Below are positions 1-64,000 of a stretch of 64,000 bases of DNA, one piece after another. The stretch is from Atopobium sp. (GTDB taxonomy: Bacteria > Actinomycetota > Coriobacteriia > Coriobacteriales > Atopobiaceae): the NCBI GenBank assembly GCA_018380095.1, contig JAGZUI010000001.1, positions 172,111 to 236,110 on the forward strand. Reading direction: 5' to 3'. The translations under genes were made by a program, and so were the position numbers. The notes under the pieces were generated by a model. That model was not told the origin of the DNA, did no database searches, and was given only the letters and a program-made list of their open reading frames with translations. Position 1 is the stretch's first letter, and each line of letters starts with the position of its first letter.

Positions 1-698
1 TCTCTGTGGAGCGCAAGAACCCTGTGGTGAATGGCCAAAAGCATCTTCTTGACCTGATGCTTTCTGCCTTCCCTAATAGTTACGCTGACCAGGGAGTTTG
101 GCTCTCCTCCACCGGTTTTTCCTAAACCCTGTGGGGCGAGAAGGGCCTTCATCTTGGCGTTGTCAGAGATAATCTCTACCTCTGCTGGAGCCGCAGGTCC
201 ATCTTCAAGCTCAATGCCCTCACGCAGACGATCTAGCTGCTCTTCTGTAGGTGTTCCTACTACATGGGCAACATAGTGCTTCCATACATGCTTTGAAGGA
301 TGCAAGAGCTCTTGTGCCATCTGACCATCGGTGGTAAAGAACAGAAGGCCTGTGGTATCCATATCAAGACGTCCAACAGGAAAAAGACCAGGGTATGTGT
401 CAGTTGGCACCATGTCCACAATGGTTGGTCTACCCTGAGGGTCTTTCATAGTAGTCAGGTACCCTGCAGGTTTGTTGAGCATCAAGTAGACGGGTTTCTC
501 GGCAATTGAACAGACAATGCCATCAACTGCAACAACATCCACCAGCGGATTAACCTTGCTGCCAAGCTCGGTGACTACCTGGCCGTTTACCGTGACGCGA
601 CCTGAGGTCATCAGGCGCTCAGAGCCACGACGGCTAGCCACTCCCGCGCGCGCCAAAAAGCGCTGCAGACGCATAGAAACAATACGCTCTTCTGCCAC
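1..698 (-). CDS. rluB: pseudouridine synthase, RluB/RsuA family with N-terminal S4 domain (C-terminus lies beyond window start)
   Basis: Manual translation of minus strand from GTG at 698 gives VAEERIVSMRLQRFLARAGVASRRGSERLMTSGRVTVNGQVV (S4-like) then PVGRLDMDTTGLLFFTTDG (pseudouridine synthase catalytic Asp motif); no stop before position 1; sits directly downstream of scpB as in many Gram-positives. Confidence 0.75.
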   Translation of the reverse strand, partial: MAEERIVSMRLQRFLARAGVASRRGSERLMTSGRVTVNGQVVTELGSKVNPLVDVVAVDGIVCSIAEKPVYLMLNKPAGYLTTMKDPQGRPTIVDMVPTDTYPGLFPVGRLDMDTTGLLFFTTDGQMAQELLHPSKHVWKHYVAHVVGTPTEEQLDRLREGIELEDGPAAPAEVEIISDNAKMKALLAPQGLGKTGGGEPNSLVSVTIREGRKHQVKKMLLAIHHRVLALHR

Positions 699-701
699 GG
701 C

Positions 702-1376
702 CTATGCATCCTCTTGCGTATCGTAGCTGTCTCCCAAAAGGGAGCGTTCATCGTCAATGTCTTCTGCGGCTTCTTCAAGCGTTGAAGTGAAGCTTCTGCC
801 AGAGAGTCTCTCGCGAATAAACTGCTTGGACTCCTCATCAGGGGCAAAATCTTCCAGCGGCGGCAACTCTCGCAAAGACTTGAGACCAAAGCGCTCTAAG
901 AAAAGGGCTGTTGTGCCATAGAGAATGGCTTGTCCCCTATCTGCCTCTTTGCCCACTTCACGCACAAGGTTTTTCTCGCGAAGTGAAGAGATAACACCAT
1001 CAGAGTTAACACCACGAATAGCACGAACGCCCTCACGAGTAACGGGCTGGTGATAAGCAATAACCGCCAGCGTCTCAAGCGCTGCCTGAGAAAGGCGGCG
1101 CGTATCCCAAGAGAGTACAAAATCGCTAACCAGCTGATGGTGAGCTGGGTGCGTAAAGAGACGCCAACCGCCGGCTACCTCCCTGAGCTGAAATCCCCTG
1201 TTGCAGCGCGTGTACTCCTCTGCAAGCTCTTTAAGCGCTTGAGCAACCTCGGCAGGAGCTGCATTGGTGACCTTGGAAAAGTCGGCCGTAGTGATTGCAT
1301 CTGTTGCAACCAAAAGCAGTGATTCTAGTGCGCCTTTGAGCGACTCAGAATCTAAATAGGTAAGCTCTTCTGCCAT
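702..1376 (-). CDS. scpB: segregation and condensation protein B
   Basis: 224 aa ORF, ScpB-like winged-helix sequence, immediately downstream of scpA. Confidence 0.9.
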   Translation of the reverse strand: MAEELTYLDSESLKGALESLLLVATDAITTADFSKVTNAAPAEVAQALKELAEEYTRCNRGFQLREVAGGWRLFTHPAHHQLVSDFVLSWDTRRLSQAALETLAVIAYHQPVTREGVRAIRGVNSDGVISSLREKNLVREVGKEADRGQAILYGTTALFLERFGLKSLRELPPLEDFAPDEESKQFIRERLSGRSFTSTLEEAAEDIDDERSLLGDSYDTQEDA

Positions 1377-1379
1377 AAG

Positions 1380-2309
1380 TTATTCCGCCTCTTTCTGTGC
1401 TTCATCGGGCGTTTGAGTTAACGATAATAGCGTCTGCTGGACGTCTTGGAGCGCATTTTGAGACAAGTTAAATCCTTCAAGGTCTGGCTCATCACCAGAT
1501 AGTTCTTCTAGTTCCAAAAGAACTGACTCATCAAGCTGGTATGAATCTGCGCCCTCTATGTGCTCAATCTCAATCTCGCCAAAGATGACATCCTGCTGAA
1601 CACGAACAAGACCGCGTTTAAAGAGCTCGAGCACTGCCAAGAAGTTTGCAACCACAATTTCTGGCGTATCTTGACCGTCTAAGAGCTCAGAGAACGTCAC
1701 TTTGCCCTTAGAGCGCGTGAGTCGGTCCACAGAAGCTACCGTCAGAGCTACTGGGAGCCTCTTTGGGGCCACATGTTCTGCTTCAAGCAAGAATGTCTCA
1801 CGTTTTGAGTCAATGTCCGCACAGATGACGGCAAGGCTTCTGAGGGTAATGCCCTCAAGATAGTCTGGCATGAGATTCAAGAAATCAGGATCTGGACCCA
1901 CTGAGCGTGGGAACATGTACGACTCTGCCTCCATGCGGCTACCCAGCGCAGCACCTGCATTTCTAAATTGCTTATAGGCAATAAGGCGAGCAATAAGAAC
2001 TTCTCGCGCCTCATCAGGAGAAAGCCCGTCCAGCTCGTCATCATACTCATCTTCATCGTATGAGCTTTTGAGCGAAACGTCTTGAGGTACCAAGGCATGA
2101 GCCTTCATGTCCAAAAGCGTTGACGCAACAAGGACAAAGTCACTGGCAACGTCTAGATCAAGCTCTTCCATGGCGTCAACTTCTGCCAGGTACTGATCTG
2201 CAACCTCAGAGATAGAAATAGAGCCGATGGCAACTTTTTGCCTACTTACTAGCTGAAGCAGCAGGTCAAATGGGCCAGAATATGTTGCAGTGTTTACTTT
2301 GTACGACAT
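1380..2309 (-). CDS. scpA: segregation and condensation protein A (kleisin)
   Basis: 309 aa ORF with ScpA-like N-terminus (YSGPFDLLLQLV) and acidic C-terminus; scpA-scpB pair. Confidence 0.9.
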   Translation of the reverse strand: MSYKVNTATYSGPFDLLLQLVSRQKVAIGSISISEVADQYLAEVDAMEELDLDVASDFVLVASTLLDMKAHALVPQDVSLKSSYDEDEYDDELDGLSPDEAREVLIARLIAYKQFRNAGAALGSRMEAESYMFPRSVGPDPDFLNLMPDYLEGITLRSLAVICADIDSKRETFLLEAEHVAPKRLPVALTVASVDRLTRSKGKVTFSELLDGQDTPEIVVANFLAVLELFKRGLVRVQQDVIFGEIEIEHIEGADSYQLDESVLLELEELSGDEPDLEGFNLSQNALQDVQQTLLSLTQTPDEAQKEAE

Positions 2310-3025
2310 TAGATGATTCTCGCAAGCAGGCTCAAAATGACGTTAGAAATACCCCCGATAATGGACGAGAAAAAGCCAGGCGCAAAGAACATGAGTCCCA
2401 CTACAGCAATCATACAGTAAGGCTCAATGGCGTAGAACTTTTGACGGTTTTTCTCGCCAAGAAAATACAACAGCAGCTTAGAGCCATCCAGAGGTGGAAT
2501 TGGCAGCATGTTAAAGACAGCCAGGCTTACGTTGATCTGAATGTAGAAGATTACCAACGAAGAAACGTAGTACATTACCAGCGGATTTAGAGCCGCACCA
2601 AATGCAACAGCTAATGCGTTGAGCAAACGCAATAAGAGCGCGCCGAGAAACGCCTGCAAAATGTTAGAAACTGGGCCTGCGAGTGCTACAAGAATCTCGT
2701 CACGACGACGATCTTTGAGGTAGTTGGGGTTATAGGGAACGGGCTTTGCGTAACCAAAGCTAGGACCACCCATCAATACCAACATAAACGGCAAAAGAAC
2801 CGTACCGAACAAGTCAATGTGTGCCAGTGGATTGAGCGTCAAACGGCCAGACATTTTAGCGGTAGGATCTCCGCACTTGTATGCCACAAAGCCATGCGCA
2901 ACCTCGTGAATCACAATGGCAAAGATTACCAGTGCAAATTCAGCGAGCGTTGTCAAAAGCGATGGAACTGATGTTAAAGCAGTTGGCACAACAATCCTTA
3001 TCTCAACATCTGCAAAGACACACAA
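2309..3025 (-). CDS. site-2 protease family (peptidase M50) integral membrane metalloprotease, no PDZ
   Basis: HEVAHG (HExxH) in a TM helix and LPIPPLDG motif; 238 aa polytopic membrane protein. Confidence 0.75.
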   Translation of the reverse strand: MCVFADVEIRIVVPTALTSVPSLLTTLAEFALVIFAIVIHEVAHGFVAYKCGDPTAKMSGRLTLNPLAHIDLFGTVLLPFMLVLMGGPSFGYAKPVPYNPNYLKDRRRDEILVALAGPVSNILQAFLGALLLRLLNALAVAFGAALNPLVMYYVSSLVIFYIQINVSLAVFNMLPIPPLDGSKLLLYFLGEKNRQKFYAIEPYCMIAVVGLMFFAPGFFSSIIGGISNVILSLLARII

Positions 3026-3084
3026 ACAGATACTTACGTAAGCTTCAAATACCTAATAATTTTACCCAAGATTGGCAAAACTAC

Positions 3085-5103
3085 CTACTCATCAATGTCT
3101 GCTTCCATCTTTTCTGAAAGCTCCAACCATTCAGCCTCAAGCGCAGGAATCTTCTTAGAAAGTGCCTGGTATTCCGCCATGCACTCATCAAACTTTTGAG
3201 GATCGTTATAGAGAGCCTCGTCAGCCATAAGCGTCATGAGCTCATCGTATCGTTTATGCGCAGGAGTCAGCGCTGCCTCAACCTCGTCCAGACGTTTCTT
3301 GGTCTCTCTAAGCGCACGACTTCTACGATTGCGCTCCTCTGCCTCAGCTCTTCTCTGCTCCTTAGTCTTCACATTGCGAGAAGAACCTGCAGCTTGACCT
3401 GCCTCTGGGCCAGAACTCTTAACCGCTCTTGCACCCGATGTGCCATACGAGGATACCGTTTTGCTCGACGTCTCCCCTTGCGCTGCTGCTTGAAGCTCTG
3501 CCAGCTTAAAGAGGAAGTAATCATAGTTACCGTCATAGACCGTAACCTTGTGGTCGCGAACGTCCACAACCTTGTTAGCTACAGCTCTGACCAGGTGCTC
3601 ATCGTGACTGATCAAGATGATAGTTCCTGGGAAGTCAACAAGTGCCTTCTCTAGAACGTCAACAGAGTCAATGTCCAGGTGGTTAGTTGGCTCATCCAGA
3701 AGTAACAGTGGATCTGGAGAGACCAGCATCTTAGCAAGTGCCAGACGAGCACGCTCACCACCAGAAAGTACATTTACGCGTTTCTCAACGTCATCGCCAT
3801 GGAAAAGGAAGGCTCCAAGCAATCTACGCTCTTCAGAAGTAGTCCAGCCAGCAGCAACGGTATCAAGCTCTGCAAGTACCGTATTTGCAGGATTGAGCTC
3901 TTCAAGCTGATGCTGTGCATAATAGGCTTCAGTGACGTTTTGACCCAGGCTAATCTGTCCCGCATCTGGCTTAAGTTTGCCAGCAATAAGCTTCATAAGA
4001 GTAGATTTACCAGCACCATTAGGGCCAACAAGTGCAACGTGATCTCCGCGATACAGCTTAAGGTCAACGTTATCGTAGACAAAGTTATCCTCGTAAGATT
4101 TGGCCACGCCCTCAAGAGAGATGACGGTGTCTCCGGTACGAGGAGGTTCTGGGAACCTAAAATGCATGTGATGAGATTGCTCTGGAAGAACTACCAGTTC
4201 TTCACGGATCTTCTCGACTTTTGTCACGCGCTCTTGAACCTGTTTTGCCTTGGTAGGCTTATACCTAAATCGCTCAATGAAGGTCTCCATGTGAGCAATA
4301 TCGCGCTCTTGAGCTGCACGTTTAGCACGGAGCTGCTCAAGATTTTCTTCTCGCTGATGAAGATAGCCGGAATAATTGCCGGTATAGGTTACGAGCATAC
4401 GATTCTCAAGCGCCGCCACGTGCGTTACGCATGCATCCATAAACGAGCGATCGTGACTTACCAGCAAAACCGTACCATCATATGACGATAAGAACCTCTC
4501 AAGCCACTGGACAGATTCCAAGTCCAAGTGGTTAGTAGGCTCGTCCAGAAGAAGAACATCAGGACGACGCAGAAGCAGCTTTGACAAAGAAATACGCATC
4601 TGCCAGCCGCCCGAGAACTCTTTAGCTGGCTTATCGAAGTCTTCAACGGGAAAACCCAGGCCCGCAAGAATCTGGCGAGCTCTACTCTCTAATTCATAGC
4701 CACCAAGACGCTCGAAGCGCTCCATAGCATGAGCGTAGTCTTCAAGATACTTATTGAGCGTTGCACCTTCGGGAGTTTCGGCAATTTTGATTGAAAGGTC
4801 GTTAACCTTTCTCTCCCACTGTTTAATCTCATGCGCAGACTCAATTACCTCGTTGAGGGCGGTTCTGTCTCCCATGAGCTCTGTTTCTTGCTCAAGATAT
4901 CCCAGGGTAGCATCTTTTGCAAAGGTAATGGTTCCTTCATCGGCAGACTCTAAGCCCATTATGATTTTTAGAAGCGTAGTCTTACCAGCACCATTAGGAC
5001 CAACTAAAGCCCAACGCTCTCCTGCATTGAGCTGAAGTGTTGCATTTGAATAAAGAACTCTGCCGCCAAATGACTTTGAAATCTTATCCGCAAGAGCAAT
5101 CAA
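3085..5103 (-). CDS. ABC-F family ATPase (Uup/EttA-like, two ABC domains plus C-terminal coiled-coil); TTG start
   Basis: Two Walker A (GPNGAGKTT, GPNGAGKST), two signature motifs (LSGG), no TM segments, charged coiled-coil tail; start codon is TTG with GAGGAG 5 nt upstream. Confidence 0.85.
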   Translation of the reverse strand: MIALADKISKSFGGRVLYSNATLQLNAGERWALVGPNGAGKTTLLKIIMGLESADEGTITFAKDATLGYLEQETELMGDRTALNEVIESAHEIKQWERKVNDLSIKIAETPEGATLNKYLEDYAHAMERFERLGGYELESRARQILAGLGFPVEDFDKPAKEFSGGWQMRISLSKLLLRRPDVLLLDEPTNHLDLESVQWLERFLSSYDGTVLLVSHDRSFMDACVTHVAALENRMLVTYTGNYSGYLHQREENLEQLRAKRAAQERDIAHMETFIERFRYKPTKAKQVQERVTKVEKIREELVVLPEQSHHMHFRFPEPPRTGDTVISLEGVAKSYEDNFVYDNVDLKLYRGDHVALVGPNGAGKSTLMKLIAGKLKPDAGQISLGQNVTEAYYAQHQLEELNPANTVLAELDTVAAGWTTSEERRLLGAFLFHGDDVEKRVNVLSGGERARLALAKMLVSPDPLLLLDEPTNHLDIDSVDVLEKALVDFPGTIILISHDEHLVRAVANKVVDVRDHKVTVYDGNYDYFLFKLAELQAAAQGETSSKTVSSYGTSGARAVKSSGPEAGQAAGSSRNVKTKEQRRAEAEERNRRSRALRETKKRLDEVEAALTPAHKRYDELMTLMADEALYNDPQKFDECMAEYQALSKKIPALEAEWLELSEKMEADIDE

Positions 5104-5155
5104 GTGAACTCCTCATACATATCTGAACTGGATAAGTATAAGTCATTCACTTGAT
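5099..5155 (-). promoter_or_regulatory. second copy of the same inverted-repeat hairpin, lacking a U-tract; 3' arm contains the TTG start of the ABC-F gene
   Basis: ATCAAGTGAACTCC(T/C)CATACAT ... TTCACTTGATA shared with 6289-6348; arms at 5099-5108 and 5146-5155. Confidence 0.5.
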
Positions 5156-5197
5156 ATACGTGCAAAATTATGTAAATGAAACCAGGCTTATGAAGAT

Positions 5198-6136
5198 TTA
5201 TTGACGCTTCTTATGAAGGAAAAGAGCTGCGGCAGCAACAACGATAGTTGCGCCAGCAACGCCAATAATCAAAGGAAGTGTAAGAGCGTTATCACCAGTA
5301 TCTGGAAGAACGGACTTCTTAACCTTCTTAGCCTTTGGAGCCTCTGGTTGTGGCTGAGGCTCTGGTGCTGGAGTTGGCTCTGGCTCTGGAGCAGGTGTTG
5401 GATCTGGTGCAGGCGTTGGAGCAGGAATACGAGGATCAACAAAAGTTACTGTGGCAGTAGTATTTGTACCAGTGATCTGACCAACACGAACCGTTGTATC
5501 AATCTGGTAACCATCAATGGTGGTGAGCTGTGTGATGGTAGTGGAAGTGTTACCCATAAGGTTAGGAATTACAACAGAGCCATCTGCACCAGTTGTAAGA
5601 GAGTAGCTTCCGTCAGCCTCCATGGTGAGAATACCGGTCTGAGTAAATGGAGGTGTTGGGATATGAGGTCCAGCAACGTTTGCGGCAGTAGCCTTAAGAG
5701 TTGCACCGGCAATAGGATTGCCATCTGTGTCAACAACTTTAACAATAATATTGCCTAAAATTGGCTGGTTCTCCAGTTCAGCAGTGACCACATCACCTAA
5801 ACCATATGTAGCGCCATCAAAAACGTAAGAAACAGAGTCGACCTGATGAACATAGCCATCTTTATAAGTGGTCTGTTCAACTCTATAAGCACCGTCAGGA
5901 AGAGGAAGATAAGGATTAAAGTAACCGTTAGCGTCTGTTTCTCCCTCGGCCACGATAGTAGAACCACCTTGATAAATTACAACATGTACGCCCTCAATTG
6001 GTTCACGTGTATATTTATCAACAGCGAGAGCACTAATCTCATTAGAGTCTGCAAGTGCAATTCTTGGAGCGATGACTGATACAACAAGTGTCAGCACAAC
6101 TAAAACAGCAAGAACAATGTTTTTATATCGTTTCAA
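5198..6136 (-). CDS. sortase-anchored surface protein (LPDTG cell-wall sorting signal, Cna B-type repeats, Pro-rich stalk), paralog A
   Basis: N-terminal signal peptide; C-terminal LPDTG + hydrophobic stretch + HKKRQ tail; PAPEPEPTPAPEP linker; shares a conserved C-terminal ~130 aa block with next gene. Confidence 0.8.
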   Translation of the reverse strand: MKRYKNIVLAVLVVLTLVVSVIAPRIALADSNEISALAVDKYTREPIEGVHVVIYQGGSTIVAEGETDANGYFNPYLPLPDGAYRVEQTTYKDGYVHQVDSVSYVFDGATYGLGDVVTAELENQPILGNIIVKVVDTDGNPIAGATLKATAANVAGPHIPTPPFTQTGILTMEADGSYSLTTGADGSVVIPNLMGNTSTTITQLTTIDGYQIDTTVRVGQITGTNTTATVTFVDPRIPAPTPAPDPTPAPEPEPTPAPEPQPQPEAPKAKKVKKSVLPDTGDNALTLPLIIGVAGATIVVAAAALFLHKKRQ

Positions 6137-6282
6137 TTCAATTCCTTAAAACCGAATCATACAAGTAAATACTTCTATCCATAGTAAGGGAATTAGACAT
6201 TGAATTAAAGATAATATCCAAAACTAAACACAATTATTTCAAATTTTTAACTGGCAAAACTGAGGAAATCTGTACTCACCTT

Positions 6283-6346
6283 ATAAAAATCAAGTGAACT
6301 CCCCATACATTTTCAAATTACTAAATGCACAGGTCGTTCACTTGAT
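6283..6346 (-). terminator. intrinsic terminator after surface-protein gene B: 10-bp stem ATCAAGTGAA/TTCACTTGAT, large loop, then TTTTTAT on minus strand
   Basis: Inverted repeat at 6289-6298 and 6337-6346; T-tract immediately 3' on minus strand (plus 6283-6288 AAAAAT). Confidence 0.6.
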
Positions 6347-6390
6347 AGACATAAACAAATTTTGAATCAGATTCAATAAATCCTATAGTC

Positions 6391-7824
6391 TTAGAAACGT
6401 TTCTTGCTCAGATACATTGAGACACCAGCAAGAGAGCTTAATGTACCTGCAATTCCAACAATTAAAGAAGAGACACCAGAAATGTCAGAAGTGTCTGGAA
6501 GTACAGCCTTCTTTTTCTTTGGAGTCTTAGGCTTTTCCGGAGTCTGTGGTTGAGGCTCAGGAGTAGGCTCTGGAGCTGGCTCAGGCTGAGGTTCTGGCTG
6601 TGGCTCTGGAGTAGGTGGCTCTGGTCTACGATTTACAAACGTAACCGTAGTTGTCTCGTTAGAGCCAGTAATCTCACCAACCTGAGGATTAGGATCATCA
6701 ATAGTGTAACCATCAAGAGTGGTCAGCTGAGTAATAGTAGATTCTCTCTCAACAAGATAATCAGGAATAATTACGGTGCCATCAGGACCAGTTGTGAGCA
6801 GATAATTGTCATCAGCATCCCTATCCAACTCACCCGTCTGAGTATAAGGGACACCGGGAGCTGACGGGTCCTGAGTCATAGCACGAGGAGCGCTAGAACC
6901 AGTTAAATAGGCTGGATCAGGTGTATTAAATCCACCCATAGAAGGAGGACATGCTGGTGATGGAATTCCAGGAGTTATTTCATAAGCAGGAGTTGCCTTT
7001 AAAGTTGCGCCAGCAATAGGATTCCCGTACTGGTCAACAACTCTTACAACAATATTACCAATTCTAGTTGGGAGTTTAATTGTTGCGCGAGTTGTTTGCT
7101 CGAAGAGACGAGTATCTGAATCATAAGGGAACGTTACAGCATGTAGAGGAACCATGCCATTATTGCTGGTTGGAGAACATGCGAAAACAGAGTCAACCAT
7201 TACGGCGTCGTTGTTATATCCATAACGAGTGGGATAATTTTTTGGAATAAGTGTATAGCTTCCCGTTACTGGTACGGTGACGCTTTGACCACCTGGAACA
7301 TTTGAAGCAATTCTATTTCCAAATTCATCTTCAATGTCAAATTGAATATCAGTAATAGCATTTGAACCCCAAATACTAGCTGGTACCTTCTTCTCGGCAC
7401 CAACATAAAGCTGGCCCATAATATGGACATTTTCAAAGTTAATGGTCTGAGGATCGCCATCACTACCAGTAGGAGCGGAGAAAGTCACGTTTTTAGCTGT
7501 GTGATCAATAACATATCCAGCTTTAAACGTTGTCTGCTCAACCTTATAACTTCCGTTAGCAAGGCTAGTCTGAGCTCTACCGTTTTGGTTAGTAATCATA
7601 GTTGCAGCGTTGGTACCGGTAACTGTATTAGTCACGGTAATTGTTACACCATCAACAGGTTGACCATAATAGTCATCAGTAACATTAACCGTGAGCTGAT
7701 TTTGAACTGCTGCTTCTGCAAGCGCAAGCTTTGGAACTCCAATTACAATTACGCAGCATAGTGCAACTAAAATTGACGCTGCTACATACTTGAACTTTTT
7801 CACTTTCAAACCTTCCAAATCCAT
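6391..7824 (-). CDS. sortase-anchored surface protein (variant LPDTS sorting signal, Cna B-type repeats, Pro-rich stalk), paralog B
   Basis: Signal peptide, repeated NG(S/A)YKVEQTT(F/Y)K motifs, PEPQPEPQPEP linker, LPDTS + hydrophobic + SKKRF tail. Confidence 0.8.
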   Translation of the reverse strand: MDLEGLKVKKFKYVAASILVALCCVIVIGVPKLALAEAAVQNQLTVNVTDDYYGQPVDGVTITVTNTVTGTNAATMITNQNGRAQTSLANGSYKVEQTTFKAGYVIDHTAKNVTFSAPTGSDGDPQTINFENVHIMGQLYVGAEKKVPASIWGSNAITDIQFDIEDEFGNRIASNVPGGQSVTVPVTGSYTLIPKNYPTRYGYNNDAVMVDSVFACSPTSNNGMVPLHAVTFPYDSDTRLFEQTTRATIKLPTRIGNIVVRVVDQYGNPIAGATLKATPAYEITPGIPSPACPPSMGGFNTPDPAYLTGSSAPRAMTQDPSAPGVPYTQTGELDRDADDNYLLTTGPDGTVIIPDYLVERESTITQLTTLDGYTIDDPNPQVGEITGSNETTTVTFVNRRPEPPTPEPQPEPQPEPAPEPTPEPQPQTPEKPKTPKKKKAVLPDTSDISGVSSLIVGIAGTLSSLAGVSMYLSKKRF

Positions 7825-7973
7825 TCAGGATTACTATTTTTCTAATTCAAATGATAAAAGAAAATCTCATTCAAATGAATATAAACTACATTCTAAATTG
7901 CAATTTATTAAATTTTCATATCATCAACAATTAGAATTAGATATAAACAGCTATTCCCTATCCAACCACACAC

Positions 7974-8014
7974 AAAAAAGCGAGAAGTCCCTTCTACATG
8001 AAAGCTCTTCTCGC
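7974..8014 (-). terminator. intrinsic terminator downstream of VOC gene
   Basis: GCGAGAAG ... CTTCTCGC stem followed by T6 on minus strand. Confidence 0.7.
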
Positions 8015-8046
8015 CAAAAAATCGATAATAAGATAGATGGAATAGC

Positions 8047-8439
8047 CTACTTATCCATGGTGAGATGAATAGCAAAGCCAGCAATCTCTTCTTTGAAATA
8101 GACCAAAAACGTACTGCCATCTGGATTAAGCCTTCTAGATAACTCATCGATTTCAAAGCCCCGACCTGCAAAGTATTTCTCGGCAGCAGGAATGTTGTTA
8201 ACATGGAAGCCAATATGACCCTTTGTGCCTCGGCCATTTTGTTTCATGACCTCTACCAGGGTCCCTGCAAAAAATGAAGGTGGCTGCTCAATAGTTGGAA
8301 GTCCCATAAGAGCGGTAAACAGGTTTGCAATCTTTTCTGCCTCGTCCGCATTGCTTGCGTTAATGCCAACGTGAGCAACGTACATATCAAACTGCTCGAC
8401 TGGATTAAGAGCGCTGGAATTGTTAGTTGAATCTGTCAT
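8047..8439 (-). CDS. VOC family protein (glyoxalase/bleomycin-resistance fold)
   Basis: 130 aa, sequence pattern typical of VOC proteins (HIGFHV, two beta-alpha-beta-beta-beta halves); family assignment from memory only. Confidence 0.55.
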   Translation of the reverse strand: MTDSTNNSSALNPVEQFDMYVAHVGINASNADEAEKIANLFTALMGLPTIEQPPSFFAGTLVEVMKQNGRGTKGHIGFHVNNIPAAEKYFAGRGFEIDELSRRLNPDGSTFLVYFKEEIAGFAIHLTMDK

Positions 8440-8534
8440 ACATCTCCCCTTTCCTAGGGCTCAAGTATATAAGGGAAGCTCTAAGATTTCTGCTTGGCAA
8501 TGAATATTAGTCATTACTGTAACTAAGTACTAAC

Positions 8535-8559
8535 AAAAAAGGCCCAGTTACCTAGGCCT
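8535..8559 (-). terminator. intrinsic terminator downstream of tRNA-Val
   Basis: AGGCC ... GGCCT stem then T6 on minus strand. Confidence 0.7.
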
Positions 8560-8570
8560 TTAAATTTCTA

Positions 8571-8645
8571 TGGTGGGCGATGCTGGATTTGAACCAGCGA
8601 CCCCTTCCGTGTGAAGGAAGTGCTCTACCCCTGAGCCAATCGCCC
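8571..8645 (-). tRNA. tRNA-Val (anticodon CAC), CCA encoded
   Basis: Manual fold: acceptor GGGCGAT/ATCGCCC, D arm GCTC..GAGC, anticodon stem CTTCC/GGAAG loop TTCACAC, T loop TTCAAAT. Confidence 0.9.
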
Positions 8646-8676
8646 GAACGACTTGCAATAATAACAAACAATGAAG

Positions 8677-9099
8677 CTAATTTCTAGCTTTTGACTTTTT
8701 TGAAGGTGAATACGTAGACACAACTTTATTCATCTGAACAAGAATGATTCCCAGGAAGATAAGCTGAAGAATCATTGGCGTAATTACCATAGGCTGAGAT
8801 GAAAGCTGTGATACAAAAACCCATTCAATGGTAAAGAGAATGAGCTCAATACCAGCAACAAGACGCACAATGCCGTGGGTTTTCTCAAAGTCTTTAGCCA
8901 GACTAATGCATTTCTGCAGAATGTAGCAGCAATAAACTGCCATTAAGCTACACAGCAGAAGCACAATCATGCTTGAAGAGAAACGACCATAGCCAACTGA
9001 GAAGGCAAAGATGACAATTCCAGCAACGCCAAGTGCTCCAAGCATAGAGGAAAGCGCCATCATCAACTTAGTTCCACGATCCATACAAACCCCCAACAA
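8677..9099 (-). CDS. hypothetical small membrane protein (about 4 TM)
   Basis: 140 aa ORF, strongly hydrophobic segments, no recognisable family. Confidence 0.5.
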   Translation of the reverse strand: MLGVCMDRGTKLMMALSSMLGALGVAGIVIFAFSVGYGRFSSSMIVLLLCSLMAVYCCYILQKCISLAKDFEKTHGIVRLVAGIELILFTIEWVFVSQLSSQPMVITPMILQLIFLGIILVQMNKVVSTYSPSKKSKARN

Positions 9100-9165
9100 A
9101 TCAGTTCACAGAGAAAAAAGTACAAAAGAGGAGCTAGAATAATAAAACGACGTCAACAAAATAAT

Positions 9166-9561
9166 TTACTTAGCTTCAAGAGACTTTTTGACTTTATGAG
9201 ATCCTCGAGCAACAGCACTTGCCATTGCTAATAGCGCAAACAGCTCAATAAACTGCAAGGTAACAGATGGTTTAAGTACCAACTGTCCAACAACAATAGC
9301 GGCTAATACAACGCATGATCCAAAAATCATGGGATAAGCAGCTGCAGCTCTATTAGGTACATTAGCCTCTCTAGCTGCATAACCGCCCGTGAGAAGCGAG
9401 ATCATACTTGCAAGCAAAAGAATGGCGGAATCAATTGATGGACCGGCACCAATTACAAGAACCGCAACATTAACAAGACCTAAAAGTCCGCCAACCAAAA
9501 GCGCCAGACTAAAGAGCTTCATTTTACGAGTCTCAGGAGTCATATATCCCCTATCTATCAA
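9166..9561 (-). CDS. hypothetical small membrane protein (about 4 TM)
   Basis: 131 aa ORF, hydrophobic, no recognisable family. Confidence 0.5.
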   Translation of the reverse strand: MIDRGYMTPETRKMKLFSLALLVGGLLGLVNVAVLVIGAGPSIDSAILLLASMISLLTGGYAAREANVPNRAAAAYPMIFGSCVVLAAIVVGQLVLKPSVTLQFIELFALLAMASAVARGSHKVKKSLEAK

Positions 9562-9636
9562 ATATCACTTTGGCTATTGTACCCGTCTTTTATATAAATT
9601 AAGTAATCGAATCATTGAACGGTAGAGTGTTTCGGT

Positions 9637-9672
9637 AAAAGAAATGGCGAGAAAACCAAAGGATTTCTCGCC
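9637..9672 (-). terminator. intrinsic terminator downstream of tRNA-Met
   Basis: GGCGAGAAA ... TTTCTCGCC 9-bp stem then TTTCTTTT on minus strand. Confidence 0.75.
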
Positions 9673-9683
9673 ACTAGTGTATT

Positions 9684-9759
9684 TGGTGGGCCCAGAGGGA
9701 TTTGAACCCCCAACCCAGGGATTATGAGTCCCCTGCGCTAACCGTTGCGCCATGAGCCC
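9684..9759 (-). tRNA. tRNA-Met (CAT), elongator type (or tRNA-Ile lysidine type); CCA encoded
   Basis: Manual fold: acceptor GGGCTCA/TGGGCCC with G1:C72 pair, anticodon loop CTCATAA; anticodon stem lacks the three consecutive G:C pairs of initiator tRNA. Confidence 0.85.
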
Positions 9760-9764
9760 GTAAG

Positions 9765-9790
9765 AAAAAAGCGGCGACTGATGCCGCCGC
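9765..9790 (-). terminator. intrinsic terminator between tRNA-Ala and tRNA-Met
   Basis: GCGGCG ... CGCCGC stem followed by T6 on minus strand. Confidence 0.7.
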
Positions 9791-9799
9791 CAGAATGCG

Positions 9800-9875
9800 T
9801 GGTGGAGAATAGGGGGATCGAACCCCTGACCTCATGACTGCCAGTCATGCGCTCTCCCAGCTGAGCTAATTCCCC
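9800..9875 (-). tRNA. tRNA-Ala (GGC), CCA encoded
   Basis: Manual fold: G3:U70 identity pair in acceptor stem (GGGGAAT/ATTCTCC), anticodon stem CATGA/TCATG loop CTGGCAG. Confidence 0.9.
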
Positions 9876-9949
9876 GAACGTGGTGCGGGAAATACTATAG
9901 CAAACCAAAGCTCTGTTTTTCTCGACAATTTTGTAATTGGTTGTATATT

Positions 9950-11665
9950 TTAAAGCTCGCGCTCTGGAAGGATCTTCTCGGCCAGCCAAGAGCCAACTTC
10001 ATCAAGGGCAACCTCAAAGCGTTCACCGGTAGCACGCTCTTTGACTTCTGCAACGCCGTTTGCAACGCCCTTCTTGCCCACAATAACCTGCCATGGGAAG
10101 CCGATAAGATCTGCGTCTGCAAACTTAACACCAGGACGCTCTGCACGATCATCAACAACAGTCTCAAGACCAGCAGCAACGCAAGCGTCAGCTACAGAAC
10201 CTGCTGCATCCCAAATCTCTGGGTCTTTGTCAGAGAGACAAAGAACAGAAACCTCATAAGGAGCAACAGAGACTGGCCACTTGATGCCCTTCTCGTCATT
10301 GTATTGTTCAACAACAGCAGCAAGCAGCCTGGAAACACCAATGCCGTAGCAGCCCATAACCAGAGGCTTATCCTCGCCGTTTTCGTCGGTGAAGGTGGCG
10401 TTAAGGGCTGAAGAGTACTTGGTGCCAAGCTGGAAGACCTGGCCAACCTCAATACCGCGAGCAGCATGCAAAGGAAGTCCGCACTCAGGGCAAATATCGC
10501 CCTCCTGAGAAGTGACAAGGTCTTTCCACTCGTTAATCTCAAAGTCACGACCAAGCTCAACGTGATCAAGGTGATAATCTGCCTTGTTAGCGCCGCAGAG
10601 CCACCACTGACTATCCTCAAGAGAGAGGTCTCCAACAACGCGGATACCCTCAGGTAGACCAACAGGTCCAATGAAGCCCTTGATGAGGCCATACTCTTCA
10701 AGCTCTTCATCGGTCATCATGTGATAGTCACCAAAGACGTGCTCTGCCTTAACCTCATTGAGCTCATGAGTACCTGGAACAAAGCACACAACTGGCTTAC
10801 CGTTTCCGTCAACAAGTGCAAGAGCCTTGCGAGTTGCTGCTGGTGAAACGTGAAGGAACTCAGCAACATCATCAATGGAGCCAATGCCAGGAGTGTGAAT
10901 CTCACACATCTTGCCAGACTCACGCTCTTCTACGTTGATCTTTGCTGCAGCTGCCTCAGTATCTGCAGCATAGCCGCAATCGCAGTAGACCAGACTTGCC
11001 TCGCCAGCCTCTGCCAGCGCCATAAACTCAACAGAGGTGTCTCCACCAATCTGACCAGAGTCTGCAACTACCTGAAGAGCCTTAAGACGTGTGCGGTCAC
11101 AAACGTTCTGGTAAGCAACCTTTTCCTGGTCATAGCATTCTTGCAGCGACTCTTGATTTGCCGAGAAGGAATATCCGTCTTTCATAATGAACTCACGGCC
11201 ACGCATAAGACCAAAGCGTGGACGACGCTCGTCACGGAACTTATCCTGAATCTGATAGAGCGTTACAGGAAGCTGTTTATAGCTCTTGAGCTCATTTCTA
11301 ATAAGGTCTGTGAAGGTTTCCTCGTGAGTTGGGCCAAGAGCAAACTGACGATCATGACGGTCATGCATACGCATGAGCTCGTCTCCGTAGACGTCCCAAC
11401 GACCAGACTCTTCCCAGAGCTCAGCTGGAGTCATGATAGGAACAAGAATCTCCTGAGCACCAATACCGTCCATCTCATCGCGGATGATGGCCTCAATCTT
11501 TAAAAGAGAGCGCCATGCAAGTGGCAGATAAGAGTAAAGACCAGCAGCGGTCTTTCTAATCATGCCAGCACGAAGGAGCAGGCGGTGACTTGCAAGTACA
11601 GCCTCAGCTGGGTCTTCTTTGAGCGTTGGTGCATACAAAGAAGACATGCGCATCCAGTGCTTCAA
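9950..11665 (-). CDS. proS: prolyl-tRNA synthetase (bacterial type with editing insertion)
   Basis: 571 aa class II aaRS with ProRS motifs; conserved position after ispG/rseP. Confidence 0.95.
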   Translation of the reverse strand: MKHWMRMSSLYAPTLKEDPAEAVLASHRLLLRAGMIRKTAAGLYSYLPLAWRSLLKIEAIIRDEMDGIGAQEILVPIMTPAELWEESGRWDVYGDELMRMHDRHDRQFALGPTHEETFTDLIRNELKSYKQLPVTLYQIQDKFRDERRPRFGLMRGREFIMKDGYSFSANQESLQECYDQEKVAYQNVCDRTRLKALQVVADSGQIGGDTSVEFMALAEAGEASLVYCDCGYAADTEAAAAKINVEERESGKMCEIHTPGIGSIDDVAEFLHVSPAATRKALALVDGNGKPVVCFVPGTHELNEVKAEHVFGDYHMMTDEELEEYGLIKGFIGPVGLPEGIRVVGDLSLEDSQWWLCGANKADYHLDHVELGRDFEINEWKDLVTSQEGDICPECGLPLHAARGIEVGQVFQLGTKYSSALNATFTDENGEDKPLVMGCYGIGVSRLLAAVVEQYNDEKGIKWPVSVAPYEVSVLCLSDKDPEIWDAAGSVADACVAAGLETVVDDRAERPGVKFADADLIGFPWQVIVGKKGVANGVAEVKERATGERFEVALDEVGSWLAEKILPEREL

Positions 11666-11705
11666 GGTAGTTTCCTTTCAATATGAAGTAATACGTATAG
11701 TTTAC

Positions 11706-12779
11706 TTATTTTTTGCCAAAACGATTCTCAATTTCGGCGAATAGCTCATCAACAATCTTATCTTCAGGCACTTTTCTAATAGGATTGCCGTTTTCAAACA
11801 ACACTGCCTGACCTTTGCCGCAGGCAACGCCAAGGTCAACGCCCCTAGCCTCACCAGGTCCGTTAACAACGCAACCCATGACCGCCACAGAAATTGGAGC
11901 ACGAACGCCATCCAGACGCTTGGTAACTTCCTCTGCAATAGGAATCATGTCAACGCCACACCTGCCGCACGTAGGACAGCTTACCAGCTCTGGCTTAATA
12001 CGACGCATGCCAAGAGCTGCAAGAAGCTCCCATGCTACATGAATTTCTTCTACAGGATCAGCCGTCAGAGACAGACGCATGGTATCACCAATACCACTCT
12101 CAAGCAGAATGCCAACTGCGGCAGAATTCTTTACCGTTCCCTGCCTCAGTGCGCCAGCCTCCGTAACACCTACATGCAGAGGAATCTGTGGAAGCTCCTT
12201 TGAAAGTGCGCGATAGACCGCAAGCGTAGTGAGGACATCGTGAGCCTTTGCGGACAAGACAATATCCTCAAAACCGCGAGAAGAAAAATGCTCTACAAAT
12301 GACTTTGACGAAGCCACGAGTTTCTCGACAAGAGTCATATCTTGTCTTGTATCAAATTCTTTAGCAAGAGAGCCTGCATTGACACCAATTCTGATAGGAA
12401 TATGGGCCTCTTTAGCTGCATCAATAACAGCGTCCACGCGTTCCATAGAACCAATGTTTCCTGGGTTAATACGAAGAGCTGCCGCACCTCGCTTTGCAGC
12501 TTCAAGCGCAAGCTTGTAGTCAAAGTGAATATCGGCAACAACAGGAAGTGGCGAGTATTTGCAAATCTCTTCAAAACCATCGAGGGCCTTTGCGTCTGGA
12601 ATTGCCACACGGATAATCTCGCACCCCGCCTCGGCAAGCCCCTTGATCTGAAGGAGCGTTGCGTCTGGATCATCTGTTTTAGTGGTGCACATAGACTGAA
12701 CGGAAACGGGAGCACCGCCGCCAACCTGGACAGATCCAACCATGACGGGATGAGTTTTTGTGCGAGCAATCTCAGACAT
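11706..12779 (-). CDS. ispG: 4-hydroxy-3-methylbut-2-en-1-yl diphosphate synthase
   Basis: 357 aa, IspG/GcpE N-terminus and C-terminal Cys cluster (CPTCGRC). Confidence 0.95.
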   Translation of the reverse strand: MSEIARTKTHPVMVGSVQVGGGAPVSVQSMCTTKTDDPDATLLQIKGLAEAGCEIIRVAIPDAKALDGFEEICKYSPLPVVADIHFDYKLALEAAKRGAAALRINPGNIGSMERVDAVIDAAKEAHIPIRIGVNAGSLAKEFDTRQDMTLVEKLVASSKSFVEHFSSRGFEDIVLSAKAHDVLTTLAVYRALSKELPQIPLHVGVTEAGALRQGTVKNSAAVGILLESGIGDTMRLSLTADPVEEIHVAWELLAALGMRRIKPELVSCPTCGRCGVDMIPIAEEVTKRLDGVRAPISVAVMGCVVNGPGEARGVDLGVACGKGQAVLFENGNPIRKVPEDKIVDELFAEIENRFGKK

Positions 12780-12787
12780 AAAATCAG

Positions 12788-14170
12788 CTACCTAAAAAGT
12801 AAATGAAGAATATCGTTTCTCAGTGCAACAACAAAGACAAATAGGAAAAACGCCAGTCCAATGTAAGACAAAATGTTTTGAACCTTGATGGACAGAGGCT
12901 TTCTAATAATCACCTGAATTACCTCAATCAGAATCTTTCCACCGTCAAGAGGTGGAATAGGTAAAAGATTCATGAATCCAAGTGACATGGAAATAGCTGC
13001 TACCAGCATAATAAGGGTCGAGAAACCCTCTGCAGCAGCTTCTGATGCCATTACAGAAATTCCTACAACAGAAGACGACTGGTTGAGAACTTCCATGGTC
13101 TGCGTTGGTATGAGCAGTCTGAGCGCAAACTGACCAACCTGTGCGGCATACGATACAGCAGCAGCAGATGCGTCAATAAACGAGAAGTGATAGGTGGTCA
13201 TGACAGGTGTCACGCCGATGATTTTATCGTCAGGACGCAAAACAGGTTTAATGGTAGTTTCAAGTTGAATGCCATTACGCTCATACGTGACTGGGATATC
13301 CTTGCCTCCATTGGACATTGCATCCTTGATAGCAGCAGTAAGGTCTTCCCAGGTATGCACCTCTACTTTGTTAAAGGTAAGAATGGTGTCTCCGGGAGTA
13401 AGGCCTGAAATAGCAGCAAGAGAGCCAGATTCAACGGATCCAAGCTGAGCCTTATTTTGAGCAGCAGGAATGCCAACAAACATCAAAGAGCCCACAACAA
13501 GCACAAAGGCCAGCGCAATGTTGACCAAAGGTCCGCCCAAAATCATGAGCAGGCGCTTGGGAACATTTACACCAACATACGTATGAGCCTTTTCTTGAGC
13601 AAAGAAATCATCAGCGGACATCTGTGGAACACGAGGCTCCCCTGCTGCCGTTGAGCCTTCAAGCTCAAAGTTGTGACCACGATCATACTCACAGCGAAGC
13701 TCAGCGTCTCGCGCAAGCGTCTGAAACGTGGTGTGCGCTAGCTCATCTGACTCTTTGACAAGCTCAATGGAGCCCCAATCTGCAAGGGTATACAGCAGAT
13801 TGTAGGCGCGCTCATCCTCACAGTTAAGTTTTGCTGCAAGAGCACCAACCTCAAGTGAACCAGCTTCTTGAACGCTTATCAAAGCCTGTGGAAGCAGCTC
13901 ATCAAGCTCGCCTTCCATGCCACAAATGCGCGTATAGCCACCAAAAAGAAGTGGGGTCACGCCAACCTCAGTACCGTATTTTTTGCTCTTGTGAGAAAGC
14001 TTGTACTTGAACGGCATACCCAAGAAGAACTCAGTAACACGGACACCACACAGGCGAGCCATACCGTAATGACCAGCCTCGTGAACAAATACAAGGAGCG
14101 AGAGGACCAAGAGTCCCCAAAAAATTGGTGAGAGAATAGCTAACAAATTCACAAAATTCCTATCCCACAA
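12788..14170 (-). CDS. rseP: RIP site-2 metalloprotease RseP/RasP family (M50 with PDZ), carrying an extra acidic cytoplasmic insertion
   Basis: HEAGH in TM1, PDZ-like GLTPGDTIL, LPIPPLDGG; about 100 extra residues between TM1 and TM2. Confidence 0.9.
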   Translation of the reverse strand: MWDRNFVNLLAILSPIFWGLLVLSLLVFVHEAGHYGMARLCGVRVTEFFLGMPFKYKLSHKSKKYGTEVGVTPLLFGGYTRICGMEGELDELLPQALISVQEAGSLEVGALAAKLNCEDERAYNLLYTLADWGSIELVKESDELAHTTFQTLARDAELRCEYDRGHNFELEGSTAAGEPRVPQMSADDFFAQEKAHTYVGVNVPKRLLMILGGPLVNIALAFVLVVGSLMFVGIPAAQNKAQLGSVESGSLAAISGLTPGDTILTFNKVEVHTWEDLTAAIKDAMSNGGKDIPVTYERNGIQLETTIKPVLRPDDKIIGVTPVMTTYHFSFIDASAAAVSYAAQVGQFALRLLIPTQTMEVLNQSSSVVGISVMASEAAAEGFSTLIMLVAAISMSLGFMNLLPIPPLDGGKILIEVIQVIIRKPLSIKVQNILSYIGLAFFLFVFVVALRNDILHLLFR

Positions 14171-15347
14171 AAGAACGAGCTAAAGCTCGTGCTTCTGCGT
14201 CTACAAGCGTCAATTGTTGAAGGTCTTCTACCCTTTGGACATGAGAGGCATTCATGGTCTCTGCAACAATGCGCTCAATATCAAGAAATGAACATCTTCC
14301 TCGCCTGAATGCATGGTTAGCAACTTCATTAGCAGCATTCATGATGCATGGAAGCGTTCCACCAACAGTTCCCGCGTGGCGAGCAAGAGCTAGGCATCCA
14401 AAGGTTTTCTCGTCAGCATAATCTCCTGTGAGAGGAGCTGTCTCTTGCCACTCAACCGGCTTGGCGATTGCCGGCCAACGGTGCGGATAGCTCAGCGCAA
14501 ACTGGATTGGCAACCTCATGTCAGAGGCTCCAAGCTGCGCCTTTACGGAACCGTCCACAAACTCAACCATAGAGTGGATGCGGCTCTGACGATGCACCAG
14601 CACCTCAAGCTTGTCCATTGGAGTATCAAAGAGATGATGAGCTTCAATGAGCTCAAGGCCCTTGTTCATGAGCGTTGCGCAGTCGATGGTAATCTTGGCA
14701 CCCATCTTCCAGGTTGGATGTGCCAAGGCGTCGTCGGCCGAAACGTGTTTGAGCTGCTCGCGAGAATATCCGAAGAACGGACCACCAGAGCAGGTCAGCC
14801 AAATCCTCTGAATATCAGCAGGGTTCTCGCCAATAAGGCACTGGAAGATGGCGCTGTGCTCAGAATCAACGGGGATGAGCTGACCAGGCTTGACCAGAGG
14901 CATCAGGAGGTCTCCGCCAACAACAATGGACTCCTTGTTGGCGTATGCCAGCACCTTGCCAGCCTTTACAGCGGCAAGACCAGCGTAAATGCCAGCCTCT
15001 CCCACCACTGCGTTGACCACGCAGTCAACCTCGTCCAGCTCCGCAAGCGCCTGAACTGCCTCGGGACCAAAGCTTGCCTTGCAGCCTTGAGGCAGTGCGT
15101 CGAGAAGAACGTTGCCCTTGACACTTGTATCGGCAAAAGCAACATATTTGCAGTTGAACTCATTTGCTGCCTTCACGGCAAACTCAGCCGACGACCTCAC
15201 CGCAAGGGCAACTACCTGCACCTTTTGCGGGAAATGACGGCATACATCAAGCGTCTGCATGCCCACAGAGCCCGAAGCTCCAAGGACAGCAACACGTAAA
15301 GGCTCATGCCTTACAGCACGAGGCGCAGTGTCTTCAAAAATGCTCAA
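14160..15347 (-). CDS. dxr: 1-deoxy-D-xylulose 5-phosphate reductoisomerase
   Basis: 395 aa, N-terminal Rossmann VAVLGASGSVG, Dxr family; overlaps rseP start by 11 nt. Confidence 0.95.
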   Translation of the reverse strand: MSIFEDTAPRAVRHEPLRVAVLGASGSVGMQTLDVCRHFPQKVQVVALAVRSSAEFAVKAANEFNCKYVAFADTSVKGNVLLDALPQGCKASFGPEAVQALAELDEVDCVVNAVVGEAGIYAGLAAVKAGKVLAYANKESIVVGGDLLMPLVKPGQLIPVDSEHSAIFQCLIGENPADIQRIWLTCSGGPFFGYSREQLKHVSADDALAHPTWKMGAKITIDCATLMNKGLELIEAHHLFDTPMDKLEVLVHRQSRIHSMVEFVDGSVKAQLGASDMRLPIQFALSYPHRWPAIAKPVEWQETAPLTGDYADEKTFGCLALARHAGTVGGTLPCIMNAANEVANHAFRRGRCSFLDIERIVAETMNASHVQRVEDLQQLTLVDAEARALARSFVG

Positions 15348-15350
15348 AAC

Positions 15351-16379
15351 CTATGCTCCAAACGGCAGCGCAATAGGAAGCTTGACCTGGCTAAAGAGCA
15401 CGGCAAGCTGAAAGAGAAGAAACGCCGCCATAGTTCCAAAAATCATCGAATCAGTTCTATCAAGCAGGCCACCATGACCAGGCATAATTGAACCGGAGTC
15501 TTTAAGTCCTACGCCTCGCTTAATGCGAGACTCAAAGAGGTCTCCCACAACGGAGAAAATACCCTCAGTTACGCCAAAGAGCAGCGCAAACAGAGGATTC
15601 ATGTCAATTGCACCAAACACGGCAATCAAGAACCACACCAGCATTGAGCCTAAAAGGCCACCGTAGAAGCCTTCCCAGCTCTTATTTGGAGAAATTCTTG
15701 GTGCCAGTTTATGCTTGCCAAATTTAGATCCAAACAAATACGCAAAAGAATCGTTAGCCCACACAGAGAGCATGACGGCAAGCGTGATCCAAGGAATAGA
15801 AAAACTAGGCTCTGTGGACCTCAGCAGCACTACCGTTGAAAGTGAGAGCGACGTATACAGAGGTCCAAAGGCCGTAACCGCCACGTCTGCAAGGTTTGCT
15901 CGCGGAGTAAGGACATACCAAAGGCCACAAAGGATAATCAAAAGCAGGGAGAATGCCAGCGGAAAGACATGACCAAAATACGCAATTATGGGGAAAATAA
16001 GCGAGAAAACAAGGCCAAGAGGCTCGTTTGGCATACGTCCGCCCATGCGACAAATGTGGAAAAACTCAGAGCAGCACAGCCATCCCATACCAGCAATCAA
16101 AACAATGGTGGCTTCTTTGCCCACAAACAGAGCAGCAAGCACAATAGCTGCATAGACTACGCCAGACAGAGTTCTGGTCAAAAGCTTTTCGGTAACGCCA
16201 CGGACTCGCTGGCCCATAAGGTTACCAGCAGATCGTTGCAGCTCTTTAAGTGAGCGACGAATCTCCAGCTTTTCTATCTGTCTATCAATTCCAACACTAC
16301 CTGTTTCTTCAGGATTTAACTGAGAGTCTGCATCAATCCTGGAAGTAGGCTTTTTGGAATCGCGCGTATTGTCCACCAC
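15351..16379 (-). CDS. cdsA: phosphatidate cytidylyltransferase with N-terminal extension
   Basis: 342 aa polytopic membrane protein with CDP-diglyceride synthase C-terminal signature; 1-nt overlap with uppS stop. Confidence 0.85.
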   Translation of the reverse strand: MVDNTRDSKKPTSRIDADSQLNPEETGSVGIDRQIEKLEIRRSLKELQRSAGNLMGQRVRGVTEKLLTRTLSGVVYAAIVLAALFVGKEATIVLIAGMGWLCCSEFFHICRMGGRMPNEPLGLVFSLIFPIIAYFGHVFPLAFSLLLIILCGLWYVLTPRANLADVAVTAFGPLYTSLSLSTVVLLRSTEPSFSIPWITLAVMLSVWANDSFAYLFGSKFGKHKLAPRISPNKSWEGFYGGLLGSMLVWFLIAVFGAIDMNPLFALLFGVTEGIFSVVGDLFESRIKRGVGLKDSGSIMPGHGGLLDRTDSMIFGTMAAFLLFQLAVLFSQVKLPIALPFGA

Positions 16380-17158
16380 TATTTCACTCCTCCGAATCGC
16401 CTCTCGCGACTCTGATAGTCCTTAATGGCGCGCAAAAAATCCCACTTAGAGAAGTCAGGCCAGTAAGTTTGCGTAACATACAGCTCCGAGTAAGCCAGCT
16501 GCCATAGCAAATAGTTAGAAAGCCTTAGCTCTCCTGACGTGCGAATCAAAAGGTCTGGATCAGGAAGTCCTGCCGTATAGAGGTTCTTCTCAAGGTCTGC
16601 TGGAGTCACTGAGTCAGCAGACACACTGCCCTCAGCAATTTGATTGGCGAGAAGAACAGCTGCCCTAGTCAGCTCCGCGCGAGAGCCATAATTGACCGCA
16701 AGCGCAAACGTCATACCAGTATTTTGTGCGGTCTCATCAAGTCCGCGCTGGAAGGTCTTACGGGTCTTCTCAGGCAAAGCCTCAAGGTCACCAAAGAAAC
16801 GCAGCTTAACGTTTTCTTGGTGGAATAGTGGAAGTTCTTTAAGAAGCGTCTCTGCAAACAGACGCATGAGCAAGTCAACCTCACGCTGAGGGCGTTTCCA
16901 GTTTTCAGTGGAGAACGCATAAACTGACAGAACGTCCAAACCAAGGCGCACACTTGTAGTAACAGCCTCACGCAAAGAAAGAACACCGGCCTTATGACCT
17001 TCGGTTCTGTCAAGTCCGCGAGCCGTAGCCCATCTACCGTTTCCATCCATAATGATGGAAACGTGAGACGGAATAGTTTCTAAATTGATATCAGCAAGAC
17101 TGATATCTTCTGGTGCGTCAGAGAAATACTGGACGAGCTTGTCTGTATCAAACTGCAC
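16379..17158 (-). CDS. uppS: isoprenyl transferase (undecaprenyl diphosphate synthase)
   Basis: 259 aa, MDGNGRWA motif. Confidence 0.95.
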   Translation of the reverse strand: MQFDTDKLVQYFSDAPEDISLADINLETIPSHVSIIMDGNGRWATARGLDRTEGHKAGVLSLREAVTTSVRLGLDVLSVYAFSTENWKRPQREVDLLMRLFAETLLKELPLFHQENVKLRFFGDLEALPEKTRKTFQRGLDETAQNTGMTFALAVNYGSRAELTRAAVLLANQIAEGSVSADSVTPADLEKNLYTAGLPDPDLLIRTSGELRLSNYLLWQLAYSELYVTQTYWPDFSKWDFLRAIKDYQSRERRFGGVK

Positions 17159-17704
17159 TTAAATCTCCATGATTTCTGAAGTCTTGGTCTTAAGAAGAGA
17201 CTCAATCTGTGCAATATAGGTATCAGTCAACTTCTGAATACCGTTCTTCTCGCGCTTCTGATCGTCCTCAGATAGCTCCTCATCGCGCTCAATCTTGCCA
17301 TTAATGTCACGACGGACGTTACGAACAGCTACGCGAGCTTCCTCAGCAATCTGAGAGCACTCTTTAGCAAGCTCACGACGGCGCTCCTCGGTTGGCATTG
17401 GGAAAGGAAGCCTGATAGCAGAGCCATCATTAGATGGAGTAATACCAAGGTCAGAAGTCTCAATGGCCTTCTCGATGCTCTTTAGAGCAGTCTTATCCCA
17501 TGGCTCAACAAGCAGCATAGATGCCTCAGGAACCTTGATAGCTGCAAGCTGAGAAATTGGGGTTGGCTGACCATAGTAGTCTACCTTGATGTGATCAAGC
17601 GCATGTGGATTTGCACGACCAGTACGAACACGACCAAAGTTATTCTTAAGTGCCTCGATGCACTTCTCCATAGACTGCTTAGCTTTATCAGAATGAACGC
17701 TCAT
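17159..17704 (-). CDS. frr: ribosome recycling factor
   Basis: 181 aa, Frr family. Confidence 0.95.
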   Translation of the reverse strand: MSVHSDKAKQSMEKCIEALKNNFGRVRTGRANPHALDHIKVDYYGQPTPISQLAAIKVPEASMLLVEPWDKTALKSIEKAIETSDLGITPSNDGSAIRLPFPMPTEERRRELAKECSQIAEEARVAVRNVRRDINGKIERDEELSEDDQKREKNGIQKLTDTYIAQIESLLKTKTSEIMEI

Positions 17705-18453
17705 TAGTCCTCCTCAACGACAGTAGTACCGACTTCTTCTCCGGAAATTGCCTTCATGAAAACGCCTTCAGACTGCATGTCAAATACAAGAATTGGCATC
17801 TTATTATCTTTGCACAGCGCAATTGCTGCAGCGTCCATAACCTTAAGTTCTTTGGCGAGAACATCTTTGTAGGTGACAGTGTCAAACTTAACTGCATCTG
17901 CGTGGGTAACAGGATCGCAGTCGTAAATACCATCTACCTTTGTGGCCTTCATCAGAGCCTCTGCACCAATCTCGCAAGCGCGAAGAGCTGCAGCAGTATC
18001 AGTGGTGAAGTAAGGGTTACCGGTACCTGCAGCAAAGATGACAATACGGCCCTTCTCAAGGTGCCTAATAGCACGACGGCGAATATAAGGCTCTGCAACC
18101 TGAGCCATGGAAATTGCACTCATAACACGGCAATCCATGCCATTGCGCTCAAAACAATCCTGGAGCGAGAGAGCGTTAATTACTGTTGCAAGCATGCCCA
18201 TATTATCGCCCTGGGCACGATCCATGCCAGCTGCTGCCTGAGAAACGCCTCTAAAGATGTTTCCGCCACCAACAACAATGGCAACCTGAACTCCAGACTC
18301 CCAGACAGGCTTAATTTCTTTAGCAAGCATTTCTGGAATTGAAGGGTCAATGCCAAAGGATTGCTCACCCATCAATGCTTCACCAGAAAGCTTTAAAAGT
18401 ACTCTTTTGTATTTAGCTGAAGACAAAGCTTCCTCGCTCTCTCCGTTTGCCAT
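17704..18453 (-). CDS. pyrH: UMP kinase (start moved to ATG at 18453; the ORF-track 5' extension spans a terminator hairpin)
   Basis: [27 protein letters not shown] matches PyrH N-termini; the longer TTG-start ORF (to 18537) runs through the tsf terminator. Confidence 0.9.
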
Positions 18454-18503
18454 AGTTGTAATAATTTTAACAAACGACACCGTAAGTTTTGCAGGAATCG
18501 CGG

Positions 18504-18536
18504 TAAAAAAAGAGCCGGTTGAAGACAACCGGCTCA
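18504..18536 (-). terminator. intrinsic terminator/attenuator between tsf and pyrH
   Basis: GAGCCGGTT gtcttc AACCGGCTC stem then T8 on minus strand. Confidence 0.7.
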
Positions 18537-18557
18537 AAATAATTAAAGTAAAAACTC

Positions 18558-19430
18558 TTACTCTTCACCAAAAGCAAAACGTACGAAGCTGACAATCTTA
18601 ACCTCGTCGTCAACCTTCTTGGAGAGCAGCTTTGCGTACTCAGAAATGGTCATATCTGGGTCCTTAACAAATGCCTGCTCAGTAAGGACATACTCCTTGT
18701 AGTACTTCTCGAGACGACCATAAGCCATCTTCTCCTGAATAGCCTCAGGCTTGCCGGACTCAGCAGCCTGTGCCTTATAGATGGAGAGCTCGTGATCAAC
18801 GATGTCCTGTGGAACATCCTCACGGCGAGCAGCAACTGGAGCAGCTGCAGCTACCTGCATTGCAACGTCGTGTGCAAAGTTCTTGAAGTCCTGAGACTCA
18901 GCGGTCTCTGGCTTGTTGAACTCAAAGGTAACAATGTCAGCAAGCTTGCCACCAAGGTGGATATAGCTAGCAAGAGCGCCGTTTGCAGCCTCAACACGCT
19001 GGAAGCGAAGAACACGCATGTTCTCGCCGATGTTGTGGATCTTATCGGTGATTGCCTCGTCAACGGTCTCATCGCCAAGCTTAGCAGCCTTGAGCTCCTC
19101 AACGTCAGCTGGGTTGCTCTCAACGACAACTGAAGCAAGATCGCCAGCAAAGCCAGTGAACTGTGGGTTAGTGCCAACAAAGTCAGTCTCGCAGGAAAGC
19201 TCAAGAATTGCGCCAGTCTTGCCATCTGGGCTGATGAAGGTAGCAATGGTGCCCTCGTTGGTGTCACGACCAGCACGCTTAACTGCCTTAGCAACGCCCA
19301 TAGTACGAAGAATATCTACTGCCTTCTCAATATCGCCCTCAGCCTCGACGAGTGCCTTCTTGCACTCCATCATAGGAGAGCTGGTCATATCACGAAGCTG
19401 CTTAACAAGTGCTGCGGTAATCTCTGCCAT
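18558..19430 (-). CDS. tsf: elongation factor Ts
   Basis: 290 aa, EF-Ts N-terminal UBA-like [10 protein letters not shown], downstream of rpsB. Confidence 0.95.
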
Positions 19431-19485
19431 GTTTTCCTCCCAAAAATCTACTGAATAACTAAATTATTTGACCCGTTGCTAAGAG

Positions 19486-20238
19486 TTACTCAGCAGCTGG
19501 GGTCTCGGACTCAGCGCCCATCTCTTCAGCAGAAATCTGCTCCTTGCCGCTACCTGCAAGAATTGCGTCTGCAGCAAGCTGGCACATAAGAGAAATGGAA
19601 CGAATAGCATCGTCATTTGCTGGAATGCCGTAATCAACAACATCTGGATCAGAGTTGGTGTCAAGCAGGGAGACAACTGGAATGTGAAGACGGTTTGCCT
19701 CGCGGATTGCGTTCTCTTCACGCTTGGAATCAACAACAAAGAGAGCCTGTGGAAGAGAAGTCATATCACGGACGCCACCGAGGTTAAGCTGAAGCTTCAG
19801 AAGCTCCTTGTTCTTAAGAGCCTGCTCCTTCTTAGGAAGAGTTGCCATGCGGCCATCCTCTACCATTGCCTCAAGCTCCTCAAGGCGCTTGATGCGGGAA
19901 CGCATGGTGACAAAGTTGGTGAGCATACCGCCAAGCCAACGCTGGTTGATGTAAGGCATGTTTGCACGAGCTGCCTCAGTAGCGATTGGCTCCTGAGCCT
20001 GCTTCTTGGTGCCGACGAAGAGAACGCGGCCACCCTTAGATGCAATATTCTTCAGGAAAGTGTAAGCAGCATCTGCACCAAGCATGGTCTGCTTAAGGTC
20101 AAGAATGTAAATGCCGTTGCGCTCACCAAAGATGTATGGCTTCATCTTAGGGTTCCAACGACGAGTCTGGTGACCATAGTGGCAACCAGCATCCAGAAGA
20201 GTCTGAATAGTAATCTTTGCAGCCATTTTTACCTCCAT
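19486..20238 (-). CDS. rpsB: 30S ribosomal protein S2
   Basis: 250 aa, S2 family; long structured 5' leader (20239-20497). Confidence 0.95.
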   Translation of the reverse strand: MEVKMAAKITIQTLLDAGCHYGHQTRRWNPKMKPYIFGERNGIYILDLKQTMLGADAAYTFLKNIASKGGRVLFVGTKKQAQEPIATEAARANMPYINQRWLGGMLTNFVTMRSRIKRLEELEAMVEDGRMATLPKKEQALKNKELLKLQLNLGGVRDMTSLPQALFVVDSKREENAIREANRLHIPVVSLLDTNSDPDVVDYGIPANDDAIRSISLMCQLAADAILAGSGKEQISAEEMGAESETPAAE

Positions 20239-20497
20239 TGGTTGTTCCTCCGTACGAGTTCAAGCCTTGTTAAAACCACCCAACACCTGGCTTAGCGTTA
20301 GGCACCACGGCAAACAAGTAGTCGTACGTGCGATTTTGTGCTGTTTGGTAACAGCATGTTGTGCTTCTACACAACTTTTGAAAGTATAGCAGGAAAACAA
20401 GGGTTGCGTCTATAAAGAATTTAGACCATAACCTCTACAAATACTGCGTAAATGCAATAAACTTCTTTGCGCAAGATATTTCGCAACAACGCTCAGC

Positions 20498-21424
20498 TTA
20501 TTTTGATCTTGGATGAGCTGCTTTTGCTGCTTCTTTGAGCCTGTCAACTGACAAATGCGTATACACCTGTGTAGTTGAAAGTGATTCATGACCTAAAAGT
20601 TCTTGCACAACACGAAGATCTGCTCCACCACCAAGAAGTTCTGTGGCGTATGTATGTCTCATAGCGTGTGGCGAGAGTGAGCTATCTAGTCCTGCAGCCG
20701 TTAGATACGACGAAAAAACCTTGCGCAAAGAATCCGCGCTCATAGTATTTCCTCTTACGGAAATAAAAAGAGCCGAATGTGCACGGCCCGCTTTATCTTT
20801 CAACAAAAGCGTAGGCCGAGAAGAACTTAGGTACTTTTTAAGCCACTCGATAGCTGACTCATAGAGAGGAACGATTCGCTCTTTAGAACCTTTACCAAAG
20901 AGACGCACTGTCCCATTTTGCAAATCAACCTGTTCAAGCTTGAGAGACGCCACCTCAGAAATACGAGCTCCTGTTGCATACAAAAACTCAAGAAATGCTC
21001 TATCTCTAAGCCCTACCACGGTTGAAACATCACATGATTCTAAAAGCCTATTTACATCAGAATCAGTCATAGTATGTGGAAGATTTCGTGGCGCTCGAGG
21101 ATTGCTGAGCGCAAGAGCCGGGTCTGTGGCAATCAGTTTTTCTCGCTGCATCCATTTATAAAAACCACGCAACGCAGATAAATGCCTATTTAGTGTTTTT
21201 GCTGAATATTGAGCCTGTTTGAGATAGGCCAAATAGAGACGAAGGCTTCTGTGATCAACCCGAGTTACCGCAACACCTTCCCTACTACACCACTGCTCAA
21301 ATGCCAAAAGATCAGTCTGATATGACCTTAGGGTATTCTCGGAGAGATTCCTGACCTTACTTAGATACTCAATAAATTGTTCAACGTGACTACCCTGCTC
21401 TTTTGAAATAGCCACGTTAATCAC
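20498..21424 (-). CDS. xerC: tyrosine recombinase XerC (CodV-like)
   Basis: 308 aa with R..HxxR..Y catalytic signature (HAMRHTYATELL, Y in VYTHLS); trmFO-xerC synteny as gid-codV in Bacillus. Confidence 0.85.
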   Translation of the reverse strand: MINVAISKEQGSHVEQFIEYLSKVRNLSENTLRSYQTDLLAFEQWCSREGVAVTRVDHRSLRLYLAYLKQAQYSAKTLNRHLSALRGFYKWMQREKLIATDPALALSNPRAPRNLPHTMTDSDVNRLLESCDVSTVVGLRDRAFLEFLYATGARISEVASLKLEQVDLQNGTVRLFGKGSKERIVPLYESAIEWLKKYLSSSRPTLLLKDKAGRAHSALFISVRGNTMSADSLRKVFSSYLTAAGLDSSLSPHAMRHTYATELLGGGADLRVVQELLGHESLSTTQVYTHLSVDRLKEAAKAAHPRSK

Positions 21425-22751
21425 ACTTCATGCAATCAAAAAGTTCCTGACGAGAAGAGATGTAGTCATCAAAGTCTTTATGAGCGCGCTCTGCCATCTT
21501 CTGACGTCGCTCGTCTTTTCTTTTTACATGCTCATCCAGTGGCTCAAAAATTCCAAAGTTAACATGCATGGGTTGGTAATCTTTGGTGTGTGGGTTTGTC
21601 GCATAACCCACAAGAGAGCCAAACGAAGTGGTCAAAGGAAGCCTGACTTCCTCTTTGCCCAACAGACGAGCATACATGTTTAGTGCAGCAAGTAATCCAG
21701 ATGCTATAGCCTCAACATAGCCTTCTGTACCCGTAATTTGACCTGCAAGAATAGTAGAAGTTCCCGGAATTCCAAATGAGCCGTCAAGCGCATGAGGAGA
21801 GTCAACAAAAGAGTTTCTGTGCATGACGCCGTAGCGAACAAACTCAGCGTTTTCCAACCCTGGGATGAGGGTAAATACGCGTTTTTGCTCTCCCCAGGTA
21901 AGATTTGTCTGAAAACCAACCAGATTAAATGCTGTCTTAGCTGCATTTTCTGCACGAAGCTGAACTGCTGCCCAGGGGCGTTTACCCGTTCTGGGGTCAA
22001 TAAGTCCTACTGGCTTCAAAGCGCCAAATCTAATGGAATCATGTCCTGTTCTTGCTACTTCCTCAATAGGCTGGCAAGCTTGGAATAAATCAGACTGCTC
22101 AAAATCGTGGCCAATAACACGTTTAGCTGCAAGTAACTCATCAACAAATGTGTCGTATTCCTCTTTATTCATGGGGCAATTGAGGTAATCGCCAATTCCC
22201 AAGTCCTCATAACGAGATTGAGAGAAGGCAATTGAATGGTCAATTGATTCATAAGACACAATAGGCGCTGCTGCATCAAAAAACGACATTCTGTTAGTTC
22301 CAACACGCTTAGAAATTGCTTCGTACAAGCTATCTGAGCACAGTGGTCCTGCAGCAATAACTGTTGGCTCTTCAGATAACTCTGTGACCTCTGCATGAGT
22401 TACCGAGATGTTTGGATGATTTCTGATCTGCTCAGTAACAGCCTTTGAAAACTCTTCTCTATTGACCGCAAGAGCGCCGCCTGCGGGAACAGAGTTTTCT
22501 TCTGCAATACGAAGCAGAAAACTACCCATCTTTTTAAGCTCAGACTTTAAAATTCCAGCTGCAGAATCTTCCTTAGTGGACTTCAGAGAGTTGGAACAGA
22601 CCAGCTCAGCAAACATATCTGTGTGGTGTGCTGGAGAAGAAACAACAGGGCGCTGCTCAATGAGCTCTACAGAAACACCACGTGAAGCAAGCTGTAAAGC
22701 ACATTCGCTTCCAGCTAAACCAGCGCCAACTACAGTAACTTTTTGTGTCAT
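21417..22751 (-). CDS. trmFO: methylenetetrahydrofolate--tRNA-(uracil54-C5)-methyltransferase TrmFO
   Basis: 444 aa, N-terminal FAD fold VTVVGAGLAGSE, Gid family. Confidence 0.9.
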   Translation of the reverse strand: MTQKVTVVGAGLAGSECALQLASRGVSVELIEQRPVVSSPAHHTDMFAELVCSNSLKSTKEDSAAGILKSELKKMGSFLLRIAEENSVPAGGALAVNREEFSKAVTEQIRNHPNISVTHAEVTELSEEPTVIAAGPLCSDSLYEAISKRVGTNRMSFFDAAAPIVSYESIDHSIAFSQSRYEDLGIGDYLNCPMNKEEYDTFVDELLAAKRVIGHDFEQSDLFQACQPIEEVARTGHDSIRFGALKPVGLIDPRTGKRPWAAVQLRAENAAKTAFNLVGFQTNLTWGEQKRVFTLIPGLENAEFVRYGVMHRNSFVDSPHALDGSFGIPGTSTILAGQITGTEGYVEAIASGLLAALNMYARLLGKEEVRLPLTTSFGSLVGYATNPHTKDYQPMHVNFGIFEPLDEHVKRKDERRQKMAERAHKDFDDYISSRQELFDCMKCD

Positions 22752-22768
22752 TGTTCACCTATCACACA

Positions 22769-23644
22769 CTACGATTCCAAATAAAACTCTTTAGAAGGAG
22801 TATACCTTCCATCCGGTAATCTTTTTACCATTCCACGAGCTTCATAATCAGTAAGAGAATTTAACACGGTAAGTACGTTTTCTGATAGCCTCCATGCAAG
22901 TTCTTCGGGTCTTGAAGGAGAAGCAATAAGTGCAGATAAAAGTGGTGTTAGCTTCTTATCTTGCTTCAATTGTTCCTGAACTAGGCAATCAAAATCTAAT
23001 GAAATTGCAATGCCCAACGATGTCTCATCAGGAATAATTTGAGCACCTTCAGAGATGAGTCTATTCGTACCAGCAGAAGCAGGAGAAAAGATAGACCCTG
23101 GTATTGCATAAATAGTTTTACCAAGAGAGTTGGCAAACTCAGCAGTACTCATGGTGCCCGAACAAAGTCCTGCTTCCGTCACCAGAAGCACTTTTCCTAA
23201 TGCTGCAATTACTGCATTTCTCCTGGGAAATGCATAGCGCCTAGGCGGTGTTCCCCACCTATCTAAAGATATAACCGCTCCCCTTCCTTCTCGCGCTGCT
23301 TCAAAAAGCTCTGCAGAGGTAGTTGGGTAGGTCACGTCTGCACCACAGCCTGCCACTACAACAGTCTTTCCACCAGCATTAAGAGAAGCCATACCCGCCA
23401 TATAATCGCAGCCAAGAGCTCCGCCTGATACCAGCACAATATTGTTATCAGCGGCGCATCTGCCAGCCATTTCTGCAATTGCCATGCCATATGGGGTGGC
23501 CCTACGAGCCCCAATTACAGACATACAAGGTTGTTGCAAAACGCTTCTATCCCCCATTCCATAGATAATTTCAGGCGGATGGTTAAGCAGTAGCAATTCT
23601 TTTGGATAGTCCTCATCTTCTGATGAAATCTCCCATCTCTCCAC
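22769..23644 (-). CDS. dprA: DNA processing protein A (Smf)
   Basis: 291 aa, Rossmann-like DprA core (SGGALGCD..., VVAGCG). Confidence 0.85.
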   Translation of the reverse strand: MERWEISSEDEDYPKELLLLNHPPEIIYGMGDRSVLQQPCMSVIGARRATPYGMAIAEMAGRCAADNNIVLVSGGALGCDYMAGMASLNAGGKTVVVAGCGADVTYPTTSAELFEAAREGRGAVISLDRWGTPPRRYAFPRRNAVIAALGKVLLVTEAGLCSGTMSTAEFANSLGKTIYAIPGSIFSPASAGTNRLISEGAQIIPDETSLGIAISLDFDCLVQEQLKQDKKLTPLLSALIASPSRPEELAWRLSENVLTVLNSLTDYEARGMVKRLPDGRYTPSKEFYLES

Positions 23645-23646
23645 TG

Positions 23647-25143
23647 CTACTCCAAAGAACGAGACCTATAGGCAACCGCCTCAGATACGTCGTCTTTTGT
23701 CACTTTTTCATGATGAGCAATATCTGCGATAGTCCTTGCAACCCTGCAGGTACGCGTTATTGCTCTACCTCCTAAACGAAGTCCACGAGCAAATCTATGT
23801 AGCAGCTGCAATGCCGATTCATCAAAGCTCTCCACGTACTTTTGGCGAGAAGTGCCATCTACTCCACGGGTTTCTCGCCAAGAAGCAAAGTCTCTGCCAG
23901 AGACAACAAGTGAGCGCATACCTGCTGAAGTGAGTCCTAGCTCACCTTGAATTACTCGATCAGAAGAAGGTCGAGCTACATCACACACAATATCTATTCG
24001 ATCCATTAAAGGACCTCCAATTTTTGATTGATACGTAGAAATCTTTCCTGGAGAGCACTTACAGGTGTGAGTTTTATCTCCAAAGTATCCGCAGGGACAG
24101 GGATTAGCTGCAGCAATGAGCTGAAACTGAGAAGGAAACTTATAGATGCCATCCACTCGCGCAAGACGTACATATCCATCTTCGATTGGCTGACGTAAAA
24201 CCTGCAGCGTATTAGAAGCAAACTCGGGCAGCTCATCTAAAAAGAGCACGCCTTTATGGGCAAGAGAAATTTCGCCTGGGATGACAGGTCTGCCACCTCC
24301 AATCATGCCTGCTACAGAAGCTGAGTGATGAGGAGACCTAAAGGGCCGTACACCTGCTTGAATAGAATCTGTTTCACACCCCGCCACAGAATGTATGAGC
24401 AATACCTCATCGCGCTCTTCTTTAGAGAGTTCTGGGAGGATAGTTGGAATTCTTTTTGCAAGCATAGTTTTACCTGCACCTGGCGGGCCAATCATAAGCA
24501 TCCCCAGGTTTCCTGTAGCTGCGATTACGATAGCTCGCTTGACTAATTCCTGGTCAATCACCTCTTCAAAGTCTAAATTCTCGCTGAGCATTGCTGTTTC
24601 AACAGCATGCTTGCACTGAACCAATGGCTTACAGAATGATTGGTCTCTTAAACTCAAGTTGAGCAATGATTGAATTCCTATGACGTGACTCCAGTCAGAA
24701 CCAAACAAATTGCAATCTGAAGAGGAGATCAGTTTCATTCCCAGTTTCTTAGCAAGCATTGCATACGCTGCCATACCTCTCACTGAAGAGATCTTGCCGT
24801 TTAATGAGAGTTCTCCCACAAACAGCCTGTTATGCACAATCTCTTGAGGAATCTGTCCAGTAGCTGCAAGAATAGCAACGGCTATAGGCAAATCAAATCC
24901 AGTACCTGTCTTTTTTATATCCGCAGGCGTCAAATTGATTGTTACCAGCAATCGAGGGATGGTAAAACCAGCAGCTTTTAGTGAGCAGCGCACACGAGAA
25001 CGAGATTCCATAATGGATCCGTCGGGCATACCTACGATGGTTATTCCAGGAATGCCGCCTGAAATACCCACTTCCACATCAACAGGTATTGCCTCAATTC
25101 CTCTAAGAGTTGCGGTATGAACGCAGATGGTTGCTTGACTCAT
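23647..25143 (-). CDS. comM: YifB/ComM family Mg-chelatase-like AAA+ ATPase
   Basis: 498 aa, Walker A GPPGAGKT, C-terminal ChlI-like domain. Confidence 0.85.
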   Translation of the reverse strand: MSQATICVHTATLRGIEAIPVDVEVGISGGIPGITIVGMPDGSIMESRSRVRCSLKAAGFTIPRLLVTINLTPADIKKTGTGFDLPIAVAILAATGQIPQEIVHNRLFVGELSLNGKISSVRGMAAYAMLAKKLGMKLISSSDCNLFGSDWSHVIGIQSLLNLSLRDQSFCKPLVQCKHAVETAMLSENLDFEEVIDQELVKRAIVIAATGNLGMLMIGPPGAGKTMLAKRIPTILPELSKEERDEVLLIHSVAGCETDSIQAGVRPFRSPHHSASVAGMIGGGRPVIPGEISLAHKGVLFLDELPEFASNTLQVLRQPIEDGYVRLARVDGIYKFPSQFQLIAAANPCPCGYFGDKTHTCKCSPGKISTYQSKIGGPLMDRIDIVCDVARPSSDRVIQGELGLTSAGMRSLVVSGRDFASWRETRGVDGTSRQKYVESFDESALQLLHRFARGLRLGGRAITRTCRVARTIADIAHHEKVTKDDVSEAVAYRSRSLE

Positions 25144-25658
25144 TGCTCGTCCCAGCTAAATGCTCCAATTAAATGCCTTAGGCTTGCTGTGCTTGGAGCT
25201 ACCAGATTAATAGCAACAACATCAAATCTAATAGAGGTAAGTGCCGGATGAAGCGCTGCATACATAAGCGCAAGCGTTCTGTATTTTTCCTGCTTTGCCC
25301 TATTTACAGCCAACTCAGGCATGATACTATCGTCTTTGTTCAAAATACGTCTTGTCTTTACCTCAACAAGCACAACGTTATCGCCATCTTGAGCAACAAT
25401 ATCAACCTCACCAATCTGACACGTCCAGTTAGTTTGGATAATTTTGTAGCCTCTTTTGATGAGGTATTTTGCAGCGATCTCCTCGCCTTTCTCACCAATT
25501 TGGCGAGAAGACATCTCTTCTAGCGGAATTCTTCCCTCCTGTGCGTCATCCTCTTCAGAAACCTTGTCCTGATCTTTTGGCTCCTCCTGTAGTGAGGGTT
25601 TCTCCTCTACCTCATTAGGTAAAGAACCTGAATACTTGCTTGCGTCTTTCTTGCTCAT
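25140..25658 (-). CDS. yraN: YraN (UPF0102) family endonuclease; start moved to ATG at 25658, which has an AAGGAGAG RBS
   Basis: Core GEKGEEIAAKYL...GEVDIV...VLVEVKTR; GTG-start ORF extends to 25700 but lacks an RBS. Confidence 0.7.
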   Translation of the reverse strand: MSKKDASKYSGSLPNEVEEKPSLQEEPKDQDKVSEEDDAQEGRIPLEEMSSRQIGEKGEEIAAKYLIKRGYKIIQTNWTCQIGEVDIVAQDGDNVVLVEVKTRRILNKDDSIMPELAVNRAKQEKYRTLALMYAALHPALTSIRFDVVAINLVAPSTASLRHLIGAFSWDEQ

Positions 25659-25785
25659 AACTCTCCTTTCATTGTGGGAGAGTTCAGTTTGCAGGAGCAC
25701 TTTGACACTAACTTGACTGCTGTCTGTCTAAACAGCGTAATGATTCTGACGAAAGTAAAAAATTTGATATTACGGACTTGCGGCT

Positions 25786-25823
25786 AAAGAAAAAGCCCGT
25801 TCAATCCTCTTAGAATGAACGGG
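25786..25823 (-). terminator. intrinsic terminator downstream of rnhB
   Basis: GCCCGTTCA ... TGAACGGG stem then CTTTTTCTTT on minus strand. Confidence 0.75.
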
Positions 25824-25870
25824 TCCCTGTTTGCGTCTGAAAGTTAATCTGATAGCTTAAATTGGATGTA

Positions 25871-26644
25871 TTAAAACAGTCTTTGCGTCTTAACAAAGTT
25901 TCCACAAAACGACGCACGATGTATAGGAGAAAGTCCCATCTCACCAATAGCTTCAATGTGTTCAGCAGAGGCATATCCTTTACATTCTGCCAGGTGATAG
26001 CCGGGGTACTCCTCGTCGTAGGCCACCATAAGAGCGTCTCTTGTAACCTTTGCCACAATTGAGGCAGCAGCAATAGACGCAATGCGCGCATCACCTTTAA
26101 CAAGAGTCTTTTCTTTAGGGTGGATGTGCATGGGATTTCCATCAATCAAGACGCAGTCAGGCTCAATACCTGTGTTTTTGACAGCCTGAAGCATAGCGTC
26201 TCTTAAACACTGTGCCATGCCAACTTCATCAATTCTTTGAGGAGCAATATGAGCAATGCCAATTGCTGTAGCAACTTCTTGAATTTGTGCCGCTAGAATC
26301 TCTCGCTTTGTTGCGGTTAATTTTTTTGAATCGTTTAGTCCATAGATGATAGGGTCTTCTGGCAAACATACCGCACAAACCGTTAAAGGGCCAGCTACTG
26401 AACCTCTGCCCACTTCATCAACACCAACAACAAGTCCGCCCCCAGAAAGCTCCTTCTGAAAGCGATACATTTCTTCTACACGGGTCTTCTCGGCATGTTC
26501 TTTTTCAATGCGCTTTTTAGCTGATTCTAGAGCCTTGATAACCTGTTTACGGGGGTCCTCGCTATAACGAGCTATGAGTTCGTATACCTCAGTCTCTGGG
26601 GCATCACTTAAACGAGCAAGCATATCTTTAGCAGAATCAGCCAT
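25871..26644 (-). CDS. rnhB: ribonuclease HII (with ~60 aa N-terminal extension; true start uncertain)
   Basis: VGVDEVGRGSVAGPL catalytic motif; 257 aa. Confidence 0.85.
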   Translation of the reverse strand: MADSAKDMLARLSDAPETEVYELIARYSEDPRKQVIKALESAKKRIEKEHAEKTRVEEMYRFQKELSGGGLVVGVDEVGRGSVAGPLTVCAVCLPEDPIIYGLNDSKKLTATKREILAAQIQEVATAIGIAHIAPQRIDEVGMAQCLRDAMLQAVKNTGIEPDCVLIDGNPMHIHPKEKTLVKGDARIASIAAASIVAKVTRDALMVAYDEEYPGYHLAECKGYASAEHIEAIGEMGLSPIHRASFCGNFVKTQRLF

Positions 26645-26674
26645 GTTTTCTCCAAACTACACGACTATGGTACT

Positions 26675-26697
26675 AAAAAGCCGCCCGGAGGCGGCTT
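26675..26697 (-). terminator. intrinsic terminator downstream of rplS
   Basis: GCCGCC tccg GGCGGC then T5 on minus strand. Confidence 0.75.
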
Positions 26698-26717
26698 TAA
26701 AGAGCATATGAAGTTGA

Positions 26718-27059
26718 TTAGCGCTTCTCGCGAAGACGAGCAGCCTTACCAACACGATCGCGCAGGAAGTAGAGCTTAGCGCGGTGAACAACACCGTGGC
26801 GAAGAACCTCAAGCTTAGCAATCTTTGGTGAGTGAAGTGGGAAAGTACGCTCAACACCAATGCCAAAGCTGATCTTACGAACGGTAAAAGTCTCACGGGA
26901 ACCCTCGCCGGAAAGACGAATGATGTCACCCTGGAAGACCTGCTCACGAGTACGGTCACCCTCGACGATGCGATAGTGAACCTTTACGTTGTCACCAACG
27001 CGGACCTCAGGAATGTCCTCGCGGATCTGCTGACGCTCAATAGCGCGAATGTAGTCCAT
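26718..27059 (-). CDS. rplS: 50S ribosomal protein L19
   Basis: 113 aa, L19 family. Confidence 0.95.
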
Positions 27060-27120
27060 TGTTTCCTCATCTCTAGAGGTGCCGACGCCCTTGCGAACGA
27101 CACATAGTTAACACACAGAC

Positions 27121-27144
27121 GGAAAGTATACGTGAATACTTTCC
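27121..27144. promoter_or_regulatory. perfect 9-bp stem hairpin GGAAAGTAT acgtga ATACTTTCC, between the dGTPase-like gene stop and the rplS start
   Basis: Seen directly; no clean U-tract on either strand, so it is either a weak terminator or an rplS leader element. Confidence 0.4.
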
Positions 27145-27172
27145 ACTGTACAAGGGTTAGTTTGGATAAAAC

Positions 27173-28252
27173 TTACTTTACATATCTTCTTTTACCCCAG
27201 GAACGAGGCAAGCGAAGGTCTTCAAACACTCTGGTTGCATATCTATCGGTCATACCAGACACGTAATCCGCTACTTGAATCTCTGGATGATCAAAGTCAT
27301 GACACTTGTATTCTGCAGGAACCTCATCTAAATGGTTAACAAAGTAATCAAACAGCTCGATGATGAGGTCATATGCCTTAGGCTCTTCGTATTTTGCGTC
27401 CCCAGATGCATATAGATTAGCAAACAGGAATGCTCTCATGGTCATCATAGCACCCCACATGGAGTCAGTCATTTTAATATCGCCTACGCGAGAACTCTCC
27501 GAGACAATATCGTGAACCATGTTTTCAATGCGCTCAGGTGAGCTATTTCCAAGAACCTCTCGAGCTTCAGTTGGAAGATACTCCTCCGAAAGAAGTCCTG
27601 CTCGTTTTGCGTCATCAATATCGTGTGTTACATAGGCAATACGGTCCGATATGGCAACAATTCTTCCTTCTGCTGTTTCTGCGCGTAGATTGCCTGAGTG
27701 ACATCTAATACCATCGATGACCTCATGAGAAAGATTAAGACCCTGTCCGTCTTTCTCCAGATACTCAACAATACGAGCACTTTGCTGGTTATGGGCAAAA
27801 ATACGCTCATTTTCTGAGGCTTCAGGATCCATTCCCCTATACAGACTAATAGCGTGCGAAAGCGCTTTCTCGCCAATATGACCAAACGGCGTATGACCTA
27901 AGTCATGTCCAAGCGCAATTGCCTCAGTCAGGTCTTCGTTTAAGCCAAGAGGACGCGCAATTGAACGAGCAATCTGCGAAACCTCAAGCGTATGAATAAG
28001 ACGAGTCCTATAGTGGTCCCCTTCTGGGGCGAGAAAAACCTGTGTCTTGTGAGCAAGTCTTCTGAAACTCTTACTATGCAAAATACGGTCTCTATCACAC
28101 TGATAACAAGTACGGTACTGGTCAGGTTCCTCTGCGATCGCACGACCTTTACTTTGATCAGAAAAAGCCGCTTCAGGAGATAAGATTTGATGCTCGCGAG
28201 CTTCAAGATCTTCTCGTCTAATGGATAACATAGAACCTCCTTGTACCTGCAT
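27173..28252 (-). CDS. dGTP triphosphohydrolase-like HD-domain phosphohydrolase
   Basis: 359 aa, HD motif LGHDLGHTPFGH, Dgt-like family. Confidence 0.8.
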   Translation of the reverse strand: MQVQGGSMLSIRREDLEAREHQILSPEAAFSDQSKGRAIAEEPDQYRTCYQCDRDRILHSKSFRRLAHKTQVFLAPEGDHYRTRLIHTLEVSQIARSIARPLGLNEDLTEAIALGHDLGHTPFGHIGEKALSHAISLYRGMDPEASENERIFAHNQQSARIVEYLEKDGQGLNLSHEVIDGIRCHSGNLRAETAEGRIVAISDRIAYVTHDIDDAKRAGLLSEEYLPTEAREVLGNSSPERIENMVHDIVSESSRVGDIKMTDSMWGAMMTMRAFLFANLYASGDAKYEEPKAYDLIIELFDYFVNHLDEVPAEYKCHDFDHPEIQVADYVSGMTDRYATRVFEDLRLPRSWGKRRYVK

Positions 28253-28286
28253 CTTTACCTCATAATAGCAGGATATTACTATCTAG

Positions 28287-28312
28287 CAAAAGAGGGCGAC
28301 CGAAGCCGCCCT
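28287..28312 (-). terminator. intrinsic terminator downstream of ppdK
   Basis: GAGGGCG gcttcgg CGCCCTC then TTTTGC on minus strand. Confidence 0.75.
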
Positions 28313-28345
28313 CTAGAGTTTGTTGCAGTGTGTCTAGAAGAAAAC

Positions 28346-31108
28346 CTACTTAGTAGCAATCTTCTGTGGACCACCGTTAGCCTGAATCTTAGCCTGTGCT
28401 GCAGCAAGACGTGCAATTGGTACACGGTATGGTGAGCAGGAGACATAGTCAAGACCAAGGTTGTAGTACATGTGGATAGACTCTGGATCGCCACCGGTCT
28501 CACCGCAGACACCAATGGTGAGGTTAGGATTACCCTTACGGCCACCCTCAACGCCCATGCGGACAAGCTCTGCGACACCCTTATCAAGGGTTGCGAATGG
28601 GTTGGTTTTAACAATCTTGCGCTCAAGATAGAGAGGCATGAATGCAGACTCAACGTCGTCACGAGAGAAGCCAAGGCAAGTCTGGGTGAGGTCGTTAGTA
28701 CCGAAGGAGAAGAAGTCTGCGTGCTTAGCAATCTCCTCAGACATGATAGCTGCACGTGGGAGCTCGATCATGGTACCAACTGGGATGTTGAGCTCAACAC
28801 CGTACTCGTCAGCAACCTGCTTGATGGTCTGCTCAACCTCTTCACGGACCTGGATGAGCTCCTCTTCGAAGCCAACCAGAGGAACCATGATCTCTGGACG
28901 AGGGTCAAGACCAACGCGCTTAAGCTCTGCAGCTGCGCTTGCGATAGCGCGGACCTGCATAACGTTGAGCTCTGGGTAGACAAGACCAAGGCGGCAGCCA
29001 CGAAGGCCGAGCATTGGGTTTGCCTCCTGGAAGGCATCAAACTTAGCGAGAAGAGCACGCTTTGCAGCGGCATCCTTGCCCTGCTCCTCATCATGAGCAA
29101 TCTCAACGTCAAGCTCACGTGGAGAATCAAGGAACTCATGCAGTGGTGGGTCAAGAAGACGGACAACAACGTCTTTGCCGTCCATTACCTTGAACATACC
29201 AAGGAAGTCGCCCTTCTGAGCACGGCCAAGCTGCTCAATAGCAAGCTGCTTAACGTCCTCAGAGTCTGCAAGGATGAAGTCCTGAATGAGGTGCTTACGC
29301 TCACCAAGGAACATGTGCTCAGTACGGTCAAGACCGATTGCCTCAGCGCCGTTATCAACGGAAGTCTGAGCGTCTGCTGGGTTATCAGCGTTTGCACGTA
29401 CGCCAATGACGCGACCACGAGACTCGTCAAGACGGACCTCGTCTGCCCATGCAAGGATGGTCTGGAGGTCACCAGAAAGCTCTGGCTGAACAAGCTCAAC
29501 AGCACCAAGGATAACGTCACCGGTGGTACCGTCGATGGAGATAACATCGCCCTCGTTAACAACAAGGCCGGAATCAGCAACGGTGAAGCGCTTGTTAGCA
29601 GCATCAATGCGGAGTGTATCAACACCGCAGACACAAGGAGCGCCCATACCACGAGCAATAACAGCAGCGTGGCTGGTCTTGCCACCGTGGGAAGTCAGGA
29701 TGCCCTCTGCAGCAACCATGCCGTGGAGGTCATCTGGAGTGGTCTCCCAGCGGACAAGAATACAAGGCTTGCCTGCCTCTGCAAAAGCCTCAGCGTCTGC
29801 AGAAGAGAAGACTGCAGCACCAACAGCTGCACCAGGAGAAGCGTTAAGACCCTTAGCGATGGTCTCGTACTCAGCGTTAGGATCAAACTGTGGGTGCAGA
29901 AGCTGATCGAGCTGCTCAGGAGCAACACGAGAAACAGCCTGCTCCTTGGTAATACGACCCTCTTCGTACATCTGAATTGCAACCTTGAGTGCAGACAGAG
30001 CAGTACGCTTACCAACACGAGTCTGAAGCATCCAGAGCTTACCATTCTCAATGGTGAACTCGATGTCCATCATGTCTGCGTAGTGATCCTCAAGAATCTC
30101 AAAGACGTGGAAGAGCTCCTCGCCTGCCTCCTTGAGTGCAGGAACCTTAACAAGATCTGCAATAGGCTCAGTGTTACGAATACCAGCAACAACGTCCTCG
30201 CCCTGAGCGTTAATCAGGAAGTCACCGTAGCGCTCGTTGGTACCGTCTGCAGGGTTACGAGTAAATGCAACACCAGTTGCAGAAGTCTCACCCTTGTTAC
30301 CAAAGACCATGACCTGAACGTTAACTGCAGTACCAAGCTCATCAGGAATCTTGTTCTGCTTGCGGTAAAGGATTGCGCGGTCGTTCATCCAAGAACCAAA
30401 GACTGCCTGCTCAGCAAGGCGGAGCTGGAGGTAAGGATCAGATGGGAAGACAGCGTAGCCGTTCTTGGAGACCTCTGGGTGCTCCTTAACGTCAACGTTT
30501 GCAGCAAAGATACCCTTGAACCAAGTTACAAGGTCACGAAGGTCATTTGCGTCCAGCTCTGTATCAAGCTTAACACCCTTCTCGGCCTTCTTAGCAGCAA
30601 TTGCGTCCTCAAAGAGCTGTCCAGAGACGCCCATAACAACGCCGGAAAACATCTGAACAAAACGACGGTAAGAGTCCCAAGCAAAGCGCTCGTTACCAGT
30701 CTGCTTAATGAGGCCCTGAACGGACTCATCGTTAAGACCAAGGTTAAGAACAGTGTCCATCATGCCAGGCATGGAGAATGGTGCACCAGAACGGACGGAG
30801 ACAAGCAGTGGATCTTCTGCATCGCCGAGCTTCTTGCCCATGCGCTCCTCAAGGGTAGCCATAGCTGCGTCAATCTCATCAGTGACGCCCTCAGGCCAGA
30901 CGTTGCCGTTGTTGGAATAAGCAACGCAAGTTTGGCAAGTAATTGAGAATCCTGGAGGTACAGGCAGACCAATCTTAGACATCTCTGCAAGGTTTGCACC
31001 CTTGCCACCAACAATCCACTTTGCCTCTTCTACGGATGCGCCAGCGACCTCAGTAACATCGTTACCGGCGTGGTCCTTTCCGAAGCTGTAAACGTGCTTC
31101 TCGGACAT
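28346..31108 (-). CDS. ppdK: pyruvate, phosphate dikinase (start moved to ATG at 31108, which has a GGAG RBS)
   Basis: 921 aa; phosphohistidine motif GGKTSHAAVIARGMG, PEP-utilizing C-terminal domain; MSEKHVYSFG matches PPDK N-termini. Confidence 0.95.
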   Translation of the reverse strand: MSEKHVYSFGKDHAGNDVTEVAGASVEEAKWIVGGKGANLAEMSKIGLPVPPGFSITCQTCVAYSNNGNVWPEGVTDEIDAAMATLEERMGKKLGDAEDPLLVSVRSGAPFSMPGMMDTVLNLGLNDESVQGLIKQTGNERFAWDSYRRFVQMFSGVVMGVSGQLFEDAIAAKKAEKGVKLDTELDANDLRDLVTWFKGIFAANVDVKEHPEVSKNGYAVFPSDPYLQLRLAEQAVFGSWMNDRAILYRKQNKIPDELGTAVNVQVMVFGNKGETSATGVAFTRNPADGTNERYGDFLINAQGEDVVAGIRNTEPIADLVKVPALKEAGEELFHVFEILEDHYADMMDIEFTIENGKLWMLQTRVGKRTALSALKVAIQMYEEGRITKEQAVSRVAPEQLDQLLHPQFDPNAEYETIAKGLNASPGAAVGAAVFSSADAEAFAEAGKPCILVRWETTPDDLHGMVAAEGILTSHGGKTSHAAVIARGMGAPCVCGVDTLRIDAANKRFTVADSGLVVNEGDVISIDGTTGDVILGAVELVQPELSGDLQTILAWADEVRLDESRGRVIGVRANADNPADAQTSVDNGAEAIGLDRTEHMFLGERKHLIQDFILADSEDVKQLAIEQLGRAQKGDFLGMFKVMDGKDVVVRLLDPPLHEFLDSPRELDVEIAHDEEQGKDAAAKRALLAKFDAFQEANPMLGLRGCRLGLVYPELNVMQVRAIASAAAELKRVGLDPRPEIMVPLVGFEEELIQVREEVEQTIKQVADEYGVELNIPVGTMIELPRAAIMSEEIAKHADFFSFGTNDLTQTCLGFSRDDVESAFMPLYLERKIVKTNPFATLDKGVAELVRMGVEGGRKGNPNLTIGVCGETGGDPESIHMYYNLGLDYVSCSPYRVPIARLAAAQAKIQANGGPQKIATK

Positions 31109-31321
31109 AACACTCCAAACTCTCAAACTGTCACACGCAAAGCGTGCACCAACACAATTGAACGCAAAGACATCAAACCAAACAAAGTAGGTTCTGTCCT
31201 CACATTCATAGTATGTTACCAACCTACGCGATTCATCTGAACAAAATAACGGTGAGCGGTCAATATCGACCGTTCACAGAATGATTTACAAACTTATGGT
31301 TGCAAATTGTGAAATTCTCCA

Positions 31322-31354
31322 TAAAGAAAATGAGCACCCAAGGTGGATGCTCAT
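31322..31354 (-). terminator. intrinsic terminator immediately after the truncated PDRP ORF
   Basis: ATGAGCATCC acctt GGGTGCTCAT (10 bp, one G:U) then TTTCTTTAT on minus strand. Confidence 0.7.
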
Positions 31355-31389
31355 TTAACTTTTTGATATTTTGAGGCATCAGCACTCTC

Positions 31390-31785
31390 TTAGCGCGTAA
31401 CTCCCTCAAAGAAAGCGCCAATTGCATGACTTGGCTCTTCACCCGTAAGCGTAGAAATAACGTTTACTGCTGGTCCCAGAAGGTCAATAGATGGGATGAG
31501 GCGCTGATCAAGCTCACGACGAATCTCTCTTCTGAGAGAGCCATCTGCAAAGGTGTGGAAGACTGCACGAGGGCGATCCTCATCTTCATGCTCATTGAAA
31601 TACGCGCGAACGTCTTCAACGCTATGAATATTTGGAACCCTTACAATCTCTACGGAATCATCGCCAAACTGAGCAGCAGCAGCCTTAACTACTGCAGCAC
31701 CAGTCTCTCCGCGAGAGTCTGACAAAACATAGACGATAGGCAGACCGTCACCAAGAGTGTTGTTGTCAATATCAAGTGTGCTCAT
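31390..31785 (-). pseudogene. truncated pyruvate,phosphate dikinase regulatory protein (PDRP/DUF299): N-terminal domain only, C-terminal P-loop domain absent
   Basis: 131 aa ORF with IVYVLSDSRGETGAAV (PDRP N-terminal signature); full-length PDRPs are about 270 aa with a GVSRTSKTP P-loop, which is not encoded in any frame of the remaining 280 nt before ppdK. Confidence 0.6.
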
Positions 31786-31846
31786 GCTGTAACCCTTTCA
31801 GTCAAGTATTCAGAAAGATACAAACATTTATCAGTCTAAGCGTACC

Positions 31847-33934
31847 CTACTTCTTACGAGAAAGCACACTAATATCGGCGACATTACTAAATACCTGGGC
31901 AAACTTGTTTAAAAGACGCAAACGATTTCGGCGAACGGTATCATTTTCATCCATAACAAGCACTTTGTCGAAGAAAATGTCAATTGGCTCACGCAGTTGT
32001 GACAGTGCAGAAACAGCAGCAGCATAGTCTGCACCAGCAAGAGCGGAAGCCACCTGCTTCTGGCCCTCTTCGCAGGCAGCAAGCAATGACATCTCTGGCT
32101 CTGACAGAAGCTCTGTATCAACTTCTGTACCAAGTGAAGCATCACTGAGGTGAGCTGCACGTGCATAAGCGGTAGCAAGGTCCTCAAAGAGCTCAGGCTC
32201 GTTCTGACGTGCTTCATCAAGTGCGCGAGCACGCTGAAGGAACTCATCAGGATTGATAACGCCAATTGCGCTAACAGCCTCAATAGCATCTGCAGAGATC
32301 TTCTCGTCCTTAGCAATAGATGCAAGGCGGCCAATAAAGTACTGCTCAACCTGGGACTGAACAGACTCGTCAACAGCAAGACCCTGCTGGCGGTAAAGCT
32401 CCAGAGAGCTTGCAATAAGCTTCTTGAGGTCAAGGTTGGAGGTAGAGCGGACCAGCGCAATGACGCCAATTGCTGCACGACGAACAGCGTAAGGATCGGA
32501 AGAGCCGGTTGGTGGCTCGTTGATAGCAAAGATGCCGCAGATGGTATCAAGCTTGTCAGCAATAGCTACAAAGCGACCAATCTGGCCACTTGGGAGCTCG
32601 TCACCGGCAAAGCGAGGACGATAGTGCTCGCGAATAGCTGCAGCTACATCGCTCTTCTCGCCAGCTGCCTCTGCGTAGTAGCCACCCATAACGCCCTGCT
32701 GGCTGGTGAACTCGACAACTGCCTGGCTGACAAGGTCTGCCTTAGCAAGATGAGCAGCTCGAGCAGCAAGCTCTGCCTCTTCTTGGCTAGATGTCTCGTC
32801 GAGTGCAATCTCTGCAGCAAGAGCCTCCATACGCTGGGTCTTCTGCAGAACTGTGCCAAGCTTCTCCTGAAAGACAACGGTCTCAAGGCGCTGAGCAAAC
32901 TCGTCAAGCGTGTGCTTCAAATCCTCCTCAAAGAAGAACTTAGCATCGTCGAGGCGAGCACGAACAACGCGCTCGTTGCCGTCAATGACGCGCTCGGCGC
33001 ATGATGGGTCTGCATTAGAAACCACAATAAACTCGCGAGTCAGCTTACCCTCAGCGTCATAGATTGGGAAATAGCGCTGGTTGGAAAGCATGGACTCAGT
33101 AATAATCTCTGAAGGAACGTTGAGGAATTCCTCGTCAAAGGTACCCACAAGAACCTGAGGCCACTCAGTTAGGTTAATGACCTCCTCAAAGACCTTCTCT
33201 GGCATATCAACGTGAGAGCCCGGACGAGCAGCCTCTACCTCTTTGATACCGGCGAAAATAACGTCTTTTCTCTGCTCCTGAAGCAAAACGCCAGCATCTT
33301 TAAGTACCTGCTCATAGTCAGCTGGACTTGCTACCTCATGGTATCCAGGACCAAGAACACGATGGCCCTGGGTGGTGTTTGAGCTAGTTACATCAGCGTA
33401 CGTAACAGGAACAATCTCTGAACCAAAGAGGACGCACAGCCAGCGAACAGGACGAACGTAGCGCTCATGGAAAGAACCCCAGCGCTGACTACGAGGCCAA
33501 TCAAGTGCAGAAATCCAAGAAGTTGCCAGCTCAGAGAGAATCTTTGTCGCAGGAACTGAAGGAATATTGAGCTCTGCAAAGACGTACTCATGACCGTCAG
33601 TATCTACACGACGAGTCAGCGCATCAGCGTTTACACCGCACTTACGAGCAAATCCCTCAGCAGCCTTAGTTGGATTGCCTTCTGTATCAAAAGCAATCTC
33701 TGCCTTAGGACCACGCTTGACCTCGGAAATCTCTTCTGTAGCCTCAGCAACGTCCTTTACATAAGCAGTTAAACGACGAGGTGTCGAGAGGATCTTAACC
33801 TCTCCAAATGACAAACCAGAGTCTTTAAGTCCGGAAACGACAAGCTTATTGAACTGAGCAATAGCTTTCTGCAATGGAGCAGAAGGCATCTCTTCAGAAC
33901 CAATCTCAAAAAGGAAGTCTCTAACCTCAGCCAT
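31847..33934 (-). CDS. glyS: glycyl-tRNA synthetase beta subunit
   Basis: 695 aa, GlyS family, abuts glyQ. Confidence 0.95.
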   Translation of the reverse strand: MAEVRDFLFEIGSEEMPSAPLQKAIAQFNKLVVSGLKDSGLSFGEVKILSTPRRLTAYVKDVAEATEEISEVKRGPKAEIAFDTEGNPTKAAEGFARKCGVNADALTRRVDTDGHEYVFAELNIPSVPATKILSELATSWISALDWPRSQRWGSFHERYVRPVRWLCVLFGSEIVPVTYADVTSSNTTQGHRVLGPGYHEVASPADYEQVLKDAGVLLQEQRKDVIFAGIKEVEAARPGSHVDMPEKVFEEVINLTEWPQVLVGTFDEEFLNVPSEIITESMLSNQRYFPIYDAEGKLTREFIVVSNADPSCAERVIDGNERVVRARLDDAKFFFEEDLKHTLDEFAQRLETVVFQEKLGTVLQKTQRMEALAAEIALDETSSQEEAELAARAAHLAKADLVSQAVVEFTSQQGVMGGYYAEAAGEKSDVAAAIREHYRPRFAGDELPSGQIGRFVAIADKLDTICGIFAINEPPTGSSDPYAVRRAAIGVIALVRSTSNLDLKKLIASSLELYRQQGLAVDESVQSQVEQYFIGRLASIAKDEKISADAIEAVSAIGVINPDEFLQRARALDEARQNEPELFEDLATAYARAAHLSDASLGTEVDTELLSEPEMSLLAACEEGQKQVASALAGADYAAAVSALSQLREPIDIFFDKVLVMDENDTVRRNRLRLLNKFAQVFSNVADISVLSRKK

Positions 33935-34849
33935 TTAAGCCACCTCCTCCTGAGTAGTTGCTGCAGGTGCTTTCTTAGAAGCAACCTCCTCCAAATACGA
34001 TTCGCAGCATGCCTTAGCAACGGTGCGAACGCGAAGAATATAGTTAGCTCTCTCAACAGCAGAAAGAGCACCACGAGAGTCAAGTAGGTTGAATGCATGA
34101 CTGCACTTCATAACACAGTCATATGCAGGTAGTGGAAGCTTGCGCTCAAGGCAGCTATGGCACTCTGCCTCATACTCGTCGAACTTCTCGCGCATAAGCT
34201 CAATGTTGGCTACCTCAAAGTTATAAGTTGAGAACTCACGCTCGTTCTCCAAAAATACCTGGCCGTACGTCATTGGCGTGCCGTCTGGCAGGTAACTCCA
34301 TACCAGGTCATAGACGGAATCTACACCCTGAGCATACATAGCAATACGCTCAAGACCATAGGTAATCTCAACAGGAACTGGGTCTACCTCAATGCCACCT
34401 ACCTGCTGGAAGTACGTGAACTGAGTGACCTCCATGCCGTTGAGCCAGACCTCCCAACCAAGACCCCAAGCACCAAGCGTTGGGCTCTCCCAGTCGTCCT
34501 CAACAAAGCGAACGTCGTGGTCTTTTGGATCAAGACCAATAGCAGCAAGTGAGCCAAGATAGAGATCTTGAGAGTCTGCAGGAGATGGCTTGAGCAAGAC
34601 CTGGAACTGATAGTAATGCTGCAAGCGGTTGGGGTTCTCGCCATAGCGTCCATCAGCAGGACGACGACAAGGCTGTGGATAGCAGGTACGCCAGGCATCG
34701 GGGCCAAGTGAGCGCAGGATAGTTGCGGTGTGGAAGGTACCGGCACCTACCTCAGAGTCATATGGCTGCATGACCGTGCAGCCTTTTTCTGCCCAATAGT
34801 GTTCAAGGGTCAAAATCATATCTTGAAACGTAAGTGGTGTTGCGCCCAT
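33935..34849 (-). CDS. glyQ: glycyl-tRNA synthetase alpha subunit
   Basis: 304 aa, highly conserved GlyQ sequence ([18 protein letters not shown]). Confidence 0.95.
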
Positions 34850-34882
34850 GATGTTCTTTCTCTCAAATGTCCGACGTAAGTA

Positions 34883-35461
34883 CTATAGCCCGCGAGCATG
34901 GTCAAAGGGCCAGAAAATAAACATTGCCTTAGAGGTCACGGTAGAAACCGCAACAGCTCCAAAATATCTGGAATCCAGCGAGTTTGTTCTGTTGTCCCCC
35001 ATAACAAAAATATGACCTGCAGGAACAGTATACGGATAATTCTGAATTACGGCACCGTTGCGATCCGCAAGAGAATAGGTTGGCTTGCCCTCAGTGTAAG
35101 GCTCGTCCATAAGCTGACCATCAACATACACAGCACCGTCGCGCAAATCTACCGTTTGACCTGCTGTAGCAATGACGCGCTTAACTAAAAGCGTATCGGG
35201 ATTCTGAGGACTGGTGAAGGTAACCACATCACCTGCTTGCGGAGTACCGCCAAATCGATAGGTAAGTTTCTCTCCTACCAAACGATCCCCCAGCTGGATG
35301 GTATTGAGCATGGACCCTGTTGGAACCTCATATACCTCAGCGACAAACGTTCTAATAAAAAACGCCAGCGCAACAGCAACTGCAACAATTACCAGGTATT
35401 CAAAAATTTCAAGTACTTTGGAATGTCCACTACTCATCGTCATCACCAGATTGCTGATCAA
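34883..35461 (-). CDS. lepB: signal peptidase I
   Basis: 192 aa, TM anchor then SM box PTGSMLNT and catalytic-Lys region. Confidence 0.85.
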   Translation of the reverse strand: MISNLVMTMSSGHSKVLEIFEYLVIVAVAVALAFFIRTFVAEVYEVPTGSMLNTIQLGDRLVGEKLTYRFGGTPQAGDVVTFTSPQNPDTLLVKRVIATAGQTVDLRDGAVYVDGQLMDEPYTEGKPTYSLADRNGAVIQNYPYTVPAGHIFVMGDNRTNSLDSRYFGAVAVSTVTSKAMFIFWPFDHARGL

Positions 35462-36188
35462 GTTCTGCTAAATACGCTCTGTCCTTCTCAGTGAGCTGAG
35501 CGCTCTCTAAGAGGTCTGGGCGCCACGCACGAGTGCGAGTAAGTGCAGATTGTCGTCTCCAGACTGCTACCGCTCCGTGGTCTCCTGAAAGAAGCACAGA
35601 CGGAACTTCTCGCCCCTCAAAGTTTGCTGGACGCGTGTACTGAGCATACTCAAGAAGGCCATCGTCGGAGAATGACTCATCCTGTGAGCTCATCTCATCG
35701 CCAAGCGCACCAGGAAGTAAGCGAACAACCGAGTCAATCACGGTAAGCGCAGGAAGCTCTCCACCCGTCAGCACGTAATCTCCCATAGAAATAACGTCAT
35801 CTGCCAGCTCGTAGACGCGCTCGTCCATGCCCTCATAGCGACCACAAACAAACAGAATGCGCTCCTTTTGAGCAAACTCTTGGGCGATAGCTTGAGAATA
35901 CGGCCTACCAACTGGCGAGAAAAACACCACGTGGGGCTTAGGTTCTGCCTGATCAGAAATCTCACGAACTGCCTCAAAGATGGGAGCAGGCTTCATAAGC
36001 ATGCCTTGTCCACCACCAAAAGGAGCATCATCTACCGTACGATGCCTATCATGCGTCCAGTCACGCAAGTCATGCGCATAGAACTCAAAAATATTTGCCT
36101 TTTGAGCTCTGCCCATAATGGAAGCATTTAAATAGGGCGAGAAGACCTCAGGAAATACTGAGAGCGTTTCTAGACGCATGCTACTCAC
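35430..36188 (-). CDS. trmD: tRNA (guanine37-N1)-methyltransferase
   Basis: 252 aa, TrmD family. Confidence 0.95.
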   Translation of the reverse strand: MSSMRLETLSVFPEVFSPYLNASIMGRAQKANIFEFYAHDLRDWTHDRHRTVDDAPFGGGQGMLMKPAPIFEAVREISDQAEPKPHVVFFSPVGRPYSQAIAQEFAQKERILFVCGRYEGMDERVYELADDVISMGDYVLTGGELPALTVIDSVVRLLPGALGDEMSSQDESFSDDGLLEYAQYTRPANFEGREVPSVLLSGDHGAVAVWRRQSALTRTRAWRPDLLESAQLTEKDRAYLAELDQQSGDDDE

Positions 36189-36702
36189 CTAACCTAAGAA
36201 GGCCCTGAGGAATTGAGACGGTAATGGAGCCCTCGGCTGGGGCCTCTTTGATAAATTCATCCACGGCAGGCATCAGCACCTGTCCAAAAGGCCCCTCTAT
36301 TACCCACACATTTTGTGTAGGTCCAACAAGAACTTCTGTAATTTCACCCAGAAAACCATGTTCTGTATCACGTACTTCTCTACCCACAAGTAGAGAAACA
36401 TTTACCAGACCAAAGTTTTCTGGAAGACAATCTTCTTCTACCAGAAGCGTTTTACCCACAAGCTCTTCAGCGTCTGAGATGGTAGTTACGTCTTCAAAAG
36501 TTACAAGACTACCTTCTCTGTCATCTGACTCAACAGAGACAACTGAGAACTGCCTTGGGCCTTTAAGTGCAGGCGGAACAGGAACAACTGTCATGCCTTC
36601 AGCTATAAGAGAAGGAAGGCTGTGAACGGGAACCGTCACAACCTCCCCTCTTTTACCATGCGTTTTAACAATTTGAGCAATTGCTCGCCAGTGTTTACGC
36701 AA
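36181..36702 (-). CDS. rimM: 16S rRNA processing protein RimM
   Basis: 173 aa, RimM family, between KH gene and trmD. Confidence 0.9.
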   Translation of the reverse strand: MRKHWRAIAQIVKTHGKRGEVVTVPVHSLPSLIAEGMTVVPVPPALKGPRQFSVVSVESDDREGSLVTFEDVTTISDAEELVGKTLLVEEDCLPENFGLVNVSLLVGREVRDTEHGFLGEITEVLVGPTQNVWVIEGPFGQVLMPAVDEFIKEAPAEGSITVSIPQGLLRLGE

Positions 36703-36704
36703 AA

Positions 36705-37007
36705 TTAGCCTACAACCTCGACATCAACAGAGGTGCCAACACGCTGGCCAAGAGCACGAGCCAAAGTACGAATAGCCTTAATGGTTCTACCCTTGCGGCC
36801 GATGACACGTCCAGCGTCTTCCTCAGAGCAAGAAACCTCAATCAAGGCTCCATCCTCGCGATCGGTGACGTCGAGTGCAACAGCATCTTCATTATCGACA
36901 AGACCACAAACGATGTACTCAACAAGGTCAGCAACCTTGTCAGAAGGCATCTCCTGAATGTCTTGATCGACAGCGTCTACCTCAGTGGGCTCTGTGAATT
37001 CAGACAC
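36705..37007 (-). CDS. KH-domain RNA-binding protein (YlqC-like); start uncertain (GTG 37007 or ATG 36950)
   Basis: GRVIGRKGRTIKAIR GxxG KH signature; conserved slot between rpsP and rimM. Confidence 0.7.
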   Translation of the reverse strand: MSEFTEPTEVDAVDQDIQEMPSDKVADLVEYIVCGLVDNEDAVALDVTDREDGALIEVSCSEEDAGRVIGRKGRTIKAIRTLARALGQRVGTSVDVEVVG

Positions 37008-37010
37008 GAT

Positions 37011-37394
37011 TTACTCAGCCTCTGGAGCCTCGGACTCCTCAGCAGCTGCGGCAGCAGCCTCAGCAGCAGCCTCTGCAGCTGCAGCAGCCTTTGCCTGTGC
37101 CTTCTTGGAGAGCTTGGTCTTCTTCTCTGCAACTGGAGCACCAGTACGAGCAATCTCAATGAGGTGAGAAACTGCGCTTGTTGGCTGAGCGCCCTTTGCT
37201 ACCCACTCGTCAACCTTCTCGAGGTTGATATCAATCGTCTTTGGGCTAGTCAGTGGGTTATAACGACCGACTTCTTCAATGTAACGACCATCGCGAGGCA
37301 TGCGACCATCAGCGACAACTACGCGATAGTACGGACGCTTCTTGGCACCGTGACGGGCCAGACGAATCTTAACTGCCAATGAAAACTCCTCCAT
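37011..37394 (-). CDS. rpsP: 30S ribosomal protein S16 with Ala/Glu-rich C-terminal tail (start moved to ATG at 37394)
   Basis: [27 protein letters not shown] matches S16; the ORF-track 5' extension is non-homologous. Confidence 0.9.
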
Positions 37395-37525
37395 ACGAGC
37401 GGTGCCTCGGATGTTAGATGGGCTGCACCGCAAAGCCACAAATCGGGTTACAAGTGTACAACAACGCGTTAACCTCGAAAAGTATAAATTTGTTCTCTTC
37501 AAAAAGTACTCGTAATTTATGTATG

Positions 37526-37537
37526 AAACACTTGTTC
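37526..37537 (+). promoter_or_regulatory. candidate LexA/SOS box AAAC-ACTT-GTTC overlapping the putative -35 of dinB
   Basis: Matches GAAC-N4-GTTC at 7 of 8 consensus positions; 30 nt upstream of the dinB ATG; dinB is a canonical SOS gene. Confidence 0.35.
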
Positions 37538-37566
37538 TATTTACGTAAAAAGTATACACTATATCT

Positions 37567-38901
37567 ATGGAGACGTCAAAGAACATATCAGATAAAACCG
37601 CACGTAAATCGTGTGATTTTGAATGGCATGGTAAGGCTATTGGCCTTCTTGACTTAGATGCGTTCTTTGCATCTGTAGAACAACTTGATCATCCTGAGTG
37701 GCGTGGAAAACCTGTAATTGTAGGAGGTTCTCCTCACAAACGGGGCGTTGTTTCAACCGCATCTTATGAAGCAAGAAAGTATGGCGTTCATTCTGCCATG
37801 CCTTCAGCTACTGCAGTAAGGCTTTGTCCTCATGCAATTTGGACTTCAGGACGTTATGACAGATACTCAGAAATGAGCACTCTTGTTATGGGTTTTCTCA
37901 AAGATGAGACTCCCCTTGTTGAACAAGTTTCTATTGATGAGGCATTTTTTGACATTACTCCTGGAAGATTTTCTAAAGAAAATCCTTTAGAAATTTGTAA
38001 GCGCATACAAAAGAAAGTTGCAGCACTAGGTATTACCTGCTCCATTGGACTAGGAACAAATAAAACAATTGCCAAGATTGCTTCTGAACAAGAAAAGCCT
38101 CGAGGTCTTACTGCGGTCTTTCCTGGTACAGAGGGCCGCTTTCTAGCACCACTGCCCATTGAGGCAATGAGCGGCATTGGTCCTGCTATGGCAAAAACTC
38201 TTCATCAGCAAGGAATCAAAACGCTTGGAGAACTCTCAAGAGCAGATGCAACGTATCTCACTTCCCTTGTAGGCAATACTGCCTCAAAGATGATTTTGCG
38301 CGCGCAGGGAAAAGAAATTTCAGAGGTTCATGAAGCTGCTCAACCTCGCGATGTTAAGTCTGTTTCTAACGAGAGAACCTTTGAAACAGATTTGTTTGAT
38401 AAACAAGAAATAGAAGAAGCAATCAGACACATCTCTGGTGTAGTAGGCAGACGTCTTCGCCGCAAACAGTTACAAGGTTATACCGTAACGCTTAAGGTAA
38501 AAGCTTCTGCAACAGAGTCTCATACCGCTCAAAAAAGAATGTCTACTCCAACTGATGATGAACATCTCTTTGCAGAGATTGCCGTTGGCCTTCTTTCAAC
38601 CATTTGGAAAGAAGGCCAACCAGTAAGACTTCTTGGTGTTGGCATTAGTTCATTTACAGATGAGACACAGAGTAAGCCTGTTCAAACGTCTCTTTTTGAT
38701 CAATTTGAAGACACGTTTGATGTGGCAGCCTCTGGACCCGCAACAAAAAAGAAACCTCGGAGTGACTTACGTCATCTCTCCGAGGTAACCGATAAACTCA
38801 AAGATAAATTTGGCGCAGATGCTGTGCAGTATGGTAGAGACCTACGCTTTGAGCATCGCGTTTCAGACACCATGCCTACAGGCAAAAACGAGCAGATCTA
38901 G
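37567..38901 (+). CDS. dinB: DNA polymerase IV (Y-family)
   Basis: 444 aa; [12 protein letters not shown] and catalytic motifs of the UmuC/DinB family. Confidence 0.9.
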
Positions 38902-38911
38902 GACGCTCAAC

Positions 38912-39388
38912 CTACTCAGTAGGATCAGCAGATTCTGGAAGATTGTCTACCAGGTCATCCTCGGAAAGCTCAAAGGCTGGAGCCAAAGTATCCTCTGGAA
39001 GATCGGCATAAGGAATCTCAGAAGTCATAGCGCCCTCAATATCTAGCTCTACACGAGGAGCGTCCGCCCAAAGTCGCTCAAGACGATAGTAGGACCTTAC
39101 CTCAGGCTGGAATACGTGAACAACAACTGAACCGTAATCAATAAGAATCCAATTGAGACCGTCGCGACCCTCAGTAGAAATTGGACGAATGCCGCAGTTT
39201 GCCGTGACCTTCTCGCGAACTTCATCAACAATAGCGTCAGCCAAACGAGCATTTCCACCAGTGCAGATAACAAAGTAATCGCAAACATCACTGAGACCAG
39301 TTAGATCTAGTACCAGAATATCTTCAGCTTTCTTTTGATCTGCTGCAATTGCAGCAGTCTTTGCAAGCTCAAGTGAAGTTACAGCCAT
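38912..39388 (-). CDS. rsfS: ribosomal silencing factor RsfS (Iojap) with acidic C-terminal extension
   Basis: 158 aa, Iojap core; nadD-yqeK-rsfS synteny. Confidence 0.85.
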   Translation of the reverse strand: MAVTSLELAKTAAIAADQKKAEDILVLDLTGLSDVCDYFVICTGGNARLADAIVDEVREKVTANCGIRPISTEGRDGLNWILIDYGSVVVHVFQPEVRSYYRLERLWADAPRVELDIEGAMTSEIPYADLPEDTLAPAFELSEDDLVDNLPESADPTE

Positions 39389-39417
39389 GAATTTCTCCGT
39401 TTTCTCATGTAGCCAGG

Positions 39418-40056
39418 CTACTTAGATGTCTTCTCAATCATCTCATTGTATAGGGCAATTGAGTTTGGATACAAATAACTCCTTGATGAAATCACATACA
39501 TCATAACGCTACAAAACGCCGTCTCATAAAGCTCATCGAGAGAACCGCCACGTAAATATACGTTTCTTGCTTCTTCGACCGATGTAAAGTTTGGACGCAG
39601 AGGCTCAATAAGATCAGCTACATACAAGATTTTGTCTAGCTTGCTCATCTGGCGGTCGCCCGCAGTGTGCTTCTGAATGGCGCTGAGAATCTGCTCAGAA
39701 AGCCAAGGATAGATGGCTGGTAGCGTTTTTGCGGCGAGAGGACCATGTAAGAGCCCAACAATTTTCTGATAAGGAGCTTCTGTCTGGATACGAAAGCGCT
39801 CTGCCAGTTCAATGGTTTCTGCATCAGGAAGAAGTTTCTCCCAATCATGCAAAATACCTGCAACGCGAGCGCTCAACATATCTGCACCATAAGCCTGCGC
39901 AAGCGTTTCTGCACAATGTCCCACAGAGATAGAATGCGCAAAACGCTTAGGGTTCTTGTGATACATATGACTCTTCAAATCAGACTCAAGCTGATCAATG
40001 AGCGCCTGTTGTTCTGCGGTGTAGACAATATCTTTTGCTATAAGTGTTCTTTCCAT
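39418..40056 (-). CDS. yqeK: YqeK-type HD-domain bis(5'-nucleosyl)-tetraphosphatase
   Basis: 212 aa, HD motif ILHDWEK; follows nadD. Confidence 0.8.
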   Translation of the reverse strand: MERTLIAKDIVYTAEQQALIDQLESDLKSHMYHKNPKRFAHSISVGHCAETLAQAYGADMLSARVAGILHDWEKLLPDAETIELAERFRIQTEAPYQKIVGLLHGPLAAKTLPAIYPWLSEQILSAIQKHTAGDRQMSKLDKILYVADLIEPLRPNFTSVEEARNVYLRGGSLDELYETAFCSVMMYVISSRSYLYPNSIALYNEMIEKTSK

Positions 40057-40160
40057 TATGTCCTACAAATTATTGAGTCAAACCTGATCTCCACCTGTTT
40101 GACACTGCCCTGATACGAGCGTATGTCAATCTGAGCAGCGGGTCGCTTTGGCTTGACCAC

Positions 40161-40847
40161 TTAATTGAGTGGCGTTGTGTCGGCGCCATAAAGCCCATGC
40201 TTGTGAATGTAACCTGTTACAGAATCGGGAGTTAGATATCTGAGGCTCTGACCATTTTGAACTCTACTACGCAAGTAGCTTGATGAGATTGCTAGTGCGG
40301 GAACCTCAAGATAGGTTACCTTGAAGTCATAGAGTGAGTCTGCAATAACCTTTTGAGCACGACTCAGCTCATAACCAGGACGCGTTGCAGCAACAAAGTG
40401 AGCAAGCTCAGCTACGGTCTGTGCATCTTTCCAGGTGACAATATCAGCAATTGCATCTGCACCAGTAATAAAGAAAAATTCAACGTTAGAGGGATATACC
40501 TTACGCAATCTTCTGAGCGTTTCAGCGGTGTAGGTGATGCCCTCATAATCCACCTCAAAACGAGAAGCAACAAAATGAGGATTATCTGAGGTTGCCAGAA
40601 GCGTCATTGAGTAACGGTCTTCTCCCCTGGTAACTCCCTTATTTTGTTTGAACGCAGGGCGACCAGCAGGCATAAAGACAACCACATCAAGATCCAAATC
40701 ATCATATGCCTGCTCAGCGGCTACCAAGTGACCGTTATGAATGGGGTCAAAGGTTCCACCCATGATTCCCAGACGATAGGTGCGGTTTTTATCCTGTCCC
40801 AAACGAGGCAGGCCAGGGTGCATGTTATTTAAGACGTCGGCTGCCAT
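40161..40847 (-). CDS. nadD: nicotinate-nucleotide adenylyltransferase
   Basis: GIMGGTFDPIHNGH (HxGH) motif. Confidence 0.9.
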   Translation of the reverse strand: MAADVLNNMHPGLPRLGQDKNRTYRLGIMGGTFDPIHNGHLVAAEQAYDDLDLDVVVFMPAGRPAFKQNKGVTRGEDRYSMTLLATSDNPHFVASRFEVDYEGITYTAETLRRLRKVYPSNVEFFFITGADAIADIVTWKDAQTVAELAHFVAATRPGYELSRAQKVIADSLYDFKVTYLEVPALAISSSYLRSRVQNGQSLRYLTPDSVTGYIHKHGLYGADTTPLN

Positions 40848-40850
40848 ACT

Positions 40851-42368
<1,518 letters not shown>

Positions 42369-43118
42369 TTATGAGAACACGAGGATAACAACAATTACTG
42401 CAACACCAAGAATCATCAAAGCAAAGTCTGATGGAGCCAAAGGATAGCGTTTAAATGCAGATGAAGCGTTCCTTAAATAGAAACCTCGTTGCTCAGCTGC
42501 AAGTGCCGAAGCATCAGCTTTTTTAACGGAACTTACCAACAAAGGAACAATCAAAGGCATGGTGAGCTGGAGCTTCTTAATTGGATTTTTGGTATCAAAC
42601 TCAACGCCACGAGCCATCTGAGCCTCCATAATATGGTTCATCTCGGAAGCAAAGACAGGCACAAAGCGCAAAACAGTTGCAATGGTAAACGCATAAGGAT
42701 AAGGAACATGCGCGACTTCTACCAGCGCATTCATGAGGTCTTCTACGCGCATAAGCGAGAGCATAGAAAGCAGCGGCAGTGCCAGCGCAATTGTTTTTAG
42801 GGCAACGTTAAAGCCGCGCTCCAAACCACCTACCGTGATGAATAAAAAGAGCGTTTGACCAGCAGGGGCAACAAGCGTCTGTACAACACACAAGATAAGA
42901 CCTAAGACAGCAAAGCCAAATACCAGCTTAAAAGTCTTCTGAGCATTCTGTGAGACAACTCCCACGCAAATAGTGAGCGCGAGCACTGCAAGCACCTCAA
43001 GCGTTCCTTGGGCGGCAAAGGCGGCCACAAAGAGCTCAAGCGCAAACACAAGCTTGGCCACAGGATTTGCCTTATGAAGGAAGCTTGTTCCTTCGGTGTA
43101 ATCAATAACACTACCCAC
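42369..43118 (-). CDS. ecfT: ECF transporter transmembrane T component (start moved to GTG at 43118, which has an AAGGAGG RBS)
   Basis: CbiQ/EcfT-like 5-6 TM protein; perfect SD AAGGAGG 6 nt upstream of GTG; overlaps ecfA stop by 8 nt. Confidence 0.85.
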   Translation of the reverse strand: MGSVIDYTEGTSFLHKANPVAKLVFALELFVAAFAAQGTLEVLAVLALTICVGVVSQNAQKTFKLVFGFAVLGLILCVVQTLVAPAGQTLFLFITVGGLERGFNVALKTIALALPLLSMLSLMRVEDLMNALVEVAHVPYPYAFTIATVLRFVPVFASEMNHIMEAQMARGVEFDTKNPIKKLQLTMPLIVPLLVSSVKKADASALAAEQRGFYLRNASSAFKRYPLAPSDFALMILGVAVIVVILVFS

Positions 43119-45036
43119 GAGGAGCCTCCTTACCATTAAGCGTTGCTGCAATACGAGCAATCTCAAACTGATGCTGCAATGCGTCAAGCACCTCTGAAGC
43201 ACTGCTAAGCTCAGCAAATGATGAATCCACATGCTCCCCTACAAGCTTTGACAGCTGAATCATCTGAGGAGCCTCAACATACGCTTCCTTCAAAACCTCA
43301 TCTGTCGAGAAGATCTGTGTAACTTCTCCATCATCTAACACGCTACCATGAGCCATAACGACAATTCTTGTGGCAAAGTCCAGCACAACCTCCATGTCAT
43401 GACAGACCATAAGAACTGCACAGCCTTTCTCGCACAGTGATTTGACCATATTCATGACCTGCATGCACTCTTTGTAATCCAGACCCGAAGTTGGCTCATC
43501 AAGCACAAGAATATCTGGCTCGCAGGCAACCACAGATGCAAGTGCTACCATCTGACGCTGACCGCGAGAAAGCATAAACGGCGACGCGTCCGCATCAAGC
43601 CCCATGCGATCAATTACTTCAAGCGCTTTCTTGCGCGCATCTTCTGCAGACGCAGCCTTGAGCTCAAGACCAAACGCAATCTCCTCAAGGACACTCTCTT
43701 TGCAAATCTGGTAATCGGGATTTTGGAACAGCGTAGAGACGTGTTGAGCAATCTGCGACGTCTTCCAATCCTTGCACGATGCACCCTTAATCTGAATATC
43801 TCCAGATCGAGGACGCAACAGGCCATTTACCAGCTTAGTTAGAGTTGTTTTACCTGCACCGTTTTGGCCGACGAGTGCCACAAGCTCGCCAGGGCGCAAG
43901 GTGAGGGAGACGCGCTCAACGCCATCAGTACTCCCCTGATATTTGAAGGTAGCATCAATAACATCAAGAACAGACTGAGTGCTTGGCTGGTCAGCGTCTT
44001 GAAGAACACCAATTCTGTCAAAAGGCCCGCTCGATTCAGCGATCACAGGGCCATCTATTTTTGGAAGATGCGTCTCCCCTGCTAACTCAACGTCATTAGT
44101 AGCTAATGGTTGAGAGCCCTCTGTAAGAGAAATGCTGCGATGCTGGAGAGCGCCTACACAGCACGCAAGCTGCTTGGCGGCTGACTGAACTGATAGCGCA
44201 GTTTCATCGCAGACAGCTCTGTTCGCCTCAGATAACAAGTGAGCATACTCAGACTGATGGGAGAGCTCATAGACGCCCTTTGAGACGCGCACGCAACGAG
44301 GAACATCAACGCCAACCTCTTGCAGTAAATCTACCTGAGAGAACACTTCCTCACAGCTACCGTATGCACAAATGGAGCCCTTGTCCATAACGGCAATCTT
44401 TGAGCAATACTTAGCGAGAAGACCCACTTTTTGCTCAATTACCACAACCGTAATGCCTTTGGTTTTGTTGAGCTCTGAAAGGGTCTGGAAGATTAACTCG
44501 GACGACGTTGGATCCAAAGCAGCTGTTGGCTCATCAAGCACCATAACTTGTGGCTGAAGCGCCAAAAGTGCTGCTATAGCAACCTTTTGCATCTGTCCAC
44601 CAGAAAGAGAAGCAATCTCTCTAAAGCGGAGGTTAGCAATACCAACTGTCTCTAGAGCATAGGTAATGCGTTCTGGAATATCTGCATGAGGAACCTCAAA
44701 GTTCTCAAGACCAAAAAGAAGTTCATCCTCAACAATTGAAGCAACCATCTGCGCGTTGATATCCTGGGTTACAGAACCCACAATTTTAGAGATATCAGTC
44801 AGCGCAACTGTGCAGGTATCCATTCCAGCAACAAGAATCTTTCCAAAGAAACTTCCTCTGAAGTGATGAGGAATAGCGCCGGAAAGTGCAAGAGCAAGCG
44901 TGGACTTGCCTGCGCCAGAAGGACCAACAATACCTACAAAGTCACCCTCCTGAACACTCAGTGACAGCTCATTCAGAGCGTGCACTGAGCTATCAGGATA
45001 GCTATATGACACAGATTGAACTTCAATAATAGACAC
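43111..45036 (-). CDS. ecfA: ECF transporter fused tandem ATPase (EcfA-EcfA' in one polypeptide)
   Basis: 641 aa with two complete ABC cassettes (GPSGAGKST ... LSGGQ ... and GQNGAGKTT ... LSRGQ ...). Confidence 0.9.
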   Translation of the reverse strand: MSIIEVQSVSYSYPDSSVHALNELSLSVQEGDFVGIVGPSGAGKSTLALALSGAIPHHFRGSFFGKILVAGMDTCTVALTDISKIVGSVTQDINAQMVASIVEDELLFGLENFEVPHADIPERITYALETVGIANLRFREIASLSGGQMQKVAIAALLALQPQVMVLDEPTAALDPTSSELIFQTLSELNKTKGITVVVIEQKVGLLAKYCSKIAVMDKGSICAYGSCEEVFSQVDLLQEVGVDVPRCVRVSKGVYELSHQSEYAHLLSEANRAVCDETALSVQSAAKQLACCVGALQHRSISLTEGSQPLATNDVELAGETHLPKIDGPVIAESSGPFDRIGVLQDADQPSTQSVLDVIDATFKYQGSTDGVERVSLTLRPGELVALVGQNGAGKTTLTKLVNGLLRPRSGDIQIKGASCKDWKTSQIAQHVSTLFQNPDYQICKESVLEEIAFGLELKAASAEDARKKALEVIDRMGLDADASPFMLSRGQRQMVALASVVACEPDILVLDEPTSGLDYKECMQVMNMVKSLCEKGCAVLMVCHDMEVVLDFATRIVVMAHGSVLDDGEVTQIFSTDEVLKEAYVEAPQMIQLSKLVGEHVDSSFAELSSASEVLDALQHQFEIARIAATLNGKEAPRG

Positions 45037-45071
45037 AGTGTTCTCCAGGAAATAAGTGCGTATCTAAGAAC

Positions 45072-45665
45072 TTATCGACCCAAAACCTTCTTAAGAGGAG
45101 CCGCAAGAACCTGAACAACAATAGCATTAAAGAATGCAGTTCCCACGATGACAGGAAGCATTACGTAGAAAAGCTCAATAGTTGCACCTTTGGCTGGAAT
45201 AGCAATGGCAGCAAAGATGAGGCCAGAAATAAGTGTGGTTACAAAAGAGCCAATTGCAGGCATTACTGGCTTATCTGCAAGAGCGGACTTTGTGAAGGCA
45301 AACATAACAAGTGAAGCTGCGCCCTCTGCAACAAAATCAGCACCAGGGACAGAGGTGGTGAGCTGAATAACGGTAGCTGCGATAAGACCAATTACCAGGC
45401 TCTGAACAGCGTTTGGCTTAAGCAAAAGAATAGCCAGGCAGAACGAAGAAATAATAAACTCTGGACCAATTCCAATAGCACTAATTGCCTTACCAACAGT
45501 CAGGTTAAGAATAAAACCAGCAGCAATAAGGACGGCAACAAGGACTAGAGAAGTAACGTCCAATACTCCTGCATTTTTTGAAACAGCAACAACACGTGGT
45601 GCCTGCTCTGCAGATCCTGTCTCTGTGCCTGCGGCGTTACCTTCATTGAGATTTTCTGTAGACAT
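45072..45665 (-). CDS. ECF transporter substrate-specific S component; substrate unknown, tryptophan suggested by the leader
   Basis: 197 aa, about 6 TM, first gene of the S-A-T module; preceded by an attenuator-like leader. Confidence 0.65.
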   Translation of the reverse strand: MSTENLNEGNAAGTETGSAEQAPRVVAVSKNAGVLDVTSLVLVAVLIAAGFILNLTVGKAISAIGIGPEFIISSFCLAILLLKPNAVQSLVIGLIAATVIQLTTSVPGADFVAEGAASLVMFAFTKSALADKPVMPAIGSFVTTLISGLIFAAIAIPAKGATIELFYVMLPVIVGTAFFNAIVVQVLAAPLKKVLGR

Positions 45666-45758
45666 ACAAACTCCTTTAACGCAAAACTAAAACGTACAAA
45701 TAAAACTTTTAACAACACGGGTTTCTCGCCATCCGGATTTAGCAAGAAACGTACGCAC

Positions 45759-45786
45759 AAAAAAAGCTCTCGGTCACCCGAGAGCC
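45759..45786 (-). terminator. intrinsic terminator inside the 5' leader of the ECF operon (attenuator)
   Basis: GGCTCTCGG gtga CCGAGAGC then T7 on minus strand, 24 nt after the leader-peptide stop and about 95 nt before the S-component ATG. Confidence 0.75.
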
Positions 45787-45810
45787 TCTAAATGCGTATG
45801 CAGAAGCAAC

Positions 45811-45873
45811 TCATCGCTGACCGGAGAAAGACAAGTTGTTCCACCACCACTGCTGAGTGCATGTAGCGCGCAT
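45811..45873 (-). CDS. putative leader peptide MRATCTQQWWWNNLSFSGQR (three tandem Trp codons)
   Basis: ATG with GGAGGAGG 6 nt upstream; 20 codons including TGG TGG TGG; ends TGA just before the terminator hairpin. Confidence 0.45.
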   Translation of the reverse strand: MRATCTQQWWWNNLSFSGQR

Positions 45874-45913
45874 GATATGTCCTCCTCCCAAGAGCGTAAA
45901 TTGCAATGTAAGA

Positions 45914-45944
45914 AGAATACCATTACTTTGTCAGATTGTGTCAA
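45914..45944 (-). promoter_or_regulatory. putative sigma-70 type promoter for the ECF operon (TTGACA -35, TG-n-TATTCT -10, 19-nt spacer)
   Basis: Perfect TTGACA at 45939-45944 (minus); weak extended -10; located between the rpmA terminator and the leader peptide. Confidence 0.35.
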
Positions 45945-46004
45945 GAAATACATTAAGAAACAAATTAGAAACTGTGAACGGTACGCGTAAGATACCGCGA
46001 GAAA

Positions 46005-46029
46005 CAAAAAAGGGATCCCGAAGGACCCC
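46005..46029 (-). terminator. intrinsic terminator downstream of rpmA
   Basis: GGGGTCC ttcg GGATCCC then T7 on minus strand. Confidence 0.8.
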
Positions 46030-46058
46030 TTGAATGAACTGCGAATGTTCAAGAAAAC

Positions 46059-46313
46059 TTATGCCTCAGCAGCAACGACGTTAACGACGTGCTTAGCACC
46101 CTTCTTGAACTCAACAACGCCATCGCAAAGTGCAAAGAGAGTGTCATCCTTGCCGCGACCAACGTTTACGCCAGGAGTGATGTGCGTACCACGCTGACGG
46201 ATGATAATCTGGCCAGCCTTGATTGCCTGACCACCGTAAATCTTAACGCCAAGGCGCTGTGCTTGTGAGTCGCGACCATTGCGGGAAGAGCCGAGACCTT
46301 TCTTGTGTGCCAT
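46059..46313 (-). CDS. rpmA: 50S ribosomal protein L27
   Basis: 84 aa, [16 protein letters not shown]. Confidence 0.95.
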
Positions 46314-46351
46314 AAATGCTACCTGCCTATCTCAATATCAGAAGTGACCAA

Positions 46352-46702
46352 TTACTCTGCAGACTCGTCGGATGCCTTAGCAGCAGCCTTACGAGCGGTA
46401 GGGAGCGCGGTAACCTTCAGCTTAGTAAGGTTCTGACGGTGACCGTTGGCGCGGTGATAGCGCTTACGCTTGTGGAACTTGAAGACGAGGACCTTCTTGT
46501 CCTTGTACTGCTCAAGAACCTCACAGGTAACCTTCTTAGAGGAAAGAGTGGCAGCGTCAGCAACAACCTTCTTGCCGTCGTTAAGCATAAGAACATCAAG
46601 CTTTACCTTATCGCCAGGCTGCGCATCAAGCTTCTCGACGCTGATTACGTCGCCCTTGGCAACCTTATACTGCTTGCCACCAGTTGCTACGATTGCGTAC
46701 AT
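46352..46702 (-). CDS. rplU: 50S ribosomal protein L21
   Basis: 116 aa, MYAIVATGGKQYKV. Confidence 0.95.
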   Translation of the reverse strand: MYAIVATGGKQYKVAKGDVISVEKLDAQPGDKVKLDVLMLNDGKKVVADAATLSSKKVTCEVLEQYKDKKVLVFKFHKRKRYHRANGHRQNLTKLKVTALPTARKAAAKASDESAE

Positions 46703-46758
46703 GTGTGTAACCCTTCATTGCTGATTCTTGCAACGATTAATACTATCTTTGTATTTCT

Positions 46759-46780
46759 GAAGATCCGAGCAAAGATCTTC
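46759..46780 (-). promoter_or_regulatory. perfect 7-bp hairpin GAAGATC/GATCTTC in the rplU 5' UTR
   Basis: Seen directly, about 55 nt upstream of the rplU start within a 195-nt untranslated region. Confidence 0.35.
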
Positions 46781-46897
46781 GCCGCCGTGACCTGTGGCAT
46801 CCGCGGGAAACTGTCGGTGTCCCATGTCCCTCGGCGAGAAACACAACTCGAAATAGTCTACTGCATATTTCAGAAAATTCCAAGACAAAACTACATG

Positions 46898-47719
46898 TTA
46901 TAGAGGCTTCACAAGGAGTCCATTTTCTGAAACGTGTGCCTGTGAGACTCGGCACACCTTCAACGAGTCAATGCCTTGTAGGCCATCCACTCCAGCTTGA
47001 GCTGCAATTCTTTGAGCCTCATAAATCAAAACTGCAGGTCTAAGCGCTGCTCTTGGATCTTGGAGTGTATCAAGCTCAAATGAAATGCACGTTTCAGATG
47101 AGCTCTCAGAAATCTTATAGCCCGCAAACGTTGTCTCTAAATTGACCACTTTTTGCTTGTCTCCGCGCATGTATGTCAGCTCTTTTTTGGCGAGAAGATC
47201 CTCAAACCCCCAACGCAGCGCATCTGACCTAAGACCTTCTCCCAAAATGTCACATCTCCAATGAGCGGCATTCAACCATGCTTCAAGCGCTGGTAGCGAC
47301 CGATCAACGTAGCTGGCAGCAAACGGAGCAAGCGCGGGAGGCGTAGCCGACAACAACCTCTCTAATGCTTCATCCGGGTCCACGTATTTTGTGAGCTTCA
47401 AGTCAAAGTACTCCGCCTCAGACGAAGCGCCAACGGGAAGCGCCTGAGAGAACTGAACGCCCATGCGCTTTGCAAAGCCATTACCTACTCTAAACGGCAG
47501 CTGAGCTCGGCGAACACAGCGCTCAATGGTACCAATAAGCTCAAGGTGTCCTAAAAACGCAAGGCGGTTGTCTTTCTTGTAAGCCACGCGAAGCCTAAAA
47601 ATCTCTGCTCCGCGCTCCGTCATAATCTCTGGCTGAATCTGCGGTCTACCAGCGCGCCAATCTTTCTTCGCCGGTTCAACCACCTCAGGAGCTACGCTCT
47701 CTATCTGCGTATCTGTCAT
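46898..47719 (-). CDS. radical-SAM-linked protein (DUF2344 / TIGR03936-like)
   Basis: 273 aa; overlaps the upstream radical SAM gene by 4 nt; family assignment by recollection of the conserved pairing. Confidence 0.65.
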   Translation of the reverse strand: MTDTQIESVAPEVVEPAKKDWRAGRPQIQPEIMTERGAEIFRLRVAYKKDNRLAFLGHLELIGTIERCVRRAQLPFRVGNGFAKRMGVQFSQALPVGASSEAEYFDLKLTKYVDPDEALERLLSATPPALAPFAASYVDRSLPALEAWLNAAHWRCDILGEGLRSDALRWGFEDLLAKKELTYMRGDKQKVVNLETTFAGYKISESSSETCISFELDTLQDPRAALRPAVLIYEAQRIAAQAGVDGLQGIDSLKVCRVSQAHVSENGLLVKPL

Positions 47720-49581
47720 GAGCGCACCCCCATCAAAACGTTGTCAACCTTTAAGGTTTGGCATACCGCACATCCCGTACAAGAGGTAAACGTGCAGTCA
47801 GGTGTGGTGACCTCGTCCATCGCTTTGCGATATTCTCGCTGTAAATACCCCTTGGAGACGCCAGGAGACGTGTGATCCCATGGAAGTTTTGCCTGGATAT
47901 CAAAGGTTTCTGTTGCAATTTCAGAGAGCGAGAAACCCAGACTTTCTGCAGCTGCATTCCAAGCATCAAGGTTAAACTCACTGGTCCACGCATCAAACTT
48001 GCAACCATTTTCCCATGCCTGGTAAATCAGATCAAAGCCGTCGCGGCCCATCTTTGACAGCGCGCCTTCTACCAGCGAAGTGCCAGAATCATGATAGGCA
48101 ATCTTGAGTCCCCTATCGTGGTTAGAAGACAGTAATAACTGCTGCCTACGCTGGGCTTCCTCACGAGAAATCTGACCAACCCACTGGAATGGTGTGTAGG
48201 ACTTGGGAACAAATACGGCAACAGAAGCAGAAACCGTAACGCCCTTGCCGCCAATTTCTCGGCCGATGTCCAAAATACGCTTTGCAACTGCAGGAATAGC
48301 TTGGATGTCCTCGTCAGTCTCGGTTGGAAGGCCCATCATAAAGTAGAGCTTCATGCGGCGCCAACCGTTTTCAAACGCGTTTCTTGCCGCAGATTCAAGA
48401 TCATCCTCGGTGACGTTCTTGTTGATAACATCACGCATGCGCTGTGAGCCTGCTTCTGGCGCAAACGTCAGGCCACCGCGCCTTGAAGTAGAAACTGCGT
48501 CTGCCATCTCCGCGCCAAACGCGTCCATACGCTGTGACGGAATAGAGATGCGCACGCCACGTTTACGTAGGTCAGAATTCATACGGCGAAGAATATAGCC
48601 ACACTGAGAGTGATCTGTTGTAGAGAGCGACGTGAGCGAAACCTCATCATAGCCACTCTTCAGAAGACCTTCCTCACCTGCTTTAACAATCTGTTGAGCC
48701 GGGCGCTCACGAACAGGTCGATAGGTCATACCAGCCTGACAAAACCTGCATCCACGAGCGCATCCGCGCTGAATCTCAAGCGCCAGCCTGTCTTGCACAA
48801 TCTCGGTATACGGAACAATGCGCTGAGCCACAGGGTCAGTCACCGAAAGATCTGGCAGACAGCGCTTATACACCACGCTTGGAGCGTCACTTCCCTCTTT
48901 AGGAACCGCATAACCCCAGCGTGTTGCGGTGTCGTCCTTCACAATCTGATAGAGCGATGGCACGTAGACACCCTGAATCTGAGACAACCTATGCAAAATC
49001 TCTTGGCGAGAAACCCCGTCTAGCTTGGAAGTTCTTACGCACTCGCACATCTCTACCAGCGCTTCTTCGCCATCACCTAAAAGAATGGCATCAAAAAGCG
49101 GAGCCACGGGTTCTGAGTTCCAAACAGATGGACCGCCACCAAAAATAAGTGGATCTTCTTCATCACGCTCTTCGGAAAGCTTTGGAATACCTGCTAGGTC
49201 AAGCGTTTCTATAATATTGGTAGCAATCATTTCATGCGCAAGGGTGAAGCCCACCACATCAAAAGATGCTAAAGGCGCGGCACCCTCCAAAGAAAGCAAA
49301 GGAACATTGCGTTTACGCATGAGAGTTGCCATATCAGTCCAAGGCAGATAGGCGCGCTCACAAGAAATATAAGGTGCCTTATTCAGAGCGTTATACAAAA
49401 TAGCGATGCCCAGATTAGGCTGACCTACCTCGTACACGTCGGCGTAAACCATACAAACGTGAAAAGGGCCTTCTTGCGCCTCTACCGCTCCCCACTCGTG
49501 ATTCAAATATCTTGAGGGTTTCTCGACATGTGGAAGCATGGGCTCGATGAGATGGAAGAGATTTTCTCGTTTAACACGCAC
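47716..49581 (-). CDS. B12-binding domain radical SAM protein (TIGR03960-like)
   Basis: 621 aa; CARGCRFC (CxxxCxxC) cluster, N-terminal B12-binding-like domain. Confidence 0.85.
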   Translation of the reverse strand: MRVKRENLFHLIEPMLPHVEKPSRYLNHEWGAVEAQEGPFHVCMVYADVYEVGQPNLGIAILYNALNKAPYISCERAYLPWTDMATLMRKRNVPLLSLEGAAPLASFDVVGFTLAHEMIATNIIETLDLAGIPKLSEERDEEDPLIFGGGPSVWNSEPVAPLFDAILLGDGEEALVEMCECVRTSKLDGVSRQEILHRLSQIQGVYVPSLYQIVKDDTATRWGYAVPKEGSDAPSVVYKRCLPDLSVTDPVAQRIVPYTEIVQDRLALEIQRGCARGCRFCQAGMTYRPVRERPAQQIVKAGEEGLLKSGYDEVSLTSLSTTDHSQCGYILRRMNSDLRKRGVRISIPSQRMDAFGAEMADAVSTSRRGGLTFAPEAGSQRMRDVINKNVTEDDLESAARNAFENGWRRMKLYFMMGLPTETDEDIQAIPAVAKRILDIGREIGGKGVTVSASVAVFVPKSYTPFQWVGQISREEAQRRQQLLLSSNHDRGLKIAYHDSGTSLVEGALSKMGRDGFDLIYQAWENGCKFDAWTSEFNLDAWNAAAESLGFSLSEIATETFDIQAKLPWDHTSPGVSKGYLQREYRKAMDEVTTPDCTFTSCTGCAVCQTLKVDNVLMGVRS

Positions 49582-49594
49582 GATAGTCTACTTT

Positions 49595-50584
49595 CTATCT
49601 TTTGGCGAGGGACTGTGTGGTTGCTATCTCTACGGTATTTGATTGTGAATTTGTATCTACTGTTGCGCTGTTGTCTGTGGAAGCGCTCGAAGCACCGGTC
49701 TTGGTAGAATCAGCTGCTACCCCGTCGCGTTTCTCGGCAATTTTGCGAGCGTACGCGTGAATGACGCGAGCGGTCGTATGAGTTCCTGCGTATCCCATGC
49801 CCGCCTTGAGTGCCCAGCCAAATCCAGGAACAGTGCCTGCGACCGTGCGTGCAACCGTACGGTATCCAAAGCCCGCGCCTACAACACCGAGAAGTTCGGC
49901 GATGGTTTCAACGCTCATATTGATGTTATAAGCAGCGGTAATATCAAGTGCCAGTCTGATCTGACGTGCAGTCATCAGCGGCATATCAGAGCCAGGGACA
50001 ATCGCCACAGCTCCAATAGCTGCATTTTCTTTAGCGCAAGCAGCAGTTATCTGTTTGACTACTTGAGTTCTACAAAGAGGATACGCTGCCGCAAAAGAGA
50101 CTGATTTTTCTGTTGCCGTTGCAATCCATGAAGAGAGTCGATCAAAGAGCACTTCTTCAGTAGTACCTGCAATGATGCTAATTAATCCTGTGTTGTAGAG
50201 CGTATCGGCAATTTTTGGAGCTTCAACTGCAGACTCAACAACCACGGCACATGGAATTGAATGACTTACCAACATGGTAAGAGCATCCTCGTACTGTGAT
50301 GTTGGTGTAGGAATAATCACCGCAATATCAGGAATAGCGGCGTTCTTTCCCGCACGACCAGTGCCACCAGAGGTAAACGAGACGCCATCGGCAAGTTTAG
50401 AAACACGTACCGTAGCATCTGTTCTCTCTGGCATAAAATACGTATGAACAGCAAGAATTGCCTCTTCAGAGGCAAGAGAATCAACATAGATATGCGTGTA
50501 GGTTGGCTCAAGAGATGAGAGCGAGCCGCGGAATTCCTGCAGTACAGAAGTTGCAAGCTTGCCTAAGCTGTTTCTTTTTGCCAT
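49595..50584 (-). CDS. hypothetical protein; possibly a degenerate GTPase-like fold with Gly-rich amphipathic C-terminus
   Basis: 329 aa ORF tightly chained between rodA and the radical SAM gene (3-nt and 13-nt gaps); no confident family. Confidence 0.5.
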   Translation of the reverse strand: MAKRNSLGKLATSVLQEFRGSLSSLEPTYTHIYVDSLASEEAILAVHTYFMPERTDATVRVSKLADGVSFTSGGTGRAGKNAAIPDIAVIIPTPTSQYEDALTMLVSHSIPCAVVVESAVEAPKIADTLYNTGLISIIAGTTEEVLFDRLSSWIATATEKSVSFAAAYPLCRTQVVKQITAACAKENAAIGAVAIVPGSDMPLMTARQIRLALDITAAYNINMSVETIAELLGVVGAGFGYRTVARTVAGTVPGFGWALKAGMGYAGTHTTARVIHAYARKIAEKRDGVAADSTKTGASSASTDNSATVDTNSQSNTVEIATTQSLAKR

Positions 50585-50587
50585 AGC

Positions 50588-51814
50588 TTATGCCGCCTTA
50601 GTTCTATGTCTGTAAACTGACTGGACAATTCCTACAGAAACAAGCTGCGCAATCATCGATGTTGATCCAAAGCTGATAAAAGGCAGAGGAATACCGGTAA
50701 TAGGCATGATACCAATACACATACCAACGTTTTGCAAAACCTGGAACGACCACATAGCTGCACAACCAACAAGCACCAGCTTAGAGAAGGTATTCTCGGT
50801 CTTCATAGCAAACAGAATAGTTGCAAAAATCATCCACGCAAAGAGTGAAAGCATAATGAATGCACCAAGGAAGCCAAACTCTTCCGAGAAGAGCGCAAAA
50901 ACAAAGTCTGTGTGCGCTTCAGGTAAGAATCGACCACTTGCCTGTGTAGCGTTACCTGGTCCTTTTCCAATAAAGCCACCTGAACCTACGGCAATTTTTG
51001 CCTGCTGCAGGTTATAGCCATCTCCTGACGGATCAACGGATGGATCCAAAAAGACGGTAAGGCGCTTCATCTGGTACTCCTTAAGGATGTGAGGAATACC
51101 AGGAATCATTGAGGTCACAACAACAAGGGCTACAACGGCAACAAGCAGCAGAACGGTCACAAGAATCCAAGAACGTTTTGCGCCGGAACAAATGATGATA
51201 GTAGCTCCGATAACCAAAATAATCAGACCAGTTCCCAGGTCAGGCAAAAGCATAATGGAGCCAAATGGAACCATCAGCGTTCCACAAAGCTTTACATAGT
51301 CTCTCAGTGTTTCTACCTTGCCGTTATACTGAGCGCACACTGAAGCCATAAGGAAGATTGTGACAATCTTTCCCAGCTCAGACGGCTGAAATCTAAAGCC
51401 AACAAACGGGATATTAACCCAACCAGTCATACCCTTGACCGAGACACCAAAACCTGGAACCTTAGGCAAAATCATCAATACAACAACACCAACAAGCAGC
51501 ACGTTTGTCATATTTGCTAGTGCTCTATAGTCATAGCGCCACATAAGCGTGGCAAAAACAAGGCCCAGGCCAATACCAAGAAGATGCCTAGGAAAACTAG
51601 CTTCGGCAATGTTCATTGATGCGGTCCAAATAACCACAATACCAATGAGGACGAGAAGAGCCGCGGGAACAAGCTGCGCTAGATAAAGATTGTTCAGAAC
51701 ATTCTTACCAGTAAGCCTCTCTTTCTTAGCAAGACCGCCTGAAGGAATACCTCCACGCCTTCTAAAGGGAGAGTTCATTCTCTGTTTTGTAACTGCAGAT
51801 GAATCAAGTGCCAT
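50588..51814 (-). CDS. rodA: SEDS family peptidoglycan polymerase RodA
   Basis: 408 aa, 10 TM, FtsW/RodA signature; follows PBP2 and mreBCD. Confidence 0.85.
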   Translation of the reverse strand: MALDSSAVTKQRMNSPFRRRGGIPSGGLAKKERLTGKNVLNNLYLAQLVPAALLVLIGIVVIWTASMNIAEASFPRHLLGIGLGLVFATLMWRYDYRALANMTNVLLVGVVVLMILPKVPGFGVSVKGMTGWVNIPFVGFRFQPSELGKIVTIFLMASVCAQYNGKVETLRDYVKLCGTLMVPFGSIMLLPDLGTGLIILVIGATIIICSGAKRSWILVTVLLLVAVVALVVVTSMIPGIPHILKEYQMKRLTVFLDPSVDPSGDGYNLQQAKIAVGSGGFIGKGPGNATQASGRFLPEAHTDFVFALFSEEFGFLGAFIMLSLFAWMIFATILFAMKTENTFSKLVLVGCAAMWSFQVLQNVGMCIGIMPITGIPLPFISFGSTSMIAQLVSVGIVQSVYRHRTKAA

Positions 51815-51829
51815 GGGTTTCTCGCCTCC

Positions 51830-53839
51830 TTACCTACCAACATTGTCTGGCTGATTATAAATTGCACCAAAGACGTCTCGAACAATATACATACCAGAAC
51901 CTGCGCCAGAAGGTGCACAGTCAAGATTGGCAGCAACAACGTACTGAGGCTTATCAGCAGGCGCGTAGCCAACAAACCAACCAACTGGCTCGCCAATAGA
52001 CTGCTGCTCAGCAGTACCCGTCTTGCCATTAACCGTGACATCAAGGTTGGTCCAGTGAATAGTCTGAGAAGCGGACTCCTCATAGACAACGCCATAAAGA
52101 CCTCGAGCAACAATGTCTCGGTGCTCATCTTTTTCTTCTGGGCTCAGAATGACCTCGTTTTTATACTCAATAACAGAGCCATTTCCGTTTCTGGCATTAA
52201 TACTCTTCAAAACATGTGGTTTGTAAATTGGACCTCGATTTGCAATACCACAATACGCATTTGCCATCTGGAGGCAGGTTACCAAAAGATCGCCCTGTCC
52301 AATTGCAAGGTTACAGTTGTCGCCACCCTGCCACTTACGAGCATCATCAGGCGAGCTGGTAAAGTAATTCCACTTCCACTCTGCATCAGGAACACGGCCA
52401 GACGCCTCTTCTGGAAGATCAATACCAGAAAGCGCGCCAAGTCCAAAAGCACGGAATGTCTCTTGCATGCCTTCTGGATGATCGTTGTTATAGAAGAAGC
52501 CCTTACCAATCTCATAAAAAACAATATCGCAAGAGTTGGTAATACCGGTAATCAGATTAACTGTGCCGTGGCCAGAAAGAAGCCAGCAGTGCATGCCGTA
52601 TTGCTCACCAAAACCAGTCCAGAAACCCGTGCAATACCAGCTGGAATTTCCGTCACAAATGCCATATTTGAGTCCGGCAAAGGTAGTAAGTGCTTTGATG
52701 GTAGATCCAGATGGATACTGTCCAGCAATTGCACGATTCATCAGCGGATAGTTTGCCTCTTCAGAAGAAAGCGTATCCCAGTCAGAACTGGAAATGCCTC
52801 CAACAAACATTGAAGGTGAATACGTTGGATAGCTTGCCATAGCAATAACTTCACCGTTGGTGCAATCAAGCGCCACCACACTTGCACTGCGACCTTGGAA
52901 GTCTTGTGATCTAACGGTATTGATAACACTGACAAGGGATGCTTCTGCTGCTTTTTGGATGTTTGCATCAATGGTCAAAACAACATCTGAGCCGCTCTGA
53001 GGAGCAATAGACGTTGAGTGAGATAAAACATTACCAGCAGCGTCAACATATACCGTTTGTTCACCACGAACACCCTGAAGAGCGGACTCGTACTGATACT
53101 CAACACCCGTTTGTCCCACGATATCGCCGTGGGCATACACAAAGCCGCCATCCGCAGTTTTACTGCTTTCAAGCTGCTCTTGTGTAACGGTTCCGGTGTA
53201 GCCAACAACATGAGCTGCAAGAGAACCGTTTGGATAGGCGCGCTGGGTGCGCTCCTCAATTGAAACGCCATCAAGCAAAGCGCCATGAGCGTAAATATAG
53301 GCAACTACGCGCCTAGAAACGTCTACAGAAACCGTGCGAAGCGCTTGAGCGCCATCAGAGGTATCCATGATTTTTCTGCGCACCGCCAACATAGGCATAC
53401 CCAAGAGGTTAGCAAGAATCTGCAGCTTAATGTAGTCTTCTGCAACGTCTGCTCGAGCTACTACCGTTGGACTTGGCCTGTTAGTAACAATCTCCACGCC
53501 ATTTCTGTCCAGAATGCGACCGCGAGGAGCTGCGGTAGTAACGGTGCGCGTACGGTTGCGCTCTGCTTGCTCAGTATAGTCAGCTGACGATAAGAGCTGC
53601 ATGGTCCAAAGACGACCAATAAGCACGGCAAACATACCGCCAACAGCAATTGCAAATCCGACAAGTCTGGACGAGAGGGTCTTCTCGGCAGAGCCGTCAG
53701 AACCACCAGACGCCTTGGGAGCGCCGCCACCAATATCAAAGGTAAACGGCGAGTCTTTTCTACCAAAGGTGAGGTAAACAATGATCAAACCAATTGCTGC
53801 AACAGCGCAACAAGCAAGGATAACAAGGGTGAAATTCAT
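51830..53839 (-). CDS. mrdA: penicillin-binding protein 2 (class B transpeptidase)
   Basis: 669 aa; STIK (SxxK), SGN, KTGTA motifs; N-terminal TM. Confidence 0.85.
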   Translation of the reverse strand: MNFTLVILACCAVAAIGLIIVYLTFGRKDSPFTFDIGGGAPKASGGSDGSAEKTLSSRLVGFAIAVGGMFAVLIGRLWTMQLLSSADYTEQAERNRTRTVTTAAPRGRILDRNGVEIVTNRPSPTVVARADVAEDYIKLQILANLLGMPMLAVRRKIMDTSDGAQALRTVSVDVSRRVVAYIYAHGALLDGVSIEERTQRAYPNGSLAAHVVGYTGTVTQEQLESSKTADGGFVYAHGDIVGQTGVEYQYESALQGVRGEQTVYVDAAGNVLSHSTSIAPQSGSDVVLTIDANIQKAAEASLVSVINTVRSQDFQGRSASVVALDCTNGEVIAMASYPTYSPSMFVGGISSSDWDTLSSEEANYPLMNRAIAGQYPSGSTIKALTTFAGLKYGICDGNSSWYCTGFWTGFGEQYGMHCWLLSGHGTVNLITGITNSCDIVFYEIGKGFFYNNDHPEGMQETFRAFGLGALSGIDLPEEASGRVPDAEWKWNYFTSSPDDARKWQGGDNCNLAIGQGDLLVTCLQMANAYCGIANRGPIYKPHVLKSINARNGNGSVIEYKNEVILSPEEKDEHRDIVARGLYGVVYEESASQTIHWTNLDVTVNGKTGTAEQQSIGEPVGWFVGYAPADKPQYVVAANLDCAPSGAGSGMYIVRDVFGAIYNQPDNVGR

Positions 53840-53848
53840 ACTAACCCC

Positions 53849-54409
53849 TTATTTAAGGCGCTGAGGAGCTCGATGAGATCCGCGGTAGAGCGAAGTTCCG
53901 CCCAAAGATGAATGAGACCTTTGGGAATGAGAAAGTACATAGAAAACAGGCAGAGCTGCCAAAATGGTAAACAACATGGTGGGGAAAGACTTAAACAGCA
54001 GCCCCTCAAAGAAGTTGCCACCAGAGCCAATCAAAGAATTAATGAGCTGATACATAAAGGTGACACCAAAAGTTTGAAGGGCAACAAAGCCCATAGAGGT
54101 ACCAAAATTGCCAGAGATTCTGTCTCTTACCTCTTGGCCCATGAAATAAGAACTGACCACAAGCAAGAGTGCCATGAGGCCAATAGGGTTAGCAGAAGTC
54201 AAATCATAAATAAGACCAGCAATAAAGCCGCATATCACGCCAGTTTTGCCACCATACCTTAGGGCAATAGCTGCCGAGAAAATAAGTGCAAAATTGATGA
54301 CTCCCCCACCAAAAGAAACCTGTGGTGTAAGCATAATCTGCAAAATGAAGCAAACAACAGCAAGAACGGTGATGCTGCGTGTGTTTTTATTTCTATCAGA
54401 AACCTGCAT
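53849..54409 (-). CDS. mreD: rod shape-determining protein MreD
   Basis: 186 aa polytopic membrane protein in the mreC-mreD-mrdA slot. Confidence 0.75.
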   Translation of the reverse strand: MQVSDRNKNTRSITVLAVVCFILQIMLTPQVSFGGGVINFALIFSAAIALRYGGKTGVICGFIAGLIYDLTSANPIGLMALLLVVSSYFMGQEVRDRISGNFGTSMGFVALQTFGVTFMYQLINSLIGSGGNFFEGLLFKSFPTMLFTILAALPVFYVLSHSQRSHSSLGGTSLYRGSHRAPQRLK

Positions 54410-54418
54410 ACATCCCCC

Positions 54419-55510
54419 TTAATCTGTTCTTCCGCTGTTATGTTGTGTATTACCCGTTGGAGCAGCAACCGTTGCATTCTGCTGGGAATTTGTTGTGTTG
54501 TTGGCAGAGCCGCTGCCAGAAGAGTTGCTTGATGAAGAACCCGAAGATCCGTCCTTGGAGTCTTTATCCTTACTGTCAGAATTAGTTGCTGTTGGAGTGT
54601 TTTGCTTATCTGCCTCTGCAATATCATCTGCGGTCGCTTTTTGCTCCTCAGAAAGAGACGTGATAACCATTACCTCTTCATTAGTACTGACATTTCCAAA
54701 AGGCTCAATAACAATGGTGTAATAGAGCGATCCTGGCGCTGCTTCAACGCTGGTAACCTTACCCAGAGGAAGACCCTTAGGGAACACGCCACCAAGTCCA
54801 CTGGTAACTACCGTATCGCCTACAGCAACCTTCTGGTTGGTGTTAATCAGGTTAAGGGTAATCTGCCTTGAAGCGGAACCCATAAGCATGCCCTGAGCTC
54901 GGCTGCTTTGAACCATAGCAGCCACACCGCTCTTCTCGTCAGTAATCAAACGAACGGTAGAGGTGGTAGGACCGCACTCGATAATCTGGCCAATAACGCC
55001 GCCGCTATCAACAACTGGCATGCCAACAGCCAGTCCGGATGAAGTTCCCTTGTCAATCACAATGGTGTTATTGAACGAGTCAGTAGAACCAGAGATGACA
55101 CGAGCGCCCGTAGACTGCAGGTTATAGGTATTTTTGAGGTCGAGAAGACCCTGCAGGCGCTGCGTAGACTGGTTTGTCTCTTCCAGCTCTGCGTTTCTTG
55201 AACGCAGTTGCTCGTTTTCTGCCTTAAGGTCAGAGAGCGTTTGCTGGTCTGCTGTTAAGTTACTAAAAATGTTACCGATGCCCTGAAAAGGCATAGCAAT
55301 AGCAGAACCTGCCATCCTAAAAGGCATGGTAATAGTAGAGAAGCCGCCTCGAACCATCTCGAGCGGTCCTCCTGCACCCATACGAGCGCTAACCGTCAAT
55401 AACACAATTGAAAGCAGCGAAAGAATAATAAAACTACGGCCGCCCGTATGCTTATTATTGTTAGATCCAAGGCCTGATGAAGCACCCTGGATCTGATTAG
55501 ACAATGGCAT
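54419..55510 (-). CDS. mreC: rod shape-determining protein MreC with Ser/Gly/Asn-rich C-terminal tail
   Basis: 363 aa; N-terminal TM, coiled coil, beta-domain; low-complexity tail. Confidence 0.85.
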   Translation of the reverse strand: MPLSNQIQGASSGLGSNNNKHTGGRSFIILSLLSIVLLTVSARMGAGGPLEMVRGGFSTITMPFRMAGSAIAMPFQGIGNIFSNLTADQQTLSDLKAENEQLRSRNAELEETNQSTQRLQGLLDLKNTYNLQSTGARVISGSTDSFNNTIVIDKGTSSGLAVGMPVVDSGGVIGQIIECGPTTSTVRLITDEKSGVAAMVQSSRAQGMLMGSASRQITLNLINTNQKVAVGDTVVTSGLGGVFPKGLPLGKVTSVEAAPGSLYYTIVIEPFGNVSTNEEVMVITSLSEEQKATADDIAEADKQNTPTATNSDSKDKDSKDGSSGSSSSNSSGSGSANNTTNSQQNATVAAPTGNTQHNSGRTD

Positions 55511-55512
55511 AT

Positions 55513-56565
55513 TTATTGGCCTGCACTCTGAACAAATCCACCGGACAATGCGTTAGCCTCAAGAACCTTTGCACAACCGGTAACAACATTTTCTAGCGCG
55601 GTTGGGCTTACGTTAACGGGCACGCCAGTCTCTTCACGAAGTCTCTGGTCAAGACCACGAAGCATTCCGCCACCACCAGTAAGCAAAATACCGTAGTACA
55701 TAAGGTCAGAAGCAAGATCTGGTGGAGTTACATCAAGAGCATCTTTAACAGCCTTGGTAACCTCATCAAGAGGACGATCAAGTGCACGACGAATCTCTTC
55801 TGATTCAATACGAACTGTCTTTGGAAGACCGCTCATGACGTCACGACCGTTGACTTCAACGTCAAGCTCTTCTGCAAGAGGAGCTGCAGAGCCAACCTTA
55901 ATCTTGATGTCCTCTGCGGTACGCTCACCAATAGAGAGGTTATACGCATCACGAACATGCTCAAGAATGGTCTGGTCAAACTCGTCACCAGCAGTTCTGA
56001 TGGACTGCGAGACAACAATGCCGCCCATGGAAATAACGGCGACCTCAGTAGTACCGCCACCGATGTCTACAACCATGGAACCTGTAGGATCCTCAATTGG
56101 AAGGTCTGCACCAATAGCTGCAGCCATAGGCTCTTCAATCAAGAATGCCTGGCGAGCGCCTGCCTGAATAGTTGCTTCAAAAACAGCGCGTTTCTCGACA
56201 GATGTAACGCCAGAAGGAACGCAAACAACTACACGTGGACGTGGTGACCAAGGATATTTGCGCTCACGTGCCTTCTCGATGAAGTAACGAAGCATAACCT
56301 CAGTAACATCAAAGTCTGCAATGACGCCGTCTTTAAGAGGGCGCTCAGCAATGATGGAGCCAGGAGTACGACCGATCATGCGCTTTGCATCAGCGCCAAC
56401 GGCCAAAACGCGGCTCTCGCTTTTATCGATTGCAACAACCGATGGCTCATTGATGACAATACCCTGACCACGAACTGCAACAAGGGTGTTTGCAGTTCCC
56501 AAATCGATGGCTAGGTCTCCGCCATATTCTCCGAAGAGCGAATCGAAGATAGACATGATATCCAA
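55513..56565 (-). CDS. mreB: rod shape-determining protein MreB
   Basis: 350 aa actin-like ATPase, highly conserved. Confidence 0.95.
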   Translation of the reverse strand: MDIMSIFDSLFGEYGGDLAIDLGTANTLVAVRGQGIVINEPSVVAIDKSESRVLAVGADAKRMIGRTPGSIIAERPLKDGVIADFDVTEVMLRYFIEKARERKYPWSPRPRVVVCVPSGVTSVEKRAVFEATIQAGARQAFLIEEPMAAAIGADLPIEDPTGSMVVDIGGGTTEVAVISMGGIVVSQSIRTAGDEFDQTILEHVRDAYNLSIGERTAEDIKIKVGSAAPLAEELDVEVNGRDVMSGLPKTVRIESEEIRRALDRPLDEVTKAVKDALDVTPPDLASDLMYYGILLTGGGGMLRGLDQRLREETGVPVNVSPTALENVVTGCAKVLEANALSGGFVQSAGQ

Positions 56566-56626
56566 TCAAACGTGCTACGCGTGTGCGTAATAATCCTGCA
56601 GAAAGAACGGTTAAAACAGTTTAGTA

Positions 56627-58102
56627 CTAGTTACCAGACTTTGAAGAGCTGGAGGAACTATTGGAGGAATTTGAGGAGTTAGATCCATTAGTTCCAGAGG
56701 TAGTTCCCGAATTAGAGCCGTTAGTACCAGAAGTTGTGCCGGAGTTCTGGTTATTCTGGCTTACGTATGAAGTGGTAACGCTTGCAACCTTCCAGCCAAT
56801 ACCATCACGGACAAGCTCAATGGTGTAGTCAACGTTGCCGCCATTAGAAAGACTGACAGAAGCATTAACTGTAGAGTGAGTCATACTCTGGTCGACACCG
56901 TTGATGGTGACAGCGGAGCTTGATGGAAGACTGTTGGAAATCTGCTGAAGCGTTGTGCTAGAGACAGAGCTAGAGACATAACGACCAATATCAGTGCCCT
57001 GTGCCTTAGCGTTGAAAATATCCTGAACAACAGACTGCTGGGTTGGCCATCCATAGCCACGATAGTAAGCATAACCAGCGCCACCAACAGCCAAGATAAG
57101 CAAGATAAGAATAGTGATAAAGACCTTAAGGCCGGTATGGCGATGCTTACGCCTAATCTTCTTGTCCTTCTTATCCTGCTCAATAATCTCCTGCTCAGTA
57201 ATCTGGAAGAAGCCAGTATCTTCTGCAGAAGGGATGAGCTCGCCGGACATACCTGTAGGATCCAGTGGATCGTAGGCACCATAGCCAGCTGCCTGAAGGA
57301 AGGCATCAGTCTCAGATGGCTTGCCAGAAGCCATTGCAGTAATAGCCTTGCGAGCTGCATCAAAAGCAGACTGCTGCTGATTAGCCAGAACAAAGCTGCC
57401 GTCTGCAGTGGCGTGAGTGAATGCATCAACTGCCTCAGACATACGATTAGCTGCAACGTATGCAAGACCAAGATCTGCATAAATCTTATTGGAATTATCC
57501 AGAGGATTAGCAAAATCAAGAGCAGTACGATATGCCTCAACTGCATCAACAGGTCTGTTCAGACCCATAAAGCATGCGCCTAGGCTGCAAAGTGCTGATG
57601 AAGGATTAGGGTTCTTCTCGTCAACTGCAGCGTTTCTGTAAGCAATGCCGGCGTTGCGAATATCGCCGATCTTCTCGTATGCAGAACCAAGAGCAAGCTG
57701 TGCCTTATAAGGAGTTGCGTAAGAGGTGTCCTGGACAGCGTTAGTAAGGGCGGCAATAGCCTCCTGTACCCTACCAGCAGCCAGAAGTGCGCGACCCTGA
57801 TTAGTAGAGAGAGCGCCAACCTTGCCGTAGGAAGCATCAGCAAGGGCTGACTTGTAAGCAGAAGCTGCGGAATCAAACTGTCCAAGCTTCATATAAGCGT
57901 TTCCAAGAAGGTGGTCAATCTGACCGTTTACCTCGCCTGGCTCTTTAGCCACATCAAACTGACTGATAGCTACAAACCAGTCGCCCTGATCATATGCAGA
58001 TTTACCTAACTCAAATGCCTGTTGATTCACAATATCCTCCAAGAGTCTGTGCGACTTGGCTTTAAGCGTTTTCAATTCTAATGGAATTGACGATATCGCC
58101 AA
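56627..58102 (-). CDS. TPR-repeat membrane protein with Ser/Gly/Thr/Asn-rich C-terminal tail
   Basis: 491 aa; multiple TPR-like repeats, one TM (ITILILLILAVGGAGYAYY), low-complexity tail; 41-nt overlap with ppiB suggests the true start may be downstream. Confidence 0.6.
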   Translation of the reverse strand: MAISSIPLELKTLKAKSHRLLEDIVNQQAFELGKSAYDQGDWFVAISQFDVAKEPGEVNGQIDHLLGNAYMKLGQFDSAASAYKSALADASYGKVGALSTNQGRALLAAGRVQEAIAALTNAVQDTSYATPYKAQLALGSAYEKIGDIRNAGIAYRNAAVDEKNPNPSSALCSLGACFMGLNRPVDAVEAYRTALDFANPLDNSNKIYADLGLAYVAANRMSEAVDAFTHATADGSFVLANQQQSAFDAARKAITAMASGKPSETDAFLQAAGYGAYDPLDPTGMSGELIPSAEDTGFFQITEQEIIEQDKKDKKIRRKHRHTGLKVFITILILLILAVGGAGYAYYRGYGWPTQQSVVQDIFNAKAQGTDIGRYVSSSVSSTTLQQISNSLPSSSAVTINGVDQSMTHSTVNASVSLSNGGNVDYTIELVRDGIGWKVASVTTSYVSQNNQNSGTTSGTNGSNSGTTSGTNGSNSSNSSNSSSSSSKSGN

Positions 58103-58601
58103 CCTTTAACTGGGAAATGACATCCATTCCCTCGATAGTTGTGCCAAATACGGTGTATCCAGAATCCAAGCCATGCTGTGGACCAAGACAGAAATAGAAC
58201 TGAGAACCTGCGGAGTTTGGATCTTGAGAACGAGCCATAGCAAGGGCACCGTCAACGTGGGAGTTGTTAGGATTTGTGGTGAACTCCTCTTTGATGCGAT
58301 AACCAGGACCACCGGTACCAGGAATTCCGTCAGGACCAGGGTTGCCAAACACAACATCCTCAACACTCATCTCACGAGTGTTTGGGTCTCCGCCCTGAAG
58401 AACAAAGCCAGGGACAAGACGGTGGAACTTGGTATCGTCATAGAAGCCAGACTCTGCAAGCTCGCAGAAGTTTGCCACATGAATAGGTGCGCCCTTACCG
58501 TCAAGCTGAACCTTAATGATTCCCTTGTTGGTATCAAAGACGGCGACCTCAGTACCAGTAACCTGGCGCGCTGGTGTATACAATGGATCAAGTCCAAACA
58601 T
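58062..58601 (-). CDS. ppiB: peptidyl-prolyl cis-trans isomerase, cyclophilin type
   Basis: 179 aa, cyclophilin signature FHRLVPGFVLQGGDP. Confidence 0.9.
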   Translation of the reverse strand: MFGLDPLYTPARQVTGTEVAVFDTNKGIIKVQLDGKGAPIHVANFCELAESGFYDDTKFHRLVPGFVLQGGDPNTREMSVEDVVFGNPGPDGIPGTGGPGYRIKEEFTTNPNNSHVDGALAMARSQDPNSAGSQFYFCLGPQHGLDSGYTVFGTTIEGMDVISQLKVGDIVNSIRIENA

Positions 58602-58738
58602 AATTCCTCCAAGCTTCTTTACATCTAAGAGAAGAAAAAACGCGAGAAACCCTTAGTAATAAAGAACTTCTTTTCTAACCTAATTATTTTACCAGTATGA
58701 TGAGATTTTTGAAATTAAAGCAGCTGAACGGTAGAGAT

Positions 58739-59860
58739 TTACTGCTTTTGTGGCTTCCAATTCACGTAATTTTCATCAAAAAGTTTCTGGTATGAGCTGG
58801 AGCCGCTGGAGTCTCTGATGTTATCAACTGGCGCCAAGATATTGTCTTTGTCCTGAGAAGGATTGTTAGAAGCAACTGAGCGCTTCCATCCCTCGCTCAA
58901 AGCATCGGAGCGATTACGAAGCCAGTTACCCAGTTTGGTGAGATTTTCAATAGTCTGACGATAGTTTCCATTGGAGTCATCAAGACTAGAAAGGTCAGAG
59001 ATAACATTACTAATATCCAGCGAAATCTGCTCTGCTTCCTGTTGAGCATCAGCGCGCTCCTGATCAGAGCCAGTAATGGCAAGCTGATCAAAGGTTTTCT
59101 CGTTATCATCAAGACGCTTTGAGAGGTCTCCAAGCTTCTGATAATCACTATCAAGTGCGTCAAAAACAGCATCCGAACTTGTATTTTGCTGAGTTGCACT
59201 GGTATCTTGACCCGTAAGGTGCGTAACCGGAGTGGTGGTAGGAGTAGATGAGACTGGCGCTTCAACCTTTGCGCGATTGTCGGTTGCCTGAGGGTCCCAC
59301 GGGTGCGTGATGACAAAGATTGCAGCCACTACCAGCGAGGTAACAAGAAGTGCTGAGAGCAGAATAACGCGCGTACGAGGGATTCCTTCAGCTTCAGGGA
59401 GGTTCTCTTTTGAAGGCTCGGAAGGGATTGCAGACTCAAAGCGAGGAGCTGGCCTGCGACTTACCGAGGCAAACGCGCTGGTAGTGTCTGGGTCAGCGTT
59501 GTCGGCTGGCATTTGTTGCAGAACAGTGGAATCTGCTGCGACAGAAGAGGATGCATTAGGGTCTGCATCTGCGAGTGGATCGGTCTTCTCGCCAGATGCT
59601 GGAGCGGCGTCAATCTCTGGAAGCTTGATGTTGCGTGTGGGCCTGATAGCTCGAGCTGGACGAGCAGCAGGCACTGCCTGTGGTAAAGGAAGGCCACACT
59701 TTGGGCAGCTTTCTGCGCCGGCAGCCACCAGGGCGCCACAATGAGGGCACCAATGAGCTTGAGTAACAGGAATCCTTTGGGTCAAACTTAGATCAATCTG
59801 ACAATGAGGGCAGGTTAAAGCCCCTTCATCGACCTCAGATCCACAGTTTGGACAACGCAT
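58739..59860 (-). CDS. double zinc-ribbon membrane protein (CxxC x4 N-terminus, Pro/Ala-rich linker, 1 TM, extracytoplasmic C-domain)
   Basis: MRCPNCG...CPHC...CPHCG...CPKCG; hydrophobic segment VILLSALLVTSLVVAAIFVI. Confidence 0.55.
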   Translation of the reverse strand: MRCPNCGSEVDEGALTCPHCQIDLSLTQRIPVTQAHWCPHCGALVAAGAESCPKCGLPLPQAVPAARPARAIRPTRNIKLPEIDAAPASGEKTDPLADADPNASSSVAADSTVLQQMPADNADPDTTSAFASVSRRPAPRFESAIPSEPSKENLPEAEGIPRTRVILLSALLVTSLVVAAIFVITHPWDPQATDNRAKVEAPVSSTPTTTPVTHLTGQDTSATQQNTSSDAVFDALDSDYQKLGDLSKRLDDNEKTFDQLAITGSDQERADAQQEAEQISLDISNVISDLSSLDDSNGNYRQTIENLTKLGNWLRNRSDALSEGWKRSVASNNPSQDKDNILAPVDNIRDSSGSSSYQKLFDENYVNWKPQKQ

Positions 59861-59893
59861 ACACCCTCCACAACTCTTTGCTTGTGCTTCAGT

Positions 59894-62338
59894 TTAATCG
59901 TTTATATCAGCAGAAGAGCTATAAGTTGACTTTCCTCCCATTAATCTCACAACCAGGTCAAAGAATCGATCCTTTGTGTAGTTGTGGGTGTAACGCTCGG
60001 AAATTCTGTTGAAGATAATAACGGAAATCACCAAACAAATTGCCAAGTACGGCAAGATGCGTGGGGTGAGAGGTGCAATACGGAAGAAGTCCTGCGCTAC
60101 CGTGCATCCGCCAACAACAATGGCAATGCATACGACAAGAAGCGCAATGCGAAGCTTGGTAAGCGGCAAAGAGATTCTTCTCAGCAATGCAAAACCAACT
60201 GTTGCGGTGGTGATAAGCGCCATCGTAGATACCTGAGACAAATTGAGCTTAAACAGATGACCTGCAGTCATAAGGAGCGCAAGCGTGATGATAACCGCAA
60301 TAGAAGCTGGAAGTGACTTGCGCAAAATGTTGACCAAGAAGTTGCCCTTTACACGGTCGTGATTTGGCTCAAGCGCCAGCACAAACGATGGTAGGCCAAC
60401 GGTTGCAAATGAAAGCAGTGACATCTGAACAGGAATAAAAGGATACGGTGGCGCAATGATGCAATAGAGCGCAAGTGCTGCAGTGTAAACCGTCTTAACA
60501 AGAATGAGCGCAGCAGAGCGCTGAAGGTTATTGATAGAGCGCCTGCCCTCAGCAACAACTTCTGGCATGTGCGCAAAGTCATTATCTGCCAGAACAATCT
60601 CTGCAACGTTTCTAGCTGCGGCAGAACCTGAAGCAACAGAGATAGAGCAGTCCGACTGCCTCAGAGCCAGGATGTCGTTTACGCCGTCGCCGGTCATGGC
60701 AACGGTGTGGCCAAGATTCTGGAGTGCAATAACAAGCTCACGCTTCTGCTCTGGCGTAACGCGACCAAATACGTGGTACTTCTCGACAGCCGCAGCAATA
60801 TCTGCTTCTGTGTGCAGCGTAGTTGCGTCTACCCAACCGTCGGCATGAGGGACTCCCGCGCGCTCAGCAATAGCAGAGACAGTACGAGGGTCGTCGCCCG
60901 AAATAACGCGCAGGTCAACGCCTTGCTCAAGGAAGTACGCAATGGTTTGTGGAGCGGTCTCTCTAATCTGGTCTCTGAGTACCACATAACCCAAGAGCTG
61001 AGGTGTTCCCTGCAAAGCGTCGTTTTGATCAAAGCCATCAACACGGCAGGCAACCAGCACGCGTTCAATAGATACAAAGGCATCGGAGCCTGCAATTACA
61101 TCTGCCGCCTCAGGACCAAGCACAAACTGAGCTGCACCGATAACAAAAGCCTCTCCGTCCTCAGTCACACAGCCAGAGTACTTTCGCTTAGAAGAAAACG
61201 CCACAACGCGAGAAGGACGCTTGCTTTGAATCCCCTGCTTGGATGCATACGCAAGAATTGCTGTAGCCGTGTCGTTGGCATCATCTTTATTTGCGCCGAC
61301 AACATTTACAGCCGCTTGTAGAGCGCCTGCGGCCTCAGTAATTGGTGTAAACGAAGCATCCAAAACACGAGCAACTTCCATGTTTCCCGTGGTGATAGTG
61401 CCTGTCTTGTCCAAACAAAGGGTATCTACGCGTGCTAGCGTTTCAATGCAGTATTGCTGTTGAACCAAAACATTTTTCTGGCCGAGCCTAATGGTTGCAA
61501 TAGCAAGAACCGAGCTGGTGAGAAGAACAAGTCCTTGAGGAATCATGCCAATAACGGCAGCAATCATCGAAAGAAGCGCTTCATTTAAATCGGCGTTACC
61601 AATGAAATAGGTACGAACAAAAAGACCAATACCCAGCGGAATCAATGCAATGGAACCTGCGCGAATAATCGACTTAATGGTGGTAAGAATCTCTGAATTG
61701 ATCTCTTTTACAAACTTAGCTTCTGCGTTAATACGCGCAGCATAGCCTTCCTGACCTACACGGCATACCCTACCAACAAGACTGCCCCTCTCGACAAAAC
61801 TACCAGAGAGAAGCTCGTCTCCCGTGGTCTTTTGCACGGGCTCTGCCTCACCAGTTAGAAGGCTTTCATCAACGCTTACGTGCTCTGATACAAGAATACT
61901 GTCAGCAGGAATTTGATCGCCCGTCTTCAAGCGCACAAGATCATCGATGACAAGCTCGTCTGGTTTGATAAAGGTATCTTTTCCGTCACGAATTACACAA
62001 ACACTCTGAGCTGTCATAAGAGACAGGCGGTCAACCATGCGTTTTGCACGAATCTCTTGCACAATACCAATGACCAAGTTTGCAAGAACTACGCTCATGA
62101 ACAGTGCATTTCTGTACTGTCCCGTTACAACAACAAGCAGCGCCATCAAAACATTAACTATGTTAAAGAGCGTAAAGCTGTGCTCTGCAATAATCTGAGC
62201 AATAGATTTGGTTTTGACGTCTGTATTAGTATTGACTTTACCTGCAGATACTCTTTCTGCAACTTCTTTTGACGTCAAGCCTTCATACGCTTCTTCACAA
62301 CGTTTACTGCTCTTGCCTGCAGTATCTTGTAATGACAT
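59894..62338 (-). CDS. cation-transporting P-type ATPase (HAD-IC family, Ca2+/Mg2+-type)
   Basis: 814 aa; DKTGTIT phosphorylation motif, TGDGVNDILAL, 8-10 TM. Confidence 0.85.
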   Translation of the reverse strand: MSLQDTAGKSSKRCEEAYEGLTSKEVAERVSAGKVNTNTDVKTKSIAQIIAEHSFTLFNIVNVLMALLVVVTGQYRNALFMSVVLANLVIGIVQEIRAKRMVDRLSLMTAQSVCVIRDGKDTFIKPDELVIDDLVRLKTGDQIPADSILVSEHVSVDESLLTGEAEPVQKTTGDELLSGSFVERGSLVGRVCRVGQEGYAARINAEAKFVKEINSEILTTIKSIIRAGSIALIPLGIGLFVRTYFIGNADLNEALLSMIAAVIGMIPQGLVLLTSSVLAIATIRLGQKNVLVQQQYCIETLARVDTLCLDKTGTITTGNMEVARVLDASFTPITEAAGALQAAVNVVGANKDDANDTATAILAYASKQGIQSKRPSRVVAFSSKRKYSGCVTEDGEAFVIGAAQFVLGPEAADVIAGSDAFVSIERVLVACRVDGFDQNDALQGTPQLLGYVVLRDQIRETAPQTIAYFLEQGVDLRVISGDDPRTVSAIAERAGVPHADGWVDATTLHTEADIAAAVEKYHVFGRVTPEQKRELVIALQNLGHTVAMTGDGVNDILALRQSDCSISVASGSAAARNVAEIVLADNDFAHMPEVVAEGRRSINNLQRSAALILVKTVYTAALALYCIIAPPYPFIPVQMSLLSFATVGLPSFVLALEPNHDRVKGNFLVNILRKSLPASIAVIITLALLMTAGHLFKLNLSQVSTMALITTATVGFALLRRISLPLTKLRIALLVVCIAIVVGGCTVAQDFFRIAPLTPRILPYLAICLVISVIIFNRISERYTHNYTKDRFFDLVVRLMGGKSTYSSSADIND

Positions 62339-62378
62339 ATAAACAATCTCCAGTCAGTGATGGCCGGTTTTTTACACG

Positions 62379-62455
62379 TGGTGACCCCGGTGGGTTTCGA
62401 ACCCACGACCTTTTGCTCCGGAGGCAAACGCTCTAATCCACTGAGCTACGGAGTC
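62379..62455 (-). tRNA. tRNA-Arg (CCG), CCA encoded
   Basis: Manual fold: acceptor GACTCCG/CGGGGTC, anticodon stem TTTGC/GCAAA loop CTCCGGA, T loop TTCGAAA. Confidence 0.9.
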
Positions 62456-62525
62456 ATGGTGCATAAGTATACCCCAGCCTACTTACTGCCTTTTGTAACG
62501 GTTTGCGTAATTTTCTTCTGGTATT

Positions 62526-62543
62526 TTCCCATGCTAAAATGAA
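62526..62543 (+). promoter_or_regulatory. putative extended -10 promoter (TGcTAAAAT) for aroB
   Basis: TG-n-TAAAAT about 25 nt upstream of the GAGGAG RBS and ATG. Confidence 0.35.
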
Positions 62544-62566
62544 TTCAACCAGCAAATGAGGAGTTC

Positions 62567-63646
62567 ATGAATACTATTTCTGTTGACCTAACATCCGACT
62601 CATATCAAATTCATGTAGGGCATCACCTGCTTGCGCAGGCCGGTAAGCTCATTCATTCCTGCACCTCAGGGTCAAAGATTCTTGTAGTCACTCATCCAGA
62701 TTTGAACAAGCTCTACGGCTCTGAGCTTCTTACCTCGTTGGAGTCAGCTGGCTACTCCGTTACAACCGCCACAGTGTCCACAGGTGAGCACGCAAAATCA
62801 TTTGAGTCGTATCAAAAGCTGGTAAGCGTCCTTGCAGAAAACCGTTTTACGCGAGAAGACATTGTTGTGGCATTTGGCGGAGGTGTTATTGGTGATCTTG
62901 CGGGATTTGTTGCAGCAACCTACATGCGAGGTTGTGCGCTCGTACACATCCCCACCTCTCTTTTAGCGATGATTGACTCCTCAATTGGTGGAAAAACTGC
63001 TATTGACCTACCGTTTGGGAAAAATCTGGTTGGAGCCTTCTATAATCCCAAGGCCGTTATTGTTGACCTTGAACTGCTGAACTCTATTCCGACTCCCCTC
63101 TTGCAAGATAGCTGCGGAGAGCTTATTAAATATGGCGTTCTTTCTGGACATGAGCTCTTCAATAAAATCTCTTTGGCGAGAAACCCTGTGCAGGTCATCG
63201 ACGTGACGCATAGACAAGAGCTCATTCAAGAGTGCATTGAAATAAAGAAGACAATCGTTGAAGCAGACTTCAAAGAAGCAGGGTCTAGAAAATTGCTCAA
63301 TCTGGGCCATACACTTGGCCATGCTATTGAGACGCTCAGCAACTTTGAACTTGGACACGGCTCCTGTGTGGCTGCTGGAACTTCCCTGTTGGCAAAAGCC
63401 TGTTCCAAGCTTGGTCTTTGTTCTGTTGAAGACGCAGAGAACATCGCCGCGCTCACTCAAGCTTATAACCTTCCTACCAGCACTTCATTTACTGTGGAAG
63501 AACTTTACAGCGCAGCACTTCATGACAAGAAAAGCCACGCAAATTCAATTGATATGGCGCTTATCTATGGCATTGGTGATGTGCGTATTGAGCGCAAATC
63601 ATTTGCAGAACTTAAACAGCTGATTGAGCTAGCAAAAGAAGACTAA
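62567..63646 (+). CDS. aroB: 3-dehydroquinate synthase
   Basis: 359 aa; GGGVIGDLAGF and NLGHTLGHAIE motifs of the DHQS-like iron/zinc alcohol dehydrogenase superfamily. Confidence 0.75.
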   Translation: MNTISVDLTSDSYQIHVGHHLLAQAGKLIHSCTSGSKILVVTHPDLNKLYGSELLTSLESAGYSVTTATVSTGEHAKSFESYQKLVSVLAENRFTREDIVVAFGGGVIGDLAGFVAATYMRGCALVHIPTSLLAMIDSSIGGKTAIDLPFGKNLVGAFYNPKAVIVDLELLNSIPTPLLQDSCGELIKYGVLSGHELFNKISLARNPVQVIDVTHRQELIQECIEIKKTIVEADFKEAGSRKLLNLGHTLGHAIETLSNFELGHGSCVAAGTSLLAKACSKLGLCSVEDAENIAALTQAYNLPTSTSFTVEELYSAALHDKKSHANSIDMALIYGIGDVRIERKSFAELKQLIELAKED

Positions 63647-64000
63647 CGTCCTAGACGCTCCAGCTCTTCTGCAAGCTTACGTACTGACTCGTTTAAGGCA
63701 GTCTTGTCTTCAGCTAGGATATCGTTTTTGTTGAAGATGCCGTTAGCAGTTCCTACATAGGCATAACCGCCAGCAAATACTTCAGCAAGATTATCTGTTG
63801 TAACGCCACCAACCGCCATAAGAGGCAAGTTTCCTAAAGGCTCACATACCTTTTTGGCGTATCCATAACTAACCTCATTTGCGGGGAATACTTTGACAAT
63901 ATCTGCACCAAGAGCAAATGCATGAGCAATCTCTGTTGGCGTAAACGCTCCCGGAACACTCAAAATCTCATGCTCTTTGCAGTAGTCAAACATCTCTTCA
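63643..64000 (-). CDS. eda: KDPG/KHG aldolase (Eda family), C-terminal part; N-terminus lies beyond window end
   Basis: VPGAFTPTEIAHAFALGADIVKVFPA and Schiff-base region typical of Eda; ORF open to the window edge. Confidence 0.65.
   Translation of the reverse strand, partial: EEMFDYCKEHEILSVPGAFTPTEIAHAFALGADIVKVFPANEVSYGYAKKVCEPLGNLPLMAVGGVTTDNLAEVFAGGYAYVGTANGIFNKNDILAEDKTALNESVRKLAEELERLGR

Follow-up and report, generated by a model that had tools for sequence, protein, structure and literature searches.

The question raised by this locus is to which gene a duplicated hairpin belongs, when one copy follows a surface adhesin gene and the other follows a second adhesin gene and runs into the start of a gene encoding a translation factor of the ABC-F type, and what the structure may do there. 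The window analysed (the whole stretch of 64,000 nucleotides) comes from an oral bacterium of the Lancefieldella parvula group (Coriobacteriia), and the neighbours are housekeeping genes (tRNA genes, proS and scpAB). All genes of the locus discussed here lie on the minus strand. They comprise the ABC-F gene (3085..5103), encoding a YheS/YdiF-like translation factor of 672 aa, the gene of adhesin A (5198..6136), identified by the Pfam SpaA model and its translation as an LPDTG-anchored surface protein of 312 aa with a SpaA fold, and the gene of adhesin B (6391..7824), assigned by Pfam as a SpaA/SdrD-B-like surface protein of 477 aa.

Pfam searches indicate that the ABC-F product contains two ABC_tran domains, ABC_tran_Xtn and ABC_tran_CTD; over its full length it best matches the YheS model PRK10636 and the PDB YheS chains, and it reaches the cut-off of no named resistance ABC-F family. 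The 672-aa product is identical in public annotations; an exact-product look-up returned no match, and the initial protein search found near-identical ABC-F sequences only and no more distant relatives. Homologues aligned with the N-terminus, (M)IALADKISKSFGG, begin at the same residue, using either TTG or ATG. Housekeeping ABC-F factors (YheS, YdiF and Uup types) act by rescuing or tuning ribosomes. To our knowledge, little has been established on how their synthesis is set, and the ABC-F leaders that we know of belong to antibiotic-resistance paralogues and depend on upstream open reading frames (uORFs).

The two copies with a shared stem described in the original prediction were found where it had placed them, with an outer stem of 11 bp, not 10, and both were predicted to form stable hairpins when folded as RNA. 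The hairpins, each of ~58 nt, occupy positions 6348-6289 (distal copy) and 5157-5099 (proximal copy), are separated by ~1.2 kb and begin 42 nt after the stop codon of adhesin B and 40 nt after that of adhesin A, respectively. The sequence ATCAAGTGAAC is present at 6289-6299 and 5099-5109, and its complement lies at 6336-6346 (exact) and 5145-5155 (one mismatch), the arms being 35 nt apart; a search with this 11-mer, allowing up to one mismatch, gave six matches (1.5 expected), four of which are the four hairpin arms. Both sense-strand RNAs fold into an interrupted hairpin of ~22 bp, in which a 2x2 internal loop separates the 11-bp outer stem from an inner stem. The minimum free energy (MFE) is -28.8 kcal/mol in the distal copy (z = -8.5) and -26.5 kcal/mol in the proximal one (z = -6.1), and none of 200 shuffled sequences folded as well. 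The inner stems are homologous as well, with one compensatory change (C:G to U:A) between the copies. Because of G.U pairs, the sense strand is more stable than the antisense strand by 8–11 kcal/mol (-28.8 vs. -17.8 for the distal copy and -26.5 vs. -18.8 for the proximal copy). In the covariation analysis, 96.3% of cells were paired, five pairs showed double changes and none of 500 shuffles matched the observed values; stem positions 19-44 and 21-42 interchange among G.U, G:C and A:U.

Only four tRNAs in the window reached the Rfam gathering score, and the best matches on the hairpins in a permissive Rfam scan of positions 4900-6500 were eukaryotic miRNA models with E-values of at least 1.3. 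A covariance model run over the 64 kb with filters off found two copies only (distal, 90.9 bits; proximal, 68.9 bits). Among the matches listed in the metagenome scan, 56 copies were of the proximal type and 42 of the distal type; all 98 occupied the same two sites, and no other context yielded a Lancefieldella-like copy. Within the window and among the matches listed, the element is thus not a dispersed repeat of the REP or MITE kind, the circumstance that had been named as fatal to the original prediction. The hairpins are gene-sense RNA stem-loops that, in the same material, keep to one locus in the L. parvula complex, and their evolutionary depth is limited, since all the hairpin-bearing genomes come from this one species complex.

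The proximal hairpin (5099..5157) has a 5' arm composed of positions 5155..5145 and the strand of the inner stem, and its 3' arm contains the ABC-F Shine–Dalgarno (SD) sequence, the spacer, the TTG codon and the first two nucleotides of codon 2. Burial of the ABC-F start, as had been proposed from the sequence, was borne out by the folding: the start codon TTG (5101..5103) is wholly paired within the outer stem, with a probability of being unpaired of 0.0008, and four of the six bases of the SD sequence GAGGAG (5109..5114), located 5 nt ahead of TTG, are paired. The calculated cost of opening the ABC-F initiation region is 27.5 kcal/mol with the hairpin, the second highest among the 52 genes of the window (median 14.0 kcal/mol), and 11.3 kcal/mol without the 5' arm. 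An opening cost of ~27 kcal/mol for the full hairpin suggests a block of ABC-F initiation rather than translational coupling.

The conservation of this region is exceptional. Nucleotide diversity (pi) over 88 unique sequences is 0.009 in the proximal hairpin, compared with 0.081 in the upstream spacer and 0.215 at the third-codon positions of ABC-F, and among about 116 contigs the hairpin shows just seven rare variants; it is identical even across lineages in which ABC-F is only 88% identical at the nucleotide level. The first 26 nt of the coding sequence (5078..5103) are invariant, third-codon positions included, and the first variable site is +27; overall, 102 of the 133 third positions are variable. 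The distal hairpin, with a pi of 0.059 and a variable loop, is about six times less conserved. Low diversity together with covariation in the paralogous copies indicates that the hairpin structure is maintained by selection. Occlusion alone does not explain why the apical stem and coding positions +1 to +26 are conserved to such an extreme degree.

The relatives help to clarify the origin of the element. In L050, which has no adhesin and whose ABC-F is 72% identical, the start region reads GGAGTTaatgtCACTTGATTGC and forms no hairpin, and GGAGTT..CACTTGATTGC stands at the site of the proximal 3' arm. Since it is present in this adhesin-less relative, the 3' arm is ancestral to ABC-F, representing the gene's original SD sequence, spacer, TTG and second codon. 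In L002, an adhesin of another type lies upstream, yet an identical spacer and hairpin begin exactly at its stop codon; after an A-type adhesin in the same relative there are just 50 nt, without a hairpin. The unit of 95-nt spacer and hairpin thus remains with ABC-F regardless of the upstream adhesin. The relatives L046, L055 and L043 have a single adhesin and the proximal copy only, and the original expectation that ABC-F in single-adhesin relatives would be preceded by the same hairpin held for L046 and L055. The initial assignment of the element to the 3' end of the adhesin genes has to be corrected: judging by these comparisons, the proximal hairpin is not primarily a terminator of the adhesin and belongs to the ABC-F initiation region. 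A complementary 5' arm would have arisen in the lineage that received LPXTG-adhesin cassettes between ABC-F and the partner gene that used to lie upstream of it. As for a tandem duplication of an adhesin gene together with its terminator, also envisaged at first, the adhesins are indeed paralogues (amino acid identities of 42% and 31%), but the regions upstream of A and B could not be aligned (local score 19 vs. a shuffled mean of 21), so a simple recent event of this kind is unsupported, and a simple tandem duplication with homologous left flanks was rejected. The hairpin alone survives as a repeat.

The distal hairpin (6289..6348), the paralogue of the proximal one, carries a fossil of the SD sequence and TTG (GGGGAG-TTCAC-TTG-ATT). 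Directly 3' of its stem lies a U-rich tail, UUUUAUAA (6281..6288), kept in relatives as TTTTTATAA or TTCTTATAA. Compensatory changes were found in the distal copies of L065 and L044; in L065, the distal outer stem has undergone three compensatory double changes and the proximal copy is unchanged, which contradicts a sequence-level constraint or gene conversion keeping the distal arms equal to the proximal ones. The distal copy, already taken for a terminator in the original prediction on account of its U-tract, evolves as a structure-only element and looks like an intrinsic terminator, at which transcription presumably ends. It is probably an older, duplicated copy of the hairpin that no longer serves translation, has acquired or retained a U-tract and now terminates transcription of adhesin B. 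The 3' flank of the proximal copy, UGCUCUUG, is set by ABC-F codons and includes no proper U-tract, so this copy may not terminate at all.

Two putative promoters may account for ABC-F transcription. A consensus scan yielded the candidate P1 (5167..5194), with TTCATA (TTCACA in most relatives), a 16-nt spacer and CATAAT, and its predicted transcription start lies about 4–6 nt ahead of the hairpin. Its -10 hexamer is conserved, and the spacer and discriminator are polymorphic. The candidate internal -10 box P2, TATACT (5135..5140), is located in the 5' arm of the proximal copy and has no counterpart in the distal one; it is a single hexamer in AT-rich surroundings and lacks a -35 element. Short Logan contigs were considered as possible transcript ends; their breaks fall inside the variable adhesin and are uninformative on transcription starts. 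If P1 were the sole promoter, every ABC-F mRNA would have the full hairpin and be nearly untranslatable without an opener; a start at P2 would give mRNA without the 5' arm and lower the opening cost from 27.5 to 11.3 kcal/mol.

The following mechanism can be suggested. In any RNA that contains both arms, including read-through from the adhesin gene and P1 transcripts, the hairpin would lock the ABC-F initiation region, acting as an insulator or repressor that shields ABC-F synthesis from the hypervariable adhesin cassette, which is controlled separately; it may double as a weak terminator or 3' stabiliser of the adhesin A mRNA. Productive ABC-F mRNA would lack the 5' arm, owing to a start at the internal TATACT or to RNase III-type cleavage, or, by another route, a trans-acting factor would open the proximal hairpin. 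The data show the structures, their restriction to this locus in the sequences covered, the ancestry of the 3' arm, the linkage to ABC-F, the selection pattern and the thermodynamic occlusion; termination, the insulating role and the escape route are what we infer, and the account as a whole, namely a locking proximal hairpin owned by ABC-F and a distal duplicate serving as a terminator, is put forward with moderate confidence.

The most probable alternative, although it seems rather unlikely, is that both copies merely terminate the adhesin mRNAs as intrinsic terminators or stabilise their 3' ends. Their overlap with the ABC-F start would then be incidental, and the ABC-F mRNA would always start within or after the hairpin, leaving its translation unaffected. 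The location of both copies 40–42 nt past an adhesin stop codon and the U-tract of the distal one agree with it, as does TATACT in the proximal 5' arm, since a transcript from there has an ordinary opening cost (11.3 kcal/mol). However, the proximal copy has no U-tract and tracks ABC-F rather than a particular adhesin, the A-type adhesin of L002 manages with 50 nt and no hairpin, and the roughly sixfold greater conservation of the proximal copy is not predicted by a structure-only role. Moreover, the canonical terminator of this genome, found after a 130-aa gene, is a short GC-rich stem followed by U6, quite different from these AT-rich stems of ~22 bp.

Two further readings can be considered. 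According to the first, every ABC-F mRNA starts at P1 with its initiation region locked and is opened only by a specific signal (for example stress on translation, the action of an RNA helicase or RNase, or ABC-F itself), i.e., the hairpin is a riboregulator without a uORF or an alternative fold; we consider this doubtful, and, if true, it would account for the absence of sequence variation in the apical stem and at coding positions +1 to +26. According to the second, the ~22-bp helix in the adhesin-ABC-F or P1 transcript is an RNase III-type processing site, the cutting of which separates the messages, removes the 5' arm and activates ABC-F translation. The helix has about two turns with a 2x2 internal loop, processing would explain expression despite the locked initiation region, and there is a precedent in the Staphylococcus aureus cspA mRNA, where RNase III cleavage in the 5'UTR raises mRNA stability and translation (PMC3386247). 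Against this, the 11-bp outer stem could remain paired after cleavage, and a cut at the internal loop would land inside the SD sequence; processing of this type as the main function is quite improbable.

An inducible attenuator of the kind found with resistance ABC-F, erm and cat genes, in which a ribosome stalled on a leader ORF over the 5' arm exposes the SD sequence, is very improbable here. Its model is Clostridioides difficile cplR, in which a terminator hairpin sequesters the ABC-F SD sequence under uORF control (bioRxiv 10.1101/2022.12.05.519065), and two short frames do cross the hairpin, one from GTG at -45, with its TGA overlapping TTG, and one from ATG at -42, ending at +20. Neither frame has an SD sequence, and both are interrupted by stops in rare natural variants (the GTG frame in L034, the ATG frame in L120 and L142), which led to the rejection of leader-ORF attenuation; in addition, P1 would leave only about 4 nt ahead of the hairpin, and the YheS-like protein falls below the resistance family cut-offs. 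Anti-terminator or anti-sequestor pairing was likewise rejected, including a pairing through the CUUAUCC/GGAUAAG 7-mer that would engage coding positions +15 to +21: the best duplexes of the 5' arm with upstream (-10.0 kcal/mol) and downstream (-15.7 kcal/mol) sequence were no better than the shuffled controls (means -10.8 and -11.7, sd 2.3). Finally, the perfect 11-bp inverted arms and the presence of one direct copy on each side of a hypervariable adhesin cassette might suggest an element acting as DNA, either a palindromic site for binding or recombination (such as an operator, or one that aids adhesin-cassette exchange) or a mobile repeat (MITE, REP, integron attC), but this too is highly unlikely, as the structure is strand-specific through its G.U pairs, the pairs 19-44 and 21-42 interchange among G.U, G:C and A:U, the arms stand 35 nt apart, the element keeps to two copies at this one locus among the matches listed, the single-adhesin alleles observed are mosaics and not hairpin-to-hairpin deletions, and the attC cores RYYYAAC/GTTRRRY are unmatched by the arms AGTGAAC/GTTCACT, with two mismatches each.

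The preferred reading, a locking hairpin that belongs to ABC-F, presents a non-resistance ABC-F gene whose SD sequence and start codon are held in an ultra-conserved hairpin that probably arose with the insertion of an adhesin cassette upstream. If the insulating role is true, the locus would be a clear natural example of a core gene shielded from a newly inserted, strongly regulated neighbour, and of a translation-initiation region that was duplicated and put to new use as a terminator. The finding is narrow in scope, being confined to a single species complex of oral Coriobacteriia; it falls into a familiar class of mechanism, and the wiring of gene expression is well supported but fairly conventional.

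Among known systems, the leader of cplR, along with those of vmlR and the lsa-type genes, has a similar layout, with a stem-loop right upstream of ABC-F and the SD sequence in its 3' arm; with the SD sequence inside the 3' arm of a single hairpin, both transcription read-through and translation can be blocked, as in the cplR type. The cplR leader has a conserved uORF, an alternative anti-terminator, a poly-U tract and antibiotic induction, whereas the ABC-F copy described here has no credible uORF, no alternative pairing and no U-tract, its start codon is buried as well, and the protein is a YheS-like housekeeping ABC-F. The distal copy resembles intrinsic terminators in being a stem-loop after a stop codon, with a U-rich tail and compensatory substitutions; unlike the canonical terminator of the genome, the stems are unusually long and AT-rich, and the proximal copy has no U-tract. 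In Escherichia coli adhE, an RNase III-processed 5'UTR hairpin activates translation. The proximal hairpin is comparable to such 5'UTRs, that of cspA included, as a long leader helix to be removed or remodelled before efficient translation, with processing being hypothetical in the present case.

The insulating logic itself has a counterpart in the fold-back inhibition of insertion sequences, in which the ribosome-binding site is paired with sequence from ahead of the gene's own transcription start, so that only the transcripts reading in from outside are silenced; it was reportedly described for IS10/Tn10 by Davis, Simons and Kleckner (Cell, 1985). Unlike IS10, no transposase or mobile element is involved here. 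The IS10 logic needs the transcription start of the gene to lie between the pairing segments, and a candidate -10 box for such a start at this locus is TATACT in the 5' arm; the likeness consists in the same insulator logic, which is proposed here to act on read-through from the adhesin gene.

All genes of the adhesin/ABC-F part of the window lie on the minus strand and are arranged, in transcription order, as a 130-aa gene (8439..8047), adhesin B (7824..6391, 477 aa), adhesin A (6136..5198, 312 aa), the ABC-F ATPase gene with its TTG start (5103..3085, 672 aa) and the genes of an M50 peptidase, scpA and scpB. By public annotation and by comparison with related loci, the organism belongs to the Lancefieldella (Atopobium) parvula complex. 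Over its full length, the ABC-F protein matches both the YheS model and solved YheS chains, and it scores under the cut-offs of all named families of resistance ABC-F proteins. Adhesin B carries LPDTS instead of LPXTG ahead of its hydrophobic tail (6391–6480, minus strand) and matches the Gram_pos_anchor model weakly (E = 9e-4); the LPDTG of adhesin A is standard. The minus strand also bears four tRNA genes (8574–8645, 9687–9759, 9803–9875 and 62382–62455); three of them lie between proS (9950..11665) and the adhesin locus, a short way upstream of the latter.

The repeat predicted 3' of both adhesin genes is real: the distal copy (6348..6289, minus strand) begins 42 nt after the adhesin B stop codon, and the proximal copy (5157..5099, minus strand) 40 nt after that of adhesin A. 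As sense RNA, each copy folds into an 11-bp outer stem, a 2×2 internal loop and an inner stem, with minimum free energies of −28.8 kcal/mol (distal, z = −8.5) and −26.5 kcal/mol (proximal, z = −6.1). The antisense fold is 8–11 kcal/mol weaker because several pairs are G·U, so the hairpin is a feature of the gene-sense RNA. Directly 3' of the distal stem lies UUUUAUAA; the proximal 3' arm reads GAGGAG-TTCAC-TTG-AT, that is, the ABC-F Shine–Dalgarno sequence (SD), spacer, start codon and beginning of codon 2. The ordinary terminator of this genome, judging by that of the 130-aa gene, is a short GC-rich stem, from which the long AT-rich hairpins differ; this canonical intrinsic terminator (~7974–8015, minus strand) consists of GGCGAGAAG...CTTCTCGC followed by TTTTTT.

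In RNA carrying both arms, the computed probability that the start codon is unpaired is 0.0008, and opening the ABC-F initiation region costs ~27 kcal/mol with the hairpin vs 11.3 kcal/mol for RNA beginning in the loop. A crude opening-cost scan of 52 window genes ranked ABC-F second (25.1 kcal/mol; median 14.0); the one costlier start, a GTG at ~36639 (minus strand) of a 152-aa ORF (28.1 kcal/mol), may have been wrongly picked as a start codon. TTG is the sole workable ABC-F start: homologous proteins start from this residue too, and on inspection of the sequence the following in-frame ATG comes past Walker A. The roles assigned in the original prediction, with the upstream copy as a putative terminator and the downstream one as a predicted occluder of the ABC-F start, have good support from sequence, thermodynamics and evolution; the proposed coupling of ABC-F translation to read-through from adhesin A looks unlikely, because the modelled hairpin is stable.

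Diversity in an alignment of 88 unique sequences (−260 to +400 relative to the start of ABC-F) was highest at ABC-F third-codon positions (π 0.215), with 0.081 in the spacer upstream of the hairpin and 0.009 in the proximal hairpin; for the distal hairpin it was 0.059 overall, 0.139 in the loop and 0.005–0.015 in the outer arms. In these sequences the initial 26 nt of the ABC-F coding sequence (5078–5103, minus strand) do not vary, synonymous sites included; overall, 77% of third positions vary. The proximal hairpin shows just seven rare variants in ~116 contigs without anchoring bias, five of them in the apical loop, and is identical between lineages whose ABC-F genes share only 88% nucleotide identity. 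The distal copy gathers G·U, G:C and A:U exchanges, and its outer stem bears compensatory double substitutions (three in the related locus L065, TTTAAGCGAAC...GTTCGCTTAAA, and one in locus L044); it is therefore under structure-only constraint. Pairing holds for 96.3% of cells in the joint alignment, and double changes occur at five pairs; none of 500 shuffles reached these values, and all slid registers drop to 26–48% paired. The proximal copy is constrained at the sequence level, as would be expected if translation signals fix the 3' arm and complementarity fixes the 5' arm. The lack of variation in the apical stem and at coding positions +1 to +26 exceeds that expectation, and for the coding positions could reflect a helix extension, a ribosome standby site or another constraint.

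A common REP-like repeat is contradicted by a covariance model based on 44 variants, which, with filters off, matched only the proximal and distal sites in 64 kb, and by an exact-arm scan of metagenome contigs (at least 120 loci), where the matches listed comprise at least 56 proximal-type and 42 distal-type copies, besides at least 50 unrelated hairpins from other environments, and include no third context for a Lancefieldella-like copy. An Rfam scan gave no family match for the hairpins. Near-perfect palindromes of another, unrelated family, ATCAAGTGAAAGTGCACATTTTTGGGATCCAAAAATGTGCACTTTCACTTGAT, have the same 10-nt arm ends by coincidence; they recur in several metagenome contigs (L076, JGI20169J29049_11443264; L097, L104, L136, L161, L168, L186 and L189) whose environments differ from those of the Lancefieldella sources.

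The suggested tandem duplication of an adhesin gene with its terminator is not supported in its simple form: the adhesins are paralogous (42% and 31% amino acid identity), but the regions upstream of them are no longer alignable, and the hairpin is the sole recognisable repeat. Among 74 related genome loci compared, all those of L. parvula type carry the proximal hairpin, which extends 4–5 nt into ABC-F, and most have the distal copy ~1.2 kb upstream. Single-adhesin relatives (L046, L055, L043) keep the hairpin before ABC-F, as the proximal copy only. In locus L002, another adhesin type precedes ABC-F, and the identical 95-nt spacer plus hairpin starts right at its stop codon; farther upstream in this locus lies an A-type adhesin, behind which there are just 50 nt and no hairpin. 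In the nearest adhesin-less relative, L050 (ABC-F 72% identical), ABC-F follows the 130-aa gene by 42 nt without a hairpin, and its start region is GGAGTTaatgtCACTTGATTGC. On these comparisons, the 3' arm is the initiation region that ABC-F had ancestrally, and the 5' arm is a novelty that arrived with the adhesin insertion. Since GGGGAGTTCACTTGATT is still present in the distal copy, the latter derives from the ABC-F start region, not the reverse; the element is a copied ABC-F leader, not an adhesin terminator that chanced onto ABC-F. Between the 130-aa gene and ABC-F, the slot for adhesins (5198–7824, minus strand) is hypervariable in the species complex and its flanking genes are conserved; it holds zero, one or two cassettes, among them types A and B, a third type (L002) and mosaic alleles (L046), with apparent pseudogenes bearing in-frame stops in L043 and L065. 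Other Coriobacteriia ABC-F orthologues (L060, L050, L063) also start with TTGATT, and in L060 (400–520) an unrelated local hairpin, GGGGTGAAC...GTTCAGCTCC, has the start codon in its loop.

We infer several routes by which ABC-F, a housekeeping gene, may escape the block. Transcription from a candidate promoter in the constant spacer (5194..5167, minus strand; TTCACA or TTCATA, 16 nt, CATAAT), whose −10 hexamer is conserved and whose spacer is polymorphic, would put the hairpin at the extreme 5' end of the ABC-F mRNA. A start at TATACT (5140..5135, minus strand), which lies in the proximal 5' arm and is absent from the distal one, would yield an mRNA without the 5' arm, and the hairpin would silence only RNA arriving from upstream. 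RNase III-type processing would be another possible route.

In IS10 fold-back inhibition, only RNA entering from upstream is silenced, a logic shared with the TATACT-start reading of the proximal hairpin. For S. aureus cspA, RNase III cleavage in the 5'UTR makes the mRNA more stable and better translated (PMC3386247). Among ABC-F genes, the nearest precedent is the leader of C. difficile cplR, where a terminator hairpin under uORF control sequesters the SD (bioRxiv 10.1101/2022.12.05.519065). The parts that define cplR, a credible uORF and an alternative pairing, fail at the proximal hairpin: neither of two short frames across it has an SD, natural variants place stops in both, and no alternative pairing beats shuffled controls, so a cplR-like uORF attenuator is rejected here. 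The hairpins, which are specific to this locus, belong to a familiar class, that of SD-sequestering and terminator hairpins.

Follow-up and report, generated by a model that had tools for sequence, protein, structure and literature searches.

Organization of the Locus

The window analyzed here is the whole 64,000-nt stretch of Atopobium sp. DNA. Its minus strand carries an ECF importer operon, with genes for an S component, a fused EcfA-EcfA′ ATPase, and EcfT, and the interval between rpmA and the S gene contains a short leader ORF with three consecutive Trp codons followed by an intrinsic terminator (Table 1). A sequence-only reading of this region had listed five elements ahead of the S component: a terminator-like hairpin behind rpmA, a promoter-like region, the leader ORF, the terminator, and the start of the S gene. 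All five are present on the minus strand. The hairpin behind rpmA separates the leader from the rplU-rpmA transcript. The promoter is only plausible because the TTGACA motif proposed for it (45944-45939) has a poor −10 partner 17 nt away (GGTATT). Better candidates are an extended −10 element, TGgTATTCT (45922-45914), or the combination CTGACA-18-TACATT (45934-45905).

The leader ORF has the 20 codons, the Shine-Dalgarno (SD) sequence, and the three TGG codons attributed to it, although the spacer between SD and ATG had been put at 6 nt and we measured 7 nt. The terminator stem as first delimited (GGCTCTCGG, from 45786) begins 24 nt past the leader stop, as claimed. The stem itself comprises 8 bp and is GC rich (−15.0 kcal/mol), and G45786 adds a G·U extension. 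A simple terminator scan of the window failed to pick up this terminator at 45785-45759, probably as a consequence of A-U and G-U pairs that lengthen the stem into the T run. The distance from the T run to the ATG of the S gene at 45665 is 93 nt, in agreement with the earlier estimate of about 95 nt. An extra 11-bp hairpin lies between the terminator and the S gene (45750-45721, minus strand); it is absent in locus L014. At the distal end of the operon, the coordinates given for ecfT are those of the longest ORF, and the true start is probably further downstream, near the end of ecfAA′.

Table 1. Features of the leader region and the ECF operon, in order of transcription
Feature	Position	Strand	Remarks
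rpmA	46313-46059	-	Gene 5′ of the leader region
rpmA terminator-like hairpin	46031-46010	-	9-bp stem and T run
Promoter-like region	45944-45905	-	Consensus matches only
SD of leader ORF, GGAGGAGG	45888-45881	-	7 nt before ATG
Leader ORF (trpL-like), MRATCTQQWWWNNLSFSGQR	45873-45811	-	20 codons and TGA; ATG at 45873, TGA at 45813-45811
Tandem Trp codons, TGG ×3 (regulatory codons)	45849-45841	-	From the sequence; invariant in the cross-genus alignment
Segment 1, GUGGAACAACUUGUC	45844-45830	-	Partner of segment 2 when the RNA carries no ribosome
Predicted antiterminator, 5′ strand, CUCCGGUCAGCGAUGAGUUGCUUCU	45826-45802	-	Includes CGGUC box, 45823-45819
Segment 2, GAUGAGUUGCUUCUGC	45815-45800	-	Holds the stop codon; predicted to be covered by the terminating ribosome
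Predicted antiterminator, 3′ strand	45789-45767	-	Whole terminator hairpin region; includes invariant GACCG box, 45775-45771
Intrinsic terminator	45786-45759	-	5′ arm 45785-45778, loop GUGA, 3′ arm 45773-45766, T7 45765-45759
ECF S component	45665-45072	-	197 aa; fringe relative of the TrpP family
Fused EcfA-EcfA′ ATPase	45036-43111	-	641 aa; TIGR04520 and TIGR04521 above cut-off
EcfT (CbiQ family, PF02361)	43232-42369	-	Longest ORF

Conservation of the Leader Across Relatives

We compared 80 of more than 500 related loci, drawn from Lancefieldella, Olsenella, Collinsella, Enorma, Gardnerella, and others. A Trp-run leader precedes the first S gene in 77 of these loci, and the remaining three are cut by contig ends. 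Every evaluable locus (77/77) therefore has the leader, in Coriobacteriia as well as in Gardnerella, that is, in two actinobacterial classes. The run is WWW in 76 cases and WW in one. An SD and an ATG are present in all 77 leaders, and a strong hairpin with a T-rich run (mostly 4-7 T) is kept in every lineage. Conservation of the WWW run and the hairpin, which had been put forward as a check on the original proposal, extends together with the small ORF through the orthologous regions of at least nine genera.

The 77 leaders encode 51 distinct peptides of 19-49 aa. Their N-terminal part varies in both length and sequence, the Trp run is invariant, and the third Trp codon is separated from the stop by 9 codons in 72 of the 77. 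The order leader-S-(S2)-EcfAA′-EcfT is constant across loci, with differing genomic neighborhoods. In Collinsella, a conserved motif containing CCUCC lies between the terminator and the S gene.

Predicted Alternative RNA Structures of the Leader

Folding of the window leader predicts mutually exclusive structures with the Trp codons in segment 1, as the sequence-only reading had envisaged. The free RNA folds into a helix between segments 1 and 2 (1:2 helix; −14.0 kcal/mol) together with the terminator. With a ribosome modeled on the Trp codons, the MFE structure is an antiterminator of ∼20 bp (−24.9 kcal/mol vs. −15.0 kcal/mol for the terminator alone); with the ribosome modeled at the stop codon, the terminator forms. 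We also calculated how far upstream partners occupy the 5′ arm of the terminator at a stage when its 3′ arm has yet to emerge. In the window, this occupancy was 0.39 for free RNA, 0.65 for the stalled state, and 0.44 with the ribosome at the stop; the corresponding means over 40 leaders were 0.57, 0.68, and 0.54. Leaders of the Collinsella aerofaciens type gave no effect or the opposite one in this test.

Of 40 distinct leaders, only 9 lost the terminator in the equilibrium MFE fold of the stalled state. The remaining leaders, which keep the terminator in the stalled MFE fold, require the usual kinetic argument. On addition of ∼35 nt of 5′ UTR, with pairs allowed across the stalled ribosome, the 5′ UTR/SD of the window was predicted to pair with 45832-45806 and the terminator persisted. 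In most lineages, folding predicts pairing between the RBS region of the leader and leader segments located further downstream, and the SD of the S gene is unpaired with the leader in the window fold.

The 1:2 helix and the terminator are supported by compensatory changes. Across 33 leaders, 93% of cells in the terminator were paired and eight pairs showed double changes, and across genera the 1:2 helix changed on both sides in six pairs. When the two helices were taken jointly, both sides had changed in 14 of 23 pairs, values reached by 0 of 500 shuffles, and the partner-swap test gave 0 of 5000 permutations for each helix.

For the antiterminator, neither the alignment nor the partner-swap test revealed compensatory changes across genera. 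Its inner helix showed no partner-specific coevolution (−10.3 kcal/mol with a leader's own partner and −10.1 kcal/mol with those of others). The complementarity of this inner helix was far above that of control segments, which reached about −4 kcal/mol and were shorter. The CGGUC box in the ORF is nearly invariant and is complementary to the GACCG box, which lies in the loop and 3′ arm of the terminator and shows no variation. RNAalifold applied to a truncated "stalled" RNA returned only this 5-bp CGGUC:GACCG helix as consensus because MAFFT leaves the variable spacer unaligned. Dinucleotide shuffles of the upstream segment sequestered the terminator 5′ arm about equally well; this test was not significant because the GC-rich arms pair with almost anything. 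GGUC is retained whether the codons read G-R, G-Q, or R-R, and the constraint is therefore on the RNA and not on the peptide. The antiterminator is thus clearly predicted for the window and appears across genera as conserved complementarity without covariation. With this qualification, the layout of ribosome-mediated attenuation recognized in the sequence-only reading holds up: leader, terminator, and 1:2 helix are all kept across relatives.

The S Component

The S component had been described as possibly TrpP-like. TrpP (PF17099) is indeed the only Pfam family that it resembles, and we found no Pfam match to the ThiT, FolT, or RibU families; the window protein itself, however, scored 17.4 bits, under the cut-off of 27.2 bits, with profile positions 4-168 of 169 covered. 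Homologues at about 50% identity scored 30.6, 30.4, and 27.5 bits, above the threshold, and 8 of 16 members of the S family matched TrpP and no other Pfam family. Proteins of this family are labeled only "hypothetical protein" in their sources. In many genomes, the operon contains a pair of diverged S paralogues.

An AF2 model of the S component (pLDDT 81) has six long helices and one four-residue helix. Its best structural matches in the PDB were RibU, ThiT, FolT, BioY, and PanT (TM 0.45-0.64, with weak E-values), and the modeled protein has the ECF S-component fold. A PDB search by sequence gave nothing significant, and a profile search for named Firmicutes TrpP proteins in a set of 5.8 billion proteins listed only close relatives. 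We considered the "TrpP" of Corynebacterium glutamicum as a relative and rejected it; this protein is an SdpI family member rather than an ECF S component. Taken together, the Trp codons of the leader and the resemblance to TrpP suggest tryptophan or a related indole compound as the substrate.

Proposed Mechanism and Alternatives

We consider it very likely that the element responds to charged tRNA-Trp as a ribosome-mediated (leader-peptide) transcription attenuator of the classical kind and controls a dedicated ECF importer operon, most likely for Trp uptake. Transcription would start about 25-45 nt 5′ of the leader ATG, and a ribosome would translate the 20-codon leader while closely trailing RNA polymerase. 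When Trp is ample, the ribosome would reach the UGA and cover both the CGGUC box and segment 2; this would let the hairpin of the terminator (45785-45766) form, and transcription would stop at T7. In RNA free of ribosomes, segment 1 would pair with segment 2, again leading to termination. When Trp-tRNA is scarce, a ribosome stalled on UGG-UGG-UGG would mask segment 1, and the stretch 45826-45802 would be freed to pair with 45789-45767, consuming both arms of the terminator and its loop. Formation of this antiterminator would allow the polymerase to read through into the S gene. Trp starvation would in this way induce the importer, with tryptophan as the most likely cargo.

A more specific version of this mechanism is possible, and we propose it only tentatively. 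In it, the CGGUC box within the ORF, which repeats the sequence at the top of the terminator 5′ arm, would pair with GACCG in the loop and 3′ arm, and the stop-codon region would pair with the 5′ arm; the result would be a nested "double clamp" licensed by the stalled ribosome, its geometry set by the 9-codon spacing. The same version would make the operon an unannotated Trp-starvation-induced uptake system common to Coriobacteriia and Gardnerella, probably through horizontal transfer, and a key route for Trp competition in host-associated bacteria that may be Trp auxotrophs.

The same attenuator could also serve a cargo other than Trp, such as indole, an indole derivative, or a precursor that relieves Trp starvation, and the tandem S genes could differ in what they carry. 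The leader reports on tRNA-Trp charging only, the TrpP match is marginal, two diverged S paralogues occur in many operons, and Gardnerella vaginalis is reported to have only trpB, giving indole salvage (PMC4042155). Nevertheless, we think such a cargo unlikely, with TrpP the sole family matched and its profile covered over the full length. For indole in particular, an ATP-driven importer seems needless, as indole crosses membranes unaided. Control might instead be exerted on translation or at another posttranscriptional step, with a constitutive or leaky terminator, for example, through sequestration of the leader or S-gene RBS, reinitiation, or mRNA stability. The predicted pairing of the leader RBS with downstream segments in most lineages, the CCUCC motif of Collinsella, and the additional window hairpin (45750-45721) would fit such control. 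These extra elements are lineage-specific, however, whereas the strong hairpin and T-rich run are kept in all lineages, and the SD of the S gene lies 80-200 nt downstream and is unpaired with the leader in the window fold; we regard control of this type as very unlikely.

We see still less reason to expect an arrest peptide of the TnaC type, in which free Trp would be sensed by a nascent WWW...GR peptide inside the exit tunnel, with the ribosome stalling at the stop codon or close to it. The constant spacing from Trp run to stop (72/77), which could be read as tunnel geometry (9 codons), agrees with that idea, as do the recurring C-terminal G-R/Q-x pattern and the R-D pair after WWW in many genera. 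Yet the conserved C-terminal positions behave as nucleotides (GGUC) across G-R, G-Q, and R-R; R-D is missing from Lancefieldella, L022, L024, and Gardnerella, and its codons form part of the covarying 1:2 helix. Moreover, the leader peptides have no C-terminal Pro, the site downstream is an intrinsic terminator with predicted alternative pairings and not a Rho-dependent one, and three tandem Trp codons are a hallmark of starvation sensing. Finally, a WWW ORF lying beside a terminator by accident, with no regulatory role, has nothing to commend it beyond the small size of the ORF, and we give this reading virtually no credence. The WWW leader is beyond chance because it recurs in all 77 evaluable loci of two actinobacterial classes, where the rest of the peptide has diverged, and because TGGTGGTGG occurs four times in the window against 0.28 expected. 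The three other copies lie within long ORFs, beside Gly runs, and are consistent with a GGT-GGT reading frame.

Relation to Known Systems

Attenuators of actinobacterial trp genes include those of the Corynebacterium and Streptomyces trp operons and of Streptomyces trpS, and the trpL of C. glutamicum has three tandem Trp codons (PMC1262725, PMC11995493). Like the leader described here, they come from the phylum Actinomycetota and combine a short ORF in which two or three UGG codons stand in tandem with a poly-U terminator of high GC content and alternative hairpins, which are predicted in the present case (PMC1262725, PMC11995493). The likeness is one of layout: the regulated genes here form an ECF importer operon, whereas theirs serve biosynthesis or encode a tRNA synthetase; the hosts, Coriobacteriia and Gardnerella, are outside the survey of those attenuators; and the predicted antiterminator brings a CGGUC box within the ORF together with the loop and 3′ arm of the terminator. 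With Escherichia coli trpL, the leader has in common the 1:2, 2:3, and 3:4 logic, of which 2:3 is a prediction here, the location of the Trp codons in segment 1, and a stop position at which a terminating ribosome would cover segment 2; it has three Trp codons instead of two, and the genes downstream encode a transporter. In the E. coli trp leader, the terminator is more stable than the antiterminator, hence its kinetic control.

TnaC is likewise a short Trp-containing leader peptide 5′ of Trp-related genes, among them the Trp permease gene tnaB. It senses free Trp through the nascent peptide, depends on one critical Trp and on a Pro at the C terminus, works through Rho-dependent termination, and responds to excess Trp by induction; none of these traits was seen in the leader studied here. 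Another functional parallel is offered by histidine transporters controlled by a His leader, in which a leader peptide with cognate codons governs uptake and not synthesis; there, the amino acid is a different one, the hosts are Proteobacteria, and the transporters are non-ECF. "Histidine transporters" constitute one functional category of RNA-motif-regulated genes (PMC3766115).

The S component and TrpP (YhaG, PF17099) of Firmicutes are both small membrane proteins of the ECF S type. In Firmicutes, trpP is reportedly a solitary gene that works with a shared EcfAA′T module and is under the control of TRAP (B. subtilis) or a Trp T-box. In contrast, the S gene here heads a dedicated S-EcfAA′-EcfT operon under predicted leader-peptide control, and its product lies below the Pfam cut-off. 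B. subtilis trpP has been treated as one of the ECF S components of that organism (PMC11487621).

This probable trp-type attenuator of an ECF importer is missing from Rfam 15 and from the literature that we searched. Trp_leader (RF00513) gave no match at E ≤ 10 in 45500-46200, and the T-box (RF00230) was unmatched both at permissive thresholds in that interval and at gathering thresholds in the window and seven related loci. No Rfam family reached the gathering threshold in the window or the seven loci, and the permissive search returned only chance matches, to the rpmA terminator.

Two independent clues, the leader codons and the family resemblance, assign a probable function to a family of hypothetical proteins. 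They also outline a regulatory logic for an ECF operon that is conserved among Actinomycetota common in the human mouth, gut, and vagina (Lancefieldella, Olsenella, Collinsella, and Gardnerella) and would extend leader-peptide attenuation to the control of ECF importers and to Coriobacteriia. Mucosal surfaces are sites of competition for Trp through the IDO/IFN-γ/indole axis (PMC4042155), and Gardnerella is reported to be without de novo Trp synthesis; a Trp importer induced by starvation would therefore matter physiologically. The leader could also find use as a compact natural reporter of tRNA-Trp charging in these organisms, which are hard to manipulate.

Layout of the Leader Region

The Trp-codon leader and terminator proposed to precede the ECF operon are present. 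The conserved leader, the predicted three-state folding, and the resemblance of the S component to TrpP support the interpretation offered in the sequence-only reading; in mechanism, the element is most likely a bona fide trp-type leader-peptide attenuator. All elements were located on the minus strand, and the described layout was correct apart from small details. The Shine–Dalgarno (SD) spacer, claimed as 6 nt, measured 7 nt, and the promoter-like TTGACA was found but lacks a good −10 at 17 nt. The terminator stem as first delimited (GGCTCTCGG, from 45786) starts 24 nt past the leader stop.

Features of the leader and the ECF operon in the window
Feature	Position	Strand	Remarks
rplU	46702–46352	−	
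rpmA	46313–46059	−	
Terminator-like hairpin at end of rplU-rpmA	46031–46010	−	
Intergenic region after rpmA hairpin	∼390 nt	−	holds promoter-like hexamers
Promoter-like TTGACA	45944–45939	−	
Promoter-like CTGACA-18-TACATT	45934–45905	−	
Extended −10-like TGgTATTCT	45922–45914	−	
Strong SD GGAGGAGG	45888–45881	−	7 nt before leader ATG
Leader ORF, 20 codons	ATG 45873, TGA 45813–45811	−	encodes MRATCTQQWWWNNLSFSGQR
UGG UGG UGG in leader ORF	45849–45841	−	
Attenuator terminator	45785–45778 with 45773–45766	−	8 bp, loop GUGA; −15.0 kcal/mol (folding)
Seven T after attenuator terminator	45765–45759	−	
S component, 197-aa membrane protein	45665–45072	−	starts 93 nt beyond T run
Fused EcfA-EcfA′ ATPase	45036–43111	−	TIGR04520 and TIGR04521 above cut-off
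EcfT/CbiQ protein	ORF 43232–42369	−	

On the same strand, obg and nadD are the next genes after EcfT. Taken at its longest, the EcfT ORF shares ∼120 nt (43111–43232) with the 3′ end of ecfAA′, and its CbiQ domain begins at residue 49; the true start is probably an internal codon close to the ecfAA′ stop. A consensus terminator scan missed the attenuator terminator (45759–45790), for which folding gives a perfect 8-bp GC-rich stem and T7, likely because A-U and G-U pairs (AGAG with UUUU) lengthen the stem into the T run and the tail criterion fails. An 11-bp hairpin without a T run (GTTTCTTGCTAAATCCGGATGGCGAGAAAC, 45721–45750, minus strand) lies between terminator and S gene; it is missing from a close relative (L014), whose S gene lies 80 nt rather than 146 nt from the leader stop.

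Conservation of the Leader

We compared 80 genome loci (of >500) encoding relatives of the S protein, from the Lancefieldella parvula group, L. rimae, Olsenella, Tractidigestivibacter, Thermophilibacter, “Atopobium” fossor and deltae, Collinsella, Enorma, Coprousia, and Gardnerella, the last belonging to a different class. A short ORF with three tandem Trp codons precedes the first S gene in 76 of them and one with two in another; the remaining three have <150 nt of upstream sequence before the contig end, so that every one of the 77 informative loci keeps the Trp run. All 77 leaders have an SD and an ATG. They encode 51 distinct peptides of 19–49 aa, in which the part before the Trp run is free in length and sequence, and exactly nine sense codons follow the run in 72 of the 77 (12–13 in some Gardnerella). 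In our judgment, this comparative sequence evidence is decisive against chance. Within the window, TGGTGGTGG occurs four times vs. 0.28 expected; the other three sites lie within long genes beside Gly runs, which fits a GGT-GGT reading frame. The two-codon locus (L050, 2897–2932, Collinsella provencensis; ..NNWWRSFRFAGQR) also has a shorter terminator stem and is a natural variant useful for studying dependence on codon number.

Operon order is S-(second S paralogue in many)-EcfAA′-EcfT in all loci. The rpmA/obg neighborhood (40851–46702 in the window; loci L001–L024) is confined to Lancefieldella and two Olsenella loci, with other neighbors elsewhere, and the leader therefore moves with the transporter rather than with the ribosomal genes. 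At 43–49% identity, the copy in Gardnerella (class Actinomycetia) suggests that the entire cassette, leader included, was transferred horizontally.

Predicted RNA Structures

Folding of the window leader predicted the Trp-codon helix plus terminator and the antiterminator as alternative structures, in the textbook three-state behavior of a trp-type attenuator. Without a ribosome, GUGGAACAACUUGUC (45844–45830, second and third Trp codons; segment 1) pairs with GAUGAGUUGCUUCUGC (45815–45800, stop codon; segment 2) at −14.0 kcal/mol, and this 1:2 helix coexists with the terminator. When a stalled ribosome was modeled by making 29 nt around the A-site Trp codon unavailable, the minimum free energy structure was a ∼20-bp hairpin of CUCCGGUCA..C..UGAG..GCUUCU (45826–45802) with AGAGGC.CUCGG.UGACCG.GAG (45789–45767). 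This predicted antiterminator uses up the terminator’s 5′ arm, loop, and 3′ arm (−24.9 vs. −15.0 kcal/mol for the terminator alone). With the ribosome placed on the stop codon, the terminator reappeared.

When ∼35 nt of 5′ UTR was included, the SD region (GGGAGGAGGAC) and GCAAUUUACGCU paired with 45832–45806. Formed around a stalled ribosome, these pairs would leave the terminator in place, which we consider sterically unlikely; the SD-region pairing may instead represent sequestration of the ribosome binding site (RBS) following the first round of translation.

Predicted pairing of the leader RBS region with a downstream leader segment recurs in most lineages with varying partners (45879–45903 with 45806–45832 in the window; also loci L021, L024, L025, L026, L030, and L059). 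The SD GGGAGGAGGAC pairs with GUCUUUCUCC in Lancefieldella, SD-flanking GCAUCACG..GCCACCA with UGGUGGC-GUGAUGC (Trp-Arg-Asp-Ala codons) in Collinsella, and GCGCCA with UGGCGC in Olsenella-type leaders. Such pairing, which in the window is predicted to compete with the antiterminator, may restrict leader translation to one round. Between attenuator terminator and S gene, GCATCACGCGCCTCC is conserved in a Collinsella locus (L059, 2979–2993) and 22 other Collinsella-type loci; this motif repeats the GCATCACG seen directly 5′ of the leader SD, is complementary to the leader Arg-Asp-Ala codons, and contains CCUCC, which could act as an anti-SD.

Comparative Support for the Helices

In an alignment of 33 diverse leaders (A2), 93% of terminator cells were paired, with both-side changes in 8 of 13 pairs. 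Six pairs in the 1:2 helix core (columns 20–26 with 58–64) had double changes, such as GGCGUGA/UCACGCC vs. GGCGCGA/UCGCGCC. For both helices, 0/500 shuffles equaled the observed values, slid registers collapsed, and a partner-swap test gave 0/5000.

The case for the antiterminator is less firm. In its outer helix, CGGUC within the ORF (invariant in GUC, nearly so in C and G) is matched with GACCG, an invariant box across the terminator loop and 3′ arm; the two were 87% paired in register vs. 20–58% when slid and formed the sole RNAalifold consensus helix of the truncated “stalled” RNA. Covariation is lacking because these boxes never vary. GGUC is unchanged whether it encodes part of Gly-Arg, Gly-Gln, or Arg-Arg, and conservation within a terminator loop is difficult to account for unless these nucleotides have another partner; together, these observations indicate a constraint at the RNA level.

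All leaders show complementarity between the stop-codon region and the terminator 5′ arm, at −5 to −15 kcal/mol (mean −10.3) vs. approximately −4 for control segments, which were shorter. The partner-swap test found no partner specificity in this complementarity, and shuffled upstream sequences captured the GC-rich 5′ arm about equally often. In equilibrium folds, the stalled state lost the terminator in only 9 of 40 distinct leaders. In an ensemble calculation, we also asked how far upstream partners occupy the 5′ arm in transcripts that stop short of the 3′ arm. In the window, this occupancy was 0.39 in free RNA, 0.65 with the ribosome stalled on the Trp codons, and 0.44 with it at the stop; the means of 40 leaders were 0.57, 0.68, and 0.54 (Wilcoxon P = 0.001 stalled vs. 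free and 0.011 stalled vs. stop, indicative only, as the sequences are related). The effect was absent in Collinsella aerofaciens-type leaders. In Escherichia coli trp, too, stability favors the terminator, and preemptive formation of the 2:3 antiterminator is kinetic; the folding results are therefore compatible with attenuation, with the register unproven.

Relation to Known Attenuators

Firmicutes trpP genes are under TRAP or T-box control. Classical actinobacterial Trp attenuators carry two or three UGG codons and serve trpS and the trp operons of Corynebacterium and Streptomyces (PMC1262725); three Trp codons in tandem also occur in Corynebacterium glutamicum TrpL (PMC11995493). According to a survey of RNA regulons, the Rfam attenuator families are essentially gamma-proteobacterial and mostly control biosynthesis, with histidine transporters among the categories of genes regulated by RNA motifs (PMC3766115). 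Rfam Trp_leader did not match the window element, and no Rfam 15 family covered it in any lineage tested. We found no leader peptide before an ECF/TrpP operon in the full-text literature as far as it was accessible; a 2015 Russian paper on actinobacterial Trp attenuators, cited in PMC4833913, could overlap. The element is new in what it would control, a dedicated TrpP-related ECF importer, and in the hosts that carry it, Coriobacteriia and Gardnerella; to specialists, this should be satisfying rather than startling.

Identity of the S Component

The S protein shares 95–98% identity with proteins from Lancefieldella (Atopobium) parvula and related MAGs; database sources label it a “hypothetical protein,” and NCBIfam has no model for it. 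Its kinship with TrpP is at the fringe of the family: TrpP (PF17099) is the sole Pfam match, over profile positions 4–168 of 169, but the window protein scores 17.4 bits against a threshold of 27.2. Eight of 16 family members matched TrpP and no other family, and homologues ∼50% identical to the window protein exceed the threshold (30.6, 30.4, and 27.5 bits). In Bacillus subtilis, trpP is counted among the ECF S components (PMC11487621); C. glutamicum “TrpP,” considered as a relative, was rejected as an unrelated SdpI-family protein. In the AlphaFold model (pLDDT 81), a disordered N terminus precedes six long helices and one 4-residue helix, and the top PDB hits of the model are ECF S components (RibU 3p5n, TmRibU, ThiT, FolT, BioY, and PanT; TM-scores 0.45–0.64, weak E-values). 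From two independent lines, the regulatory codons and the family resemblance, we infer tryptophan as the substrate. The result provides an annotation for a widespread transporter of host-associated bacteria and a clean, testable system, for example in Gardnerella, for which only indole salvage is reported (PMC4042155).

In many genomes (loci L022, L023, L026–L029, L034, L039, L042–L045, L047, L049, L051, L056, L058, L063, L071, L074, L075, and L077), a single leader is followed by two diverged S paralogues in tandem, 41–51% identical to the window protein, and then by one EcfAA′-EcfT; the pair may serve two related substrates. Two of these loci, L039 and L075, are MAG bins titled Prevotella sp. 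and Alloprevotella sp., yet their leaders and S genes are Olsenella-type; the names likely reflect mis-binned contigs.
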